64,000 nucleotides of DNA from a virus (lineage: Duplodnaviria > Caudoviricetes): positions 15,828-79,827 of the IMG/VR virus record IMGVR_UViG_2684623153_000002; one strand, given 5' to 3'. The translations under genes and the position numbers were made by a program. Below the pieces are notes generated by a model, which worked only from the letters and a program-made list of their open reading frames with translations, did no database searches and had not been told where the DNA came from. This document shows positions 1 through 64,000 of this stretch, in pieces. Within the stretch, counting starts at the first letter, position 1, and every line of letters begins with the position of its first letter.

Positions 1-2021
1 TTTCCCCATTTGTAGGCAGCAAAGGCTCCTGAAAGGATGGATTTAAGCGGCTTTAATAAAGTGGCCACTTTTCCAAGGAATGCGAGTGCAAATGCATTGG
101 CAATCAGTGCACCAGCAATTGAGCCTTCTCCAGTAAGGGCATTCCAGTTGATCTCACCTATCTTCTTGGCAATACGAATTCCTAATTGCACAGGATCAAG
201 AGCTTCTAAAAATGATTCAATGAATATCTTTCCTGCTTTGGCTCCTGCATCAGTGAAACTGTCCTCGGATGATTTGTCATCAATACCAAGTAGACCGTTG
301 ATAACACCGTTTATGATACCGCCGTAAGTCTTCCCAATATTTTCAGCCATCTTAAAAAGACCTGGTTTCCCTGTCTTTTCCCACCATTGGCCAAAAACGT
401 CTTTCGTATTATCAAGGACGAGCTTCCATCTTGTCTCAAAGCTCATATCTCGATATTTCTCAAGCTGTTCAAAGTGTTTCTGCAATTTGGGGTTATCCTT
501 AAATTTCACTTTGAGCTCTTTCATTTGCTTCTTGGAGAGTTTTTCTCCAGGGAACAAAATTTTGAACTGATCACCAATAAATCCGAAAACACTCTTTGTC
601 GGATTCAGGAAGCTGTTAGCGAATTTCTTGCCCGCCTTTTCAGCTTTGTTTGATAGATCAGTCAGCACAAAGGAATATTCCCCACGCCACGTTCTAAATG
701 CTTCTAACGCAGGTTGAAACGCAGCTGCAAGTCCTTTACCCCAAGGCATCAGGATGCTGTTGTTGATGAATGATTTGACACCCAGAAATAAGTTGGCCAA
801 GTTGTCCGACATTTTGATCATCATGTCGTTGTATTTGCCAAACTCTTTTGTTACTTCTGGCCACGTTTTATTTATGTCCTTGCCGCTTTTTGCAAGTTTT
901 TCGAGCTTACCTCTGGCATCACCAGAGATCGCCCCCATTTCTTGCAAAGCTGCCGTTGCGTCACCGATAGGACGCCCCGATTTAATGCCGTCATATAAAC
1001 GCCCCATCCATAGCGCAACTTCTGAGAACGGCCGCTGAACACCTGCAGCAACATCCCCGACTAGCTTCATGCCTTCAGTCGTAGAAAGAGCATTGCCTGT
1101 AAATACTTGAAGAACACGACTTGACTCGAAAATCTCATCACGAGTAAATGGCGTTTGACCAGCAAAGGCCGTCAGCTCGTCCAGACGTGCATCTGCTTTT
1201 CCTCTGCTGCCGAGCAGTGTTTCAAAAGCCGTGGTCATGTTCTGGCGATCCGCAACCATTTTGAGCGGCACAACAATACCACCTGTTGCACCGGCACCGA
1301 CTCCAAGCAATCCAAGTGTACTGGTGACAGCTGACACGATCCCTCTCAATGGTTTTGTGATAAGATCAAGAACCTTGATTGTGGTTGTGTAAGTCCGTCC
1401 CAAATGGGTATTCGCAAATGAGACAGCCCCACGTACTGGAGCGGTGAAACGATCGATCGCATTAATCGCCACCCTGTATTCAGTCCCTAACGTATTCCGT
1501 GTATAAGACGCTATACGGCTGACTGTACGTCGGACCATATCAATGGCTCTAATGGTATAGCTGTATCCTCGACCAAGCTGACGCGCTGCATATGATGCAA
1601 TACGTTTGATCCCTGCGGTCGCACGATCATGAACCGTTATGGCAAACCGTTCTACTTTACCAAAGTTACGGTTGATATAACGACGAAGCCTGACAAGCCC
1701 TGGTGTTGCCTGATCTTTAATGCGCATCAGCACACTATGAGTACGCGGCATCTTGCGCTGCACAAAGCCATTGAACTTTCGTAGTGCTTTTGTGGCCAGA
1801 TCATTTACATCAAGCGTCAGCTGATAAGTTCGAGCAAGATCACGCAAAACAAACCGCTGCACACGTCTTAATGCAATTGTGGCATTGTCCCTGATTCTTA
1901 AAGTAATTGGCCGCTCTGATCTGCGGCGCAATCTATCAAGTCGTTCTAAGTCCCCTCTGATCAAACGCAATTTACGCGTGATCCGGTCTTGTAAATCAAA
2001 CCGTGCTGTTAAACGAGCCAT
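1..2021 (-). CDS. yqbO: Tape measure protein, N-terminal part (runs off window; absent from ORF track)
   Basis: ATG at 2021 after GGAGG; translates MARLTARFDLQDRITRKL... with motif FAGQTPFTRDEI; same start and position as XkdO at 51588. Confidence 0.9.
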   Translation of the reverse strand, partial: MARLTARFDLQDRITRKLRLIRGDLERLDRLRRRSERPITLRIRDNATIALRRVQRFVLRDLARTYQLTLDVNDLATKALRKFNGFVQRKMPRTHSVLMRIKDQATPGLVRLRRYINRNFGKVERFAITVHDRATAGIKRIASYAARQLGRGYSYTIRAIDMVRRTVSRIASYTRNTLGTEYRVAINAIDRFTAPVRGAVSFANTHLGRTYTTTIKVLDLITKPLRGIVSAVTSTLGLLGVGAGATGGIVVPLKMVADRQNMTTAFETLLGSRGKADARLDELTAFAGQTPFTRDEIFESSRVLQVFTGNALSTTEGMKLVGDVAAGVQRPFSEVALWMGRLYDGIKSGRPIGDATAALQEMGAISGDARGKLEKLAKSGKDINKTWPEVTKEFGKYNDMMIKMSDNLANLFLGVKSFINNSILMPWGKGLAAAFQPALEAFRTWRGEYSFVLTDLSNKAEKAGKKFANSFLNPTKSVFGFIGDQFKILFPGEKLSKKQMKELKVKFKDNPKLQKHFEQLEKYRDMSFETRWKLVLDNTKDVFGQWWEKTGKPGLFKMAENIGKTYGGIINGVINGLLGIDDKSSEDSFTDAGAKAGKIFIESFLEALDPVQLGIRIAKKIGEINWNALTGEGSIAGALIANAFALAFLGKVATLLKPLKSILSGAFAAYKWG

Positions 2022-2024
2022 GTC

Positions 2025-2204
2025 TTATCCTCCTTTCTTCGATTCCTTTTCAAGCACTTCTAATTTATGTGCTATTAACCCAAACAAAAAGCCCTTGAAA
2101 CGCCTTGGCGCTTCATAGACCTCTAAGAGTTCAGACGGGGAGTAATGAAGCTCATGCATGCAGTAATACAGATACACAGCCTCTTTGTTCCCGTCTTTTA
2201 TTAG
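2025..2204 (-). CDS. -1 frameshift extension of tail assembly chaperone (gpGT-like)
   Basis: A AAA AAC at 2210-2204 before stop; -1 frame open KLIKDGNKEAVYLYYCMHELHYSPSEL...KKGG* ending just before the tape measure start. Confidence 0.8.
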   Translation of the reverse strand, partial: LIKDGNKEAVYLYYCMHELHYSPSELLEVYEAPRRFKGFLFGLIAHKLEVLEKESKKGG

Positions 2205-2650
2205 TTTTTTGCTTCAGTTTCAAGGTCCTCAATTTCATCTTCAAAACCGTTAACCTCAATGGCTTTGTTTAACCAGTTCGCATATTCACCGCCGACAGAT
2301 AGGACACGTTTTGCCACTTCGACTGGATCTTGGGTGCCGTATGCTTCACGAAGTTCTTTTGATTTGAAGTCTGGGTAAATGGTTGATTCAACTGCGATAC
2401 GTGCATAGAAACGTTGGGAATCCAAGTCTTTCACACGTCCACGACCTTTAACATTTTTGAAAGTCGTGTTTTCTTTCTCCAGTTCATCGATGCGCTCTGT
2501 TGTGATCGCTTTGAATACGAATGGAATCACTTTACCTTCTTTGTCAACGAAACGCTTTGAAATGAATGATTTAACTTCTTCCGCTTCTGTTGTTTGTCCT
2601 GGCATAAAGAATGAAAGATCATATACGTTGTTTGTTTGTTTTTCGCTCAT
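2201..2650 (-). CDS. xkdN: Tail assembly chaperone, XkdN family
   Basis: MSEKQTNNVYDLSFFMPG; near-identical to 51768..52208; between tube and tape measure genes. Confidence 0.9.
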   Translation of the reverse strand: MSEKQTNNVYDLSFFMPGQTTEAEEVKSFISKRFVDKEGKVIPFVFKAITTERIDELEKENTTFKNVKGRGRVKDLDSQRFYARIAVESTIYPDFKSKELREAYGTQDPVEVAKRVLSVGGEYANWLNKAIEVNGFEDEIEDLETEAKN

Positions 2651-2808
2651 GTTTAAAAACTCCCTTTGATTTGTTTTTTTGAATGCAAAAAAGCACATCC
2701 ATTTTTTGAATGTGCTTTCCAATCTTTTCATGTATAATATAATTCGTACAATTGAACGGCTTGCTCAAGGGTGTCTGGCTCATCCCCGATAGGAAGGGGG
2801 TGATGCTC

Positions 2809-2892
2809 ATGTCAACGTTCCAAGCGATTTCCCTAATGCTTTTATTCGGGATGTTTATCCTTGCCTTGTTGACGTATATAAACAAAAAATAG
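2809..2892 (+). CDS. Type I TA toxin, BsrE/BsrH-like 27-aa membrane peptide
   Basis: MSTFQAISLMLLFGMFILALLTYINKK; SD-like AAGGGGGTG; TATAAT at 2733-2738; terminator 2986-3022. Confidence 0.88.
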   Translation: MSTFQAISLMLLFGMFILALLTYINKK

Positions 2893-3100
2893 ACTCCCCT
2901 TGAGCTTTGGACGGTTGAAGGGAAAGTCTATCCTTAAAACTATCTAATTGATAAGCCAGCCCCTTGAAGGGCCTCATTGTACATTGCCGGGATGTTGACG
3001 CATCCTGGCTTCTTTTTATTTTATGCAAATTGCTTTGCATGTAAACACGTTTTCTAAAAAGCTTTGGGTTAAAAGTTAACCCTTTTTTAACCCATTTGCT
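2881..3100 (-). ncRNA. Putative antisense antitoxin RNA (SR5/as-bsrH-like)
   Basis: Minus-strand TGgTATAAT at 3107-3115; hairpin ATAGACT...AGTCTAT followed by a U-run near 2881-2931; convergent overlap with toxin 3' UTR; ends approximate. Confidence 0.72.
2986..3022 (+). terminator. Intrinsic terminator of toxin mRNA
   Basis: GCCGGGATG-ttgacg-CATCCTGGC-TTCTTTTT. Confidence 0.8.
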
Positions 3101-3175
3101 AAAAAAATTATACCATATCGAAGACTGAAATAAAAATAACATATTTTTTAGTCATTCGTAATGCCTTTCCTGAAA

Positions 3176-3619
3176 TTAAAAACTATCCTTCAGTTTTTCA
3201 GGAAGATCAAAATCCTCGAACGTAAACGGAACCTCTTCTTCCAGTGCTTCTGAATCCACATCAAGCCCTGCGATCTTTGCAGAATCAAAGTTCACATCAA
3301 ACAATGTGACACGCTCTGTGCCGCGGCCGGATGATTTGTCATCCAGTACAGCTTGAATGGTGAAGTATGGATCTTGTCCTTTCTTTACATAGTTCAGCAT
3401 GAGCTGCACAAAGCGCGATGTGACTTTATAGAAAGTCGCTGTGCCAGTACCATTCGCACCGGTTGTCTTGTGACCGGTCATACGACGGCCCATGACATTG
3501 ACCTCTGATTTGTTTTTCTCCACGTTCGCTTCAAACGTTTTGATGAACGCCATTTCCTCACCGTCGAGAAAAAGACGCCCTTCCTTACCTGAAATGGTAT
3601 TCTGCGCTTTAAAAGCCAT
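3176..3619 (-). CDS. xkdM: Tail tube protein
   Basis: MAFKAQNTISGKEGRLF; XkdM/YqbM family; paralog at 52736. Confidence 0.93.
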   Translation of the reverse strand: MAFKAQNTISGKEGRLFLDGEEMAFIKTFEANVEKNKSEVNVMGRRMTGHKTTGANGTGTATFYKVTSRFVQLMLNYVKKGQDPYFTIQAVLDDKSSGRGTERVTLFDVNFDSAKIAGLDVDSEALEEEVPFTFEDFDLPEKLKDSF

Positions 3620-3620
3620 C

Positions 3621-4967
3621 TTATTTCACCTCTACATTGAAATAGAATTTTTCAGCTGCATCAACAGGTTGAACAGCTAGATCAATCAAGAAACCGTCAC
3701 GATCTTCATTCAAAGCGATCGTAATATCAGTTTCAGAGTCAAAGCCAGTGATTCCAGATCCGTCTTGCAACTGAGTTAGATATTGCGTAATGAGTGTTTT
3801 CACCAGCTGCAACCCGTCATCAGATGCTGGAATGTCATTGCCATTTGCTTTGCGTAATTTAATTAAATCCTTCAATTCACGTGTGAGATCATTGTTGATC
3901 GCATCAAGCACACGAATGATCTTGTTTTTAGCAAATGTCTTGTTCTTCTCTGTTGTGTAAGTCGTTAAAGAGTTAATGTCCTTCTCAACGCTTACTGTGC
4001 GATCTCTCGCATCAAACGTGAACAAGAATTCGCCTTGTGACAAGCGGTATTCAACTTGATCATTATCAAGACGCTCTAATGTATCAACAGCCCCTTCATA
4101 TTCCACAAAGGTTAACGACTGATTGAAGTTTGCTCCTGCAGATGCACCGGCCACCCATGCAGTTGCTTTGGCTGGCGTGATCTCTGTGCCGTCTTCTAGC
4201 AGAACACCGCTTGTGACATTGATAATTCCTTCATGATCAGCCGGATAGTTTGCCAAAACACCTTGCACCTTACGTCCTTGATCATCACGCAGCCGCTTGA
4301 TGAAAGCCACAAATGTCGCTTTTAACTGCTCGCTAGTGTTATTAGGTAGCGCAATTACGTCAAAGTATTCTGTTTCAGCTTCTTCAAGGAATGCTGTGTA
4401 ATCTGCCACGCTTGGCACGCCGTTTTTCCCGCCGCTTAGTGTTACACCAGCGGTGATTGTCACTTCTCCTTCACCAGAGAACGAAACATATTTGTTTTGC
4501 TTCAGCTCTTTGACATCTTTGACCACCTGTTTATCGACAATGTCTGTACCCACGTAAGTCACCACATCACGCTTGGAGCTATCCAATACGTTTTCAGTGA
4601 CTTGGATTGTCACCTCATTACCTTTCTGTCCGCCATAATTGGCAAGAACGTTGAAATTCTCGCTGATCTGAGCCTTTGCAGGTTCACCCTCATTCAAGCG
4701 ATATAAAAGAACCGTCTGTGCTTTTTTCTTCGCTTCTCGGAAAAGAAGAAGCGACTTGTCATCGATGTTTAATCCGACTTTTTTATTTAAGTCCTCGATG
4801 CCTGAGATAGAGATAAACGTCTTAGGCTCTCCCCAACTCATTGTGATTGGGAGTGCAACGGTGCCGCGATCGCCTAAAGTAATTCGCTGCTGTGCTGTGG
4901 TTTTGAAATTGAAGTAGATACCAGGACGCTTCTTTTCTGTACCTGGCGTGAAAGTACCTCCATTCAT
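3621..4967 (-). CDS. xkdK: Tail sheath protein
   Basis: MNGGTFTPGTEKKRPGIYFNF; XkdK/YqbK family. Confidence 0.93.
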   Translation of the reverse strand: MNGGTFTPGTEKKRPGIYFNFKTTAQQRITLGDRGTVALPITMSWGEPKTFISISGIEDLNKKVGLNIDDKSLLLFREAKKKAQTVLLYRLNEGEPAKAQISENFNVLANYGGQKGNEVTIQVTENVLDSSKRDVVTYVGTDIVDKQVVKDVKELKQNKYVSFSGEGEVTITAGVTLSGGKNGVPSVADYTAFLEEAETEYFDVIALPNNTSEQLKATFVAFIKRLRDDQGRKVQGVLANYPADHEGIINVTSGVLLEDGTEITPAKATAWVAGASAGANFNQSLTFVEYEGAVDTLERLDNDQVEYRLSQGEFLFTFDARDRTVSVEKDINSLTTYTTEKNKTFAKNKIIRVLDAINNDLTRELKDLIKLRKANGNDIPASDDGLQLVKTLITQYLTQLQDGSGITGFDSETDITIALNEDRDGFLIDLAVQPVDAAEKFYFNVEVK

Positions 4968-4969
4968 GC

Positions 4970-5194
4970 TTAAACCTCCTTAGACAAAAAAGCATCAATC
5001 TGCTTCTTTGCTTCTGTTTTTGTAATTGGTTGATCTTTGATATAAAAAAGAGCACCTTCAAGGATTTCAGGCTTTACGCCAAACAATTCCTTGCTGTGCT
5101 CTTTCAAGGCTTCAAATGAAAATGCCGCTTCTTTAGTAAGAACAGGTGCGGCTTTTTCTTCTTTCACCTGTGATTCATTTTTAGTCTTGCTCAC
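4970..5194 (-). CDS. YqzN/YkzM-like small phage protein
   Basis: Position before sheath gene; ITKTEAKKQIDAFLSKEV; paralog at 54531. Confidence 0.8.
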   Translation of the reverse strand: MSKTKNESQVKEEKAAPVLTKEAAFSFEALKEHSKELFGVKPEILEGALFYIKDQPITKTEAKKQIDAFLSKEV

Positions 5195-5636
5195 GTTTGA
5201 TCACCCCGTCTGAAAAATTTATGTCGTCAAGGCTTGGCTGCTCGTCTCGGTTGTACCAATAAGCACTATCCCATGTGAGGACAATCGTTGCCACGCCTTG
5301 ATCAGCAATTCTTGTCTCTGCCCTCTTAATGCGAACATATTGATCAAGCAGTTCACCTTCTACACTGACCATCTGAATGATATTCCGATCCGCTGATAAG
5401 GCATCTACAATCGATTCAGCTGCATCATGAGCCTGTCCAGAGTCCTTGTGAAACACTTTAACATGCAGCGTATATGTTTTGAGGAAAGTTGACACAGTAT
5501 CGTTCCTTGTATTGACCCATGCTGATGGAAAGTACATCGATGGGATTTGAAACTGTTCAGGAATCTCTTTTTCATATACTTTCACCGGAAACCGCTTGTA
5601 ACAATAATTCATGATGGCTCCGACTTCTTGATTCAT
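5181..5636 (-). CDS. xkdJ: Tail terminator-like protein, XkdJ/YqbJ
   Basis: Synteny; similarity to 54730..55185. Confidence 0.8.
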   Translation of the reverse strand: MNQEVGAIMNYCYKRFPVKVYEKEIPEQFQIPSMYFPSAWVNTRNDTVSTFLKTYTLHVKVFHKDSGQAHDAAESIVDALSADRNIIQMVSVEGELLDQYVRIKRAETRIADQGVATIVLTWDSAYWYNRDEQPSLDDINFSDGVIKREQD

Positions 5637-5640
5637 TTAA

Positions 5641-6147
5641 TCATCTCCCAAAATGCCGATCAATCCATTGCTGCAGCTTGCGGTCCAATGATTGTTCAAA
5701 CATCTGTCCAAAGATGGCCAACGCATTATCCCAATAGCCGCTGCCCTCAACCCACTGGAACTTTAGAAGCATTCCTGTTTCAGCGTTTGAATCGTATTCA
5801 AACCGGTCACCAACCCATCTGCCAGGAACCCAACGCCTGTCCAGATTCTTGGAGGGATCAATCGTAAAGTGCCCATCATTTGTGTATGATGCGTATTCTA
5901 AGTTGGTCCCAACATCCAACGTCAGACCGCCACTGCTCATCGAAAAGACGTTTTCTTGGTCTCCCTTTTGGAATGAGTTGAGCAAACGGCGAGCATCCAC
6001 CGTTTTTGTTCGGATAACTTCATCTTGAACGATGTCTAGGAACTCATAACCCATCGCTTCCAACCACTCTTCATATTCTGCTTGCAAGCCACCATTAACA
6101 GCTGCATTCAAATCCTCAATAAACTGATCTAAACCATCAATCCTCAA
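5641..6147 (-). CDS. xkdI: HK97 gp10-like neck protein, XkdI/YqbI
   Basis: VGTNLEYASYTNDGH motif. Confidence 0.85.
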   Translation of the reverse strand: MRIDGLDQFIEDLNAAVNGGLQAEYEEWLEAMGYEFLDIVQDEVIRTKTVDARRLLNSFQKGDQENVFSMSSGGLTLDVGTNLEYASYTNDGHFTIDPSKNLDRRWVPGRWVGDRFEYDSNAETGMLLKFQWVEGSGYWDNALAIFGQMFEQSLDRKLQQWIDRHFGR

Positions 6148-6500
6148 AGACTTTCACTCCTCATCGCTATCACCTCAATGTGGTGATTTTTGATCTGTCT
6201 GGGCTTTTGGAGTTTCAATGTCACGCCTTCCCATACCACTTTGTCATTTACTCGGACATCAGCGGTAATAGGAAAATGAACAAGGTACGATTGATGAATG
6301 GTTGCGTTTGGCTCCTGCTGTGTGATGGATTGGTTTTTCTCCGTAAAATAACATGGCTGCGCAACTTGATCAGGCTCATCAGGATATGAAAAGAGCGGCT
6401 GCGCATCTTGGACAGGTATTCCATAGCGATCTTTTGACAGCTGCTCTGTTTGCAAGTGATATATGTCGCATCGATCCGTTAATAATGATTGATAACTCAT
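6144..6500 (-). CDS. xkdH: Head closure protein, XkdH/YqbH
   Basis: MSYQSLLTDRCDIYHL; synteny. Confidence 0.85.
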   Translation of the reverse strand: MSYQSLLTDRCDIYHLQTEQLSKDRYGIPVQDAQPLFSYPDEPDQVAQPCYFTEKNQSITQQEPNATIHQSYLVHFPITADVRVNDKVVWEGVTLKLQKPRQIKNHHIEVIAMRSESL

Positions 6501-6889
6501 AGCGATCTCAACCTTAATTTGATGCTGCCTGGATCTTCTGGCGGTTCTCCTGGCTCAATGAAATCTATCAACAGGTTATACACATCTGGCTTTGAAACGG
6601 CGTTCCCGTCTGCCAAGGTGTATGAATAGTCACCGATCTTTTCCGACTTGTACCCTTTTATGATTGATTCATCGCCGTTGATCAGTGCGAAGAACTGCGC
6701 CATTTTAATCAATGCGATCTTTGCCTTTTCAGGAAGCGGCTGATATTTTTCACTTGTGAAATCATGACCTGCGATCTTAAATACCTCAGCTTCAGCCTCA
6801 ATGATGTCACTTTCCAATAGTTCATCTGAGCGGTTTTTAACAGATTCAAAGACTGTATATGCCCTAACATCTTCAGGAGAGATCAGCAT
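6497..6889 (-). CDS. Head-tail adaptor, YqbG/YkzL-like
   Basis: KSEKIGDYSYT motif; follows capsid gene. Confidence 0.82.
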   Translation of the reverse strand: MLISPEDVRAYTVFESVKNRSDELLESDIIEAEAEVFKIAGHDFTSEKYQPLPEKAKIALIKMAQFFALINGDESIIKGYKSEKIGDYSYTLADGNAVSKPDVYNLLIDFIEPGEPPEDPGSIKLRLRSL

Positions 6890-6894
6890 CAGCC

Positions 6895-7269
6895 TTACTC
6901 TCCTGCTTTTTCTTGATGCTCTTGGTTTTCAAGGATGAAGGCAATTCTTTCACTCTTATCTTTGAGCTGAGTCGGATCGCCGCCAAGATCAATAACAATG
7001 GCTTCTTGTTCAGTTTTGTTCATGCCCTTCAGTTCAGTTTCAGTGTAGGTTTTTGCTTCTCGTGCCGGTTCTTCTTCCTCTTTCACCGGCTCATCCGTTT
7101 TTGGATCATCAGCAGGAGCCTTTACTTCCTTACAAGCAAAAAACTCATTGCCATCGAGATATTGAAAAACCTTTTTCTCGATTTCCTTTACTTGATTAAG
7201 AAGAAAGACATGACCCATCACAGCGTATGTCTTTCCCTTGATCAATTCGGCTGTATACATGTTGATCAC
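6895..7269 (-). CDS. YqbF-like protein with C-terminal HeH-like segment
   Basis: Position after capsid gene as in skin; [14 protein letters not shown]. Confidence 0.7.
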
Positions 7270-8195
7270 TCCTTGACCTTGACGATCTTAGCAACAGCAT
7301 CTTCTTCCTCAAATTTGCTGTCGAGCTTCGCAGTCAACACAATGATGAATTTACGTCTGCGAATATCCTTATCAACCTCGATACGAATATTGCGAGAGAA
7401 GCCAAGGATAATGTTTTTAGGATGAGTCAATAAGATGTCCGAAACATCTGTGCCGTCCTCTCCCATTTCATATGGCTGCATGTTTGCAATACCTTTGACC
7501 GGCACACCAAATGCAGAAGAAAGTCCACCTTGTACAGCTGCATCCCCTAGATTCGTTTGACGATCCGCCACTTTGTCTTTCCACTCGACTTCTTGTCCTG
7601 GAGACGTGTAAAAACGGAACTCTTGTGGAATACGCAAATATTTAGATGGAACAGCTTTGTATCCTTGTTTGAATACTTGGCGTGTAAGTGGTTCGCCAGC
7701 TACATCTACGATATGGGATTCCGCTTGTTTGCGGATACCATCAAGTTGCGCTAGATATGCATCACTAGATTTCGTATCACCATTCAAAATTAATTCTTCA
7801 ATATCAACGGCTGCACGCTCAGCAAGCATTTGCATGATAGTATTTTGTAAATTATCACCCTCGATGTTATTTTCAAGTGTGTCATATGTGATATTTACTT
7901 CAGCGATGACTTCTTTTGCATTAAGCTCCACAGTGCTCGTTGTTGGCGCAGTCTTTTGCTCATTAGTTAAACCTACACCTTCTTGACCAGGACGAAGAAT
8001 CCGCTGACCAAAACCGATTTTTTCGATTTTTTGTGCATCGCTATCCATTGGAATAACACGTGCATCTTGTAACAGTGTTGGTGCATTTTGCACCATACGA
8101 ATAAATGTGCTAGATTGGGTCGGATTCATGAGACCGCCTGTTTTTAACGTCCCAAGCGTCACTTCCGCTTTATTGATCATATCTTGATTTCTCAC
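7266..8195 (-). CDS. xkdG: Major capsid protein, XkdG/YqbE
   Basis: GTG start after AAAGGAGG; similarity to 56434..57357. Confidence 0.9.
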
Positions 8196-8218
8196 TCTAG
8201 TTCCTCCTTTTTCTCGGC

Positions 8219-9373
8219 TTAAAGCAAGCCGCCCCATACAGATTTCTCGACTTGCTCTTGTTGTTGATCTCCTACACCATTACCTTGCGGACGTGCTTTT
8301 TCAAGGGCTTCGACTCTTTCAACAACTGGAGCCAATGCCTTTTCTACAGCTGCGGCCATTTCTTTTGCGACCTCTTCATCAATTTGTTTTTCTTGCGGAT
8401 CAGGCTGACCTTCGCCTTCTCCCTTCTCAAGGTCATCCAGACGCTTTATAACCGGTGCAATTGTGTCATCTAGCATCTTTTGCAGATCTTCTTTGTTCAC
8501 TTCTTCTTCCTCCTTCTCTTCCGCTTGACTTAGCAAGTTGTCGATAGCGGCTCTTGCATTTTTCAATTCAGTTAAGTTAGCAGCTGAAAACTTTCGGCCA
8601 GCTTTTGCGACTTCTTCAGGTGGATCGGTTTGGATCCCCGCTAAGTCATCAGTAAGCAAAATCTCTTGTGTGATTTCCACAAAATCTTGCAATGCTGCCC
8701 TAACCTTGTCAGGATCAGTCTCCAAGTCTTCATCGTCGTAAGAATCCCATTTATACAAAACGGAATTCAGTGCATCTTGTGCCGCCCAAAACTCACGACG
8801 CATGCGGCCTTTGTCGTATCGGTTCTTCACTTCTCCTTTAGAGAAGAAGTTTTTAAGCAAAGAAAAAAGCCCCTTCTCATCAGAAGCTGGCTTGTGATCC
8901 TCTTGTTTTCCTATGTCTGCTGTTCCGGCCATTGAATATCCGGTGATCTCGCCCTTTTGAATCTGTTCCCAGATTTCATCAGATGCTTTTGTCACAAGGA
9001 CCCATGATCCTTTCTTGATAACTTCATCACCCATTTCAAAGTCAGACGGAGCGATATAAGATTCAACGACTTCCCCGACACCGCCTTGGAAATCATGTTG
9101 CTTGTCGATCTCACGTGCATCCTTCAGGAACCCATGAGCGGCTTTTTCGATTTCTTCCGACGTCATATAGTCTCCATGTGCATCCGCTACGTTTGGTTCA
9201 TAAACAATACCATAAACAAGACGCTGCGCATCATCAGCCTTTGCAATGACCTTGATCTCTTTTTGAAAGTCTGGCTGTTTTTCTGATTTCATAAAAAAGA
9301 ACTGCTTTTGATTAGCAGCCTTGTCCACGTATGAAACGTGTGTGATTTTTGCATTTATCAATTCGCGTGGCAT
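8219..9373 (-). CDS. xkdF: XkdF/YqbD putative prohead protease/scaffold
   Basis: [21 protein letters not shown]; TGYSMAG motif. Confidence 0.88.
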
Positions 9374-9399
9374 ATTTTCACCCCCTTTCAAGCTCTTAT

Positions 9400-10224
9400 T
9401 TAAAGATCTTTAAAATTAACTGTTGAAATAAGTTGTTGTTCCTTTACTTCTACATTGAACGGTTGAGTTTCATCAAAAACAATTGACACTTTTTTATTAC
9501 CTGATCCCAGTTCGATTGCAGGAGGAACAGAATAAACAACTTCATCTTTCACTTGATCTCTTACTGCTTTTTCTATTAATTTTTCTAAGACCTTACTATT
9601 TGAAATCTGTTGGAATATCCAATCACCCAAGTTGCTTATTGGTAAATATCTCGCCAAATTGCCAATAATGTCTATTATTTTGTCTTCCCATTTTCCAGGA
9701 ATTTTATCTTTAATGTAATTCTTCATTTCATCAATAACATTGTTCTGTATCCTAGATGCAATATCATTAGGTAGATTTAAGCTATGAAGATCAAAATTAT
9801 TTAACCCCACTATAATATCCCTATTATTCACAAAACATTTCATGCTTGCAGAAAAATTAGGCTGAACAAAGTCTTCAAGCCCAATAGTTAACCTGATGTC
9901 AGGGTTTGCACCAAAGAAATCCCAACTAAATACTCTTACTCCCCCTATTTTAAGCTCATCATGTATTCTTTCAATGTCAACTTCAATTACTATATTTAAC
10001 AATCTGAATTGAACCTCAACATTATTCAAATCAATAAGATTTGGCTCGTTTAGACTAAGATTGTTTATTTTTATTTTTTCGATATGCACATTTCCAATTA
10101 CTTTAACCCCTGACCGTTCAATAATAACTTCACTTAAAGTAGTCTCTTGTTTGAAATTCTCTAGATTCCTTTTTATAAATGAATCAAGAGTTGTTTGAGA
10201 CAGAGAAATTTCAAGTTTGTTCAT
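9400..10224 (-). CDS. AT-rich orphan (moron) protein, 274 aa
   Basis: Long ORF with AAGGAGG RBS; visibly lower GC than flanking head genes; no recognisable family. Confidence 0.8.
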   Translation of the reverse strand: MNKLEISLSQTTLDSFIKRNLENFKQETTLSEVIIERSGVKVIGNVHIEKIKINNLSLNEPNLIDLNNVEVQFRLLNIVIEVDIERIHDELKIGGVRVFSWDFFGANPDIRLTIGLEDFVQPNFSASMKCFVNNRDIIVGLNNFDLHSLNLPNDIASRIQNNVIDEMKNYIKDKIPGKWEDKIIDIIGNLARYLPISNLGDWIFQQISNSKVLEKLIEKAVRDQVKDEVVYSVPPAIELGSGNKKVSIVFDETQPFNVEVKEQQLISTVNFKDL

Positions 10225-10255
10225 AAATAATCCTCCTTAAAGTTGAATACAACCT

Positions 10256-10284
10256 TAATTTGCATTGAGGAATTATTTATATAC
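10256..10284 (-). promoter_or_regulatory. Putative sigmaG/sigmaF-type promoter of moron
   Basis: GTATA-17 bp-CAAATTA on minus strand. Confidence 0.4.
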
Positions 10285-10308
10285 TAGAATTTTCTTGAAA
10301 AAAAGTTT

Positions 10309-11214
10309 TTACAAGGGCTGACTTCTAATTTTTTCTTTTTCCTCAGCTGACAATCCTAGAATAACAGGATCAACCACAGGACCAACCGCACAATGACAGT
10401 TCACCCTCTCTTTCGGCGTGAGCTTTGTGTCTCTCGGAAACATGCATCGCTCTCCGCTTCCTGGTATCTCAAATTCTTCATCCAAAGGGATGATAGTTCC
10501 ATCCAGCTGCACGTGACTTTCTCTTGACTGATTCTTCTTCCCGCCGCTGTGTTTCCACTTCTTCCCCGTTACTGCCGGGGATTGGACGTAGGATTCATGT
10601 TGAGCGACGGAAGAAGCGGTCAACACCTCTGTAATGGCTGTTACACGTGCGCGTTTCCGGCTGAATTCAGGAAGGTCCTTCAGCTCCAGTTCAATTTCTT
10701 GAATAGAGCGGCCTTCTTTTATACCCTCTTTCAGCGTTTGCTCAATGGCTATATGAGTATTCAGCTGCATCAGCTGCGCCAATTCCTGTGACCATGATTC
10801 AATCCACTGTTCAGTTTTCTCAGAAAGCGCCTTGAATGGAATATCTGCATCGATGGAATTCATGATCTTCTCAGCCAGCTGCGTGACGGTCAATGTCAGA
10901 AATATGGCCGTTTCTTTTCCAAACAGCTCCGCAAATTCGTCAGCTGCAAATAAGTCATTTTGAAAGAACGCTAGAATTGATTCTAACGTTTCCGAATCGT
11001 CCTTGGATATAAAACCATTCAGTGCGTTCAAAAACGTCCTGCGTTGCATTCTGAGAAGTTTTGCGGTGGTTTTCTCATACTCTTCCACCAAAGAGGGAAC
11101 GTCCTTCAGTTCAGGGAAATCAGCTACAGCTGCTTCCAGTTCCTTGACATCATCCTCTTCCGCTTTTTGAACAAAGGTATTGATATTTTTTATCAGCTGA
11201 TCGATATTACTCAT
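10309..11214 (-). CDS. yqbB: Minor head morphogenesis protein (Mu F/SPP1 gp7-like, YqbB)
   Basis: KKWKH...RESHVQLDG...ERVNCHC motifs. Confidence 0.88.
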   Translation of the reverse strand: MSNIDQLIKNINTFVQKAEEDDVKELEAAVADFPELKDVPSLVEEYEKTTAKLLRMQRRTFLNALNGFISKDDSETLESILAFFQNDLFAADEFAELFGKETAIFLTLTVTQLAEKIMNSIDADIPFKALSEKTEQWIESWSQELAQLMQLNTHIAIEQTLKEGIKEGRSIQEIELELKDLPEFSRKRARVTAITEVLTASSVAQHESYVQSPAVTGKKWKHSGGKKNQSRESHVQLDGTIIPLDEEFEIPGSGERCMFPRDTKLTPKERVNCHCAVGPVVDPVILGLSAEEKEKIRSQPL

Positions 11215-12740
11215 TTGCGAATCTCCTCTAGTTCATCCCTAACATCTTTTAAGAGATGGATCAGATTCTCCTGGGAACCCGCAGACTTTTGAAGAACCGT
11301 ATCAAAAAAGCTTGTTGATGCCTTCGGTTTCGCTTCGATTGGTCGGTGATATTCTTCCTCTGGCCATTCTTCAAGTGTCTTACCAAGAATACGGCCAGCC
11401 AGATCTCGCAGATCGTTAGGTGAAACTGCTCCTGCTTGAATAAACGGTGTAAGAACCTTTGCAATTTCGAGCGGATCACGAAAGTCAGGACCATTCAAAA
11501 TGAGCCGCACATGCCACAAATCAAGATCAGGAAGAAAGAGTGTATTGAGCTTGCCAGTGATGATCATTCTTTCCGGCTGGAATACCTGTTCTTCTGTCGT
11601 TTTTCGAGCGGTGTCAGCTGTGGCCTTGTTATAATCCTGTGATTCGCCTGTGTAGATCGGCGGCAGACGAAAAGAAGAACGTATCTTGTTTCTCGTCTTC
11701 TCATCATATTCAAGGAACAGCGCATCCTCCTGAAGAATCTCGGCCAGTGATTTTATTTCAACTTTCACAGGTGCTGGGTCTTCGTCATTGCTTACTTCGT
11801 CTTTTTTCTTTTTCGGAATCCCTTCGACTTCAAGCAAAAGGAATTTATGTGCATTGTCTGAACCTTCGATGCCATTCATGTACTCTTGCAGCTGTTCATA
11901 GGATGCTTCAGATAGCATTCCATTCTCTACAGTAATTGCAGCCGGCACATGCCGCCCTTGTTTAAAGTACAGATAGTTCAGTTCTTCAGCTTTGCGGGCT
12001 CCATACATATTGACGATGTTACCAATCCAACGAGGAACACCATATGTACCGCTGCCGATCTTAAAGTGAATGACTTCGCTTGCTGCAAGTTCAGGTGGAG
12101 TTTCTTCGTTGTACTCTCCAGTAGAAGAATTCATTGTTCTTGGATCGCCGTATTCCTTAAAGAAAACTTTTTTTGTGTTGACCTGTTGCACATACTTTCT
12201 GAAACGCTTCATTCTTTTGAGAGATTTGACTTGACCGTTTTCTGTGTATCGGAATTCGACATCAACGGGATCGCTCAGCTTACAAACACGTAAGTATTGT
12301 GCATCCAGATATTCAATGCCTGCAGGCTTCCCTGTACCTTCTCGAAGCACTTCGACAAATCCATTACCTGTTTTCTCTCGGTCTTCTATTACATAACCAA
12401 GAACCACTTCGGCTGACTCATCATAGTTCATATATCTGACGAACTCTTCAAGTTGTGTCCATTCTTTCTCAGCTTCGTCTTTCTTTGCTTCTTTTGCATT
12501 CTCAGCGTTGAAATCAAAGACATATTCGATGCCCAAGCCGAAACCTAGAATGTTTGTTTTATACGCATCGATGCATTGCTGAAGAATGGTAGAATACTCA
12601 GCTATTTGTTTAAGTTCTGTGATATTGTACGGCGGCTCGATCAATCCATCAGCCGCATAGTTAAAACTATCATCATGAATTTGTTTCGTAGTTTGAGAGA
12701 TGTCTGCTTTAAACACAGTAGCTTTCACATGTTTTGTCAT
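11211..12740 (-). CDS. xkdE: Portal protein, XkdE/YqbA
   Basis: Follows large terminase; similarity to 58507..59964. Confidence 0.92.
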
Positions 12741-14056
12741 AGCCTTCTCATCGACCTCCTATCTCTGTTCGGACGTGTCCGCTCTTTAGGCTGCTCTTTC
12801 AGATCCGTTACCTCATAATCATCTAGCGCATACCAGATGGCTGAAAAAGTATGAGGGTCAATCTTAAACTCGTCCTCTATGATGTTACCGTTCTTGTCTG
12901 TTTTGTATGTGAGTGGCTGAAGCTCATAGATCGTGTTTTTACATGAATCTGAACATATGATTTTCTTGAACCGTTTGATCTTTTTGGTGTACTGCAAGCG
13001 TGATCCTTGGAACTTATGAGCGGCCACCATGTTGTATCCCATCTTCCTGAAGTATGCGATTGTTTTCGGTTCAGCTGCATCTGCTTTGATCAGCTCTTTT
13101 GTTTTGGCAAATTCGATGAGCTCTTGTACAGTTTCATCATCGGTTGTGCCCTTTTGATAATACTCCCAATAGATGTATAGATATTTCTTCTCGTGATCGA
13201 CAGCCAGTCGAATCAAAGCGTTATATGACTCTACGAAACCAAAGTCCATGCCCGCTCTAAGTAAAGGCCGATTTATATTTGAGATGGCCAGCATCACATC
13301 TTCATGCGGCTGCACCTCGAATTGTGGCAGCACACGAATTCCATTTATGCCAAAATGACCTTTTCTCGCAATTCGATAAAGGTCGGGATCATATTCTTTC
13401 AGTTCATCCAGCTGCTTAATATAGCTGACCGGAAGGAATAAGTTGTCTTCAGCTGTAGAATGATGATAGTACGTATCGTTGATAGCGATCGTTCGCTCTT
13501 TATATAACCTTTCATCATCCAGGATAAATCGGTTGTTTTGATCATCCTTAAAGAAATGTCTGTACGTCCAATTATCCTGACCGACAGGGTTCGTCGATAG
13601 GATCATGTGCAGTTGCAATGTTGGATGACGCAAACGACCAAGCAGCTCCTTGAATCCCTCGTACTTCACTTCTGAACATTCCTCAATCCAAATGATCGAG
13701 ATATTGTTGATCGACTTCAGCTTGGCTGGCATGTCCAAGCCTTTGAAAATGATCCGGCTGCCATTGTGAAATTTAAGCATGAGCGGTGATGTCCGGCATT
13801 GAATGACATGATCAAGTCCAAGATCATTCACGATCTCTTCAAACAGCGAAAAGGTTGAATCCCTGTGTGTGTCATAGACTTCACGAATCACAAGAGCGGT
13901 TCGCTTTTCATCTAACAGCTTCAGAATTAGCTTCAGGGCAATATGATAGCTTTTGGAGGAGCCGTAACCGCCCACCAAGAACTGAAACTTCTGATCCCAG
14001 TCAAAAAGAAAGTCCTCAAAATGTGGATTGACTTCCTTCTCCATCATTTGAACCAT
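12737..14056 (-). CDS. xtmB: Terminase large subunit, PBSX family
   Basis: Walker [13 protein letters not shown] Walker B, GMDFG nuclease motif. Confidence 0.95.
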
Positions 14057-14940
14057 CAGTCATCACCTTTATTCTTCCGCTTAATTGTTATTTGTACAGA
14101 ATCATCAACAGGACGTGCGGTAATCCGCTCCAGCTCTGCTTCTCGTGTTCTATTAGCGAGATCGAGACCACGCAGCCTCAATTCATATTCAGACATAGTT
14201 TTCATTATGTCGACTTTCTGCCTAATGGCTTTATCACGTTGTGCGGTCACACGTGTCAGAGCATCTTCTATGCTCAATATCTTCTCTAGTAGCGGTGAGT
14301 CTGTCTCCTCAATCTGGACCACAGCCAGACGCTCATTAGTTATTGGTACTGATTTAATCAGGCCATTCTTATCTGGAGCCTGTACAACGTCTTTCATCTT
14401 CCGCATTTGCTGCAAGACTGTCCGCTGCTTATCAGTCAATCCATTCTCATACTTATTGATTAAGCGCATCATTCTTGTTTCACGAACGCTCAATAATCGT
14501 ATTGATAGATCAATTTGGTACAGAGGATCGGTCTCAACTTCATTAAAAAGCTTCTGTTCCTTTTCATCCATGTACTCAAACATGATCGTTTCATATTCAC
14601 CGGTCTTGAATGAATTCTTGTTGCCTTTAGGAGCTGCGCCACCCCTATTGCCTTTAGCATTTTGATTACCAGGTGGCGCTTTACCCCCTTTATTACCTCT
14701 GGCGTTTTTACTCCCTTTCGGAGCGCCAGGGCGTTTAGTAACGTTACCATTGGATTTCCCTTTTGGTTTAGTAACGTTACCATTCAATTTCTCATCCCAA
14801 GAGTCTTGGTTCTTCCATTTGCGGATAAGTGTTTGGGAACACTCTAATTCTTCAGCAATGTCTTTCAATAAGCGGGTTCCATTGCTTTCCTTCCACAATT
14901 GGAATGCCTGATCTCTTTTAGGATTTCTCGGTCTAGCCAT
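14056..14940 (-). CDS. Terminase small subunit
   Basis: N-terminal HTH ([19 protein letters not shown]), GAPxGNxNA repeats, directly before terL. Confidence 0.9.
14733..14784. repeat. 19-bp direct repeat pair with palindromic core (possible pac region)
   Basis: GTTTAGTAACGTTACCATT at 14733-14751 and 14766-14784. Confidence 0.7.
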
Positions 14941-14987
14941 TACATATCACCCACCTCCGAGCTGCTGAATTAAGTTTGAGTTTGTTT

Positions 14988-15236
14988 TCAAATATCGTCA
15001 TGCTTCTGTAGATCGATGTCGAGTTCTATGAGCTTCTTCAGATCTTCCACAGTAGACAATTTGATATTTCCTGCTTTAAAGTCTCTGACCCATTGAGAGA
15101 TTCCAGCTTGAGCGATTTTACGATAGTCTTCTTTTGATTTATCTATACCTTCAGCCTGTTCAGCTTGAAGGATCATAAGCATTTCTTTCTTTTCTTCGTC
15201 AGAAAGGGAACGTGTGTTTGTATTATCTATTGTCAT
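14988..15236 (-). CDS. Hypothetical phage protein, 82 aa
   Basis: GGAGG RBS; co-oriented with late operon. Confidence 0.75.
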   Translation of the reverse strand: MTIDNTNTRSLSDEEKKEMLMILQAEQAEGIDKSKEDYRKIAQAGISQWVRDFKAGNIKLSTVEDLKKLIELDIDLQKHDDI

Positions 15237-15264
15237 TCTCCCTTACCTCCATTACAATAGTGGA

Positions 15265-15375
15265 TGAGAGCGTGATATTTTCCCACAAACGCGGCCGCGT
15301 CTTGATCACGCTCTTAGGCAGGGAGGTTCTTTCTGTCTTTGAAGAGAGGGTGTTGTCAGCACCCTCTTTTTTTAT
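15265..15375 (+). ncRNA. Candidate ~110-nt counter-oriented sRNA
   Basis: TTGTCA-17-TACAAT promoter 15230-15258; 11-bp stem 15266-15315; terminator AGAGGGTG/CACCCTCT plus T-run. Confidence 0.6.
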
Positions 15376-16653
15376 TTATAAAGAAGAAACCAACTCAGGT
15401 TCAATTCCGGTAAATTCAGTAAATCTCTTTTTAATTACATCGCAAAAATACGGATCAAGCTCCAAAAGAAGGGCCTCTCTGTCCGTTTGTTCACACGTCA
15501 TCAGAGTTGATCCGCTACCTCCAAAGAAATCTACTACTCGATCACCCTTTTTGCTGCTGTTACTTAATGGGATATTAATAAGATCAAGCGGCTTCTGTGT
15601 GGGATGAACATATTTTGTAGTATCACCGCGGGAAACTTCCCAAATTGTTGCTGGTTCTCCTTCTTCTGAGGTATCAGCTCTCCAAACAGTAACTTGTTTT
15701 CTATCTCCATACCAATTAGGTGAATAGCCTTTTTTGAATGCATAGAAAACCGGTTCGTGCATGTATTTATATTGCGACCATCCGAATGTCGGTGAGTTTT
15801 TCACCCAGATACACTGCGATCTTATATCAATATCTGCGTGACGCATCTCATTCTCAAAAGCGCGTTGATATGAAGCGGCATGAAAAACATATATAGCTGC
15901 CTTTTCGTTCATGATTCTTGAATAATTCAGGAACACTTCTCTTAAAAATAAATCAAACTGACCATCATCCATCGAATCGTTTAAGATCGATGCATGGCCA
16001 TCATCATTTAACTTTTTACTATCACTTTTCACCGCTACATTATAAGGTGGATCAGTTATGACTAGATCTGCTTTATAGCCAGACATCAATCGATCAACAT
16101 CCACTATCTTTGTCGCGTCTCCACACACTAGGGTATGCCGGCCAAGCCGCCATACATCCCCATACTTTGTTTCTGGTTCTATTATATTGTCTAGTGCCTC
16201 TTGCACATCAAAATTATCTTCCTCAACAATCACGATCTCATTTTCAATAGAAACACTGTCTAATAGATCTTCATATTCTTCTTCAGTAAATCCAATAGTT
16301 TCTAGATCCAGATTGTTATCCTTTAGTTCTGTTAGAAGTTTTTCAAGTTTGTTTTCATCCCAATGGCCACTGATTTTGTTTAATGCTACGTTTAGAGCCT
16401 TTTCATCCTGGTCATTTAAAGAAACCACTGATACCAGAATTTCAGTCGGTTTCTCCTCCATTATTATTTTGAAACGTTGATGGCCTCCAACAAGATGGCC
16501 TGTTCTTTCGTTCCAAACTAAAGGATCAACGTATCCAAATTTCTTCATGGAATTTTTAAGAGCATCGTACTCAGGATCTCCTGGCTGCAGATCGATGCGG
16601 GGATTATATGGTGCAGGGTTAATTTTATGTACGGGGATTGTTTTGATATTCAA
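15376..16653 (-). CDS. ParB-domain / N6-N4 DNA methyltransferase (orphan)
   Basis: PYNPR and VGGHQR ParB motifs; TDPPY, HPTQKP, DFFGGSGST MTase motifs. Confidence 0.92.
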   Translation of the reverse strand: MNIKTIPVHKINPAPYNPRIDLQPGDPEYDALKNSMKKFGYVDPLVWNERTGHLVGGHQRFKIIMEEKPTEILVSVVSLNDQDEKALNVALNKISGHWDENKLEKLLTELKDNNLDLETIGFTEEEYEDLLDSVSIENEIVIVEEDNFDVQEALDNIIEPETKYGDVWRLGRHTLVCGDATKIVDVDRLMSGYKADLVITDPPYNVAVKSDSKKLNDDGHASILNDSMDDGQFDLFLREVFLNYSRIMNEKAAIYVFHAASYQRAFENEMRHADIDIRSQCIWVKNSPTFGWSQYKYMHEPVFYAFKKGYSPNWYGDRKQVTVWRADTSEEGEPATIWEVSRGDTTKYVHPTQKPLDLINIPLSNSSKKGDRVVDFFGGSGSTLMTCEQTDREALLLELDPYFCDVIKKRFTEFTGIEPELVSSL

Positions 16654-16707
16654 TGTTGTTTCCTCCTATCAAACAAATGATGCCGCCCAGGAGGCGACAT
16701 CAGCTGC

Positions 16708-17061
16708 TTACTTGATGTAAAATTCGTTTGTGTAGAATGTACCGATCGTTTCAACATGATTACCATGTTTGTCATAACGCTCTACATCAACCTTGAATCG
16801 ATACGTACCTTTCTTGTTATCAAGCGATTCCTTGATACTGAACTCATCGTACCGTTTTTCACTTGGGTTGAGTTCGTTCGGTGAATTCGTTTTGATCGTA
16901 ACCCATTTTCCTGCAACTTTTCGTTGAGGAATAAGGTTTGGCCCACAAATGTAATCATTGTGATTCTGAACCGCAACAACCACAACCTTGTCCTTCCCTA
17001 AAATGTGATTCGCTTTTTTTGGATTAGCAGATACACCAAATTTTGATGCCATGCTCATCAT
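16708..17061 (-). CDS. Hypothetical beta-rich protein (paralog-like to 20712..21122)
   Basis: ORF with RBS; shared motifs QRKVAGKW, TYRFKV, YTNEF. Confidence 0.7.
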   Translation of the reverse strand: MMSMASKFGVSANPKKANHILGKDKVVVVAVQNHNDYICGPNLIPQRKVAGKWVTIKTNSPNELNPSEKRYDEFSIKESLDNKKGTYRFKVDVERYDKHGNHVETIGTFYTNEFYIK

Positions 17062-17143
17062 CTCCCTTTTTAAATTTTTGCGCTCCTATCCCTCACCAAA
17101 GCACCTGCAGCCATACACCCAAAAGACGACTGTTCCCATCAAA

Positions 17144-17332
17144 TCAGCGTTTTCTTCGGACCCGGCCGCCTTGTCGTTGATACGTTTCACGTCTCGTTCC
17201 CATGATTTCTTCCCAATCTCGCTTTGTTATCGGATCAGCATTGCTCTTCTTCTTTCGATTAGAACCAGGAGCAATGCGCTTTAATTGCTTCGTTGTTTCT
17301 ACAGATAAAGAATCTCTGATCTTCATGTTCAT
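17144..17332 (-). CDS. Small basic phage protein
   Basis: AAGGAG RBS; DWEEIMGTRRETYQRQGGRVRR. Confidence 0.72.
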   Translation of the reverse strand: MNMKIRDSLSVETTKQLKRIAPGSNRKKKSNADPITKRDWEEIMGTRRETYQRQGGRVRRKR

Positions 17333-17454
17333 ACTCTCCTTGCCGAATAAGCACCACCTTACGCTATTCGCTTAAATAGATTTTGCAATGATGACTACAC
17401 TCCGAGAGGATGCCAAGTACAGTCATTCATCAAGTAAAATGAAAAACTGTCCTC

Positions 17455-17540
17455 GATACGGCTGCCGCAGACCAGCTGCTATCCAGGCTCAGAATGTCCC
17501 TCTCGTATGGCCACATTCCTCAACACCTTTGTTCCGTATC
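17455..17540 (-). ncRNA. Candidate kink-turn three-way-junction RNA in late leader
   Basis: GAUACGG/CCGUAUC closing stem; AGGU-GUU-GA-GGAAUGU...ACAUUCU-GA-GCCU k-turn; GCAG/CUGC hairpin. Confidence 0.55.
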
Positions 17541-17577
17541 CAGATACGCCATTGATAAGGGAAAGGCGCGTCTCCCA

Positions 17578-17650
17578 ATAAAAAAGCGGACACCAATCAA
17601 GGCACTTAGAGTGCTCAATGATCAGCGTCCGCAGGTTCTTCCTTCTGGAC
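17578..17650 (-). promoter_or_regulatory. Terminator/antiterminator element (copy A)
   Basis: GTCCA..CCTGCGGACGCTGATCA..TGATTGGTGTCCG-TTTTTT; homologous to 62614-62685. Confidence 0.7.
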
Positions 17651-17680
17651 AAAATATTCACGTTCGTTTTGCTTGTCTCT

Positions 17681-17745
17681 ATCATACGATGATCCACTTA
17701 GGAAAAAAGGTCCCCTTTTTATCCCCCTTTTGGTCGGTTTTTTCA
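17681..17745 (-). promoter_or_regulatory. Putative ArpU-dependent late promoter
   Basis: -10 TATGAT at 17681-17686, no canonical -35, upstream direct repeats AAAAAGGGG x2. Confidence 0.55.
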
Positions 17746-17821
17746 AAAGATATTTAAGTACCAAAAAGCCCTTACATATTTCTCCTTATCTAATATTATG
17801 TCATGATTACAATTTTTTTAG

Positions 17822-19186
<1,365 letters not shown>

Positions 19187-19219
19187 TATTAAAGAATTGG
19201 CAAAGGCATGTGAGTAAAT

Positions 19220-19564
19220 ATGGCTAGAAACTGCGGATGCGGAAGAAGAGTTTATAAAGAAGGAGATTTCATTGTTAAAACGAGCTGCCCTGAAATCACT
19301 TTAGAAATTATCCAAAAGGAAGATTTGTGTTTTCAAGTTAAAGGAAAAGTATCATGCAATACACTTCCTTTACAACATGTGAATGTAAATTTATCAAGTT
19401 CATCTGAAAGTATTTTAAAACCTCAAATATCTACTACTGATAAAGATGGAGGATTTTCATCAGAATTAAATTTATTAGAGAATTCAGCCAAGGAAGTTGA
19501 AGTTACAGCAACTGTGATATCTAATAAATCACCTGTAAAAAAGTCAATAACAATCAACTTTTAG
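19220..19564 (+). CDS. Small Ig-like protein with Cys-containing N-terminus, collagen operon partner
   Basis: MARNCGCGRR; STTDKDGGFS Ig-like motif; 33 bp after collagen gene. Confidence 0.7.
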   Translation: MARNCGCGRRVYKEGDFIVKTSCPEITLEIIQKEDLCFQVKGKVSCNTLPLQHVNVNLSSSSESILKPQISTTDKDGGFSSELNLLENSAKEVEVTATVISNKSPVKKSITINF

Positions 19565-19678
19565 TTTTAAAACTTTTTCTAAAGATTAATAAAAGATACA
19601 CTAAGATTTCTTACAAAGAGAGGGGTTAATTTCACACTACCCCTACTCTTTTTCTTAAAGACTTTACTCTTGCAGTAA

Positions 19679-20062
19679 CTAAATGATTCCAAGCGCTGTC
19701 GAAAGGTTAAACGTCGCTTGCTTTTTCAATTTGTAATACCGGTCCTTCTTCAGCCCCAATTCTTCACATACCTCTAAATCTTTTACGAATCGTGATGAGA
19801 GATACTTCATGTGGATGATGTCTTGTTCAATTTCGTCTAGGCTGTTTTCTAGCGCTCTTTCTATCTGCCGTACCTTGAGTTCATTTAAAACTTCCTGGTT
19901 CCTAAGAGAAGGGAAAAGGCCTGTTGCACCATTTGCCTCCTGTTCCTTTCTGTTTTCCTCTTTCACCTTCAGGGCTCTATAAACCTTCAGCTCTTTGATC
20001 AGAGCATTTCTGACTTGTTTCTCATCGATACCTGGAATTAAACACAATTGTTCAGCTCCCAT
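19679..20062 (-). CDS. ArpU-family phage late transcriptional regulator
   Basis: IERALENSLDEIEQDII...YYKLKKQA pattern; end of early operon. Confidence 0.85.
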   Translation of the reverse strand: MGAEQLCLIPGIDEKQVRNALIKELKVYRALKVKEENRKEQEANGATGLFPSLRNQEVLNELKVRQIERALENSLDEIEQDIIHMKYLSSRFVKDLEVCEELGLKKDRYYKLKKQATFNLSTALGII

Positions 20063-20141
20063 ATTTCACAACCTCCTATAAACAATGAAAGACATAGACC
20101 AGGGCAATTTTGCACCGATCTATGTCGCTTGATTTATTCTT

Positions 20142-20327
20142 CTATTCGCTGTGACGAGCTAATGAGTCAACATGCTCGATATAACCTTTATCAATCCAAG
20201 ACCTATGAGGATGATATTCTGTGTCTCCTTCTCTCATGTAAGCTGTATGAACTGGTGTGCCAGCCTTTCGATTAGGATGCTTCTTTTCTGTTAGTTTAGT
20301 CCACACCCAATTGTTTTGTTTTTTCAT
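20142..20327 (-). CDS. Hypothetical protein
   Basis: ATG after GAGGAGG; overlaps upstream stop. Confidence 0.6.
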   Translation of the reverse strand: MKKQNNWVWTKLTEKKHPNRKAGTPVHTAYMREGDTEYHPHRSWIDKGYIEHVDSLARHSE

Positions 20328-20485
20328 TTCTTTACCTCCTCGGCATATTCTTGCAGCTGCCTTTCTATAGTCTCCACAGGTACGAGAGGAAAAGCAGTCT
20401 TTTCCCACAAGATAAATTCACATCTCTTATCATCAGCGTCAGGGAAATACTTTCTTATTAAGTCGTGCCATGTTCTGATTGTCAT
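20324..20485 (-). CDS. Hypothetical 53-aa protein (not in ORF track)
   Basis: MTIRTWHDLIRKYFPDADDKRCEFILWEKTAFP; ATGA coupling at both ends. Confidence 0.65.
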   Translation of the reverse strand: MTIRTWHDLIRKYFPDADDKRCEFILWEKTAFPLVPVETIERQLQEYAEEVKK

Positions 20486-20715
20486 TTTGTCACCTCGTTT
20501 GGGTAAACAGTTAATGTATATGGGAGTTTGCCTGTTTCAGATAATCCGATATGACCTAACCTTGATGTCATAACCACTGTATACTGTTTTTCATTACATT
20601 TAACTTCATCACCTTTGACTATTCCGTTCAATCCAACAATTACCGACCCAACAAATCCTATTCTTTTCACCCCTAAGCGATTGACTGCGGCGGTCTCCCA
20701 TAGAACCTCACTCAT
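20482..20715 (-). CDS. Hypothetical protein
   Basis: Translational coupling in early operon. Confidence 0.65.
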   Translation of the reverse strand: MSEVLWETAAVNRLGVKRIGFVGSVIVGLNGIVKGDEVKCNEKQYTVVMTSRLGHIGLSETGKLPYTLTVYPNEVTK

Positions 20716-21122
20716 TTCCGCACCTCAAATGACGGCGTGTAGATATGGCCTTTAGCGCCTGTCCAATTTTTGTTTTTGTAGATCGTCATCTTAATCCGGT
20801 GCGTGCCGGATATGTGATTGACCGTGTAAAACTCCTTTGCAGGTGTAGAACGTTTGAAAGAACCGACCAAGCTGAACCGCTGATCTTTCCATTTGCCGCT
20901 CACCTTCTTTTGCAACGTGAAGCGGTAGTATACTGTTTCAGAACCCGTTTTGCGTGCCGTGACATCAATACTTCGTGCTCTTGGCGTGTACGAATTTGCA
21001 TCTGTTGATACGCTGATTGTGTGTCCGGCCACTGTTTTATATCCGCTCGTTACAGCTGCGGCTGCCGGCGCACAAAGCACCGCAGCCACAATAATAGATA
21101 GTGTGATTAGTAGTTTTTTCAT
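20712..21122 (-). CDS. Putative secreted protein
   Basis: Signal peptide MKKLLITLSIIVAAVLCAPAAAA. Confidence 0.75.
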   Translation of the reverse strand: MKKLLITLSIIVAAVLCAPAAAAVTSGYKTVAGHTISVSTDANSYTPRARSIDVTARKTGSETVYYRFTLQKKVSGKWKDQRFSLVGSFKRSTPAKEFYTVNHISGTHRIKMTIYKNKNWTGAKGHIYTPSFEVRK

Positions 21123-21724
21123 TGTTTACTCTCCCTTTTCAATTCGCCAATTTTTGAATATATAGCTGCCATCACTATGCCTGTTTTAGTGATTTCAGGA
21201 TCATTAGCAATTAACTTATTTTGGTTTAACCTTGCTAATTGCTGTCTAGTGATGAGTTGCAAATTGTCTAATTTTACATTGATCTTGTTTCCGTCTAAAA
21301 ATATTAAACAATGGCCACTTGGGATTGGTCCGTTTTCTTCTTCCCAAACCATCTTATGCTTATGTTTCCATCGCTTTTGCCAGGGACCATCATCGGACAC
21401 TTTGATCAATATATAACCGTCTCGATCAACTCTTTCATAACCTACAGGCTTATAATTTGCAGGCTTGTGTCCAGGTTTGAAAGATGTTTTATTTCCGCCA
21501 ACATTATAAAGCCCTCTTGTACCTTTATTGAGCGGCACATGCCCTTTAGGGAAATGATTACTTAAACCACTAGAGATTTTGCGATGACGCTTCCATGACT
21601 TCACTTGCTGCCTGGTAACATTCAAATCAAATTTCTGATTGATTAAATCTGCTAATTCTTGATTGAGTAAACCTGTAGCATGTGAACGGATGAAGGATTC
21701 TTGTTCTTCAGTGAATAACCTCAC
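21119..21724 (-). CDS. HNH endonuclease-family protein
   Basis: HKMVWEEENGPIPSGH..FLDGNKIN..LDNL. Confidence 0.85.
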   Translation of the reverse strand: MRLFTEEQESFIRSHATGLLNQELADLINQKFDLNVTRQQVKSWKRHRKISSGLSNHFPKGHVPLNKGTRGLYNVGGNKTSFKPGHKPANYKPVGYERVDRDGYILIKVSDDGPWQKRWKHKHKMVWEEENGPIPSGHCLIFLDGNKINVKLDNLQLITRQQLARLNQNKLIANDPEITKTGIVMAAIYSKIGELKRESKQ

Positions 21725-21726
21725 TT

Positions 21727-21963
21727 TTACCCCTCCAACATCTTGGGCTTCTCAAGATCTTTTGATTGGTACTCTGTATAGAACTTTTGCGCTTGTAATA
21801 CTAGCGCTGCATTAGAAGTAATACTTTTTGCAACACTAGTGACAGCCTTTGAACGTTCAATTTCTTCTTGAAGTTCCTCACCTTTTAAGTCTTCTTCACT
21901 CAACCGCTCCAGCTGCGCAAACAAATGGTTATTTAAGTCTCCTAGTTTATTTTTCATCTTCAA
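21727..21963 (-). CDS. Conserved phage protein preceding HNH gene
   Basis: KNKLGDLNNHLFAQLERL. Confidence 0.78.
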   Translation of the reverse strand: MKMKNKLGDLNNHLFAQLERLSEEDLKGEELQEEIERSKAVTSVAKSITSNAALVLQAQKFYTEYQSKDLEKPKMLEG

Positions 21964-21972
21964 CCCCCTTTC

Positions 21973-22400
21973 TTATATCAATCTTCCGTCTATTGCCAAT
22001 CTCATTTCTTTTTCGTTCGTTAAATCTTCAAGGACTTCTTCAATTGGAACTGTTTTGTTATCTTCTCCAGTACAGCGACTGTACTTTGTTGCTGATATAG
22101 TGCCGTTACTTCTTTGATACTTTCCGCAAGTTCTTTCTTTTCATCACCACCAGAAACGTCATTATTGTAAATCTCCATTGCACTTTCGATATTGCGCGCT
22201 TTGATTAATGCATAATAAGGCTCGTGCGTCTCATAAAACTTCATTTCGTCTTTACCTTGTTCTTGATGACTTTGGACCAAAGTATCTATCACATAGTCTT
22301 TGTCCACTACAATATTATTTGATCCATACATCCCTTCACTGTTTCGTCTGATGATTTCGCCTGATGGTAAAGTTATTTGAAATTCTTTGTATTCGTTCAT
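21973..22400 (-). pseudogene. Probable frameshifted phage gene
   Basis: After TAT at ~22095 an alternative frame reads ATKYSRCTGEDNKTVPIEEVLEDLTNEKEMRLAIDGRLI* and stops at the RBS of the next gene. Confidence 0.5.
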
Positions 22401-22855
22401 CGTGCTTCCTCCTTTAGAAGATTGGGATTTTGATAGATGTTGCCTATACGTTGATAGTAATCAAGCTCAATCATTGAGTTTTGAACAAGATATTCAGGTA
22501 CAACTTCAAAACCGTCTTCGTCTATTACTTTTGGGTTTACCGCTTCCGCATAAAAACCTACACATTTTGAAGGCTCGTACTCATCGCCGCTTCCATCCTG
22601 TTCATACTTTCCAAATTTCACAACCGCCACATAGTCACCAGGAAAATGGGAAACTTTGATTAAATCACCTACAAAGACATTTTTCTCTTCATCTGCACAA
22701 AGGTTTCGTGCAATCAACTCATATTCTGTTTTATCAAAGCAGGGTGTCAGATTCTGCGCTGGCTGCTCTTCTAATTGGCTGATTGAAAATACCTTAGTTT
22801 CAATGATTCCGGTGGCTCGGTGTTTAAAGACGTATCTCATGAGAATGTCCATCAA
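22397..22855 (-). CDS. YopX-family protein
   Basis: VFVGDLI ... IGNIYQNPNLL. Confidence 0.85.
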   Translation of the reverse strand: MMDILMRYVFKHRATGIIETKVFSISQLEEQPAQNLTPCFDKTEYELIARNLCADEEKNVFVGDLIKVSHFPGDYVAVVKFGKYEQDGSGDEYEPSKCVGFYAEAVNPKVIDEDGFEVVPEYLVQNSMIELDYYQRIGNIYQNPNLLKEEAR

Positions 22856-23160
22856 TACTCCTCCTCATGTCTTGCCTTGATCCTTTCAAATTCTTCGATT
22901 GTAAAATCAACATGAACGGGATCGTAACAGTTATTGAGATCGTTAATATCAAGAGGAGCATTGTGTTGAGACACCAGGTTGTAAAAATCGGTTAAATCTT
23001 GATCACTTGGCTTCTCACGATCTTTTCTAATGAGACACAACGCATCTGTAATTTCTTTTACATCTCCGTTAGGATCGGTTAAATCCATAAAATCAGGTCC
23101 ATAGCTTAGGTAGCGTTCAGTATGTTTATTTTTAAATACAATCGCTGGCACAGTTTTCAT
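22852..23160 (-). CDS. Hypothetical protein
   Basis: Coupled ORF with RBS. Confidence 0.7.
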   Translation of the reverse strand: MKTVPAIVFKNKHTERYLSYGPDFMDLTDPNGDVKEITDALCLIRKDREKPSDQDLTDFYNLVSQHNAPLDINDLNNCYDPVHVDFTIEEFERIKARHEEEY

Positions 23161-23161
23161 A

Positions 23162-23374
23162 TCAGAGGCCCTCCTGCAAATCTTGTATATCGCCTTGATA
23201 AAACGTATTTTGCTTAATTACAACAAATGTAATCGGGGTACTTCCTAACTTTGTGTAAGACCCGAATTGTTCAAGTAAAGCTTGTTTCATCTCTTCTGCC
23301 GTTGGATAATGATCCCACTTTCCACAAGTGAATCTATCCAATACTTTTAGAACAAAAATATTTTTTATTTCCAC
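23162..23374 (-). CDS. Hypothetical protein
   Basis: GTG start with GGAGG. Confidence 0.62.
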   Translation of the reverse strand: MEIKNIFVLKVLDRFTCGKWDHYPTAEEMKQALLEQFGSYTKLGSTPITFVVIKQNTFYQGDIQDLQEGL

Positions 23375-23389
23375 AATGATCTTCCTCCC

Positions 23390-23590
23390 TCAGAACAGTG
23401 TCAGCTGTTCTTGGTGTTGTTCTTTTTGCTTTATTAAAAAATGTCTGGCTTCAAACGCTCCATAGTATGAGCCAGGGCGATTAAACTTTGATACATAATA
23501 ATGAGCGGCACCGAGAGGAAAGAGAAAGTATTCTACGCCCTTTTCTAGCGGTGTAAACTCATCAGTAAGACATATTCCCTTCAAGATCAT
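23390..23590 (-). CDS. Hypothetical protein
   Basis: Ends EQLTLF; coupled. Confidence 0.68.
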   Translation of the reverse strand: MILKGICLTDEFTPLEKGVEYFLFPLGAAHYYVSKFNRPGSYYGAFEARHFLIKQKEQHQEQLTLF

Positions 23591-23811
23591 GCAACGCTTT
23601 CCCATGGCAATCGTTCGACCCTTTTCATGCTTCCAGCACAGCCGACTTTACCAAGATTCCGACGTGCTGCTGGATAGGATTGATATGTGTCATACTCGCT
23701 CCATTTTGCATCTGTTAATAGATCAGAACGCCAATAGGCAACATATCCGCTCGCTGTATTGACGATACAAAATTCAGCAAATGGTGATTTTGAATACCAG
23801 ATTTCTTTCAT
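23587..23811 (-). CDS. Hypothetical protein
   Basis: ATG after AAGGAGG. Confidence 0.68.
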   Translation of the reverse strand: MKEIWYSKSPFAEFCIVNTASGYVAYWRSDLLTDAKWSEYDTYQSYPAARRNLGKVGCAGSMKRVERLPWESVA

Positions 23812-23843
23812 TTTGACTGCCTCCTTGCAGGAGGAAGCTCCTG

Positions 23844-24047
23844 CTATTTTATTTTGTGTGAACTGCTGCAATTTAAATTTGTGAACTGGCCATCACGTGT
23901 CGTGATCTCCATCTTTCCGTACATCGGTGTTTCCGCCAAGAACACTTCATTGGAATGGCCATCTAGGATAATGACTTTAACTTCCCCTTTTTCAAAAAGC
24001 TGATCAATTGAGATGTTAGAGTCTATATGTTTATAAGGATTATTCAT
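23844..24047 (-). CDS. XtrA/YqaO-family small protein
   Basis: GEVKVIILDG...PMYGK..ITTRDGQF; similar to 62713..62919. Confidence 0.78.
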   Translation of the reverse strand: MNNPYKHIDSNISIDQLFEKGEVKVIILDGHSNEVFLAETPMYGKMEITTRDGQFTNLNCSSSHKIK

Positions 24048-24079
24048 GCGCACAAGGCCTCCCATGTTATAATGAATTG

Positions 24080-24125
24080 TCGAGATTCATTAGAGCCGGA
24101 GCCTTGTGCTTTGGTTCTTTTTATT
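24080..24125 (+). ncRNA. Candidate tiny counter-oriented RNA
   Basis: TGtTATAAT 24065-24073; terminator AGAGCCGGAG/CTTTGGTTCT plus T-run. Confidence 0.5.
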
Positions 24126-24402
24126 TGCCCTGAAGAGCTTGCAAATCACGCATATACATTTCAAATAGATGCTTGTCCTTTATGTCTAAGGACAAGTCAA
24201 TTAGAGCCTTTAAATCACCTTCAGTGATCGTTACATCTAAGTTTTTAGCCCAATGTTTAGGAACAGCCGTATACTTTCCTTTAAGCGTCTTCACTAAAAG
24301 TTCATCTTCAGAGATTTTCACGACGTAACCAGATATATGAAACATTCTGCGATTAATTTCACCCAAAGCTTCCACCCAATCGCCTTCTACAATCTTTCTC
24401 AT
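24121..24402 (-). CDS. IDEAL-domain protein
   Basis: LIDLSLDIKDKHLF. Confidence 0.75.
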   Translation of the reverse strand: MRKIVEGDWVEALGEINRRMFHISGYVVKISEDELLVKTLKGKYTAVPKHWAKNLDVTITEGDLKALIDLSLDIKDKHLFEMYMRDLQALQGK

Positions 24403-24557
24403 TTCCTGAAGCTCCTTCCGCATTTAGTGCAAATTGGACCATTAAAAACCCGCGTGCTAAATTCCAGCCAATAACCACGCTGCACCGAAACTATGTTTAT
24501 ACATTTGAAGCAAAAGAAGTGTTTATGATTGAAGAGAAACTTGATTTTATCAATCAT
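24399..24557 (-). CDS. 52-aa zinc-ribbon protein (not in ORF track)
   Basis: MIDKIKFLFNHKHFFCFKC...ICTKCGRSFRK; two CxxC pairs; ATGA coupling. Confidence 0.65.
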   Translation of the reverse strand: MIDKIKFLFNHKHFFCFKCINIVSVQRGYWLEFSTRVFNGPICTKCGRSFRK

Positions 24558-24688
24558 TCGACAACCCTCCATCCTTTCTTAATCCTACTGACTAGTTCAT
24601 ATTTTTTAAGTGGTTCATAGAGGTGGACGTGCTGTCCATCCTCTTTGCGATAAAGCAAGAACCACCGTTTTGAGCGTTTGCGTGCCAC
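24554..24688 (-). CDS. Small basic hypothetical protein
   Basis: GTG start right after upstream stop. Confidence 0.6.
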   Translation of the reverse strand: MARKRSKRWFLLYRKEDGQHVHLYEPLKKYELVSRIKKGWRVVE

Positions 24689-24689
24689 C

Positions 24690-25385
24690 TTATGCAGCCC
24701 CGTCTTCCTCATCTTTTTGATCCTCTTCAGGAAGATCGTATTCATCTGGAACGCTATCCTCTGAACCCTTTTCGTCTTCAGCTGCTTCTTCAGCCTTTTC
24801 CTTCATCGGTTCAGCTTCGTTGGCTTGATCCTCTTTCCAATCCCACCATTTTTCAGCAAGCGGAGCCACTGCTGCTCGGTAGTCATTGATCAGATCAACG
24901 ACGGCGCCGGATGACATCTCAAGCTCTGTGGCCAACTTACTGTAAGATTCTCCTTCAATGCGTCGCTTCACGATATCTGCCATATTCTCAGGGAAACCTT
25001 CCTGTTCTGGAGCCATACCTTCAATGATGAATTGATCCACCACTTCACGCTTAATCTCCATCGGTTTTTCTTCAATTTTTGGTTTTTCTTCTGGTAAACC
25101 TAGTTCAGCTTCGAGCTGTTCTGACTCAGGTTTTGCTATATGGACCACACCGCTCTGATCTACTTCATAATTTACAATTGGTCGTTCGGTGTTTGCGTTA
25201 ATCTGCACGTTATAGCGTACAATGTCACTTTCAATCTCTACTTTCACGTCCTTATCAATCATTTCTGCAAGGTTTTGAATTCTGTTACCTAGCTCCTTTG
25301 TTGGCACTTCCAACACTAATTCTGTAATCCCTTTAGGCTTGTGATTCATTTTTTTAACCTTTCCATTGAAATTTATAAAAGACAT
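24690..25385 (-). CDS. Acidic phage protein with HTH-like segment
   Basis: GESYSKLATELEMSSG; strong RBS. Confidence 0.78.
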   Translation of the reverse strand: MSFINFNGKVKKMNHKPKGITELVLEVPTKELGNRIQNLAEMIDKDVKVEIESDIVRYNVQINANTERPIVNYEVDQSGVVHIAKPESEQLEAELGLPEEKPKIEEKPMEIKREVVDQFIIEGMAPEQEGFPENMADIVKRRIEGESYSKLATELEMSSGAVVDLINDYRAAVAPLAEKWWDWKEDQANEAEPMKEKAEEAAEDEKGSEDSVPDEYDLPEEDQKDEEDGAA

Positions 25386-25403
25386 ATTTGTTCCTCCTAG
25401 TAA

Positions 25404-25895
25404 TTAAGAAATTTTTTTCAAAGCCTCTTCTTGATATTTTGTTAAATCTACTTTTGTTTTTAATGAACGAGCTATTTGAGCCAAGACGAATGCGTCTATC
25501 ACGTTGTCACTTTTATGTTCAAACCCCCAACGTTTATAAACAGGTACAGGTATTTGATCTTTTTTAACGTTTCCTTTTCCTGTTGCGAACTTCTTCAAAG
25601 TGGTTGGAGGAACGTCTACATAATCTATTTTTTTGTTTATAAGTCTCGCTCTTATTAGCCAACCAATGCCGTATTGAATGTCTACTGACGCTCCTTTAGA
25701 ACCGTAAGAAAAACCTTCAATACACACAAAGTCATTCGGTTCTATTAAATTAATTATTTGGCTGGCCAAGTCCATAAAGCGTTGCGGATCTCCTTTTACT
25801 GTTGAGGTTATTTCTTTGTCAAGAATCACATTCCCATTTGCATCTTGAATCACGAGCCCTGTTTTCGTTGAAGGATCAATGCCGACAAATCTCAT
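25404..25895 (-). CDS. RuvC-like Holliday junction resolvase
   Basis: FVGIDPS, CIEG, DNVIDA acidic motifs. Confidence 0.87.
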   Translation of the reverse strand: MRFVGIDPSTKTGLVIQDANGNVILDKEITSTVKGDPQRFMDLASQIINLIEPNDFVCIEGFSYGSKGASVDIQYGIGWLIRARLINKKIDYVDVPPTTLKKFATGKGNVKKDQIPVPVYKRWGFEHKSDNVIDAFVLAQIARSLKTKVDLTKYQEEALKKIS

Positions 25896-26131
25896 TGTTC
25901 TTTTCCTTTCACGATACCAGCGATATCAGTATGGATCGCTTCTTCTGTCCTTCTAACAGGAGACGGAACAGAACGTGGAATCCTTTGTACTCCATTTTTA
26001 TTTAAAGGCCCCCCATGCATGTATGTGGCTAATTGTATGATCATTCGACCACACTCCTCAGCGGTGTAATTATCTGCTTCAAAATTCACTTCTTTACCCG
26101 TAGTGCTGTCCTTAATTTGTAATTTAATCAC
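25892..26131 (-). CDS. Hypothetical protein
   Basis: Coupled ORF. Confidence 0.65.
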   Translation of the reverse strand: MIKLQIKDSTTGKEVNFEADNYTAEECGRMIIQLATYMHGGPLNKNGVQRIPRSVPSPVRRTEEAIHTDIAGIVKGKEQ

Positions 26132-26334
26132 TCTGCTTCCTCCTCAATCTCCATCCTGGCATTGTATGTTTCAATACTTTTCCCTCGCTCACTCTTTTTC
26201 GTGATTACTAGCATTTCAAGATCATAGAGTGATAGTTTATCGAGACTTTCAAATTCATTCGGTTTATATCCGATGCGCTTCAGTTCATTGAGAAGGAACT
26301 GTTTACGCTGATTGCTATTGATTGACATGTTCAT
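26128..26334 (-). CDS. FbpA-like small phage protein
   Basis: RKQFLLNELKRIGY..LSLYDLE. Confidence 0.68.
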   Translation of the reverse strand: MNMSINSNQRKQFLLNELKRIGYKPNEFESLDKLSLYDLEMLVITKKSERGKSIETYNARMEIEEEAE

Positions 26335-26342
26335 TCCTCATT

Positions 26343-27635
26343 TCACATTGCGGCTTCCATTTGCCGCGATAGATTTATAAACTTCCCGTACTCTTTCACA
26401 AAGGCAGCGGTTATTGTTCCTGTTGATCCATTTCGTTGTTTTGCAAAAATGATTTCTACAATGTTTTTAGCTTCGCTTTTTTTGTCGTAGTAATCATCAC
26501 GATAAAGGAAGGTCACAATATCAGCGTCTTGCTCAATGCTCCCTGAATCTCGTAAATCAGACATCATTGGACGTTTATCTTGTCGCTGTTCAACTCCACG
26601 TGAGAGCTGCGATAGCAAAATGATGGGAACGTTGAAACTTCTAGCCATATTTTTAAGTTCTCTCGTGATCTCACCAACCTCATGATTTTTGCTCTCAGCT
26701 TTACCAATCGGCGTGATAAGCTGAAGATAATCAATGATGACTAAATGATCTTGATCAGGATGATCTTTCTTTGTCTTACGGATTTTAGAGCGAATGTCTG
26801 CGACGGTTTGAGTGGGGTGATCATGAATATAAATGTCTAATTTTTCGTATTCACCCATAGCTTTGTTGGCTCTCTCATAATCATCCTCACTAAAATATTT
26901 CCTTGGATTCCTCCACTTTGTCCCTTCAATACTCCCTACGCTGCTTAACATACGGTGAGTCAATTGTGTATCTGACATTTCTAGTGAAAATATGTCGGTT
27001 ACTCCACCATTTTGCGCGTTATTATAACCAAGATTGAGAGCGAATGCTGTTTTCCCCATCGATGGACGAGCAGCTACGATAATCAAATCGCTTTTTTGCC
27101 AACCACCTGTCATGGCATTAAGATCTGCAAGACCTGTGTCCACTCCAGTTAGATCACCATGATCTTCTTCCATGCTCATGAAAATCTCGGTTAATACATC
27201 CATTTTCGTGCGAGTCTCTTTTACACCAACCTCTTGAGCTTCAATTGTTTTTTGATAAAGCTCAGTGATGCCCTCATCAGTAGGAGAACTGGCAAATGCT
27301 AAAGCAGCACTCTGCACATCTCTAAGTCTAAAAGCCTCGTAAATTAATGTTTCATAGGTCTCGAAAGCATGTTTTGAGGGAACAGTACTTGCTAGGTTAG
27401 TTAAATATTCAAATCCACCAACTTCATTCAAAGTGCCTCCCATAGATGCAGCGATATTGGCCAATTCAACAGGTTTACCTAGCCTGTCCACATCCCTCAT
27501 CGCGGCGAAAATTTGCTTGTGACGCTCTTCAGCAAAATGTTTAGGCTCTAAGGCTGTTTCCTTGATTAGATCGCCTTCAAGGATGATACAGCCGAGCAAA
27601 AACTGTTCAGCCTCTACGTTTCGCAAATTTTGCAT
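26343..27635 (-). CDS. Replicative DnaB-family helicase
   Basis: AARPSMGKT, IIDYLQL, LSQLSR, DLRDSGSIEQDAD. Confidence 0.95.
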   Translation of the reverse strand: MQNLRNVEAEQFLLGCIILEGDLIKETALEPKHFAEERHKQIFAAMRDVDRLGKPVELANIAASMGGTLNEVGGFEYLTNLASTVPSKHAFETYETLIYEAFRLRDVQSAALAFASSPTDEGITELYQKTIEAQEVGVKETRTKMDVLTEIFMSMEEDHGDLTGVDTGLADLNAMTGGWQKSDLIIVAARPSMGKTAFALNLGYNNAQNGGVTDIFSLEMSDTQLTHRMLSSVGSIEGTKWRNPRKYFSEDDYERANKAMGEYEKLDIYIHDHPTQTVADIRSKIRKTKKDHPDQDHLVIIDYLQLITPIGKAESKNHEVGEITRELKNMARSFNVPIILLSQLSRGVEQRQDKRPMMSDLRDSGSIEQDADIVTFLYRDDYYDKKSEAKNIVEIIFAKQRNGSTGTITAAFVKEYGKFINLSRQMEAAM

Positions 27636-27894
27636 TCTTTTCCCACTCTTTCTGCTTCTCTAGAAACTCGTTTTTCTCTTGTTGATGTACTTGTATCTCC
27701 GCAATAGCAGGAGGGAAACGTTTTTCAGCAATATGTTGATCAACTTTTTTTGAAACTGCCTCATACGGCAGTGCAGTTAAATGCTCTAACCAAATCCTGA
27801 TTCTTTCTTGGCCAACAGTGTCAGTAGTAAGTTCAAATCTCGGATACGCAGCTGCTATCCTGGTTAAGATACTCATCGCTTGTTCTTCAGTCAT
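27607..27894 (-). CDS. Helicase loader/inhibitor (SPP1 G39P-like)
   Basis: ILTRIAAAYP...RFPPAIAEI; between initiator and helicase. Confidence 0.8.
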   Translation of the reverse strand: MTEEQAMSILTRIAAAYPRFELTTDTVGQERIRIWLEHLTALPYEAVSKKVDQHIAEKRFPPAIAEIQVHQQEKNEFLEKQKEWEKNAKFAKRRG

Positions 27895-27898
27895 GCAA

Positions 27899-28738
27899 TC
27901 ACTCTCCTCCAAACTTAATGCCTTTTTCTTTGGCGTATTGAGCTAATGCTGATAAATTGTCTTGTTGTTTCTTAGGTTTAAATTCAGATATATTGCTAGG
28001 TTGATTGTTTTTGGCATGCCATCGATCAAGAATGCCCTTCTCCAGGTAAGAAAATGATTTGATGCCATCCGCTCTATGTCTTGGTCGGTATTGATCGAAT
28101 ATCTCGTCGATCCACTTCATTATGTCTTCAAGGGGTATCTGCTCCTGAATGGTCCTATTAATTGCCTCTACATCAGCAGGAGTTATCATCAATCCACCTT
28201 TTCGAGACAAGTATTTATCTTCGATTTGTTGGAAAGGAGAATCATTTCCTCTTGGCGCTCTCTCTTCTTCCTCTTCTTTAAATTCTTTAATTCTTAAATT
28301 CTTAACATTCTTGTTTGTGGACATTTGTTGGACATCCGTTGGACATCCGTTGGACATTTGATGGTCACTAGAATGGTCAATCGACTTATCGTCCTGTTGG
28401 TAAAGTGCCCATTTATTAATGGTTACAAGAGAATATTTGGTGGTCTTTTTGATGGACAAAAAATTCATTTCTTCTAATTTTTCTAACCATCTATAAACCG
28501 TTCTTTCTGATTTTGCTTTATCGGATTTAGTCAAACCATCATTGAACATGTCAAACAAATCAAAGCGACCAGTTACAAATTGACCAGGCTCTAATTCCAC
28601 CACCTGATTACCTATCATTTGTTGTCTTGATTTATGGCTCGCCTCGGTAAGACAGATGAGCCACAGCCTAAGTAAGTTAGGATTATTGAAAACTGGATTA
28701 CCTCTTAATTTCCGATGTAATTTGATCCAACCTCGCAA
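27899..28738 (-). CDS. Replication initiator
   Basis: GWIKLHRKL N-terminus; internal iterons; SFSYLEKGILDRW. Confidence 0.85.
   Translation of the reverse strand: MRGWIKLHRKLRGNPVFNNPNLLRLWLICLTEASHKSRQQMIGNQVVELEPGQFVTGRFDLFDMFNDGLTKSDKAKSERTVYRWLEKLEEMNFLSIKKTTKYSLVTINKWALYQQDDKSIDHSSDHQMSNGCPTDVQQMSTNKNVKNLRIKEFKEEEEERAPRGNDSPFQQIEDKYLSRKGGLMITPADVEAINRTIQEQIPLEDIMKWIDEIFDQYRPRHRADGIKSFSYLEKGILDRWHAKNNQPSNISEFKPKKQQDNLSALAQYAKEKGIKFGGE
28319..28380. repeat. Iterons, probable phage origin
   Basis: Four 11-bp GGACAT(T/C)(T/C)G(T/A)T repeats plus two degenerate copies next to an AT-rich tract. Confidence 0.8.
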
Positions 28739-28757
28739 ATGACTTCCTCCTTTCCAA

Positions 28758-28949
28758 CTATTTGCGTTTGTCTTTGAGCCTACAAATAGCGTATTTACCT
28801 TCAATTTTTACTACTTCGAGATGCGGTTCATACTTGGCCATATATGTCCTGATATACATAACCAATACCTTTTTCCGCATCTGCGGAGCGACTGATCTGG
28901 CCATCGTAATAAAACAATAGGGATAAGCTGTTTTAATAAGCTCGTTCAT
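28758..28949 (-). CDS. Hypothetical protein
   Basis: Coupled ORF. Confidence 0.65.
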   Translation of the reverse strand: MNELIKTAYPYCFITMARSVAPQMRKKVLVMYIRTYMAKYEPHLEVVKIEGKYAICRLKDKRK

Positions 28950-29650
28950 TTCGGAACATAGACAACCTTTCCTGTTTGTTTTGCTATTTCTCGTTTGAAT
29001 AGTTGCTCATCACTGTTTGTGTCAGATAAGTGCAATAACCATATTTCCTGCACTTTTGACAAGTCGTTTGCATCTAGGAATGTCTTTACATTCTCTAAGC
29101 TGAAATGCGACTGGATGAGCCGGTTACGCATGCTTTTATGGATGCTCCCATTTTCGATATTTGCATCCAAGATCGCTTCAGAGTAATTGCACTCAACCAT
29201 GATGTGCGTGAGTCCAGGAAACTTATATTTGATGTAATAGGTGTCAGTGGCAAAGAGCAGCTTGTCTCCGTCCTCATTAGCCAATAGGAAGCCATACGGC
29301 TCTGATACGTCGTGTTGAACATCAAAGGGCATAATAAGCCACGTGCCGATCCTAAACGTCTGTCGAGCTTTTACAAGATTGATTCTGTGGTGATTTTCCA
29401 CTCCAAGAGCTTTTGCCGTTCCATGAGACATATAACAATCGATTCCTGCACGCAGGACATCTTTTAAAGCCTTGCAGTGATCACCATGCTCATGAGTGAT
29501 GAGGCAACCAACGAAGCTCATATTGAAATCAAAAGCACGTTGCATCACTTTAAAGGTGATACCACACTCCAAAAGGAGCGGGGTTTTACCATCAGTCACC
29601 CGATAGCAATTCCCCTTACTACTTGATGAGACAGCGTTTATTTCAATCAA
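28946..29650 (-). CDS. Metallo-beta-lactamase-fold hydrolase
   Basis: SSSKGNCY, THEHGDH, HDV, HLS. Confidence 0.9.
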   Translation of the reverse strand: MIEINAVSSSSKGNCYRVTDGKTPLLLECGITFKVMQRAFDFNMSFVGCLITHEHGDHCKALKDVLRAGIDCYMSHGTAKALGVENHHRINLVKARQTFRIGTWLIMPFDVQHDVSEPYGFLLANEDGDKLLFATDTYYIKYKFPGLTHIMVECNYSEAILDANIENGSIHKSMRNRLIQSHFSLENVKTFLDANDLSKVQEIWLLHLSDTNSDEQLFKREIAKQTGKVVYVPK

Positions 29651-30567
29651 AATGGTGGTTCCTCATTTAATGCAGACGGCTTTTCATCATATTCATTTGA
29701 TGGTTGTGGCTCAGGTTCTTCACTTTGCTTTATTTCAGGTGTTTCTTGATATCGTTCTGAATCTTCCTCAGGTTCATTGAAACCAACATCAATAATTTCT
29801 GAATTAGCATTCTCGCTAATTTCTTTTTTCACTTCATCCGGAGTAACATCTACCCGTTCGTTGTCATACTCATTTTCAGTTGAGTTATTAATTGCTTGAA
29901 CAAGTAGATCGCTGTCATCGCTTGTGTTTATAAAATTCTTAGCCGCACGATTGATAACGGTTCTTTTGGCCATTTCCTGTGGAAACTTATTCTGAACCGC
30001 TTTTGTTTTCGCTTGGCTCCAGGAAGTTTCAATTTCTTTTTTTGTCATGATGGTTAGCAGTTCCATATCATCAATGGTCTTCACTACTGCATAAGCCCCA
30101 ATGATTGGCTTGTCTCTGTTTTCAAACTTCGTTTCATGCTTGATAAGTTTTTCCCGACCTCCATCAATCTCATAATCAAATACATCGCCTTCAAAGATCA
30201 CGTTTGCCCATATATCCTTAACATTGGTCAAACGTTTCAAGACTGCTTGTGTACCAAAATATGAACGATTTAGTTGTAATTGTTTCCCGTACGGAATGAA
30301 ATAACATTGTGTTTTTGCAGGGCTTAAACCTTGTACAACCATATCCAATAATGAATTAGCAATAGATTCACGAGAGCAACTTTCTAATGCGGGTCTTCCA
30401 TCTTTATCCTTCAGTTCTTGAAGCTTAAAAAAGGCACTCTTTAATGCATTGCTAGCATTATAGTTAGATGGAAGAACCAATCCTTCATCTTTTAACCTGC
30501 TTAGACTATTGTTCACATCATCTGTAATATTTTTTTGTAAATGTGCCAATTGATTCTGATTACTCAT
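29647..30567 (-). CDS. recT: RecT-family recombinase
   Basis: QGLSPAKTQCYFIPYG, EMAKRTVINRAAK. Confidence 0.9.
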   Translation of the reverse strand: MSNQNQLAHLQKNITDDVNNSLSRLKDEGLVLPSNYNASNALKSAFFKLQELKDKDGRPALESCSRESIANSLLDMVVQGLSPAKTQCYFIPYGKQLQLNRSYFGTQAVLKRLTNVKDIWANVIFEGDVFDYEIDGGREKLIKHETKFENRDKPIIGAYAVVKTIDDMELLTIMTKKEIETSWSQAKTKAVQNKFPQEMAKRTVINRAAKNFINTSDDSDLLVQAINNSTENEYDNERVDVTPDEVKKEISENANSEIIDVGFNEPEEDSERYQETPEIKQSEEPEPQPSNEYDEKPSALNEEPPF

Positions 30568-32524
30568 TCGTATCCTCCTCATTTGTTATCACTCGAAGCT
30601 CCTTGTCTTGTTTAGAAACGATCAAGCTAATAACTTGAGCATTCACATCGATTAGATTCGTGACCGCCTCGCTGTTATCAACGAAGATCGGCGCAGAAAT
30701 ACCATAATGCTCATTCAATGTATTAATGATGTCTAAACCGACATTAATACGCGCCGCATTGTTTAGGCCTTTAGAGTAAGGAACACCTTCATACAGCGTT
30801 TCGCAGGTCTCAGTTAACCCACCATTCACTTGCTCCTCAAACAATTTGAAGCGAGCGTACTTGAATTTGCTGTTTATCCGTTCTTCCATAAGGTTCATTT
30901 TGGTGCGTATAAATTCTTCAATCAGAAATGACTGTTGCTCGACTTCATTGTAGTCATCAGCCATTTTACGTTCTTCCTCTTTTAGCTCTTCAATCCGTTT
31001 CAGAGCTTGTTTGGCTTTATCAATGCAAAGTAAATCATTAAGAACCAATTTCATTTCTTGCTTTTTTTCCTTGATCTGCTCGTTAATCGTTTGAACAGCT
31101 CCACTTGTCTCCTGCTCATCAGACTGGATCTCGTTATTGATCTTTTCGAGCTCCTCGATCTTGGCTAGATACAATGGATTTTCGGAAAGCGGAGCAATGG
31201 ACGCTTCAGCTTGCTCCATATTTTCTTTCAGTTTTTCTAAATTTGAAGCCTTAAATTTCTCTTCCAAATTCAACTTTTGAATTTGCTCATCAACTTCATA
31301 CAGCTCATTTTGCTTATTGTCATATTCAATTCCTAATTGTTTCCCTTTATCTACTATGCGCTCTAGGGATTCACTTTTTTGTAAATTGAATTTCTCAATA
31401 GCAGCATTAATTTCACTTTCAGGAAGTGCTTGTCCGCAAGTCGGACATTCTGTTTGATGATCCTCAAACGTTTCTTCATTTTTTTTAGACCATTGTTCCC
31501 GCAACTCAAACCGTTCTTTATCTATTTGAGATAAAAAAGATGTTAAGTGCTCCTTCTTCGTGATCAAGTTTATGAGATCATTTTGGGTTTGAGTAAGACT
31601 GTTTTTCGCTAAGTAATAGGCCTCTTTTTTCTCATTCACTACCTGAAATCTTTTTGAATCATGCTCATTCATGATTTGTTGCAAATCGCCTTCGAGCTGC
31701 AGCATACGTTTTTTACGTTCAGCACCCGCATCCGCTCTGATAGAGCGAGCTTTCTCTTCCAATGCCATAAGTGATGACTCCAGAGCTTTTAGCTCTTCTT
31801 TCAGTTGTTCATGGTCAAAATCACTGACATCATCAATAGAGCGGTTGATTTCATCTATCCTTACCGGATATTGCTCCAGGTTCTTAGTGATCTTTTTACG
31901 TTTTTCAGTAAGGATGCGCTTTTTCTCATCCAGACTTTTTCCATCTAAGATGGATTGAAGCTTTGACAATGATTTGTTTTTTGAAATAACGTCCTCATCA
32001 GTCACAGCACCACCGATCTCCATGAGAACGTTTAGGCGATCCTGCCACTTCATTTGTTCGTTGAAATAACTTGGGGACGTAATGAGTTTGAAAATATCCT
32101 CAGAGATGATCTCATTGACCTTCTCAGCAAACTCTTTTTTCTTAACTGGCACGTCATTGACATAATAGTCAGTGGTATGGCCAGAAAAGACTTGCTTTGC
32201 TGATCCCCGTTTCTTGGTCCATTTCTCTGAATAGACCTTTTTCAATTCAACGGACTTTCCATCGATTAAGAGTACAGCCGATACCTCATGATCAACGCCG
32301 CTTACCGCTTTGTTGTCCTTGGAAAGCGTCTTGATCTCAAAATCTTTTTTGTTTTGGCTGTCTTTATCAAAGAGCAACCACATGAAAGCATCAAACAACG
32401 TTGTTTTGCCTGTAGCGTTATCACCATAGACCTTTGCACTTTCTCCACCTGTTTCAAGGGTGAATGATTTTACACCCTTGAAATTTGATAGATGGAGTTC
32501 TGCCAACCTGATATTTTTGGTCAT
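30560..32524 (-). CDS. SbcC/Rad50-like AAA ATPase with coiled coil
   Basis: GDNATGKTT, CPTCGQ zinc hook, PIFVDNSE. Confidence 0.9.
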   Translation of the reverse strand: MTKNIRLAELHLSNFKGVKSFTLETGGESAKVYGDNATGKTTLFDAFMWLLFDKDSQNKKDFEIKTLSKDNKAVSGVDHEVSAVLLIDGKSVELKKVYSEKWTKKRGSAKQVFSGHTTDYYVNDVPVKKKEFAEKVNEIISEDIFKLITSPSYFNEQMKWQDRLNVLMEIGGAVTDEDVISKNKSLSKLQSILDGKSLDEKKRILTEKRKKITKNLEQYPVRIDEINRSIDDVSDFDHEQLKEELKALESSLMALEEKARSIRADAGAERKKRMLQLEGDLQQIMNEHDSKRFQVVNEKKEAYYLAKNSLTQTQNDLINLITKKEHLTSFLSQIDKERFELREQWSKKNEETFEDHQTECPTCGQALPESEINAAIEKFNLQKSESLERIVDKGKQLGIEYDNKQNELYEVDEQIQKLNLEEKFKASNLEKLKENMEQAEASIAPLSENPLYLAKIEELEKINNEIQSDEQETSGAVQTINEQIKEKKQEMKLVLNDLLCIDKAKQALKRIEELKEEERKMADDYNEVEQQSFLIEEFIRTKMNLMEERINSKFKYARFKLFEEQVNGGLTETCETLYEGVPYSKGLNNAARINVGLDIINTLNEHYGISAPIFVDNSEAVTNLIDVNAQVISLIVSKQDKELRVITNEEDTNE

Positions 32525-32571
32525 GAACAAGCCTCCATTGATTTACAGTGCCAACCTGCTATAATAGGGGT

Positions 32572-32632
32572 TGACACTTTTATTTTCTTTTTCTTGTAAT
32601 TGGTTCACTTGTGGGAGTGAACCTTTTTATTT
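32572..32632 (+). ncRNA. Candidate tiny counter-oriented RNA
   Basis: TTGATT-16-TATAAT with TG extension (32538-32565); terminator GGTTCACT/AGTGAACC plus T-run. Confidence 0.5.
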
Positions 32633-32845
32633 TGTATTCACAAATTTGAAGTCAAGATTCTCCTTCAAATATCGATTCAAATTATCCAGGAGAATCCTTT
32701 CCCCGACATTCTCATCAATGACATACTCATCATTAGAAAAAATCTCATCCCCAAAGTAGTCAGTTCCAACAACATCAACCACTTCAACGCCCTTTGGGTA
32801 TCCAGTGGCATTTATTTGAGTGATCATTGGATGTTCAATGTTCAT
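32627..32845 (-). CDS. YqaI-family protein
   Basis: MNIEHPMITQINATGYP; DYFGDEI. Confidence 0.8.
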   Translation of the reverse strand: MNIEHPMITQINATGYPKGVEVVDVVGTDYFGDEIFSNDEYVIDENVGERILLDNLNRYLKENLDFKFVNTK

Positions 32846-33039
32846 GCTAAAACACCAACCTTTCTTCGGATTGCATCGGCTTTGAGCTTTTTGAATTTCT
32901 CAAAAGCCTCTTGATTAGGGAAATAGAAGTGCGGATTTCCATTGTTGTCCATGAGAATGGAGCCATTTACTTTAGATAGTCTTACTTGATCGCCAGTGTG
33001 ATCACTGAATGGTTGTATAACCGCTTTTTCAAAAAACAT
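32842..33039 (-). CDS. Hypothetical phage protein
   Basis: RBS AGGAGG; resembles 63368 product. Confidence 0.7.
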   Translation of the reverse strand: MFFEKAVIQPFSDHTGDQVRLSKVNGSILMDNNGNPHFYFPNQEAFEKFKKLKADAIRRKVGVLA

Positions 33040-33197
33040 AATCTTCGTCCTCCTATGATTTATTGATGCTTATTCGCATCGTCCGACTGCGGATGGTGTT
33101 CAATTGGAATGGATGGGTGTGTGCGCATCGTCCATCCGCAAGCCGGACGACAAGAATAAAACTTGTCGTGCTCTTTAAAGAGCGATATAATTCATAT

Positions 33198-33254
33198 TGA
33201 TCAATTCGTTATTCATGAACTAAGCAGTGAGTGTAGGAGCTTGCTGCTTTTTTC
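33198..33254 (+). ncRNA. Candidate tiny counter-oriented RNA
   Basis: TTGTCG-17-TATAAT (33163-33191); terminator AAGCAGTGAG/CTTGCTGCTT plus T-run. Confidence 0.5.
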
Positions 33255-33396
33255 TTTGTCCTAAACCTAGTTGAGACTTTAAACGGGTTTCAGTTTGAAA
33301 ATTAGAGATCTTCACATCCTCGTCATCACGTAACTTACACATTTCCTTTACTTCCTTAGCCTTCATCAACTTGCTTGCAGTGAACATGTATTTCAT
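33220..33396 (-). CDS. 58-aa hypothetical protein (not in ORF track)
   Basis: MKYMFTASKLMKAKEVKEMC; starts at upstream stop. Confidence 0.6.
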   Translation of the reverse strand: MKYMFTASKLMKAKEVKEMCKLRDDEDVKISNFQTETRLKSQLGLGQRKKQQAPTLTA

Positions 33397-33672
33397 TTAA
33401 ATCAACCCTTTCATTTTGTTTTTTAGTGATTTTGGATATTTGATTTTTGTAATACTTGCAGCCTGTTTTAATAAATGAACTTTAGCTTGGCTTTCGTAAC
33501 GCTGAATTTGGTTTAATGATTTAGCAATATCTTTGTGAGCTGCTAATGCCGTAGCGATATCAGCACTCTCTAGTGCTTTCATTAATCTTTTTTGTAGTTG
33601 TTCAATACAGATCATTTCAGCTGTTATCCCTTCATGATCAATACTCTTGAAAATCGCTTTTCTCATCTTCAT
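33397..33672 (-). CDS. YqaH-like coiled-coil protein
   Basis: Position and size in early operon; GGAGG RBS. Confidence 0.65.
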   Translation of the reverse strand: MKMRKAIFKSIDHEGITAEMICIEQLQKRLMKALESADIATALAAHKDIAKSLNQIQRYESQAKVHLLKQAASITKIKYPKSLKNKMKGLI

Positions 33673-33926
33673 CCTCCAAACAAAGCCATGATGGCTGTAA
33701 TCTGCTGTGTGACTGCCAGTGGATCAATGCCGCATAATGTAGCAATCATTGCTTCTTTAGCGTTTGTGGCTTCCATCCACCTTACATATGTAGGTACATC
33801 AAGCACCTTCTGATCATTTTCGATCTTTGATATGCAACTGCGAGAGCGGCTAAGCATTTCCGCTAACTTCTCTTGGGAAATGCCTGCTTGCACTCGGGCT
33901 TTACGAAGCACCACACCCAACTTCAA
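33669..33926 (-). CDS. XRE-family HTH regulator
   Basis: LRKARVQAGISQEKLAEML..SCISKIEND. Confidence 0.85.
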   Translation of the reverse strand: MKLGVVLRKARVQAGISQEKLAEMLSRSRSCISKIENDQKVLDVPTYVRWMEATNAKEAMIATLCGIDPLAVTQQITAIMALFGG

Positions 33927-33947
33927 AACCTCTCCACCCCCTCTCAA

Positions 33948-33981
33948 TGTTCCTATCTGGAACATGTTCCGAATTGGAACA
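33948..33981. promoter_or_regulatory. Tandem palindromic operators TGTTCC-N5-GGAACA x2
   Basis: 33948-33964 and 33965-33981. Confidence 0.7.
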
Positions 33982-34022
33982 GCAAATCTCATATATCCGC
34001 TGTATTCTAAGGTGGTAAATTC

Positions 34023-34220
34023 TTAATCATTCACTGGCTGAAAGTTGGATTCCATTTGTGACATTTGCCATTCTTCAAGCACTTCTCGTGTAAAGAAGAT
34101 TCTTTTCCTTACTCGGAAGAATGGTATTTGCCGCTCTTTCACCATTGTGTAAACAGTGTCGTGATGTACTCCAAGAAAATCAGCCGTTTCTTGAACACTC
34201 ATAGTTGATTTTGTTGGCAT
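34023..34220 (-). CDS. Excisionase-like HTH protein
   Basis: MSVQETADFLGVHHDTVYTMV..IPFFRV. Confidence 0.85.
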   Translation of the reverse strand: MPTKSTMSVQETADFLGVHHDTVYTMVKERQIPFFRVRKRIFFTREVLEEWQMSQMESNFQPVND

Positions 34221-34249
34221 ATCTTATCTCTCCTAGTCATTAAATTCAA

Positions 34250-34616
34250 TTTCTATTTAAGAAATTTATTTCCGAAAGAAATCCTTAATGTCACAGTCTA
34301 ATTCTTTAGCCAAGATTGGGAGATGGTTTGCTTTAAAGGCATATTCTCCTGTCTCATACTTCATATATGTTGAGGCATTTTTGAATCCTAATGCCTTGGC
34401 CATTTGTTGTAAATTAATTTGTTTGACATTACGTCTCGATTTGACAAATTTTAAATCTAACATATTTCCCTCCTCCCGATTTCTGTTTTAGAAATCCTGT
34501 TGTTGATTCAATAATACATTTCTAAAAAAGAAATTTCAACTGTTTTATTTCTAATTTAGCAATTTATTTTTTTCTACATTGGAAAAATGTTAAGATTTAT
34601 ATTGCTAATATAGAAA
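34250..34616. promoter_or_regulatory. Genetic switch: six 15-bp palindromic operators plus early promoter
   Basis: TTTCTA-N3-TAGAAA variants at 34250, 34480, 34519, 34548, 34571, 34602; minus-strand TTGAAA-17-TATTAT at 34539-34511. Confidence 0.75.
34266..34463 (-). CDS. Cro-like HTH repressor
   Basis: Divergent from repressor; MAKALGFKNASTYMKYETG. Confidence 0.85.
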   Translation of the reverse strand: MLDLKFVKSRRNVKQINLQQMAKALGFKNASTYMKYETGEYAFKANHLPILAKELDCDIKDFFRK

Positions 34617-34630
34617 GTTGGTGATTAAAG

Positions 34631-34996
34631 ATGCTGGCTGTAGGCGAAAGAATAATAAAATTAAGAGAACAAAAACAGTGGAACCAAAAAGAGTTGGCTC
34701 AAAAAATCAATATGAATGTCAGCGTAATGAACAGAATAGAAAAAGGAACACGTCCTTTAACTGATATTGAAATTGTGAAGATCGCTGAGGTTTTTGGGGT
34801 ATCTACAGATTATTTGCTAACTGGAAAAGATTATCGGTATGAAGCAGAACAACTTCTGAGATCAGGCAACGCGTCTACTGCTGCAAGTGATGGAAATACA
34901 GATATAGAAAAGAGAATTGAAAGAATTGAAAGAGCACTAAGACTCCAGGAAGGTCGTAAACCAGGGGATAAGCAAAATGACTTCAATGGTGATTAA
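34631..34996 (+). CDS. ImmR/Xre-like prophage repressor
   Basis: HTH; IAEVFGVSTDYLLTG. Confidence 0.88.
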   Translation: MLAVGERIIKLREQKQWNQKELAQKINMNVSVMNRIEKGTRPLTDIEIVKIAEVFGVSTDYLLTGKDYRYEAEQLLRSGNASTAASDGNTDIEKRIERIERALRLQEGRKPGDKQNDFNGD

Positions 34997-35055
34997 ATAA
35001 AAACACTTCAATTACTTTCATACATGCATGATATTTCTTGAAGGGGGTCCTTATT

Positions 35056-35682
35056 TTGAAAAAGACTTTTTTTTACTTACTTATTGTTTTAATATCAACT
35101 TCTTTAGCTGCTTGTAATGCACAAAGTGCTAAAGTAAATGAATCAAATGAAAAGAGCGATAAACAGGAATCTAATGAGGGGTCATCTGCTAAGAAGAAAA
35201 CTAAAAAAGAAGCAGATGGAACACGAACCGCTCCCATACCTATTAAAGAGCCAATATATTTCAACGATTACATAAGTACTTCAGATAACGAATTTGCTGC
35301 TGAATTAAAAATGAACGTAGAAGAGGTTATACGGGGAGATAAAGCATTTGATGTTTTATATGACAGGAATAGCACAGTTGATAAACCTAAAAAGGGTTTT
35401 GAATGGGCACTTGTTAAGGTCAAAGTGAAGATGACAGATTCTGAAACTGATGATGAACCTCTTCTATTCACCCCGATCCTTAACTTCGATTTTTTTACTA
35501 GTGATGGATCTCCTTACACACAGGAATTAGGTTTTGTAGCTCCAAAGGACTTTAAAGGAGAAGTTTATAATGGCGGTTCTCTTGAAGGTTATATAGTGAA
35601 CCAAGTGAAAAAAGGAGATGACTTTTTAATAGCTTATAAAAGTATATCTACAACAGGTAAACTATTCTTTAAAACTAAATAA
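35056..35682 (+). CDS. Lysogeny-module lipoprotein (possible superinfection exclusion)
   Basis: Lipobox LAAC; GTRTAPIPI; located between repressor and immA. Confidence 0.8.
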   Translation: MKKTFFYLLIVLISTSLAACNAQSAKVNESNEKSDKQESNEGSSAKKKTKKEADGTRTAPIPIKEPIYFNDYISTSDNEFAAELKMNVEEVIRGDKAFDVLYDRNSTVDKPKKGFEWALVKVKVKMTDSETDDEPLLFTPILNFDFFTSDGSPYTQELGFVAPKDFKGEVYNGGSLEGYIVNQVKKGDDFLIAYKSISTTGKLFFKTK

Positions 35683-35710
35683 AAAATGCCCTTATTGGGC
35701 TTTTATTTTT
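35681..35710 (+). terminator. Terminator after lipoprotein gene
   Basis: GCCC-ttatt-GGGC-TTTTATTTTT. Confidence 0.55.
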
Positions 35711-35720
35711 AAACAAAAAC

Positions 35721-35734
35721 AGAACATACGTTTC
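35721..35734. promoter_or_regulatory. Putative LexA (Cheo) box upstream of immA-int
   Basis: aGAACatacGTTTc vs GAAC-N4-GTTC. Confidence 0.5.
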
Positions 35735-35780
35735 TAATTCATTCAATTGTATTCTCATTATAGAAAGGGGCTAATTCACA

Positions 35781-36284
35781 TTGAGGTATATAAATAGTCA
35801 TCTAGAAGATTGGATTGAGTCATTCCTTAGTAATATTGGCATCACTGATCCTTCACAATTAGATAAACACAAAATAGCTAATGACCTAGACATTTGGATA
35901 TTTTATGTTAATGACACGAGTCATTATGTAGAGATTAACAACCTGTACACTATTTTTCTAAATAAAAATCTATCTAAAGTAGAACAATGGCAGGATTTCG
36001 CTCATGAACTTTGCCATATTGTTAGACAATCTAGCAAATTCTCTAATTTTCATCTGACTAAAACTTTATGGAATATCTATCAAGAAAGACAAGCAAATTA
36101 TTTTGCTTATCATTTTTGCATTCCAACATTCATGTTAATAGATTTGGATTTACCCAAAGAACCTGAACTAGCTATCTTGAAAGTTTCTAATATTTTTAAG
36201 GTTACTCCTGAATTTGCAAGTCACCGTTTAAACCTTTATTATCAAAATTTTTTTTCTCAGACAAGGAGCGTTTTATATGGCTAG
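35781..36284 (+). CDS. ImmA/IrrE-family metallopeptidase (anti-repressor)
   Basis: FAHELCH, YQERQANYFA. Confidence 0.88.
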   Translation: MRYINSHLEDWIESFLSNIGITDPSQLDKHKIANDLDIWIFYVNDTSHYVEINNLYTIFLNKNLSKVEQWQDFAHELCHIVRQSSKFSNFHLTKTLWNIYQERQANYFAYHFCIPTFMLIDLDLPKEPELAILKVSNIFKVTPEFASHRLNLYYQNFFSQTRSVLYG

Positions 36285-37560
36285 CATTGAAAAAAGAGGT
36301 AGTAATTCTTTTAGATTAGTTGTTGAAACTGGATATGATGCTAATGGAAAAAGGTTAAGAAAATATAAAACTATTCGTATAGAAGATCATAAACTGTTAA
36401 AAACAAAAAGAAAATTACAGGAGTACCTCTCTGATCAGCTTTATCAGTTCAAGATGGAAGTCAATTCTGGAGAATACATAGAACCTGAAAAATTAACATT
36501 TGAATCTTTTATCGCTAAGTGGAAAGAAAAAAAGCTCTATCAAAAGAGCGGAAAACCGTATTCTCTGACAACATCAGACGTTTATTGGCGTCACTTAAAA
36601 AATCATATCCTCCCCGTTTTTGGACATATGAGGATAGAACGAATAAAGAGTTTACATATCGTAGACTTTTTAGATGATTTATCAAAGGATGGTGCGAGAA
36701 AAGATGGTAAGCCAGGGGGGTTAGGAGAAAGAACAATATTAGATATTTTTAAAATACTACAGGTGGTTTTTAAAACCGCAGCTGAAGAATGGAAGATTAT
36801 CAAGATTGATCCAATGAAGGGATTGCCCTTGCCAATCAACGAGAAGAAGGAAATGAACTATTTTGAAGCTGATGAAGCTGCTCAATGTATTAAGATTCTA
36901 TATGAAGAAGTTGATATTAAATGGAGACTTTATTTCTTAGCAGCGATGATAGGAGGATTGAGACGAGGCGAAGGTCTAGCGCTTGAATGGCATTTAGACG
37001 TGGATTGGGATGCTGGTGGATTTAGAATAAACCGATCTCTTTCAAAGACCATTCAAGGTAAACCGCATGTGAAAGACCCTAAGTCAAAAAGTTCAAAACG
37101 ATTTGTTCAGATGCCAGATTGGTATATGAATGAATTGTCTCTATACTATCATATGTGGAAAAGAGAGAAGGAAAAGCTAAAAGATGCCTGGGAGGGTGGA
37201 GATCATCAATACATCTTTCACAGTGGGTTTGGAAAGCCCTATTACTTTACAACACCAACGACCAAATGGAATCGAATTACACAAAAGTATAGAATAAAAA
37301 ATATCCGTTTACATGATTTGCGTCACACTATGGTTGCTTTATTGATGGAAGCCGGTGAGAGCATAAGTGCTATTCAAAGACGTGCAGGACACGCTAGCGC
37401 CCGAACAACATCTGATATATATGGCCATGTAACAGATGAAATGAAAAAGAGTGCAGCGAATCACTTTAACAAGTTTGATCCTAAACATCTGAGAAACACA
37501 AATTCAGAGATAGGAAATTTCCGTCCCCAAGTCGTCCCCAAGGTTAAAAATAATGCATAA
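36277..37560 (+). CDS. int: Tyrosine integrase
   Basis: GLRRGE, HDLRH, AGH, DIY catalytic motifs. Confidence 0.95.
   Translation: MASIEKRGSNSFRLVVETGYDANGKRLRKYKTIRIEDHKLLKTKRKLQEYLSDQLYQFKMEVNSGEYIEPEKLTFESFIAKWKEKKLYQKSGKPYSLTTSDVYWRHLKNHILPVFGHMRIERIKSLHIVDFLDDLSKDGARKDGKPGGLGERTILDIFKILQVVFKTAAEEWKIIKIDPMKGLPLPINEKKEMNYFEADEAAQCIKILYEEVDIKWRLYFLAAMIGGLRRGEGLALEWHLDVDWDAGGFRINRSLSKTIQGKPHVKDPKSKSSKRFVQMPDWYMNELSLYYHMWKREKEKLKDAWEGGDHQYIFHSGFGKPYYFTTPTTKWNRITQKYRIKNIRLHDLRHTMVALLMEAGESISAIQRRAGHASARTTSDIYGHVTDEMKKSAANHFNKFDPKHLRNTNSEIGNFRPQVVPKVKNNA
37522..37542 (+). repeat. Direct repeat CGTCCCCAAG x2, probable integrase arm-type sites
   Basis: 37522-37531 and 37533-37542 at 3' end of int. 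Confidence 0.65.
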
Positions 37561-37609
37561 TACAAAATTGAGAGATTTCTCATCAAAAATAAAAAAATAG
37601 CCTTCCCCC

Positions 37610-37638
37610 TTGTATTCTAAGGGGGAATTAAATATAAT
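37610..37638 (+). promoter_or_regulatory. sigmaA promoter of tRNA
   Basis: TTGTAT-17-TATAAT. Confidence 0.72.
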
Positions 37639-37658
37639 AATATTTGTTGAAACATCCC

Positions 37659-37731
37659 GGGGCATTAGCTCAGCTGGGAGAGCGCTACGCTGGCAGCGTA
37701 GAGGTCAGCGGTTCGATCCCGCTATGCTCCA
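37659..37731 (+). tRNA. tRNA-Ala (GGC), CCA not encoded
   Basis: GGGGCAT/ATGCTCC acceptor stem with G3:U70; anticodon arm CTACG-CTGGCAG-CGTAG; GGTTCGATCC T-arm. Confidence 0.96.
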
Positions 37732-37735
37732 TACG

Positions 37736-37771
37736 AAAAACCATTCTTGAGAGATCAAGGATGGTTTTTTT
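37736..37771. terminator. Bidirectional terminator after tRNA
   Basis: AAAAACCATTCTTGA-gaga-TCAAGGATGGTTTTTTT. Confidence 0.82.
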
Positions 37772-37784
37772 ATGTATATATTTC

Positions 37785-37973
37785 TTACAGCTCTGTTTGT
37801 TCTTTGTTTTTTCTTAAGCCTAATATCTTTATGATGCGGTACGTAATCACAGAGACATAAGCTGTGATGAGAATGATTGTGTAAGACACAGGAAAATCGC
37901 TCGTCATTCCGTGATAAATGAAATAGATGAACAGCACTGACAGCATGATTACTTGAAACAGTTCCTTTTTCAC
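37785..37973 (-). CDS. Small two-TM membrane protein
   Basis: Two hydrophobic segments; GAGGGGAG RBS; upstream TGaTATAAT. Confidence 0.65.
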   Translation of the reverse strand: MKKELFQVIMLSVLFIYFIYHGMTSDFPVSYTIILITAYVSVITYRIIKILGLRKNKEQTEL

Positions 37974-38036
37974 TTTACTCTCCCCTCATGATCGTGATTT
38001 GGTCGATTATATCACAAATGATGTCATTTTTTGTTA

Positions 38037-38075
38037 GCTATCAGCAAGGGGAAAATCTATTCACCTGCTGATAGC
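38037..38075. terminator. Terminator at end of PBSX-like lysis operon
   Basis: GCTATCAGCA...TGCTGATAGC inverted repeat. Confidence 0.65.
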
Positions 38076-38088
38076 CCTTTTTGAATGA

Positions 38089-38892
38089 TCATTTTTTCAG
38101 CAACTGTTCCATTTTGCTCTTCGTCTTCGGACCGTAAATCCCGTCTGCCGCTAGACTATTCATGAGCTGGAACCGCTTGACCGCATTCGCTGTTTTTGGT
38201 CCATAATAGCCATCAACACCGTTGTTTTTTGCCCCTTTGTCTGGGTAAAAATAGAGGGAAGATAAGGCTTTTTGCACAGCTGTGACTTGTGCTCCTTTTG
38301 TTAGGGGCTTGGTTATTTTTAAGATGCCAGATGGCAGATTTGACGATTTCTGTTTGGAAACTGGTGCTTTGTGACTCAAGCTCTCTGTTCGAACTGGCTT
38401 TCTTGTCCTTTTGCTGCCGGTATGGGCTGTGGCTATTCCAGCTTTAAATTGATCCCACCTTCCGAGCAATTTCCTTGGACATTCTTTTCCGCTCCAATGT
38501 TTATGAGGCACTACATTTGATAAAGGAATCCGCAAATCGCCCATTAGCTTTCGAATGAGCCATTGGGCGTTTTCGACTGCTTGTTCAAAGTTGCCGTCTG
38601 TATTTTCGCAAATTTCAATTCCGATTGATTTCATATTGCCATTGCCTCTTCCATCTCCTGCATGCCAGCCATTCTCGGTTAACGGTAAATGCTGATAAAT
38701 GACCTGATCGTCGACAGTGTAATGCCAGCTGACCCCAGTACTTGAACGCGCAACAAACGCAGCGTGACTCCCCGCATTTGCACCTTTTGCCGTGTTAGAG
38801 GTATTATGCACCGTAATATAGAGCGGCTTCATCGTATTTCCTGGTCTGTTGCGGTTGTGTTTTGGAATATAGGCTTGAATGATATTGACCAT
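38089..38892 (-). CDS. N-acetylmuramoyl-L-alanine amidase endolysin (XlyA/B-like)
   Basis: ITVHNT, SWHYTVDD, GWHAGDG, KECP; C-terminal PG-binding domain. Confidence 0.93.
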   Translation of the reverse strand: MVNIIQAYIPKHNRNRPGNTMKPLYITVHNTSNTAKGANAGSHAAFVARSSTGVSWHYTVDDQVIYQHLPLTENGWHAGDGRGNGNMKSIGIEICENTDGNFEQAVENAQWLIRKLMGDLRIPLSNVVPHKHWSGKECPRKLLGRWDQFKAGIATAHTGSKRTRKPVRTESLSHKAPVSKQKSSNLPSGILKITKPLTKGAQVTAVQKALSSLYFYPDKGAKNNGVDGYYGPKTANAVKRFQLMNSLAADGIYGPKTKSKMEQLLKK

Positions 38893-38911
38893 ATTGTTTC
38901 TCCTTCAACGA

Positions 38912-39175
38912 TTATTTGGTTAGCCCTCTTTGTTTCAGTGTATCTTTTTGTAATTGACCTTTGTAGGTCACATAATTGTTTTTAAACCAAGCGATAATGG
39001 CTGTCACCATCGTAAAAATGGTGGAACCTGCTACATATAGTGCCTCACCAGCGGTTTGTACTTGCTCCTCACTAATCGGCAGCACCGTCTGTCCAAACAT
39101 GACAAGCGTTTGATTGATGAGTGCAATAAAAAGAAGCACTGTTCGAATGACAGTGCCTTTGTCGAATGTTTTCAT
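38912..39175 (-). CDS. xhlB: Holin, SPP1 family
   Basis: [18 protein letters not shown]...WFKNNYVT. Confidence 0.92.
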
Positions 39176-39186
39176 GATATTTCCTC

Positions 39187-39399
39187 CTATTTTAAATTCC
39201 GTTCAATTTTGTCGAGTTTGTCAATGACGACGTCATACTTTTCACTAAACTTTGCTAACACATCATTTTGCGCCTCGATTTGTTCGTTGAGCTTGTTTTC
39301 TCGTTCTTTTGTTGTGTTGAGAACATAAAACAGAATCCAGCAAAAGAGAACAGCAAATGGGCCCTGTGTCATTAAGTTTTGAACGACATCTACTTCCAT
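39187..39399 (-). CDS. xhlA: BhlA/UviB-family holin-like peptide
   Basis: [21 protein letters not shown]. Confidence 0.85.
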
Positions 39400-39436
39400 T
39401 GGAATCACCTTCTTTCCGGCAAAAAAAATAAAGCCA

Positions 39437-39580
39437 TTAGGCTTCGTATATTTCTCCAGTTATATTTTGATAGTCGTCTGCCGAGATCCAGCCAATGCTT
39501 ACATAAAATGCAATGTCCTCTGAGTCGTAACACTGCCAGTCCCAGAATTGTTTGATATCCGCTACAGTCGGAAACATCAT
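39437..39580 (-). CDS. xkdX: XkdX-family protein (not in ORF track)
   Basis: MMFPTVADIKQFWDWQCY...YQNITGEIYEA. Confidence 0.82.
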   Translation of the reverse strand: MMFPTVADIKQFWDWQCYDSEDIAFYVSIGWISADDYQNITGEIYEA

Positions 39581-39897
39581 TCTGAAGCACCTACTTTTTG
39601 CATAGTTAATAGCTGCGTTAGTTGTTTTGATAATAAAGCATTTTGTTTCTTTAAAAGCTCAATATCACTTGGTGGGAGAGATGCTGGTTTTAGGCTATCA
39701 ATATACTCCTGTGTCGCTGATTCATACCATTGTTGTTTTTCTACATCAAATGCAGCTTTATAAAAAGAAGGATTATTGGGTGGTGCAATTGTTGTGCATT
39801 GATCTGGAATGACATAATTGCCTTCATCATCCCTTTCGAACACTTCGATAGGTCTGACCAATTCATTTTGATGATTGTATTCATAGGCTTGTATCAT
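39577..39897 (-). CDS. Tail fibre assembly/XkdW-position protein
   Basis: IPDQCTTIAPP..FYKAAFD..WYESAT; C-terminal coiled coil. Confidence 0.75.
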   Translation of the reverse strand: MIQAYEYNHQNELVRPIEVFERDDEGNYVIPDQCTTIAPPNNPSFYKAAFDVEKQQWYESATQEYIDSLKPASLPPSDIELLKKQNALLSKQLTQLLTMQKVGASE

Positions 39898-39909
39898 ATT
39901 ATCACTTCC

Positions 39910-41292
39910 TTAATTTAATGGGACGACTGTGTCTAAATAGTAGCCTGTTACTGCACTGTTATTCACTGCATGTAAACCGGTTAGTTTTAACTCTCCTGTC
40001 TTATATATATATAATTTACTATGACCCGTTGTACCTGATACTGGAACTGATACAACCATTCCTTTATCTGGTAAATTTAGTAAGCCCGTGATGGGAATCT
40101 TTCCACAGATCACTTCTCTATTTGCTATTAGGTGACCTCTCAACAATAATAAATTTCCCCATTTAGCATATTGAACTGGTCTGTCTCCAATAGAGGAACC
40201 ATTGTCTAATGTAACATTTAGCCACTGAACATTTTCAAAATCAGCATCAGTGACTATTCTTTTCCACCCTTTAAAGACACCATCAGTATGAACAGTACCA
40301 AACCAATGAGTGTTGTCATAACTTCTAATGACATGAATGCTCTTTCTACCATTTACAGTTTCTAAGATATCGATATTAAACCAAGAAGAATCATTATCGA
40401 CAGGCATATTTAAAACATTAGACCCTACAGCAAAGTAAAATCCTGATGGTAACGTTAAAATATCAGTTCCTATTGACATTGAAAGTCTTAGTCCCTTTGA
40501 ATTTAATAGATTATGGTCATTAAGGCGTTTCCAACCGCTCCATTCTTGTTGTGTACCTGTTACATCAGTTGTTGAACGGTTAATATAGACATCTCCTGTA
40601 TTGTTTGCACCAATGACCCATCCATAGGTATTTTCACTAAAGACAGACAAAGCCCTCATGGAACTTCTTGTCGGAAGATCTGGATGTGCTTCATGAATGT
40701 ACCATGAGTGAACCCCCGGCAATTTTATCAGCTTATCTAAAATACTAGGATCATCTGCATTAATTCTTTCATATGCTTTTCCATCGTCAGCCGTGATTTT
40801 AGACAATTGTCCTGCATCCCATTTGTTTTTTTCATTTTGTGTTGGCATTTGCACCCAGTTGATTCCAATGTCATTCACATGATAGGAAAAACAAAATGCA
40901 TTGCCTGATGTGTCAATTGCGATTCCTACGCCAATATTATTTTGACCAACAAGCTGAAAACCTCTTAAGGCAGCATTTCCTATAGCAGGAGAATCGACTA
41001 CTCCAGAAGGGGCATAGAATGAGCAGGTACCTAGTGCTTTAATTTCCTCATAGATACTGCCACCAGCAGGGATATTGATCAATTGAGATCCGTTATCATT
41101 TGTCAGTTTATATAGCTGGGATTCATTCCATTTCTTCTTTTCTGAACCAGAAACGTGAGGATTTGTATCTTCCGTATGAAGGTTGAATTGTTCTAGTAGT
41201 TCCTGGTCATTTTCGATCAAAATCTTCACTACATTGTTAAAGAGATCTGCATGAACCTTATCGCTCGTCCTAAAAGTTTGAGGTGTTTTTAT
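39910..41292 (-). CDS. Second tail-fibre/receptor-binding paralog; canonical start codon apparently lost
   Basis: N-terminus IKTPQTFRTSDKVHADLFN aligns with fibre 1 but only ATC/ATA follows the SD; first standard start is GTG at 41229. Confidence 0.7.
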   Translation of the reverse strand: MKTPQTFRTSDKVHADLFNNVVKILIENDQELLEQFNLHTEDTNPHVSGSEKKKWNESQLYKLTNDNGSQLINIPAGGSIYEEIKALGTCSFYAPSGVVDSPAIGNAALRGFQLVGQNNIGVGIAIDTSGNAFCFSYHVNDIGINWVQMPTQNEKNKWDAGQLSKITADDGKAYERINADDPSILDKLIKLPGVHSWYIHEAHPDLPTRSSMRALSVFSENTYGWVIGANNTGDVYINRSTTDVTGTQQEWSGWKRLNDHNLLNSKGLRLSMSIGTDILTLPSGFYFAVGSNVLNMPVDNDSSWFNIDILETVNGRKSIHVIRSYDNTHWFGTVHTDGVFKGWKRIVTDADFENVQWLNVTLDNGSSIGDRPVQYAKWGNLLLLRGHLIANREVICGKIPITGLLNLPDKGMVVSVPVSGTTGHSKLYIYKTGELKLTGLHAVNNSAVTGYYLDTVVPLN

Positions 41293-41341
41293 GATCTTTT
41301 TCTCCTTTCAAAAACCATTATTATATAGCCGATGTTATGCA

Positions 41342-41426
41342 TTGAACTTAAGTTCTCGTTCCTTTGTTGTATTATGCACATAAAACAGAATCCAGTGGGC
41401 CTTGTGTCTTTAAGTTTTGAACGACA
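41342..41426 (-). pseudogene. xhlA remnant
   Basis: Aligns to 39287-39388 with a 17-bp deletion. Confidence 0.8.
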
Positions 41427-41459
41427 AATTTGCTCACACACTTTCTTTTTCAAATAATT

Positions 41460-42665
41460 CTATCTTAGCTGTGACAAGGTAACATACGCTCTATTTACCG
41501 TAATCGTTCTACCAGTGTTTTTGGGTGTAATATAAAATGTTAACTTATCTCCCGCTTTAAACTTTTGTTGAAGGTATAATACACATATACTTGATGAGAT
41601 GACAGGATTCCAATTTCCAAATCGTTGAAATTCTGTTCCATTCACATAGCATGACAAAATACTATCTGAGCCAACAGTAATGTTATTGCTATTTAGGTAA
41701 AGTCTAATTAAATACAGACCACTGTTTTTCAAAGTAATTTCAGATCGTGAACGATTATATTCACCTAAATCATCTGACCTTGTTTCACCAAAATTTAATT
41801 TAGTTGGAACGTTCTCAACAGCTGATACAGAAGAATTATCAAGATCATACGTATCAACAAAAGAAGTATTATCCATATCCTCCTTTGTTAACACTCGTTT
41901 CCAGCCTTGCCACCCCAAATTTAAATCAAGATAGTTTGTATACATGTAATTGTTATAATCTATTGCCATAACCCATCCAAATGTCCCTTTTCCATTGCTA
42001 TCTTGAGAAGTAAAATGATACATACCTCGACACGATCTTGTTGTTGGGGTGTTTAGTGCTTTACCTGCGACATAAAATGTACCATGCCTTGGACCTAAAG
42101 AAACAATCTTTTCAAGTAGATCTTCACCATCGGAAACAGATAGAATCACCCCCCCATTATCTGAGGTAATCTTAGATAATTGTCCTTCATTCCATTTGTT
42201 TCTTTCAGAATTTGAAGGGAGCTTTGTCCAGTTAATAGCGGTATCTGCAGCATTATAGTAAAAACTATAAGCATTACCAGCAATATCTACAGCAAAACCA
42301 GTACCAATGTTATCTTGCCCTACTGTCTGTAATCCTCTCAATGAAATATTTGCCGGGGAATCTTCTACTCCAGAAGCTGCATAAAAAGTACACGTTCCTT
42401 TCCCTTTTATTGCATCAAAAATCCTGGCATCAGATGGTATATTAATTAACTGACTTCCATTATCTGCCGTAATCTTATAGCACTGAGAATCGTTCCATTT
42501 TTTCTTCTCTACTTCAGATGCATGTGGATTTGTATCTTTCATATGTTGATTGATTACCTCTAATAGACCCACATCATTGTAGAGAAAGTCTTCAACCATA
42601 TCATTAAATAGGTCAGCATGAGCTTTATCAGTTGGTTTAAAAGTTCGAGGTGCTTTAATCTCCAT
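41460..42665 (-). CDS. Tail fibre/receptor-binding protein (XkdV position)
   Basis: MEIKAPRTFKPTDKAHADLFN; HMKDTNPH repeat; C1q-like C-terminus. Confidence 0.82.
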   Translation of the reverse strand: MEIKAPRTFKPTDKAHADLFNDMVEDFLYNDVGLLEVINQHMKDTNPHASEVEKKKWNDSQCYKITADNGSQLINIPSDARIFDAIKGKGTCTFYAASGVEDSPANISLRGLQTVGQDNIGTGFAVDIAGNAYSFYYNAADTAINWTKLPSNSERNKWNEGQLSKITSDNGGVILSVSDGEDLLEKIVSLGPRHGTFYVAGKALNTPTTRSCRGMYHFTSQDSNGKGTFGWVMAIDYNNYMYTNYLDLNLGWQGWKRVLTKEDMDNTSFVDTYDLDNSSVSAVENVPTKLNFGETRSDDLGEYNRSRSEITLKNSGLYLIRLYLNSNNITVGSDSILSCYVNGTEFQRFGNWNPVISSSICVLYLQQKFKAGDKLTFYITPKNTGRTITVNRAYVTLSQLR

Positions 42666-42739
42666 GATCATTCTCCTTTCAAATCTATCATCGCTTGCTT
42701 TGACCGAAAACATTGGGATTATTTCCAGATATCCCATCT

Positions 42740-43123
42740 TTAATAAATATCATCAATCTCAAAAACAAATTCGATGTCGCCGTCTTTTTGTTTGTCTGTC
42801 ATGGTGCGGATGGCGGTGAATTTGCCGGCTTCGTCGACAAGTGCTAGTTCGTTGATGACTTCACCTGCAAGTTCTCCTTCGGCGATCGTGCAGGTGTAGC
42901 GGATTTTGGCTGGTTCCATGAAGGTAAATGAATCAATCTCTTTTTGGACGAGTTCTTTTTTGAGTTTTTGTTCAGTGCCGTCTAGTGAGATCGGTTTCCC
43001 ATCCTTCGTTCCGCCATTTCCAAATGCCATTTTGACGACTTTTGTGAGTTTTGTTCCTTCTGCTCTTGACTTTGCCATTTGTTGACGTGCATATAATGTT
43101 GTTACGGTTAATTGATCAGCCAT
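42740..43123 (-). CDS. Tail-collar/fibre anchor protein
   Basis: KMAFGNGG...INELALVDEAG. Confidence 0.8.
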   Translation of the reverse strand: MADQLTVTTLYARQQMAKSRAEGTKLTKVVKMAFGNGGTKDGKPISLDGTEQKLKKELVQKEIDSFTFMEPAKIRYTCTIAEGELAGEVINELALVDEAGKFTAIRTMTDKQKDGDIEFVFEIDDIY

Positions 43124-43134
43124 TGTGATCCTCC

Positions 43135-44058
43135 TTATAGCTCTATTTTTTGAGAAGTAGCTGCTAGCATTTTTGATCCGTCCAGCGGAACCGATCCATC
43201 GAGAATCCAGTAATGATCCTTAATCAGTAAGCTGCCGCCCTGTTCAGTTTGGACATGTACTGGCAATCGGAACGTCATTTTCTTTTTGGTTTGATGTGAC
43301 AGCTGGCTTTTTGTGCGTAATGTCAGTGCCGCTTTTTGCCTTGTTTCATGTACCGCTCCAGTCATGACATAATTCATTCGGTATGTGTTCTCTGACTTAT
43401 GCTGAAGGGGCATTCTCAACTTCAACGAATGCCGAAAACGAGTCGGAACCTCTGTTGTCCCTCGTGTTCCGCTCAGATAAAACGTACCATTTAATACAAA
43501 TTCACCATTGAGTAAAATCGGAATATGATCGAAAAAACCCACTCTGCTTCGCAGTGTGAGCCTCCCGTGATGATCATTTTTTTCATGTACATCGGTATGA
43601 TGAAATGCAGTGAATGTATAAGCCAAATGAGCTGGCTTTAACGTTTCAAGTATTTCTACAATATATCTAGTGTTTTGCAGATCATCTAGGTTCACACGTA
43701 AGGCGAAATGATAGCGATTGGTGGTCAGACGGATGATGGCACTTGGATTTTTGAGAAAGCGATTCACCGATTTCTCTAAAGAAAGATACGTGATCGGTGG
43801 AATGTTTGACATCATATTGAGTAAGCGTGCTCTGCGAAGTTCAATGGAATCATCTGATTCTCGCTGCGCCTTCAGCATTCTTTCCCATCTATTCAATCCC
43901 CATGTTGCTGTCAAAGGGAAGAACTGATCCGTTAAATCGAAAATGGATTCATCCAATTGCTCAAACTCTGGCGCTTCTGTTTTGAGCAGGTGATCGACTT
44001 CATAAATCTCTGTAAAATATGGCGGCAAGTAGTCTTTCATTTCATCCTGTTTGCTCAA
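43135..44058 (-). CDS. xkdU: Baseplate protein, XkdU/YmfQ family
   Basis: TATWGLNRWE, LKPAHL. Confidence 0.87.
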   Translation of the reverse strand: MSKQDEMKDYLPPYFTEIYEVDHLLKTEAPEFEQLDESIFDLTDQFFPLTATWGLNRWERMLKAQRESDDSIELRRARLLNMMSNIPPITYLSLEKSVNRFLKNPSAIIRLTTNRYHFALRVNLDDLQNTRYIVEILETLKPAHLAYTFTAFHHTDVHEKNDHHGRLTLRSRVGFFDHIPILLNGEFVLNGTFYLSGTRGTTEVPTRFRHSLKLRMPLQHKSENTYRMNYVMTGAVHETRQKAALTLRTKSQLSHQTKKKMTFRLPVHVQTEQGGSLLIKDHYWILDGSVPLDGSKMLAATSQKIEL

Positions 44059-45091
44059 TAACCTTCACCTGCCTCAGACGCGGTATCTCAATGTCCTGTA
44101 ACACTAAGTTTTTTGACTCTCCATTCAATAACACGTTTGCATAATCTGATACACTTTCTGAATGGTACAGAATGTCATTTAATGCGGACATTCGAATGGT
44201 ACTCTTTTCAAATGCGATTGATTTCAACAGCGCTTTGACCTTTTCTTCTATTTCTTTCTGCGCTCCTTCAAGGGTCCAGTCCATTTGAAGTTCGACGGAT
44301 ACTTCTATATCAATATCCAGCCATTTGGCGCTTTCGACAGTCGCTTTTGAACCGATAGGCGCTTGTCCTTCTCCTTCGCCTGGTACTGGGTCGATGTATT
44401 CCTGTACTCTTTTAACAAGAAGATCTGATGCAACATCTAGATTGCCGTCTGTGATGACAATTTTGACTGTTCCTTCTCCATTCCAAAGCGGGAATACCTT
44501 CGCTCTGCCAACTCCTGTCACTTCCTCAGCCCATTTTTTATAATGCGCCTTGTTGGCACTGACAGCCTCCCGCCTAGCACGTATTAAGTAACGATCGTAT
44601 AACGAAGCGTCATCTTCTTCCTCTTGTCCGGGTATCACCAAATCTTTCATGATAATTGACTCTAGCCCCGGGATTGTATCAAGTGAAAGCAACGGCTGAT
44701 CTGTTAATTGACCATTGCCGATCTTGCCAGGTGTCTCGCATTCTAGCGTGCCATCAATCGAATATTGGAAATAGACGTCTTCAATAAAAAAACGTGAGCC
44801 AGCTGGAATGTTGATATCGTTAGGCTGAATAGCTACGGACCAAACCGCTTTAGTCGCTGGTTTTCTTTCAATTCCTACTTCAGCGGCCCGCCGATCTAGA
44901 AACTCTCCTTGTGCTGTATCTGCAAAGACCAGCTCGAATACTTGATCAAGCCAAATATAGGACTGGGCCAATTCAGCGGCAGCAGGTGCCAAGGCATTCC
45001 AAATGACACTGTTTTCTCTTTTATCTATGTCATCCGGCAGTCTGTCTAGCATTCTTTCCATTAATGCTTCGTACGTTTGTTCCTCAAACAT
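44042..45091 (-). CDS. xkdT: Baseplate J-like protein
   Basis: [18 protein letters not shown]. Confidence 0.92.
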
Positions 45092-45515
45092 CGCTCTCCA
45101 TCACCTCCTCTATTTCTAATGTGCCTTCATCTGTGACAATAGCTAGCTTGACATGAAACGAGTCATTTTCCTTTGTGACCTCTATCTCTTCAATATGATC
45201 AATCCGTTCGTCGACAATTAATGCTTCCTCTAGCAGCCTCGGAATCTCCATTTCTTTGTATTCATCCGTGGCTTCTGTATCCGTTAAAAGCTCCTGAATT
45301 TCAGTGCCAATGTCGTGGCTGTAGATAGGATGTGCATACCGCTCTGTCCTAAGTGTCATATAAACGAATTGACGAATTGCTTCAATGCCTGAAATGGTTT
45401 CACCTGTCAATCTGCCAGTTTCGACATCTATTCGATATGTCGTCGAGGTTTCCACCTCTTCGTCTTCTTCTGTTTCCTCAATTTCTTCCTCTGGTGAAAG
45501 TGCCACGTTCATCAC
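45084..45515 (-). CDS. xkdS: Baseplate wedge protein
   Basis: [16 protein letters not shown]. Confidence 0.88.
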
Positions 45516-45520
45516 CTCCC

Positions 45521-45787
45521 TTACAATTTGTCGATGATGTAGAAGGATTGCCCTCCTGCCATTGCCAGCACCATAATGCTGTCACCCCTTTTCAGTTCAT
45601 CTTCCTCACCCTTATTTAGGCGCTTTGGCCAAATCAGTAATTCTTCCGGAATGATCAGTTTATGGTTTTCATTTAACCGGATGCTTACAGGAGAAACTGC
45701 CGTGACTTCTCCAACCACCAGATCAATTGGAGAGGCAGCGTCTACAGCATTCACTGCTAATCGTTTAATCGCTTCACTTAACCTCAC
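45521..45787 (-). CDS. xkdR: Spike-like protein
   Basis: GEVTAVSP...[10 protein letters not shown]. Confidence 0.85.
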
Positions 45788-46794
45788 GCTTGATCACCCT
45801 TTGGAATGGAGTTTTTCTCAACGACATCAATTGTCATGGTGTGTTTCACGCCACTAAATTCATGTTTGTCTTGATCGATCCAGTACGTTTTTTTCACGTC
45901 GATTTCAGGGATTTTCAAATAGATTGGAAGACCGCTTTGCAGATCAGGAATGCCTAGCGCTTGGATGCTTTTGACCTCTTGTTTCACACCTTTTTTCTCT
46001 GCCAGCCGTACTTTGGCTCTTTTTTGCAGCTGCGGCTGGTTAATTTGCCCTGTAACCGTCTCAACATGCTGTAAAATGCCGTATTTACTCTGACCTGCTT
46101 TATCCTGTTCGACCACTACAATCTCTGATTTGCTGCCTTTTTTCTTATTTTTCCCCTGTTCATCTGCAGACGTGCGCAGCTTGACACGAGTGGCTGTTTC
46201 TTCAATCGAGGTGCTGTACTGATAGCCAATGAGATTGACACCTGATTCAATGACCCATACGTCCTCTGGATCTGGCCAAGCTCTCAGCCCCATCTTTCCT
46301 TTAGTAGAATAGATTTGATAGTTTCTGCCCGTTTGCCGCTTTGTTTCTTTTAATGCTTTCAGAATCATGTCATATAGGCTCGTATCATTTTTAAACACTA
46401 GTGATTTGATGACATGACCTGTATTGGCGATAGAGGTCATTGGGATTTGAAAGTCAGCCCCAATCCGTCTCAAGATTTGATCTGCTCTTTGTTTTGAAAA
46501 AACATAGACATCTTGGTTTTTCACCAAATATTGAAGCATGTCGTATGCGGTAAAGGTCAGTTTCCCTTCAACAGGCGTCCGAGAAAACACAATGCCTCTG
46601 AATAACTCTTTTCCTTTCCATTTAAAAAGAACCGTGTCCCCTTCTGAGACACGGTAATATGTTTGACTGCCTTGCTTAGTGATAATATTTGCTTGAATAG
46701 AGCGAGGGGCTTGATACCTTTGCCCCTGAAGTGTCACACTCTCTGTGACAAGCTCATACATGGTGCCGCTTCTGATGGCAAAAAGCTCGATCAA
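45784..46794 (-). CDS. xkdQ: Baseplate hub protein
   Basis: TAYDMLQYLVKN; synteny. Confidence 0.88.
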   Translation of the reverse strand: MIELFAIRSGTMYELVTESVTLQGQRYQAPRSIQANIITKQGSQTYYRVSEGDTVLFKWKGKELFRGIVFSRTPVEGKLTFTAYDMLQYLVKNQDVYVFSKQRADQILRRIGADFQIPMTSIANTGHVIKSLVFKNDTSLYDMILKALKETKRQTGRNYQIYSTKGKMGLRAWPDPEDVWVIESGVNLIGYQYSTSIEETATRVKLRTSADEQGKNKKKGSKSEIVVVEQDKAGQSKYGILQHVETVTGQINQPQLQKRAKVRLAEKKGVKQEVKSIQALGIPDLQSGLPIYLKIPEIDVKKTYWIDQDKHEFSGVKHTMTIDVVEKNSIPKGDQA

Positions 46795-46805
46795 TGCCAG
46801 CCCCC

Positions 46806-47477
46806 CTATTGTGGTATTTTTAACCTTTGTCCAGGGAAAATCCAATGCCCCGGCTGCTTAATATTGCGTTTGCTCCGTTTAATCATCGCTAATTTGTTGG
46901 CATTCCAAATACGCCGCCATTTTGTACTGTCGCCATAAAACCTTCCTGATATGGCCCATAGCGTATCCCCTTTTTTGACGGTGTACATTTTTGGTGGTGT
47001 TTTTGAAGGCCGTTTCTTTTTCGTTTGTTTTGCTTTTTTCTTTCGTTTGATTTTCCTAGGCGATGCGGTTTTGTATTCCTTTAACTCGATCGTAAATTCA
47101 CGATCGCCAATATCATATGACCCTTCTTTATGGGTGAAGCTTTCAATGCTGCACGTCATATTGATTTTTGTCCCCGTTACAATCAGCCGCACAGACTTCT
47201 TTGAACGCATCATTCGTTCTATTTTCGCTATCGCATTCTCCGGTGATGGAATGCTTTTATATTCAGCAATTGGCGAATATTTCTTAGGAAATAATGAAGT
47301 GAATGATACTTGCTTAGCCGATGGGACATCAATAAAGGTTAGTTCTCCAAAAGAGGCAACCTTTACCGTTTCATTTTGTACGTTATTTGTGATTTCAAGT
47401 TCGGATGGAAGGACAGGGAATCGCAACTTGTCCTTTCCTTGGGAAATCCACAATTGATACACTGATTTACCCATCAA
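46806..47477 (-). CDS. xkdP: LysM-domain tail protein
   Basis: [13 protein letters not shown]...[10 protein letters not shown]. Confidence 0.92.
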
Positions 47478-50400
47478 TCACGACCCCCTTCGTTCCTGTA
47501 TGAAGCTCTACTTCCAGTTCATCTACGAGCATTTGTCTAATTTTTTCGACAAGCGATTGCTGATCTTGTCCATTATGGAAATGCTGGTCTCCATTGAATT
47601 GAATCGTGATTTGTTTATTACCTGGCGATGCAGTACGACTAGAAGACTGAACTGAGGTGACTTGCTGCATCTGTGATTCTGATAAAGGAGCAGATGCATT
47701 TGCTGGATCATATACTTGCATCCCAAGTGCCTTGGCTGCCTGCGCTAATAAATACCTTCCGCGAATGCCTCTTTCTTCAGGTATGATCCATTCGCGTTTG
47801 TTTCCTTCACCGACTCTAGCAACCTGCTCCTGAGTAATCAGTCCGCCATTTGCGTAGCCCTTATAAGGCCCGCCTCTTCTCATACTTCGTAATCCCGGTG
47901 TATTGAAGACTGTTCCATATCTGCCCTTAATGTAGTTAATGGCTGCTACGGCATTATGAATTGGGTTCCAAATGTCATTCATGCCTTTGCCTTTATTGGA
48001 GTTAAACGTTGGTCCAATGGTTTGCATTAAGCCTTTAGAAGGCGTTCCCTTCTTGGCGTTTGAATCCCATAAGTTGATTGCTCTCGGATTTCCACGCGAC
48101 TCATTCTGTGCGATGGTCATCAAACCTGGGAGCCAGCTCATTGATGTACCAGTTGCCATGATAGCCGCCATGAGCCATTGTTTTATATTAAGCCCTGAAG
48201 CTCCCATACCGCTGAAAGCGCCGATTAATGAACCAGCCTGATTTTCAGCAAATTTTTTCACATCCACTGAGTCGAGTCCTTTGACGACACCGATCGATGC
48301 GAATTTCCCAAGACTCATCATCACGCGTGAAGGGGAATGAATGTCTAATTCCTCTCTAAACGCCTGCTCTACTTTCTTCGCCATTTCTTTGGCAGCTTGT
48401 GTGACTTCACTAGCTTTTGAACGCATGCCGTTGTTAAAGGCATCCATCATTCCTGATCCCCAGCCCGGCGATTCTTGTTTTGCTTGTAGAAATGGTTGTT
48501 TGATGTGCTGATCTACGTATTGGCTAGTACCAACTGATGTGGCATTTTGGCCTGTGGCAAAACCACTAACCGTTCCAGAACCCCAAGTTGGTGATGCTGT
48601 CATCACTTGTTGGTATGGTGCTTTTACACGACTTTGCAAAAAGCTGTCTGTTCCTGTTGGTGTCACCTGCTGACCATTCGCAAAAGCAGCAACTGTCTGC
48701 TGACCATACTTACCTGAGTCTGAGGTCAATTGACCAAAAGGCTGCTGAATATTCTTTTGTTTCCATTGATCAAGTGTAATCACTTTTTGATTTAATCCTT
48801 GTTCAAAATCCTTATTAAATTGCTCGCCTATGCTGGAGGCTTGAATGTTTCCAGTCATCGAAACCGATCCGTCTATTGAACCGACAGAAGATGATGAAGC
48901 TACTGCTGTAGGAGCTGGAGAGCTTGATACTTGATTTCCAGCTGCTCCGCTTGGCATAACAGACATTCCAAGATGAGAAGCAGCCTGAGCAAGCAGCATC
49001 TTCCCGCGTCCTCGGTTATTTTGAGTTGGAATGACAAATTCGTTACCTGCTTCACCGACCCATGATAGGGTTGGCTGGGTGATATAGCCGCCTGTGGCAT
49101 TGTTATCGGGTTTTTTCTTCCCAACAATCCAATTGATGACTACATCTACAATACCGCCTGCTTTGTCAAAAATCTTTTTAACCCAACCAAACGCTGCAGA
49201 AAACCCATCACCAATAGCTTCAGCTACTTTTACAATCGGCTTTTGAATGTTGTCCTCAAACCATTTGGATAATCCATCCCATATATCTGTCACCAATTTA
49301 TACGCTTCTTCAAACTTTTTACCGAAACTGTCTTTAATGGTTCCTACCGTATCTACAAGTGGATTCCACACATTTTCCATAAACCATGTCGATACAGCTC
49401 CAAAGATTAATTGTATCTTTTTCCATGCATTTGATAATGCTGTCCAAATCCCTGTAGCGACTGTAACAACTGCACTGCTCAGTGGTGTCCAAACGTTTTC
49501 AATAAACCAACCCGCTACTGCACTGAACGTTTCTTGAATCCATGTCCATGCATTGACTAGGCTTGACCATATGGTCGTTGCTACCGTAATGACTGTGTCG
49601 CTGAGCGGTGTCCAAACGTTTTCGATAAACCAGCCTGCTACTGCACTAAATGTTTCTTGAATCCATGTCCATGCATTGACTAGACTTGTCCATATGGTCG
49701 TTGCTACCGTAACGACTGTGTCGCTGAGCGGTGTCCAAACGTTTTCGATAAACCAGCCCGCTACTGCACTGAAGGTTTCTTGGATCCATGTCCATGCATT
49801 GACTAAACTTGACCAAATGGATGACGCTACTGTGACAACCGTACTGCTTAATGGCGTCCATACATTTTCTGTGAACCAAGCCGCGACTGTTGACCAAACT
49901 TCGACAATTTGATTTTTGATTTCAATGGCTTTTTGGCCAATCTTTTCAAATCCGCCGCCATCAAACCATTTTCCAATTGTTTCACCGATAGATTCTCCGC
50001 CCATACTTCCAGCGATGCCGCCTACTAGACCGCCGATGGCTGTACCTATCCCTGGGACTACGCTTCCAATAGCTGCACCTGCTGCAGCACCTGCCATTCC
50101 GCCGGCGATGCCGCCTCCAGTCGTCCCAATCTTTTCACCAGCATTATCTTTGTTCATACCGATTAGATTTGTTGCACTAAGTACACTTCCTAGAATAGGT
50201 ACTTTCTTTAATAACTTGCCGCTCCCTTTCCCTATACTTTTCATCGCTTTCCCTAATCCACTTAACCCCTTGCTACCTTTCACTAAACCCGTAAGTCCTC
50301 CAGCTGAAGCTGCGATACCCGCACCTTTCTTTAGTCCATTAGGGATTTTCCCAAATAATTTACCTGCATTAGTTTTCAACTTCCCTAATCTACTTGGAGG

Positions 50401-51588
50401 TCTTCTATTCATTTCGGCCCTTGATGTAGCATTTGGATTTCTTGTCTGTCTTGGTGAGCGACCATTTCGATTTTTAGTTTTCGTAGATCCTCCCCTGCTT
50501 AAACCTCTTGCACAACAGGGGCAACAACTATTACGAAACAAGCCTTTTCCACCTCGTGACTGAGGTTTCGTTTTGGGAGCTGGATTTGATGGTGTTGATG
50601 TTGGTGTTGATGTTGGTGCTGTTGTTGGCGCTGTTGTTGGTGCCTGAGTGGTACTTTCACTTGATTGATCACTTACACCTAAGAACCGATCTAATACATT
50701 AGTCACCAATTGATCTAGTTTTTTTTCAGGATTAAATTTAATTTTCTCTTTAATTCTTCCGATCACATCTTGCTTGTACTCTTCTATTTTATTTTCAACC
50801 CAAGGAAGTGCCTTTTCATCCCAAAACTTTCTAGGACTCAATTTTTCCTTCACTTTATCTGCAACGTCACCTGCATATTTTTGAATTTCACTTAATCCCT
50901 TATTGGCAAGGTTCTGGATCCAGCTCTGTTTAGGATCTTCCGTTTTCACTGACGGACTAACAGCCTCAGGTTCTTTTTTTATGTTTTGTTCTTTCACAAC
51001 TGACTCTGCTTGATCTCGTTTTTTCAACTTACTCTTTGCATTGTCTTGAACAGACACTCTGATTTCGTGTTTAGACATCGTCAAACTTTTGAGTGTCTTT
51101 TTGATTCGTTGAATTGCAGCGGTGGCTTGGTCAACCATGTTTAATCTCATATAGTACGTTCTGTTCATGAGCTGATAGATAGATTTTTTTACCTCTGACA
51201 TTTTACCTGACAATTGATCGTTTAGTTTAAACGTCAGCATAATGGGGTTTGTTCCCGCTTGCTTTAAACGATTTAAACTGGATTTCATGACATCTAGCCC
51301 CTTCGCTTGAATGGATATGACCAAGTGATTTGGGAGCATATTTAACTGATTGTTTAACGCTTTAAGATCACGAAAGATTCCTTGATCCAGTCTCATTGAA
51401 ATCACTGACATTTTCCGAAGCGATAAACTGAAGTTTTTTAATTTCTTGTCATCTAAATCCAGGTTTATTTTCACCGGTTTTCTAAATGGTTTGAGCTTCT
51501 TCTCAAATGTTTGAAATCGCTTTTGTATTCGCAGCAGCTTCTTCGATACTTTGTCTTCTAATTCAAATCGTGCAGTGAGTTTCGCCAA
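47467..51588 (-). CDS. xkdO: Tape measure protein with lytic transglycosylase domain
   Basis: 1373 aa; [24 protein letters not shown] motif. Confidence 0.93.
49380..49900 (-). repeat. 120-bp (40-aa) tandem repeats in tape measure gene
   Basis: About 4 copies of [36 protein letters not shown]. Confidence 0.88.
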
Positions 51589-51771
51589 TTATTTCCCTCC
51601 TTTCTTTGCTTCTTTTTCTAGCATGTCTAGCTTGTAGCTGATGAGTCCGAATAGGAGTGCTTTGAACGGTCTTGGTGATTCGTATAAATCTAGGAGTTCA
51701 GATGGGGAGTAGTGAAGCTCGTGCATGGCGTAATATAAAAACACGGCTTCTTTATCCCCATCTTTTATTAG
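51589..51771 (-). CDS. -1 frameshift extension of XkdN
   Basis: A AAA AAC at 51777-51771; -1 frame KLIKDGDKEAVFLYYAMHELHYSPSEL...* conserved with the 2025-2204 copy. Confidence 0.8.
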   Translation of the reverse strand, partial: LIKDGDKEAVFLYYAMHELHYSPSELLDLYESPRPFKALLFGLISYKLDMLEKEAKKGGK

Positions 51772-52208
51772 TTTTTTGCTGCTTCTTCTAAATCTTCAAT
51801 TTCGTCTTCAAATCCGTTGATTTCAATGGCCTTGTTTAACCAGTTTGCGTATTCACCGCCGACAGATAATACACGTTTTGCGACTTCAACTGGATCTTGT
51901 GTGCTGTAGGCTTCTCTTAGTTCCTTCGAGCGGAAATCTGGATAAATAGTCGATTCAATGGCAATACGTGCGTAGAAGCGCTGGCTGTCTAAGTCTTTCA
52001 CACGGCCTCTTCCTTTGACATTTTTGAAGGTCGTGTTTTCTTTTTCCAGTTCATCAATGCGTTCAGTTGTAATGGCTTTAAAGACAAAAGGAATGACATT
52101 CCCTTTTTTATCAACAAAACGCTTAGAGATTGGCACTTTGACCTCTTCCGCTTCTACTGTTTGTCCTGGCATAAAAAATGAAAGATCAAATGTTTGTTTT
52201 TCGCTCAT
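51768..52208 (-). CDS. xkdN: Tail assembly chaperone
   Basis: DLSFFMPGQ; synteny. Confidence 0.9.
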   Translation of the reverse strand: MSEKQTFDLSFFMPGQTVEAEEVKVPISKRFVDKKGNVIPFVFKAITTERIDELEKENTTFKNVKGRGRVKDLDSQRFYARIAIESTIYPDFRSKELREAYSTQDPVEVAKRVLSVGGEYANWLNKAIEINGFEDEIEDLEEAAKN

Positions 52209-52366
52209 GTTTAAAAACTCCCTTTGTTATGTTTTTTTAAATGCAAAAAAGCACATCCATTTTTGAATGTGCTTTCCAATCTTTTCATGTATAATTTAAA
52301 TTGTACAATTGAACGGCTAGCTCAAGGGTGTCTGGCTCATCCCCCGATAGGAAGGGGGTGATGCTC

Positions 52367-52450
52367 ATGTCAACATTTCAAGCACTAATGTTAATGCTTG
52401 CTTTCGGGTCATTTATTATAACCCTGTTGACGTATATAGACAAAAAATAG
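52367..52450 (+). CDS. Type I TA toxin, BsrE/BsrH-like
   Basis: MSTFQALMLMLAFGSFIITLLTYIDKK. Confidence 0.9.
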   Translation: MSTFQALMLMLAFGSFIITLLTYIDKK

Positions 52451-52662
52451 ACTCCCCCTTGAGCTTTGGTAGGTAAAAGGGAAGTCTATCCTAAAGTATC
52501 CTATTCGATTAGCCAGCCCCTTGAGGGCCAAATTTTACATTGCCGGGATGTTGACGCATCCTGGCTTCTTTTTATTTTATGCAAAGTACTTTGCATGTAA
52601 ACATATTTCTAAGAAACTTTTTGGGGTTACACAGTAACTCTTTTGTAGCTACCCTGTAACTA
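52440..52662 (-). ncRNA. Putative antisense antitoxin RNA
   Basis: Minus-strand TGgTATAAT 52669-52677; terminator hairpin at toxin stop; same layout as copy 1. Confidence 0.72.
52542..52579 (+). terminator. Toxin mRNA terminator
   Basis: Identical hairpin to 2986-3009. Confidence 0.8.
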
Positions 52663-52735
52663 TGAAAAATTATACCATATCGTTGAATAAAATAAAAACA
52701 ACATATATTTTCGTCACTTGTCTGCCTTTTGTTCA

Positions 52736-53179
52736 TTAAAAGGAATTCTTCAGCTTTTCAGGAAGATCAAAGTCCTCGAACGTAAATGGCACTTCTTCTT
52801 CAAGTGCTTCTGAATCGACATCCAGTCCAGCAATTTTAGCTGAATCGAAGTTGACATCAAATAATGTTACACGCTCAGTACCTCGGCCTGATGATTTATC
52901 GTCAATCACCGCTTGAAGAGTGAAATAAGGATCTTCCCCTTTTCTCACATAGTTGAGCATTAATTGAACGAAACGAGATGTAACTTTATAGAATGTGGCC
53001 GTTCCTGTTCCATTTGCTCCTGTTGTTTTATGACCAGTCATTCGGCGGCCCATCACGTTGACTTCTGATTTGTTTTTCTCCACGTTTGCTTCAAACGTTT
53101 TGATAAAGGCAAGCTCCTCACCTTCTAAGAAAAGACGACCCTCTTTACCTGAAATTGTATTTTGCGCTTTAAAAGCCAT
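52736..53179 (-). CDS. xkdM: Tail tube protein
   Basis: XkdM sequence. Confidence 0.93.
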   Translation of the reverse strand: MAFKAQNTISGKEGRLFLEGEELAFIKTFEANVEKNKSEVNVMGRRMTGHKTTGANGTGTATFYKVTSRFVQLMLNYVRKGEDPYFTLQAVIDDKSSGRGTERVTLFDVNFDSAKIAGLDVDSEALEEEVPFTFEDFDLPEKLKNSF

Positions 53180-53180
53180 C

Positions 53181-54527
53181 TTACTTCACCTCCACATTGA
53201 AATAGAATTTTTCTGCTGCATCTACTGGTTGAACAGCTAGATCGATGATAAAACCATCACGATCTTCATTGAGACCGATGACAATATCTGTTTCTGAGTT
53301 AAAGCCTGTAATGCCGCTGCCATCTTGAAGCTGTGTGAGATACTGTGTAATCAGTGTTTTCACAAGCTGTACTCCATCATCAGATGCTGGAATGTCATTG
53401 CCATTGGCTTTGCGTAATTTAATCAGATTTTTTAATTCAAACGTTAAATCATTGTTGATGGCATCAAGCACACGAATGATTTTATTTTTCGCCATTTGCT
53501 GATTCTTTTCAGCTGTGAAGCTTGTTAAAGAGTTAATATCTTTTTCAACACTCACCGTGCGGTCTCTCGCATCAAAGGTGAAGAGGAACTCCCCGTGGGA
53601 TAATCGGTATTCTACTTGATCATTATCAAGGCGTTCTAATGTATCTACTGCTCCTTCGTATTCAACAAAGGTGAGTGACTGATTGAAGTTTGCACCTGCA
53701 CTTGCTCCTGCAACCCAAGCTGTTGTTTGAGCAGGTGTTAGTTCTGTTCCATCTTCCAGCACAACACCACTTGTCACATTGATAATGCCTTCTTGGTCAG
53801 CTGCATAGTTCGCCACAACGCCTTGCACCTTACGTCCTTGCTTATCACGTAGACGCTCGATAAATGAAGCGAAGGTTGCTTTTAATTGCTCACTATTATC
53901 GACTGGGAGCGCAATGACATCAAAGTATTCTGTTTCTGCTGCTTCTAGGAAAGCTGTATAATCTGCGACACTTGCCACACCGTTTTTTCCGCCGCTTAGT
54001 GCCACACCAGCTGTGATAAGTGCTTCACCTTCACCAGAAAATTGAACATATTTGTTTTTCACAAGATCTTTGACATCCGTCACAATCTGCTTATCCACAA
54101 TATCTGTGCCAAGATAAGTAATGACGTCACGTTTTGTGCTGTCGAGTACATTTTCTGCCACTTGGATGGTGATCTCATTTCCCTTTAGACCGCCATAATT
54201 GGCTGTGGCCACAAAGTTTTCTGAGATTTCAGCTTTGGCTGGCTCCCCTTCGTTTAGACGGTAAAGCAAGACTGTTTGCGCTTTTTTCTTTGCTTCACGG
54301 AAAAGAAGAAGCGACTTGTCATCAATATTGAGTCCAACCTTTTTATTTAAGTCTTCCATATTGGAAACGGAAATAAAGTTTTTTGGTTCTCCCCAGCTCA
54401 TCACAAGAGGAAGTGCCACCGTACCTCGATCGCCTAAAGTAATTCGCTGCTCTGCTGTTGTTTTAAAATTAAAGTAAATGCCAGGACGCTTTTTCTCTGT
54501 ACCTGGTGTAAATGTGCCTCCGTTCAT
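53181..54527 (-). CDS. xkdK: Tail sheath protein
   Basis: XkdK sequence. Confidence 0.93.
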   Translation of the reverse strand: MNGGTFTPGTEKKRPGIYFNFKTTAEQRITLGDRGTVALPLVMSWGEPKNFISVSNMEDLNKKVGLNIDDKSLLLFREAKKKAQTVLLYRLNEGEPAKAEISENFVATANYGGLKGNEITIQVAENVLDSTKRDVITYLGTDIVDKQIVTDVKDLVKNKYVQFSGEGEALITAGVALSGGKNGVASVADYTAFLEAAETEYFDVIALPVDNSEQLKATFASFIERLRDKQGRKVQGVVANYAADQEGIINVTSGVVLEDGTELTPAQTTAWVAGASAGANFNQSLTFVEYEGAVDTLERLDNDQVEYRLSHGEFLFTFDARDRTVSVEKDINSLTSFTAEKNQQMAKNKIIRVLDAINNDLTFELKNLIKLRKANGNDIPASDDGVQLVKTLITQYLTQLQDGSGITGFNSETDIVIGLNEDRDGFIIDLAVQPVDAAEKFYFNVEVK

Positions 54528-54530
54528 CCT

Positions 54531-54743
54531 TTAAACCTCCTTGGACAAAAAAGCATCAATGTGCTTTTTCGCTTCTGTTTTTGTAATTGGTTGATGTTTG
54601 ATATAAAAAAGAGCACCTTCAAGGATTTCTGGTTTAACCCCAAAAAGATCCTTACTGTGCTCCTTTAAGGCTTCAAATGAAAAGCCAAATTCTTTTTCTT
54701 CGCCAGCTGTTTGGGCAGGCGCTGCTTTTTTAGTCTTGCTCAC
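54531..54743 (-). CDS. YkzM-like protein
   Basis: Synteny; paralog of 4970..5194. Confidence 0.8.
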   Translation of the reverse strand: MSKTKKAAPAQTAGEEKEFGFSFEALKEHSKDLFGVKPEILEGALFYIKHQPITKTEAKKHIDAFLSKEV

Positions 54744-55185
54744 GTTTGATCACCCCATCTGAAAAATTGATGTCTTCAAGGCTCGGTTGTTTGTCTCGGT
54801 TGTACCAATAACTGCTATCCCACGTCAGGACAATCGCTGCTACGCCTTGATCTAACATTCTGGTTTCCACTCTTTTTATGCGGACATAATCATCAAGCAC
54901 CTCTCCATCTTCACTCATCATCTGAATCATTTGACGATCAGCAAGCAATGCATCAACAATGATTTCTGCCGCGTCATGCGCTTTTTCTGAATTTATATGA
55001 AACACTTTCACTTGCAGCGAATAAGATTTCATAAACGTAGATACCGTATCTGGACCGCTGATCACTGTTACGGGCGGCACATAAACAGATGGTACTTGAA
55101 AATGCTCTGGCAAAAGTCGATCATACATTGTTACAGGAAAGTGTGTGTAAATATAATGCATGATTGCCCCGACTTCTTGATTCAT
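54730..55185 (-). CDS. xkdJ: XkdJ
   Basis: MNQEVGAIM start after GGAGG. Confidence 0.82.
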   Translation of the reverse strand: MNQEVGAIMHYIYTHFPVTMYDRLLPEHFQVPSVYVPPVTVISGPDTVSTFMKSYSLQVKVFHINSEKAHDAAEIIVDALLADRQMIQMMSEDGEVLDDYVRIKRVETRMLDQGVAAIVLTWDSSYWYNRDKQPSLEDINFSDGVIKREQD

Positions 55186-55189
55186 TTCA

Positions 55190-55687
55190 TCACCTCCCAA
55201 AATGTCGATCGAACCAGCTTTGAAGCTTTCGATCCAGCGACTGCTCAAACATTTGCTCATAGAGCATGACAGCATGATCCCAATAGCCATTTCCATCTAT
55301 CCATTGAGAAGCAAGCATCATTCCTGTCTTTGCATTCGGATCATATTCAAAGCGGCTGCCAGCCCACCTGCCAGGCACCCATCTTCGCTCTCCACTTGAA
55401 GAAGTAGCATGTCCATCATTGACATAGGAGGCATACTCAAGCTGGGTTCCCACTTCCAGCGTGAGACCACCTTTTGACATGAGAAAGTGATTCTCCTTGT
55501 CTCCTTGCGTAAAGGAGCTTAGAAGCCGGCCTGTATCGACAGCATTCTCCTTGATTAGCTCATCCTGAATGATGTCCAAAAGCTCTATGCCCATGTCCTC
55601 TAGCCAAGCTTGATATTCTGCCTTTAAGCCGCCGGCACACGCTGTTTCCAGCTGTGAAAGCAGACGGTCAAGTCCATCAATTTTCAT
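55190..55687 (-). CDS. xkdI: HK97 gp10-like XkdI
   Basis: VDTGRLLSS, EYASYVNDGH. Confidence 0.85.
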   Translation of the reverse strand: MKIDGLDRLLSQLETACAGGLKAEYQAWLEDMGIELLDIIQDELIKENAVDTGRLLSSFTQGDKENHFLMSKGGLTLEVGTQLEYASYVNDGHATSSSGERRWVPGRWAGSRFEYDPNAKTGMMLASQWIDGNGYWDHAVMLYEQMFEQSLDRKLQSWFDRHFGR

Positions 55688-56040
55688 AGATTTTCCTTCC
55701 TGACTGCCATCACTTCAATGTGATGATTTTTCACTATTTTGGGCTGCTGCAATTTAAGTGAGACGCCGTTCCACACCATTTTGTCATGCAGGCGAATATC
55801 ACTCGCTAAAGGAAAATGGACAAGATAGGACTGATAAATCACTGTATTCGGCTCTTCTTGCACAAGTGACTGATTCTTTTCTATGACATAACAAGCCAGA
55901 TCTGTCAGGCTAGGCGCATCAGGATAGGAAAGAGTCATTTGTAAGTCATCAGCTGGAATCCCGAATTTTCCTCGGGAAGCCTCCTGATGTTCAAGGTGAA
56001 AAAGATCACAGCGGTCTGTTAAGAGAGATTGATAACTCAT
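55684..56040 (-). CDS. xkdH: XkdH
   Basis: MSYQSLLTDRCD. Confidence 0.85.
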   Translation of the reverse strand: MSYQSLLTDRCDLFHLEHQEASRGKFGIPADDLQMTLSYPDAPSLTDLACYVIEKNQSLVQEEPNTVIYQSYLVHFPLASDIRLHDKMVWNGVSLKLQQPKIVKNHHIEVMAVRKENL

Positions 56041-56420
56041 AATGATCTCACCTTTAATTTGGTACTGCCGCGAGTTAATGATGGTTCAATGTAATCGACA
56101 AGCAGGGCATATACGTAAGGTTTACCTTTCACTTGATCAGCTGCCTTCGCATATGAATAATCACCCATTTTCTCTGACGTAAAGCCTTTCATCATAGATT
56201 CATCATCATTCAGCATGGCAAAATATTGGGCCATTTTTAATAAAGCGATTCTTGCGTTTTCAGGGAGGGGCTGATATTTTCCGCTTGAGAAATCATGACC
56301 TACGATCTGAAATACCGCAGCTTCTGCTTCGATAATATCTGCTGTCAGTCTTTCTACAGATCGATTTTTCACACGCTCAAATACAGAATAGGCTTGCAGT
56401 TCTTCAGGAGAAATAATCAT
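56037..56420 (-). CDS. Head-tail adaptor, YkzL-like
   Basis: SEKMGDYSY. Confidence 0.82.
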   Translation of the reverse strand: MIISPEELQAYSVFERVKNRSVERLTADIIEAEAAVFQIVGHDFSSGKYQPLPENARIALLKMAQYFAMLNDDESMMKGFTSEKMGDYSYAKAADQVKGKPYVYALLVDYIEPSLTRGSTKLKVRSL

Positions 56421-56433
56421 GGCCTGCCGTCAC

Positions 56434-57357
56434 CTACTCTTTCACTTTCATTACTTTTGCTACAGCATCCTCTTCCTCAAATTTGCTGTCTAGCTTCGCT
56501 GTCAGAACAATAATAAATTTCCGGCTGCGAATATCTTTTTCTACTTCAATTCGAATATGACGAGAAAAACCTACGATAATATTTTTAGGGTGCGTCAGCA
56601 AAATATCTGATACGTCTGTTCCCGCTTCGTCATATGGCTGCATATTGGCAAGGCCTTTGACCGGCACACCGAATGCAGAAGAAAGTCCGCCTTGAATCAC
56701 CGCATCTCCGAGAGTTGTCTGACGGTTTGCTACTTGATCCTTCCACTCCACCTCTAAACTTGGGGATGTGTAGAAACGGAAATCCTGAGGTACACGTAAA
56801 TATTTTGACGGCATCGCTTTATAGGCTTGTTTCAACATTTGGCGGCTAATTTCCGCTCCATTTGCATCCACAATATGAGATACTGCTTGTTTTCTCACAC
56901 CATCCATTTGGGCTAAAAACGGGTCTGTTGAAGTCGTATCCCCATTGACGATGAGCTCTTCAATATCAACTGCCGCTCGTTCAGCCAGCATTTGCATAAT
57001 TGTCTGCTGAATTCCGTCTTTTTCAATATTGTTTTCAATGCTGTCGTAGGTCATATGAATTTCTGCAATGACCTCTTTTGCATTGAGCTGGACAGTGCTT
57101 GTCGCTGGGACAACACGGTCTTTCGCATCAAGCGCTTGGCCTTCTTCTGCTGGACGCAAAATACGCTGGCCAAAACCGATTTTTTCGATTTTTTGTGAAT
57201 CACTTTCCATCGGAATGATGCGTGCATCATTTAAAACGGTTGGTGTGTTTTGCATCATTCTAATGAATGTGTTGGATTGGGTTGCGTTCATGAGACCGCC
57301 GGTTTTTAAGCTGGCAAGTGTCATTTCAGCCTTGCGAATCAACTCTTGATTTCTCAC
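56434..57357 (-). CDS. xkdG: Major capsid protein
   Basis: [24 protein letters not shown]. Confidence 0.92.
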
Positions 57358-57379
57358 ACTGTTTCCTCCTTATTTCGGC

Positions 57380-58468
57380 TTATAGTAAGCCATCCCATAT
57401 GGGTTTTGTCGTGTTGTTTTGTGTATCGTGGATTGTTTGTTTTGATATGCCCCTTGCCTTTTCGAGCATGTGAATCCGCTCTGAAATAGGCAAAAGCTGC
57501 TGCTCAAGCACTTCCTGCATCGCTGCTTTTTCTCTGCTGGCTGATTTCTCTAAGGAAGAGAGCTGATGACGAATCGGTGCAACGACTTGTTCGAGCACTT
57601 TTTGGACAGGTTCTTCCCCTGTTTGTTCTGTTTCCTGTTGTTCAGCCTGCTGTAAGACGTTTTCAATGGCCTTTTTTGCTTTTTCAAGCTCTCGCACTTG
57701 ATCCGTCGTCAAAGCGGCCTCTTCTTTTTGTACGTCTTCTGGCCTTTCACCAATCGTTTGAAGTACATCCTCTGTCTTCAGGATGTCCTGCACGATTGGA
57801 ATAAGCTGTTCTAAGGCCGCTCTTACATCCGCCTCATCACCATCACTTGACTGTAAGGTTTCCAGCAGATGGTCTAAAACGTTCCAAAATGGTTGTGACA
57901 TGTTTGCACCTTCCTCTTTTAAAAAGAAATTTTTCAGCAAAGAAAAAAGCCCTCTCTCATTTGTGTCTTGAGATAGAAGCTGATCTTGTTCTTCTATGGC
58001 GACGATGTCCGCCGTTCCAGCCATTGAATAGCCTGTAATGTGGCCTTTTTGAATTTGATCCCAAATCTCTTGGGAAGCCTTTGTCACAAGCACCCAAGAT
58101 CCTTTGCGAATCAGCTCCCCGCCCACTTCAACATCAGCCGGAGCAATATATGATTCAACCACTTCGCCAACACCATCCTGAAAATCATGCTGCTTGTCAA
58201 TATAACGTGCATCCTTCATAAAGCCGTGTGCTGCTCTTTCAATTTCCTTGGCTGTCATAAAGTCTTGATGTGCATCAGGCGTATTCGGCTCATACACGAC
58301 ACCGTACACGAGGCGATGAGCATCTTCTGCCTTTGTCAGGACACTGACCTCCTTTTGAAAGTCAGGCCGCTTTTTCTTTGCTTTCATCAAAAAGAATTTC
58401 TTCTTGTTCGCTGCTTTGTCCACGTAGGAAACATGCGTAATTTTAGCGTTTTTTAGTTCTCTTGGCAT
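57380..58468 (-). CDS. xkdF: XkdF putative protease/scaffold
   Basis: [21 protein letters not shown]. Confidence 0.9.
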   Translation of the reverse strand: MPRELKNAKITHVSYVDKAANKKKFFLMKAKKKRPDFQKEVSVLTKAEDAHRLVYGVVYEPNTPDAHQDFMTAKEIERAAHGFMKDARYIDKQHDFQDGVGEVVESYIAPADVEVGGELIRKGSWVLVTKASQEIWDQIQKGHITGYSMAGTADIVAIEEQDQLLSQDTNERGLFSLLKNFFLKEEGANMSQPFWNVLDHLLETLQSSDGDEADVRAALEQLIPIVQDILKTEDVLQTIGERPEDVQKEEAALTTDQVRELEKAKKAIENVLQQAEQQETEQTGEEPVQKVLEQVVAPIRHQLSSLEKSASREKAAMQEVLEQQLLPISERIHMLEKARGISKQTIHDTQNNTTKPIWDGLL

Positions 58469-58506
58469 ATGTTCACCCCCTTTCAAAAAAGCGCACCCGC
58501 TTCTGT

Positions 58507-59964
58507 TTATTTCGTCAGCTGGTCCGGCTCTGGTTGAGGCTTTTCTTCAGCTGATTTCATGCGGCTTTCTAAAGGTCGGTGATACAGTTCCTCAGGCCAT
58601 TCCTCTAGCGTCTTTCCAAGAATTCTTCCTGCTAGATCGCGCAAATCGTTAGGTGACACTGCCCCCGCCTGAATAAACGGCGTCAGTACCTTCGCAATCT
58701 CTAATGGGTCTCTAAAATCAGGACCATTTAATAGAAAACGGACATGCCACATATCAAGATCCGGCAGGAAGAGAGTATTGAGTTTTCCTGTGATGAGGTG
58801 CCGTTCTGGCTGAAATACCTGCTCTTCTGTTGTTTTACGCGCTGTATCTGCCGTCGCTTTGTTATAGTCTTGAGACTCACCTGTGTAAATTGGCGGCAGA
58901 CGAAACGCAGAACGGATTTTGTTTCTTGTTTTTTCATCGTATTCTAAAAAGAGCGCATCTTCTTGCAGGATCTCGGCTAGAGATTTGAAGTTTACTTTGA
59001 CATTTGAGACATCTTCTTCTCCCGTTAACCCTTTTTCTGTCGGCAGACCTTCAACTTCAAGCAATAGAAATTTATGCGCGTGATCAGATCCTTCAATATC
59101 ATCCATATAGTCTTGAAGCTGCTGATAAGAGGATTCTGACAACATGCCATTTTCGACAATGATGGCACCTGGTACATGCCGCCCTTGTTTAAAATAAAGA
59201 TAGTTCAGTTCCTCTGCCTTGCGTGCTCCGTACATATTGACGATGTTGCCAATCCAGCGGGGAATCCCATACGTTCCACTGCCAATTTTGAAATGAATCA
59301 CTTCTGTTGCGCGAAGCGGCTCTGGTGTGGTGTCATCATACTTGCCTGTTTCACAGTTCAAAATGCGCGGATCACCATACTCCTTAAAGAAGACTTTCTT
59401 TTCGTTGATCACCTGCACATATTTGCGGAATCTTTTCTTTCGATTCATTGTCTTTAATTCGCCATTTTCTGTGTAGCTGAATTCGACGTCGACTGGCTCA
59501 CTAAGCTTGCAAATGCGGATATGAAGCGCATCTAAATACTCGATTCCAGCTGGCTTTCCTTGTCCATCTCTCAGCACCTCTAAAAAACCATTGCCCGTTT
59601 TCTCTCGGTCTTCCAGGACATAGCCAAGAATCACATCAGCGGACTCATCATAGTTCATGTACTTCGTAAACTCTTCAAGTCTTGTCCATTCCTTTTCTGC
59701 GGCTTTCTTTTTTGCCGGTTTTACACCTTCTGCATTAAAGTCAAAGGCGTATTCCACCCCAAATCCAAAGCCTAAAATATTCGTTTTGTACGCATCAATA
59801 CATTGCTGAAGAATGGTTGAATACTCTGCCATGCTTTTTAATTCATTGATGTTGTATGGCGGGGGAACAATGTCATCTTTTTCATAGGAAAATTCATCTG
59901 CATACATTTGTTTTGTATGATCAGACATGTTTGCCTTCATAATCGTTGCTTTCAATTGTTTCAT
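58507..59964 (-). CDS. xkdE: Portal protein
   Basis: PBSX-type portal after terL. Confidence 0.92.
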
Positions 59965-61274
59965 TGTACGGACCTCCTCTCTCTGTTTGGACGGACACGC
60001 TCTGAGGCGGTCTGTTTCAAATCCGTCACTTCATAGTCATCCAGCGCATACCAGATGGCTGATAATGTGTGTGGGTCGATTTGAAATGCATCTTCCTCTA
60101 AACGTCCATCCTTATCTGCCTTATAGGTCAGTGATTGAAGTTCATAGATTGTGTACGGACAAGCATCAGAGCAAATGATTTTCTTAAACCGTTTGATCTT
60201 TTTCGTATACTGCAAACGCGAGCCTTGGTACTTATGTGCTGCCACCATTTGAAATCCACGCTGCCGAAAATAGTGAATGGTTTTAGGCTCTGCTGCATCG
60301 GCTTTGATGAGTTCCTTTGATTCAATGAACTCTCTTAGGTCAACAGCTGTTTCATCATCTGTTTTCCCGCGATCGTAATATTCCCAGTAAATATATAAGT
60401 ACTTTTTTTCATGGTCGACGGCTAATCGAATGAGCGCATTGTATGATTCAACAAATCCAAAATCCATGCCTGCTCGTTTTAGCGGCCGGTCCATCTGCTG
60501 AATCGCTTCTAATACATCAGCATGATTTCTTACCTCAAATTGAGGAAAAACCTTTGTTCCATTGATGCCAAAATAGCCCTTCCTCGCAATTCGATAGAGG
60601 TCTAGGTCGTATTCTTTCAGCTCATCCAGCTGCTTCACATAGCTTTTAGGGAGAAATAGGTTATCTTCCGCTGTGGAGTGATGATAGTACGTATCCTTGA
60701 TCACAACGGTGCGTTTTTTGTATAAGGTTTCGTCATCTAGGACAAATCGCTTCAGCTGTTCATCTCGAAAAAAATGTCTGTACGTCCAATTATCTTGACC
60801 AACAGGATTGGTCGATAACATCATATAAAGCGGTAAAGACGGGTGCCTCAGCCTTCCAAGCAGCTCTTTAAAGCCTTCATAAGAAACCTCTGAACACTCC
60901 TCAATCCAAATAATCGAGATGTTGTTAATCGATTTTAATTTCTCAGGCTTGTCCAGCCCTTTGAATAAGATGCTGCTGCCATTTCGAAACGTCAAGGCAA
61001 GCGGCGAACTGCGGCACTTCACCACATGATCGATGCCAAGATCGCTGACGATCTCTTGTAATAGAGAAAAGGTTGATTCGCGGTGCGTATCATAGACTTC
61101 TCGAATGACAAGTGCTGTCCGTTTTTCTTCCAGCAGCTTTAAAATGAGTTTTAATGCAATGTGATAGCTTTTAGAGGAGCCGTAACCGCCTACTAAAAAT
61201 TGAAACTTCTGATTCCAATCGAATAGAAAATGTTCAAAGTGAGGATTGACTTCTTTTTCAATCAATGGCGTCAT
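59961..61274 (-). CDS. xtmB: Terminase large subunit
   Basis: GGYGSSKS; GMDFG. Confidence 0.95.
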
Positions 61275-61915
61275 GAGTTATCCTCTTTTCGCTTGATCAT
61301 GATGTGAAGATCTTCCTCTTTTTCTTCGCGCACTGCTTTTTTTGTTTTTTCGATGGTCAGTTCAATTTGCTTTAGTCTTAATCTTCGTTCATCCTTCGCA
61401 TGTGCAAGCTCTTCAAACTGTTTAATGAGACGCCTGAGCTCTCCCATTGCACGAGATTGGGCATTTAAAAAGGTAGCATGCCGATCCCATGAAAATTGAA
61501 ACGAATATTCTTCTGTGCTGATTTCTTGTTCTGACTGAATGCCTTCTACTGTTTCTTCTAATGAAGAAGGCATGTATGCCGCCTTTTTCAGCTCTTTGAT
61601 CATGTCATCTTGATCTGACACATACATGATTCGCTGCGCCCGAATAATGGCAGCATATTGAATTTGAATTTGATCCCAGATTAAATCAAGGGATGTACGC
61701 CCGCCCATTTTCTCCATGATTTCAATTGTTTCATCTGAAAGAAACTGATTGAAGATCGAGTGTGCCTGCTTTGACGAACCTTTTTGCCTTTGCCATCCGT
61801 ATCGTCTTTTCCATGATTTCACGGTATGGATTGAGACATTGTAATGATCAGCAATTTGCTGGTACGTCATCCCTTTCATATAATCTTGCTTGGCTCCTAT
61901 CCATTTATCTTTCAT
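61271..61915 (-). CDS. xtmA: Terminase small subunit
   Basis: [14 protein letters not shown]; [17 protein letters not shown]. Confidence 0.9.
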
Positions 61916-62007
61916 TTACATTCACCTGCCGCCTCCTTTTAATTCGAACGATTTCCTGTGAAGGAATCATTTGTGTAGGGTTAGCAAACTTCCGTTTGGT
62001 CTTTCTA

Positions 62008-62036
62008 ACTATAGGTGGCAACTGTAAGACAAGTGC
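62008..62036 (-). promoter_or_regulatory. Putative Xpf-dependent late promoter
   Basis: TTGTCTTACAGTTGCCACCTATAG in the xpf-xtmA gap; position matches the PBSX late promoter. Confidence 0.45.
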
Positions 62037-62067
62037 TACTCCATTTATTTTGCAAAAGAAAAAACGC

Positions 62068-62586
62068 CTATTCAGCTGCTTCGAATAGGCGTTCTTGTAC
62101 TTTTTTAGACATCTTTGTCCGAGCTCTCTCCATATGTTTTTGGACAGTTCCTTTTTTCACATCCAGCATAATCGCAATCTCGCTAAACGATAATCCTTGC
62201 GTTGTGTGCATGAAGAATACGTCCTTTTCTCGGTCCGTTAAAACGGACAAGGCTTCATCAATTCTTTTCTTGTCCCGCTCACTGAATTCTCTTTCATTTT
62301 CTTGGATAAGTGTATATTCATGTGATAAAGCCTCTAACACTTCTGGATTTGCCAGGATGGTACGCTGATAGACTGAACGTCTGTCTAATCCTCTGCGTGC
62401 GCCTGGCTGTCTGCCAATTTGAAGCCATTCCACGACGTATTCGAGATCGCTGACCATACTGGCGATAATTTTTTTATCATGCTTCTCTTGATCTGACAGC
62501 TGTTTGTCTTCTTTTTCTCTAAATGGTTCATATCTTTTTCTAGCATCCTTTAATGCTCGTTTGTATTCGATGAGTAAATCTTGCAT
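62068..62586 (-). CDS. xpf: Xpf sigma-like late activator
   Basis: MQDLLIEYKRAL...WLQIGRQPGARRG; region-4 HTH. Confidence 0.93.
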   Translation of the reverse strand: MQDLLIEYKRALKDARKRYEPFREKEDKQLSDQEKHDKKIIASMVSDLEYVVEWLQIGRQPGARRGLDRRSVYQRTILANPEVLEALSHEYTLIQENEREFSERDKKRIDEALSVLTDREKDVFFMHTTQGLSFSEIAIMLDVKKGTVQKHMERARTKMSKKVQERLFEAAE

Positions 62587-62613
62587 GCTGGCTCTCTCCC
62601 TTTTTTAAGAAAA

Positions 62614-62685
62614 TAAAAAACGGACACCAATCAGTCCCCTTTTCATAGGGTCTTGATCAGTGTCCGCAGGCTTTCCGTCTTGGAC
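62614..62685 (-). promoter_or_regulatory. Terminator/antiterminator element (copy B) between xtrA and xpf
   Basis: GTCCA..CCTGCGGACACTGATCA..TGATTGGTGTCCG-TTTTTT. Confidence 0.72.
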
Positions 62686-62712
62686 GTATGATGTTGTGAT
62701 CTATCCAGTAAT

Positions 62713-62919
62713 CTAGCTGATTTTAAAACCAATCTCGTGATCTACTCTTGCAAAATGACCTTTTGCCGTTTGTATAATGGTTTTTCCATGTTCAGGTACA
62801 TCTATCTGATAAGCCGTTCCTACATTCCCATCTAACACGATGACTTGGATTTTTCCTGTTTCCATCTCACCGACAAATGTCTGGTTTTCTTGAATGAATA
62901 ATTGTTTTGGCTCGTTCAT
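62713..62919 (-). CDS. xtrA: XtrA/YqaO-family protein
   Basis: GKIQVIVLDG..PEHGKTIIQTAKGHFARVDHEIG. Confidence 0.87.
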   Translation of the reverse strand: MNEPKQLFIQENQTFVGEMETGKIQVIVLDGNVGTAYQIDVPEHGKTIIQTAKGHFARVDHEIGFKIS

Positions 62920-63317
62920 ATGATTGTCTCCTTAATTGGTGAGGACTTCGTGCCATCACCTATCGTATTTAAAATGATTTCAATTCTTGGACGCATACTA
63001 TAAAACTGGGAAACTCTTAAATCAACGATCTGTAGAGGGGCCCTATCCGCAATAGAATGAAGTGCTTCTTGAATATGGTGTAGCCGTGGCTGAAAGATGC
63101 TGACGTTCACTGGGCGTATCAAACCTTTTTCTGCGTATGTACGCTTGATTTGACAGTCAGTTATGTCAAGCGGCATGTCGTCAAATAAACGAATCTCGAG
63201 TGATAGTGCGTCTTTTATTTTCTGCGGGCATTGCGCTTTTGCAGCTGCTCGTATTCTTTTTATCAATGTATCTTTTGTGAACAATAACTCTGTCTCAATG
63301 ATGAAATGGATGACCAT
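62916..63317 (-). CDS. Degenerate RusA-like resolvase
   Basis: AEKGLIRP...QIVDLRVSQFYSMRPRIEI framework, but KPDxDN and DD motifs are replaced. Confidence 0.6.
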   Translation of the reverse strand: MVIHFIIETELLFTKDTLIKRIRAAAKAQCPQKIKDALSLEIRLFDDMPLDITDCQIKRTYAEKGLIRPVNVSIFQPRLHHIQEALHSIADRAPLQIVDLRVSQFYSMRPRIEIILNTIGDGTKSSPIKETII

Positions 63318-63318
63318 G

Positions 63319-63423
63319 TTATGATCTCCCGTCATCCTTTTCCCACTGACGAATGTCTTGTTCGTTTTTACTCGCTTTTAGCAAGCATTTGAGGATTCCC
63401 ATGATTTTCTTCCATCGTTTCAT
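63319..63423 (-). CDS. 34-aa hypothetical protein (not in ORF track)
   Basis: MKRWKKIMGILKCLL...DIRQWEKDDGRS; GGAGG upstream. Confidence 0.5.
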   Translation of the reverse strand: MKRWKKIMGILKCLLKASKNEQDIRQWEKDDGRS

Positions 63424-63610
63424 GTCGTCTTGATTCCTCCTTTTTTGCTTCAGCGAGCTTTTCCGCCAAGAGGGTCATGTATGTTTGCTTGTCTTCTGAT
63501 GTGGAAAAAACAAACACCGGTTTCTGGTGATGAAAGGTCATCCAGCCACCGGCTTGGACTAAACAAAGCTGCGCTTCCTTTCTGGCATCAAACGTCATCT
63601 GATGTTTCAT
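63368..63610 (-). CDS. YkzK-like hypothetical protein
   Basis: LVQAGGWM..KPVFVF resembles 32842..33039. Confidence 0.6.
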   Translation of the reverse strand: MKHQMTFDARKEAQLCLVQAGGWMTFHHQKPVFVFSTSEDKQTYMTLLAEKLAEAKKEESRRHETMEENHGNPQMLAKSE

Positions 63611-63740
63611 CTGCTTCAAATCCCTCCAGACTCTCCTCAATCTCTGCTTGATACCCATAACGTGTCATTTCATATGACCAGAAGCTTTTTGGATATCCAA
63701 AGTCATTTATCTGCGCTACCATTGGATGTTCAATATTCAT
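63588..63740 (-). CDS. YqaI-like 50-aa protein (not in ORF track)
   Basis: MNIEHPMVAQINDFGYP matches N-terminus of 32627..32845. Confidence 0.7.
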   Translation of the reverse strand: MNIEHPMVAQINDFGYPKSFWSYEMTRYGYQAEIEESLEGFEADETSDDV

Positions 63741-64000
63741 TTTGTTCGTCTCCCCTTTTCAAATAAATGCTCTTCCTTTAAAGAATTACTCATTTTGTGT
63801 AACTTTTGATCAAAAAAAAGCTCTTGAACACCCCTATTTAGCAAATCCGCAATATGCTTTGCTATTTCTAAGCTGGGCTTCGTTCTGCCCATTTCTATAT
63901 TTGCATAGCCGCTCGTGTACTTATACCCTAACTTTTTCGCCATATAGGTTTGTGTTTTCCCTTGTAAAATGCGTTCTTCTCGTAAATTTTCAAGTTTCAT
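63737..64000 (-). CDS. Cro-like HTH protein
   Basis: TQTYMAKKLGY..GYANIEMGRTKPSLE. Confidence 0.85.
   Translation of the reverse strand: MKLENLREERILQGKTQTYMAKKLGYKYTSGYANIEMGRTKPSLEIAKHIADLLNRGVQELFFDQKLHKMSNSLKEEHLFEKGRRTK

Follow-up and report, generated by a model that had tools for sequence, protein, structure and literature searches.

The window analyzed here, a stretch of 64,000 nucleotides of viral DNA, very probably carries a genuine RNA element, that is, a conserved, non-coding structured leader RNA of the ArpU-dependent late operon of Bacillus-group prophages. The match of covariance model R1 (17581-17377, minus strand; 236.4 bits, E = 4.9e-58) gives the element a length of about 205 nt, of which positions 17455-17540, singled out in an initial annotation of the same DNA, represent only the core. 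The comparison of homologous sequences shows an RNA whose predicted parts are a 5' H-type pseudoknot, a three-way junction with a kink-turn (k-turn) arm, and the two hairpins P5 and P6, with the loops of P6 and of the k-turn arm predicted to pair in a kissing helix of 7 to 8 bp (Table 1). Structurally, the element represents a new class of leader RNA in phage late operons, and it is a candidate new RNA family. To our knowledge, explanations of late-gene control in the temperate phages of Gram-positive bacteria currently invoke activator proteins of the Ltr/ArpU/RinA kind alone; the element adds, between the activator and the packaging and lysis genes, a large and strongly conserved RNA with a predicted tertiary fold, and it occurs in the model phage phi105 as well as in PBSX-like prophages of many Bacillus species.

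Table 1. Features of the late control region and of the structured RNA (positions of the window; paired strands are joined by "with")
Feature	Position	Strand	Basis or remark
ArpU-family late transcriptional regulator, 127 aa	19679-20062	-	TIGR01637, phrog_248
Big_1 protein	19220-19564	+	cassette between regulator and control region
Collagen-repeat protein	17834-19186	+	same cassette
Tandem A-rich GGGGGAT/GGGGAC boxes	17710-17727	-	candidate ArpU-binding repeats, late promoter
-10-like hexamer TATGAT	17681-17686	-	putative late promoter, without good -35
Leader intrinsic terminator	17580-17632	-	hairpin 17632-17586 and U-run 17585-17580; dG -27.5 kcal/mol
Whole structured RNA element	17377-17581	-	R1 match; 62 aligned homologues
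5' H-type pseudoknot	17546-17576	-	P0 and P1 pairing in alignment
P0, GGGA/UCCC	17576-17573 with 17562-17559	-	pseudoknot
P1, GCGCC/GGCGU	17569-17565 with 17550-17546	-	pseudoknot
Pseudoknot loop UUAUCAAU	17558-17551	-	nearly invariant; consensus UUAUCAA
Three-way junction	17451-17544	-	closed by P2 and its 3-bp extension
P2 extension, 3 bp	17544-17542 with 17453-17451	-	found de novo by RNAalifold
P2, GAUACGG/CCGUAUC	17540-17534 with 17461-17455	-	closing stem
k-turn arm	17485-17528	-	P3; sequence, RNAfold, alignment
C-stem, AGGU/GCCU	17528-17525 with 17488-17485	-	k-turn arm
k-turn bulge, GUU	17524-17522	-	k-turn arm
G.A/A.G	17521-17520 with 17490-17489	-	k-turn arm
NC stem, GGAAUG/CAUUCU		-	k-turn arm
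Loop of k-turn arm, 17 nt	17513-17497	-	k-turn arm
Loop segment CGAGAGGG of k-turn arm	17498-17505	-	5' strand of kissing helix
P4, short third arm, GCAG-CUGGU-CUGC	17467-17479	-	88.5% paired
P5, variable hairpin, ACAGU...ACUGU	17419-17450	-	alignment
P6, hairpin, UGUACU/AGUGUA	17396-17421	-	alignment
UCCUCUCG in the 14-nt P6 loop	17410-17403	-	3' strand of kissing helix
P7, hairpin (CGAAUAGC...GCUUAUUCG), and Shine-Dalgarno AAGGAGAG of first late ORF	17334-17370	-	read from sequence
orf62, small basic protein, first gene after element	17144-17332	-	phrog_20406, E = 2.3e-20
Intrinsic terminator in late operon	16670-16702	-	after orf117, before methylase/terS/terL; dG -16.5 kcal/mol
terS	14056-14940	-	late operon
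terL	12737-14056	-	late operon

The core had been annotated as a k-turn three-way-junction RNA, and its stems are borne out on the minus strand, where the closing stem, both arms and the junction strands read as claimed; moreover, the minimum-energy structure of this 86-mer, as calculated with RNAfold, is the fold that had been proposed. It is the extent that had to be revised, since the three-way junction stands as the center of the RNA of about 205 nt, which includes the 5' pseudoknot and the loop-loop pairing as well. The absence of a match to SAM-I, lysine, c-di-GMP-II or T-box RNAs was confirmed by cmscan against Rfam 15, in which the ribozyme, EAR and pRNA families gave no covariance-model match either. 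In particular, the window had no match at the gathering scores, the region 17100-17900 at E <= 10 gave four unrelated matches at chance level, none of them on the element, and the copies of the element in the L296, L003 and L261 loci gave no match at E <= 1. Furthermore, no description of the element was found in the main texts of open-access papers and preprints, where it may go by another name. The covariation described below, the lack of an Rfam match and the position in the leader support the earlier proposal of an undescribed late non-coding RNA or cis-regulator upstream of the packaging genes.

The fold energy of the single sequence is not unusual (for the 86-mer, z = -1.35, with 20 of 200 shuffles folding as well; for the 205-mer, z = -1.57, not significant), so that the 86-nt motif, judged on one sequence, could have arisen by chance, and the minimum-energy fold of the 205-mer differs from the conserved fold. 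We aligned 62 homologues and fitted them to nested helices. In this alignment, 95.6% of the pair cells hold standard pairs, compared with 32 to 51% when the partners are slid by 1 to 3 columns, and double changes are present in 23 of the 44 pairs, a value reached by none of 500 shuffles (mean, 13.6), with 160 cells carrying double changes against 34 in the shuffles. The independent lineages number about ten, so that these covariation counts overstate the number of events; in addition, the shuffles ignore the relatedness of the rows, and the alignment of P2 and P4 is poor in the class II rows. RNAalifold alone recovered P0, P2 together with its covarying 3-bp extension, P3b and P6. Frequent G-U wobbles, namely, UG in 18 to 22 rows in P6, GU in 20 rows in the kissing helix and those of P1 in L285, keep the pairing intact, as would be expected of helices in RNA and not of a DNA palindrome. 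Protein coding was considered and rejected, as any given frame is open throughout the element in at most 5 of the 62 sequences, and length changes of 1 and 2 nt occur within its conserved blocks.

At the 5' end, the two interleaved helices of the putative pseudoknot enclose a loop in which UAUCAA is kept in 61 of the 62 rows. P0, which lies outside the structure of the model, is 99.2% paired, with double changes in three of its four pairs, and P1 is 89.2% paired, with double changes in two of five pairs in addition to the wobbles. The following three-way junction is closed by P2 (97.6% paired; double changes in 4/7 pairs) and by its extension, whose pair 40-177 is CG in 31 rows and UA in 21. 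An alternative hairpin, CGUAUC/GAUACG, located upstream of P2 and examined as a possible switch, was discarded, being broken in L080 and in the A9Y type, where P2 stays paired. The junction strands are rich in purines on the minus strand, reading AACAA(A), (U)GGAUA and GGCAG, and include a single-stranded A-run in J2/3 that is near-invariant; as a whole, these strands differ between class I and class II, the two main variants described below. The short third arm, P4, is the weakest helix of the RNA; the L170 and L261 types (CGC/GCG) and class II (GCA/UGC) retain a hairpin there, but with different sequences.

The canonical k-turn layout that had been read from the single sequence holds across the homologues, in which the GA/GA pairs are retained and every helix covaries. 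The bulge has 3 nt in 62 of 62 rows, columns L1 to L3 being filled in all of them, with variation at position L2 (U in 41 rows, A in 20 and C in 1), and the G.A/A.G positions are kept in 61 or 62 rows (1b G, 62/62; 2b A, 61/62; 2n G, 62/62; 1n A, 62/62). Within the C-stem, 51 rows have GC and 9 have AU at pair -2b:-2n, and at pair -1, UG (50 rows) alternates with CG (11 rows); four of the six NC-stem pairs show double changes, with AU becoming GC or CG in 9 to 10 rows. Thus, both flanking helices covary and, as far as the sequences can tell, the bulge, the G.A/A.G pairs and the helices conform to a k-turn, which would bend its arm back.

The loop of this arm carries the 5' strand of the kissing helix, which is 98.5% paired and, like P0, lies outside the structure of the model. 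Its two strands change in step among the variants, with the combinations CGAGAGG/CCUCUCG, CGGGAGG/CCUCCCG and CAGGAGGA/UCCUCCUG, to which CGGGAGG/CCUCCUG and CAGGGGGA/UCCUCCUG have to be added. P6, which exposes the 3' strand, is 96% paired, and double changes affect five of its six pairs; in the window, the P6 stem can be extended to about 16 bp, thereby overlapping P5, and the P6 stems of class II are entirely different (AAAUCU/AGAUUU and AUUUUC/GAAAAU). P5 differs in length and sequence between types, and at its pair 136-172, CG and UA occur in 20 rows each. Beyond the element, P7 and the Shine-Dalgarno sequence are conserved in window-type and class II copies; the phi105 types keep only the 5' half of P7 (AAGCGAWUAGC..AAGGAG).

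When a 551-nt query was compared with phi105, rho14, vB_BteM-A9Y and yong1, the identity (80 to 84%) was confined to a block of 181 nt, which in phi105 is 82.6% identical, even though the regulator protein is only 54% identical; the core of the element is therefore far better conserved than its neighbors. In these four phages, the block is located just after an ArpU-family gene and 2 to 3 kb upstream of HNH, terS and terL. The position in phi105, about 2.3 kb before cos, led us to reject the element as a cos or pac site. The phi105 record KY197768.1 has an extra match in a separate 75-nt stretch, on the other strand and at another position. The "hypothetical proteins" annotated over the element, such as PHI105_00235, are spurious.

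Pattern scans and nhmmer revealed the block in about 35 IMG/VR prophage contigs, and it is also found in genomes of Bacillus pumilus, B. safensis, B. halotolerans, B. tequilensis, B. changyiensis and other Bacillus, in phi105-like and PBSX-like prophages. A permissive IMG/VR pattern scan returned 118 stretches, mostly chance, of which nhmmer kept 22 new loci; exact-word scans reached only close relatives, and the divergent members were recovered only by covariance-model searches of genomes. In the GTDB family to which the B. halotolerans genome belongs, 33 of 91 genomes gave matches with R1, and a broader model, R2, found the element in 7 of 151 sampled genomes of the order, a figure that describes the sample and is not a prevalence. 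Overall, two covariance models cover about 70 members, among which no fewer than three architectures can be distinguished. The window type belongs to class I, as do the phi105, A9Y, L170 and L261 types. Class II (for instance, L296, L302, L305, L307, L308 and L297) has the same 5' domain together with a k-turn arm, a P5 and a P6 hairpin, with stem sequences that mostly differ from those of class I. In the minimal form (L250, L253 and L293), the loop of the k-turn arm is reduced to about 6 to 8 nt and the P5/P6 region is replaced, the kissing loop and the P5/P6 region being lost together; it follows that some phages can do without the kissing loops and P5/P6.

The gene order around the element is that of a late operon. 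The regulator of the window scores 72.7 bits against TIGR01637 phage_arpU (cutoff, 43.1), compared with 126.3 bits for the phi105 protein; it also matches phrog_248, a transcriptional activator family, and is 54% identical to the regulators of the phi105 group. A search of PDB sequences with the regulator HMM returned nothing useful. Of 53 loci, 40 have a regulator homologue ahead of the element, as do 6 of 8 order-level loci; for 10 of the 13 loci missing from the former count, the upstream flank is shorter than 2.1 kb, and the other three (L080, L202 and L233) show none despite a flank of at least 3.3 kb. On the minus strand, the element is followed by P7 and the Shine-Dalgarno sequence, orf62, orf117, a terminator, a ParB-methylase gene, terS and terL. 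Homologues of orf62 follow it in window-type, class II and some order-level loci, and other genes do so in the phi105 types. In all loci, the element is co-oriented with and contiguous to the operon that it heads.

Repeats of the AAAA-GGGGRAC type lie upstream of the element in most of the types examined. By analogy with the Ltr repeats described in PMC3753634, the GGGGGAT/GGGGAC boxes may be ArpU-binding repeats; the same paper places the repeats of the Ltr superfamily distal to the ltr genes, with a terminator between ltr and the terS promoter. The hexamer TATGAT is kept in 14 of 17 aligned window-type loci, with one change in the other three, and reads TACGAT in class II; transcription would start at this putative late promoter. 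Conservation across window-type and class II loci extends to the whole control region, consisting of repeats, -10 hexamer, short leader and terminator, and most types examined possess a promoter-like region ahead of the element. In the phi105 types, it takes the form TTGAAA-17-TATCAA and ends 8 nt before the element, a position that would make the RNA the very first part of the transcript. The hairpin of the leader terminator is present in the minimum-energy fold, and the changes in its stem keep the pairing. Among the 60 copies with enough flank, 29 have a terminator just upstream of the element, corresponding to 19 of 19 window-type copies, 10 of 10 class II copies and 0 of 31 others. The terminator at 16702 is conserved in most window-type loci, with energies between -12.8 and -21.2 kcal/mol.

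As regards function, we tentatively put forward, by analogy with known systems, that the element may be a cis-acting processive antitermination leader. In this mechanism, the RNA, like put, EAR and conAn2, would act in cis on the polymerase that transcribes it, so that late transcription would pass the intrinsic terminators between the late promoter and terS/terL, and the element may cooperate with the ArpU-type protein encoded next to it. Each of the 34 distinct contexts with 2 kb or more of downstream sequence has one or more strong intrinsic terminators on the same strand within 3 kb and before terS, a count that refers to element-bearing operons only, the average in shuffled 3-kb pieces being 0.07 terminators. 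Since late transcription must pass these terminators, antitermination is the reading that they favor. The high conservation of the core relative to its neighbors is a further point for it. Moreover, the element shows the traits of an antitermination RNA, in that it lies in sense orientation close to a promoter (itself predicted from sequence), opens a long operon and is followed by terminators. In PMC8191782, put, EAR and conAn2 are presented as promoter-proximal cis-acting RNAs in long operons of mobile elements, and only these three are named as processive antitermination RNAs of the cis-acting type; if the element proved to be an antiterminator, it would be a fourth kind. A cis-acting RNA cannot suppress a terminator that is transcribed before it, so that in the 29 of 60 copies with an upstream terminator something else must carry the polymerase through. 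An ArpU protein alone could explain the read-through, and further promoters downstream of the terminators could serve the late genes.

The likeness to conAn2 of pLS20 and other conjugative plasmids of Gram-positive bacteria (PMC8191782) is one of context, because both elements head a long operon of a mobile element in Bacillus and relatives, adjoin a small regulatory gene, precede several intrinsic terminators and act, or are presumed to act, in cis. However, conAn2, which we compared by its description, spans 260 to 600 bp, is characterized by two stem-loops and a GC-rich tract and shares its transcript with conAn1 (PMC8191782), whereas our element is associated with a prophage ArpU-family regulator that has its own terminator instead of conAn1, and is predicted to have a k-turn junction, a pseudoknot and a kissing loop. 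The put RNA of HK022 and the EAR RNA of the Bacillus eps operon are structured cis RNAs that act on RNA polymerase, put being promoter-proximal and EAR internal to its operon. Like put, the element belongs to a phage operon, but it is larger, has another architecture and, unlike the put arrangement, has an upstream terminator in about half of its copies; with respect to both put and EAR, no Rfam match of the element was obtained at E <= 10. The window type also shares with the lambda pR'-tR'/Q system the succession of late promoter, short leader, strong terminator and late genes, with a regulator gene just upstream. However, lambda is without a large structured RNA after tR', and ArpU proteins have not been described as Q-like factors; in PMC3753634, they figure as activators that bind repeats upstream of terS.

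It is possible to extend this scheme to a two-part late switch, in which a k-turn-dependent RNA at the 5' end of the transcript would load onto RNA polymerase with the ArpU-type protein and/or a host k-turn protein of the L7Ae type such as YlxQ, and the polymerase would then resist termination over the 20-kb late operon. The ylxQ gene is located in the nusA operon. We consider this version quite unlikely; were it true, the ArpU-type "activators" would belong to an antitermination machinery assisted by RNA, and the element would be the first antiterminator RNA based on a k-turn.

Among the alternatives to antitermination, a leader with a sensor function, whose RNA would bind a metabolite, ArpU, the orf62 product or a host k-turn protein, is the one to which we give the most weight, although we judge it unlikely. 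Its alternation between two states, one having P5 and a short P6 and the other a long P6, would control the translation or the stability of the first late genes. In SAM-I, lysine and c-di-GMP-II aptamers, a k-turn brings a loop back for a tertiary contact, and the architecture of the element is like that of such large riboswitch aptamers; in these RNAs, in T-box Stem I and in the element, the k-turn arm of a multi-helix junction appears to be redirected for long-range loop pairing. The near-invariance of the single-stranded UAUCAA and of the J2/3 A-run fits a sensor, as do the mutual exclusion of P5 and extended P6 in class I, each with compensatory support, the resemblance of the kissing strands to a Shine-Dalgarno sequence and its anti-sequence, and the conserved hairpin and Shine-Dalgarno sequence after the element. 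However, different from the k-turn riboswitches, there is no conserved expression platform after the element, in that neither a conserved terminator nor a sequestering helix follows it directly, and the downstream gene differs by type, with orf62 in window-type, class II and some order-level loci and other genes in the phi105 types. Furthermore, P5 and P6 do not overlap in class II, and the differences between the junction strands of the two classes disfavor a ligand pocket shared at the junction. If the element were a sensor, the late development of these phages would be tied to a signal not yet known.

The complementary loops on separate arms could also pair between molecules and yield oligomers, as would suit a trans-acting or self-assembling RNA released from the leader, with a role in packaging or assembly similar to that of phi29 pRNA or as a decoy for host defense. 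The phi29 pRNA and the element are both Bacillus phage RNAs with a three-way junction and two mutually complementary loops, which in pRNA interact hand in hand, and the element adjoins the packaging genes; in some loci (L170 and L080), a terminator on the same strand, 134 to 322 nt downstream, would delimit a discrete RNA. However, pRNA is an independent early transcript of podoviruses, whereas the element is part of a late-mRNA leader in siphovirus- and myovirus-like prophages, always co-oriented and contiguous with its operon. The element has no pRNA-like match in Rfam and no conserved terminator directly after it, and the minimal variants do without both loops, all of which makes a trans-acting RNA distinctly unlikely.

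Very unlikely, in our opinion, is a self-cleaving or processing element that would set the 5' end of the late mRNA and, in window-type and class II copies, remove the leader terminator. Several small ribozymes common in prophages combine a compact junction with tertiary loop-loop contacts, and the compact, highly conserved junction of the element, with its predicted loop-loop contact, recalls them. In phi11 and 80alpha, processing of the late transcripts has been reported (PMC3753634). Against processing stand the lack of a ribozyme match in Rfam 15, the fact that no candidate cleavage site was identified and the variation of the junction strands between classes.

Finally, that the conserved block acts only as DNA, as an ArpU operator or promoter whose helices are palindromes and whose TATCAA (17556-17551) is a -10 box, is highly improbable, since, despite an invariant TATCAA preceded by a varying base and replaced by TATAAT in one degenerate copy, and despite the resemblance of the 5'-end GGGAGAC to the upstream GGGGAC boxes, the G-U wobbles of P1 in L285, of P6 and of the kissing helix would be mismatches in DNA, compensatory pairing spans about 100 nt, the roughly 200 nt involved far exceed the needs of a promoter, and a separate promoter-like region lies upstream in the types examined. 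In particular, TATCAA within the element was rejected as the -10 box of the late promoter on the grounds of the wobble-preserving and compensatory changes in P0 and P1.

As for transcription, the RNA contigs that we could compare with the window derive from relatives and carry neither strand nor end information. A contig of run X7 spans 17514-17744 and, because it continues upstream of the putative promoter, may represent DNA or read-through. The contigs of run X4 do not cover 17264-17875, which is not evidence of absence; one of them, with a depth of 87 compared with 7 to 24 for its neighbors, spans 16701-17243 and ends at the 16702 terminator, which we regard as no more than a weak hint.

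In the window, the leader RNA at the head of the late (packaging and lysis) operon is preceded by a strong predicted intrinsic terminator, which is placed after the putative late promoter and before the RNA element itself. Such a leader terminator 5' of the element was found in 29 of the 60 copies, comprising all the window-type copies and all those of class II; the phi105-like copies all lack it. Inside the late operon, there is a further terminator at 16702, and in the public RNA-seq run X4 a contig of a relative, corresponding to positions 16701 to 17243 of the window (depth, 87), stops at this site. The contigs located 3' of it show a depth of 7 to 24, compared to 87 before the terminator. 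The contig end and the drop in depth give a weak hint of partial termination at this terminator.

The first gene 3' of the element in the window-type copies, in class II, and in some distant members is orf62, which might be a working partner of the RNA. On the other side, the insertion encoding the collagen-repeat and Big_1-domain proteins lies between the gene of the late regulator ArpU and the late control region, a site which in other loci is occupied by other insertions. Moreover, two annotated hypothetical proteins, PHI105_00235 of phi105 (positions 2891 to 3064 of its locus, L001) and rho14_51, overlap the 5' part of the element, and they are probably not genes.

The minimal variants of the RNA (L250, L253, and L293) still have the pseudoknot, the three-way junction, and the k-turn, and in them the loop of the k-turn arm and the P5/P6 region are missing together.

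Features of the window in the surroundings of the element and in the late regions
Feature	Position	Strand	Remarks
BsrG (Rfam) match, full-length	2747-3008	+	164 bits
orf62, small basic protein	17144-17332	-	phrog_20406
Predicted intrinsic terminator	17580-17632	-	dG ~-27 kcal/mol
Collagen-repeat protein (450 aa) and Big_1-domain protein	17834-19564	+	Insertion, strand opposite to ArpU gene
tRNA gene	37659-37731	+	62 bits; between two prophage-like regions
BsrG (Rfam) match, full-length	52304-52564	+	150 bits

The window, whose end at 64000 is the end of the record, contains two related PBSX-like late regions, with 79% DNA identity over 3.8 kb between positions 2095 to 5832 and 51662 to 55381 and with terL products (12737 to 14056 and 59964 to 61274) that are 79% identical. 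Each of the two BsrG matches adjoins a tail sheath and tube module of its own. Within the window, the RNA element is found in the first late region only; the second operon was covered as far as terL (~61.3 kb), short of its head.

Multiple copies occur in one Bacillus genome, G004, which carries nine. Four of them are located on a single 88-kb contig (C8; its loci include L271 and L272) at a spacing of ~20.4 kb. This arrangement has the appearance of a small phage-like element in concatemeric form, or of an artefact of the assembly.
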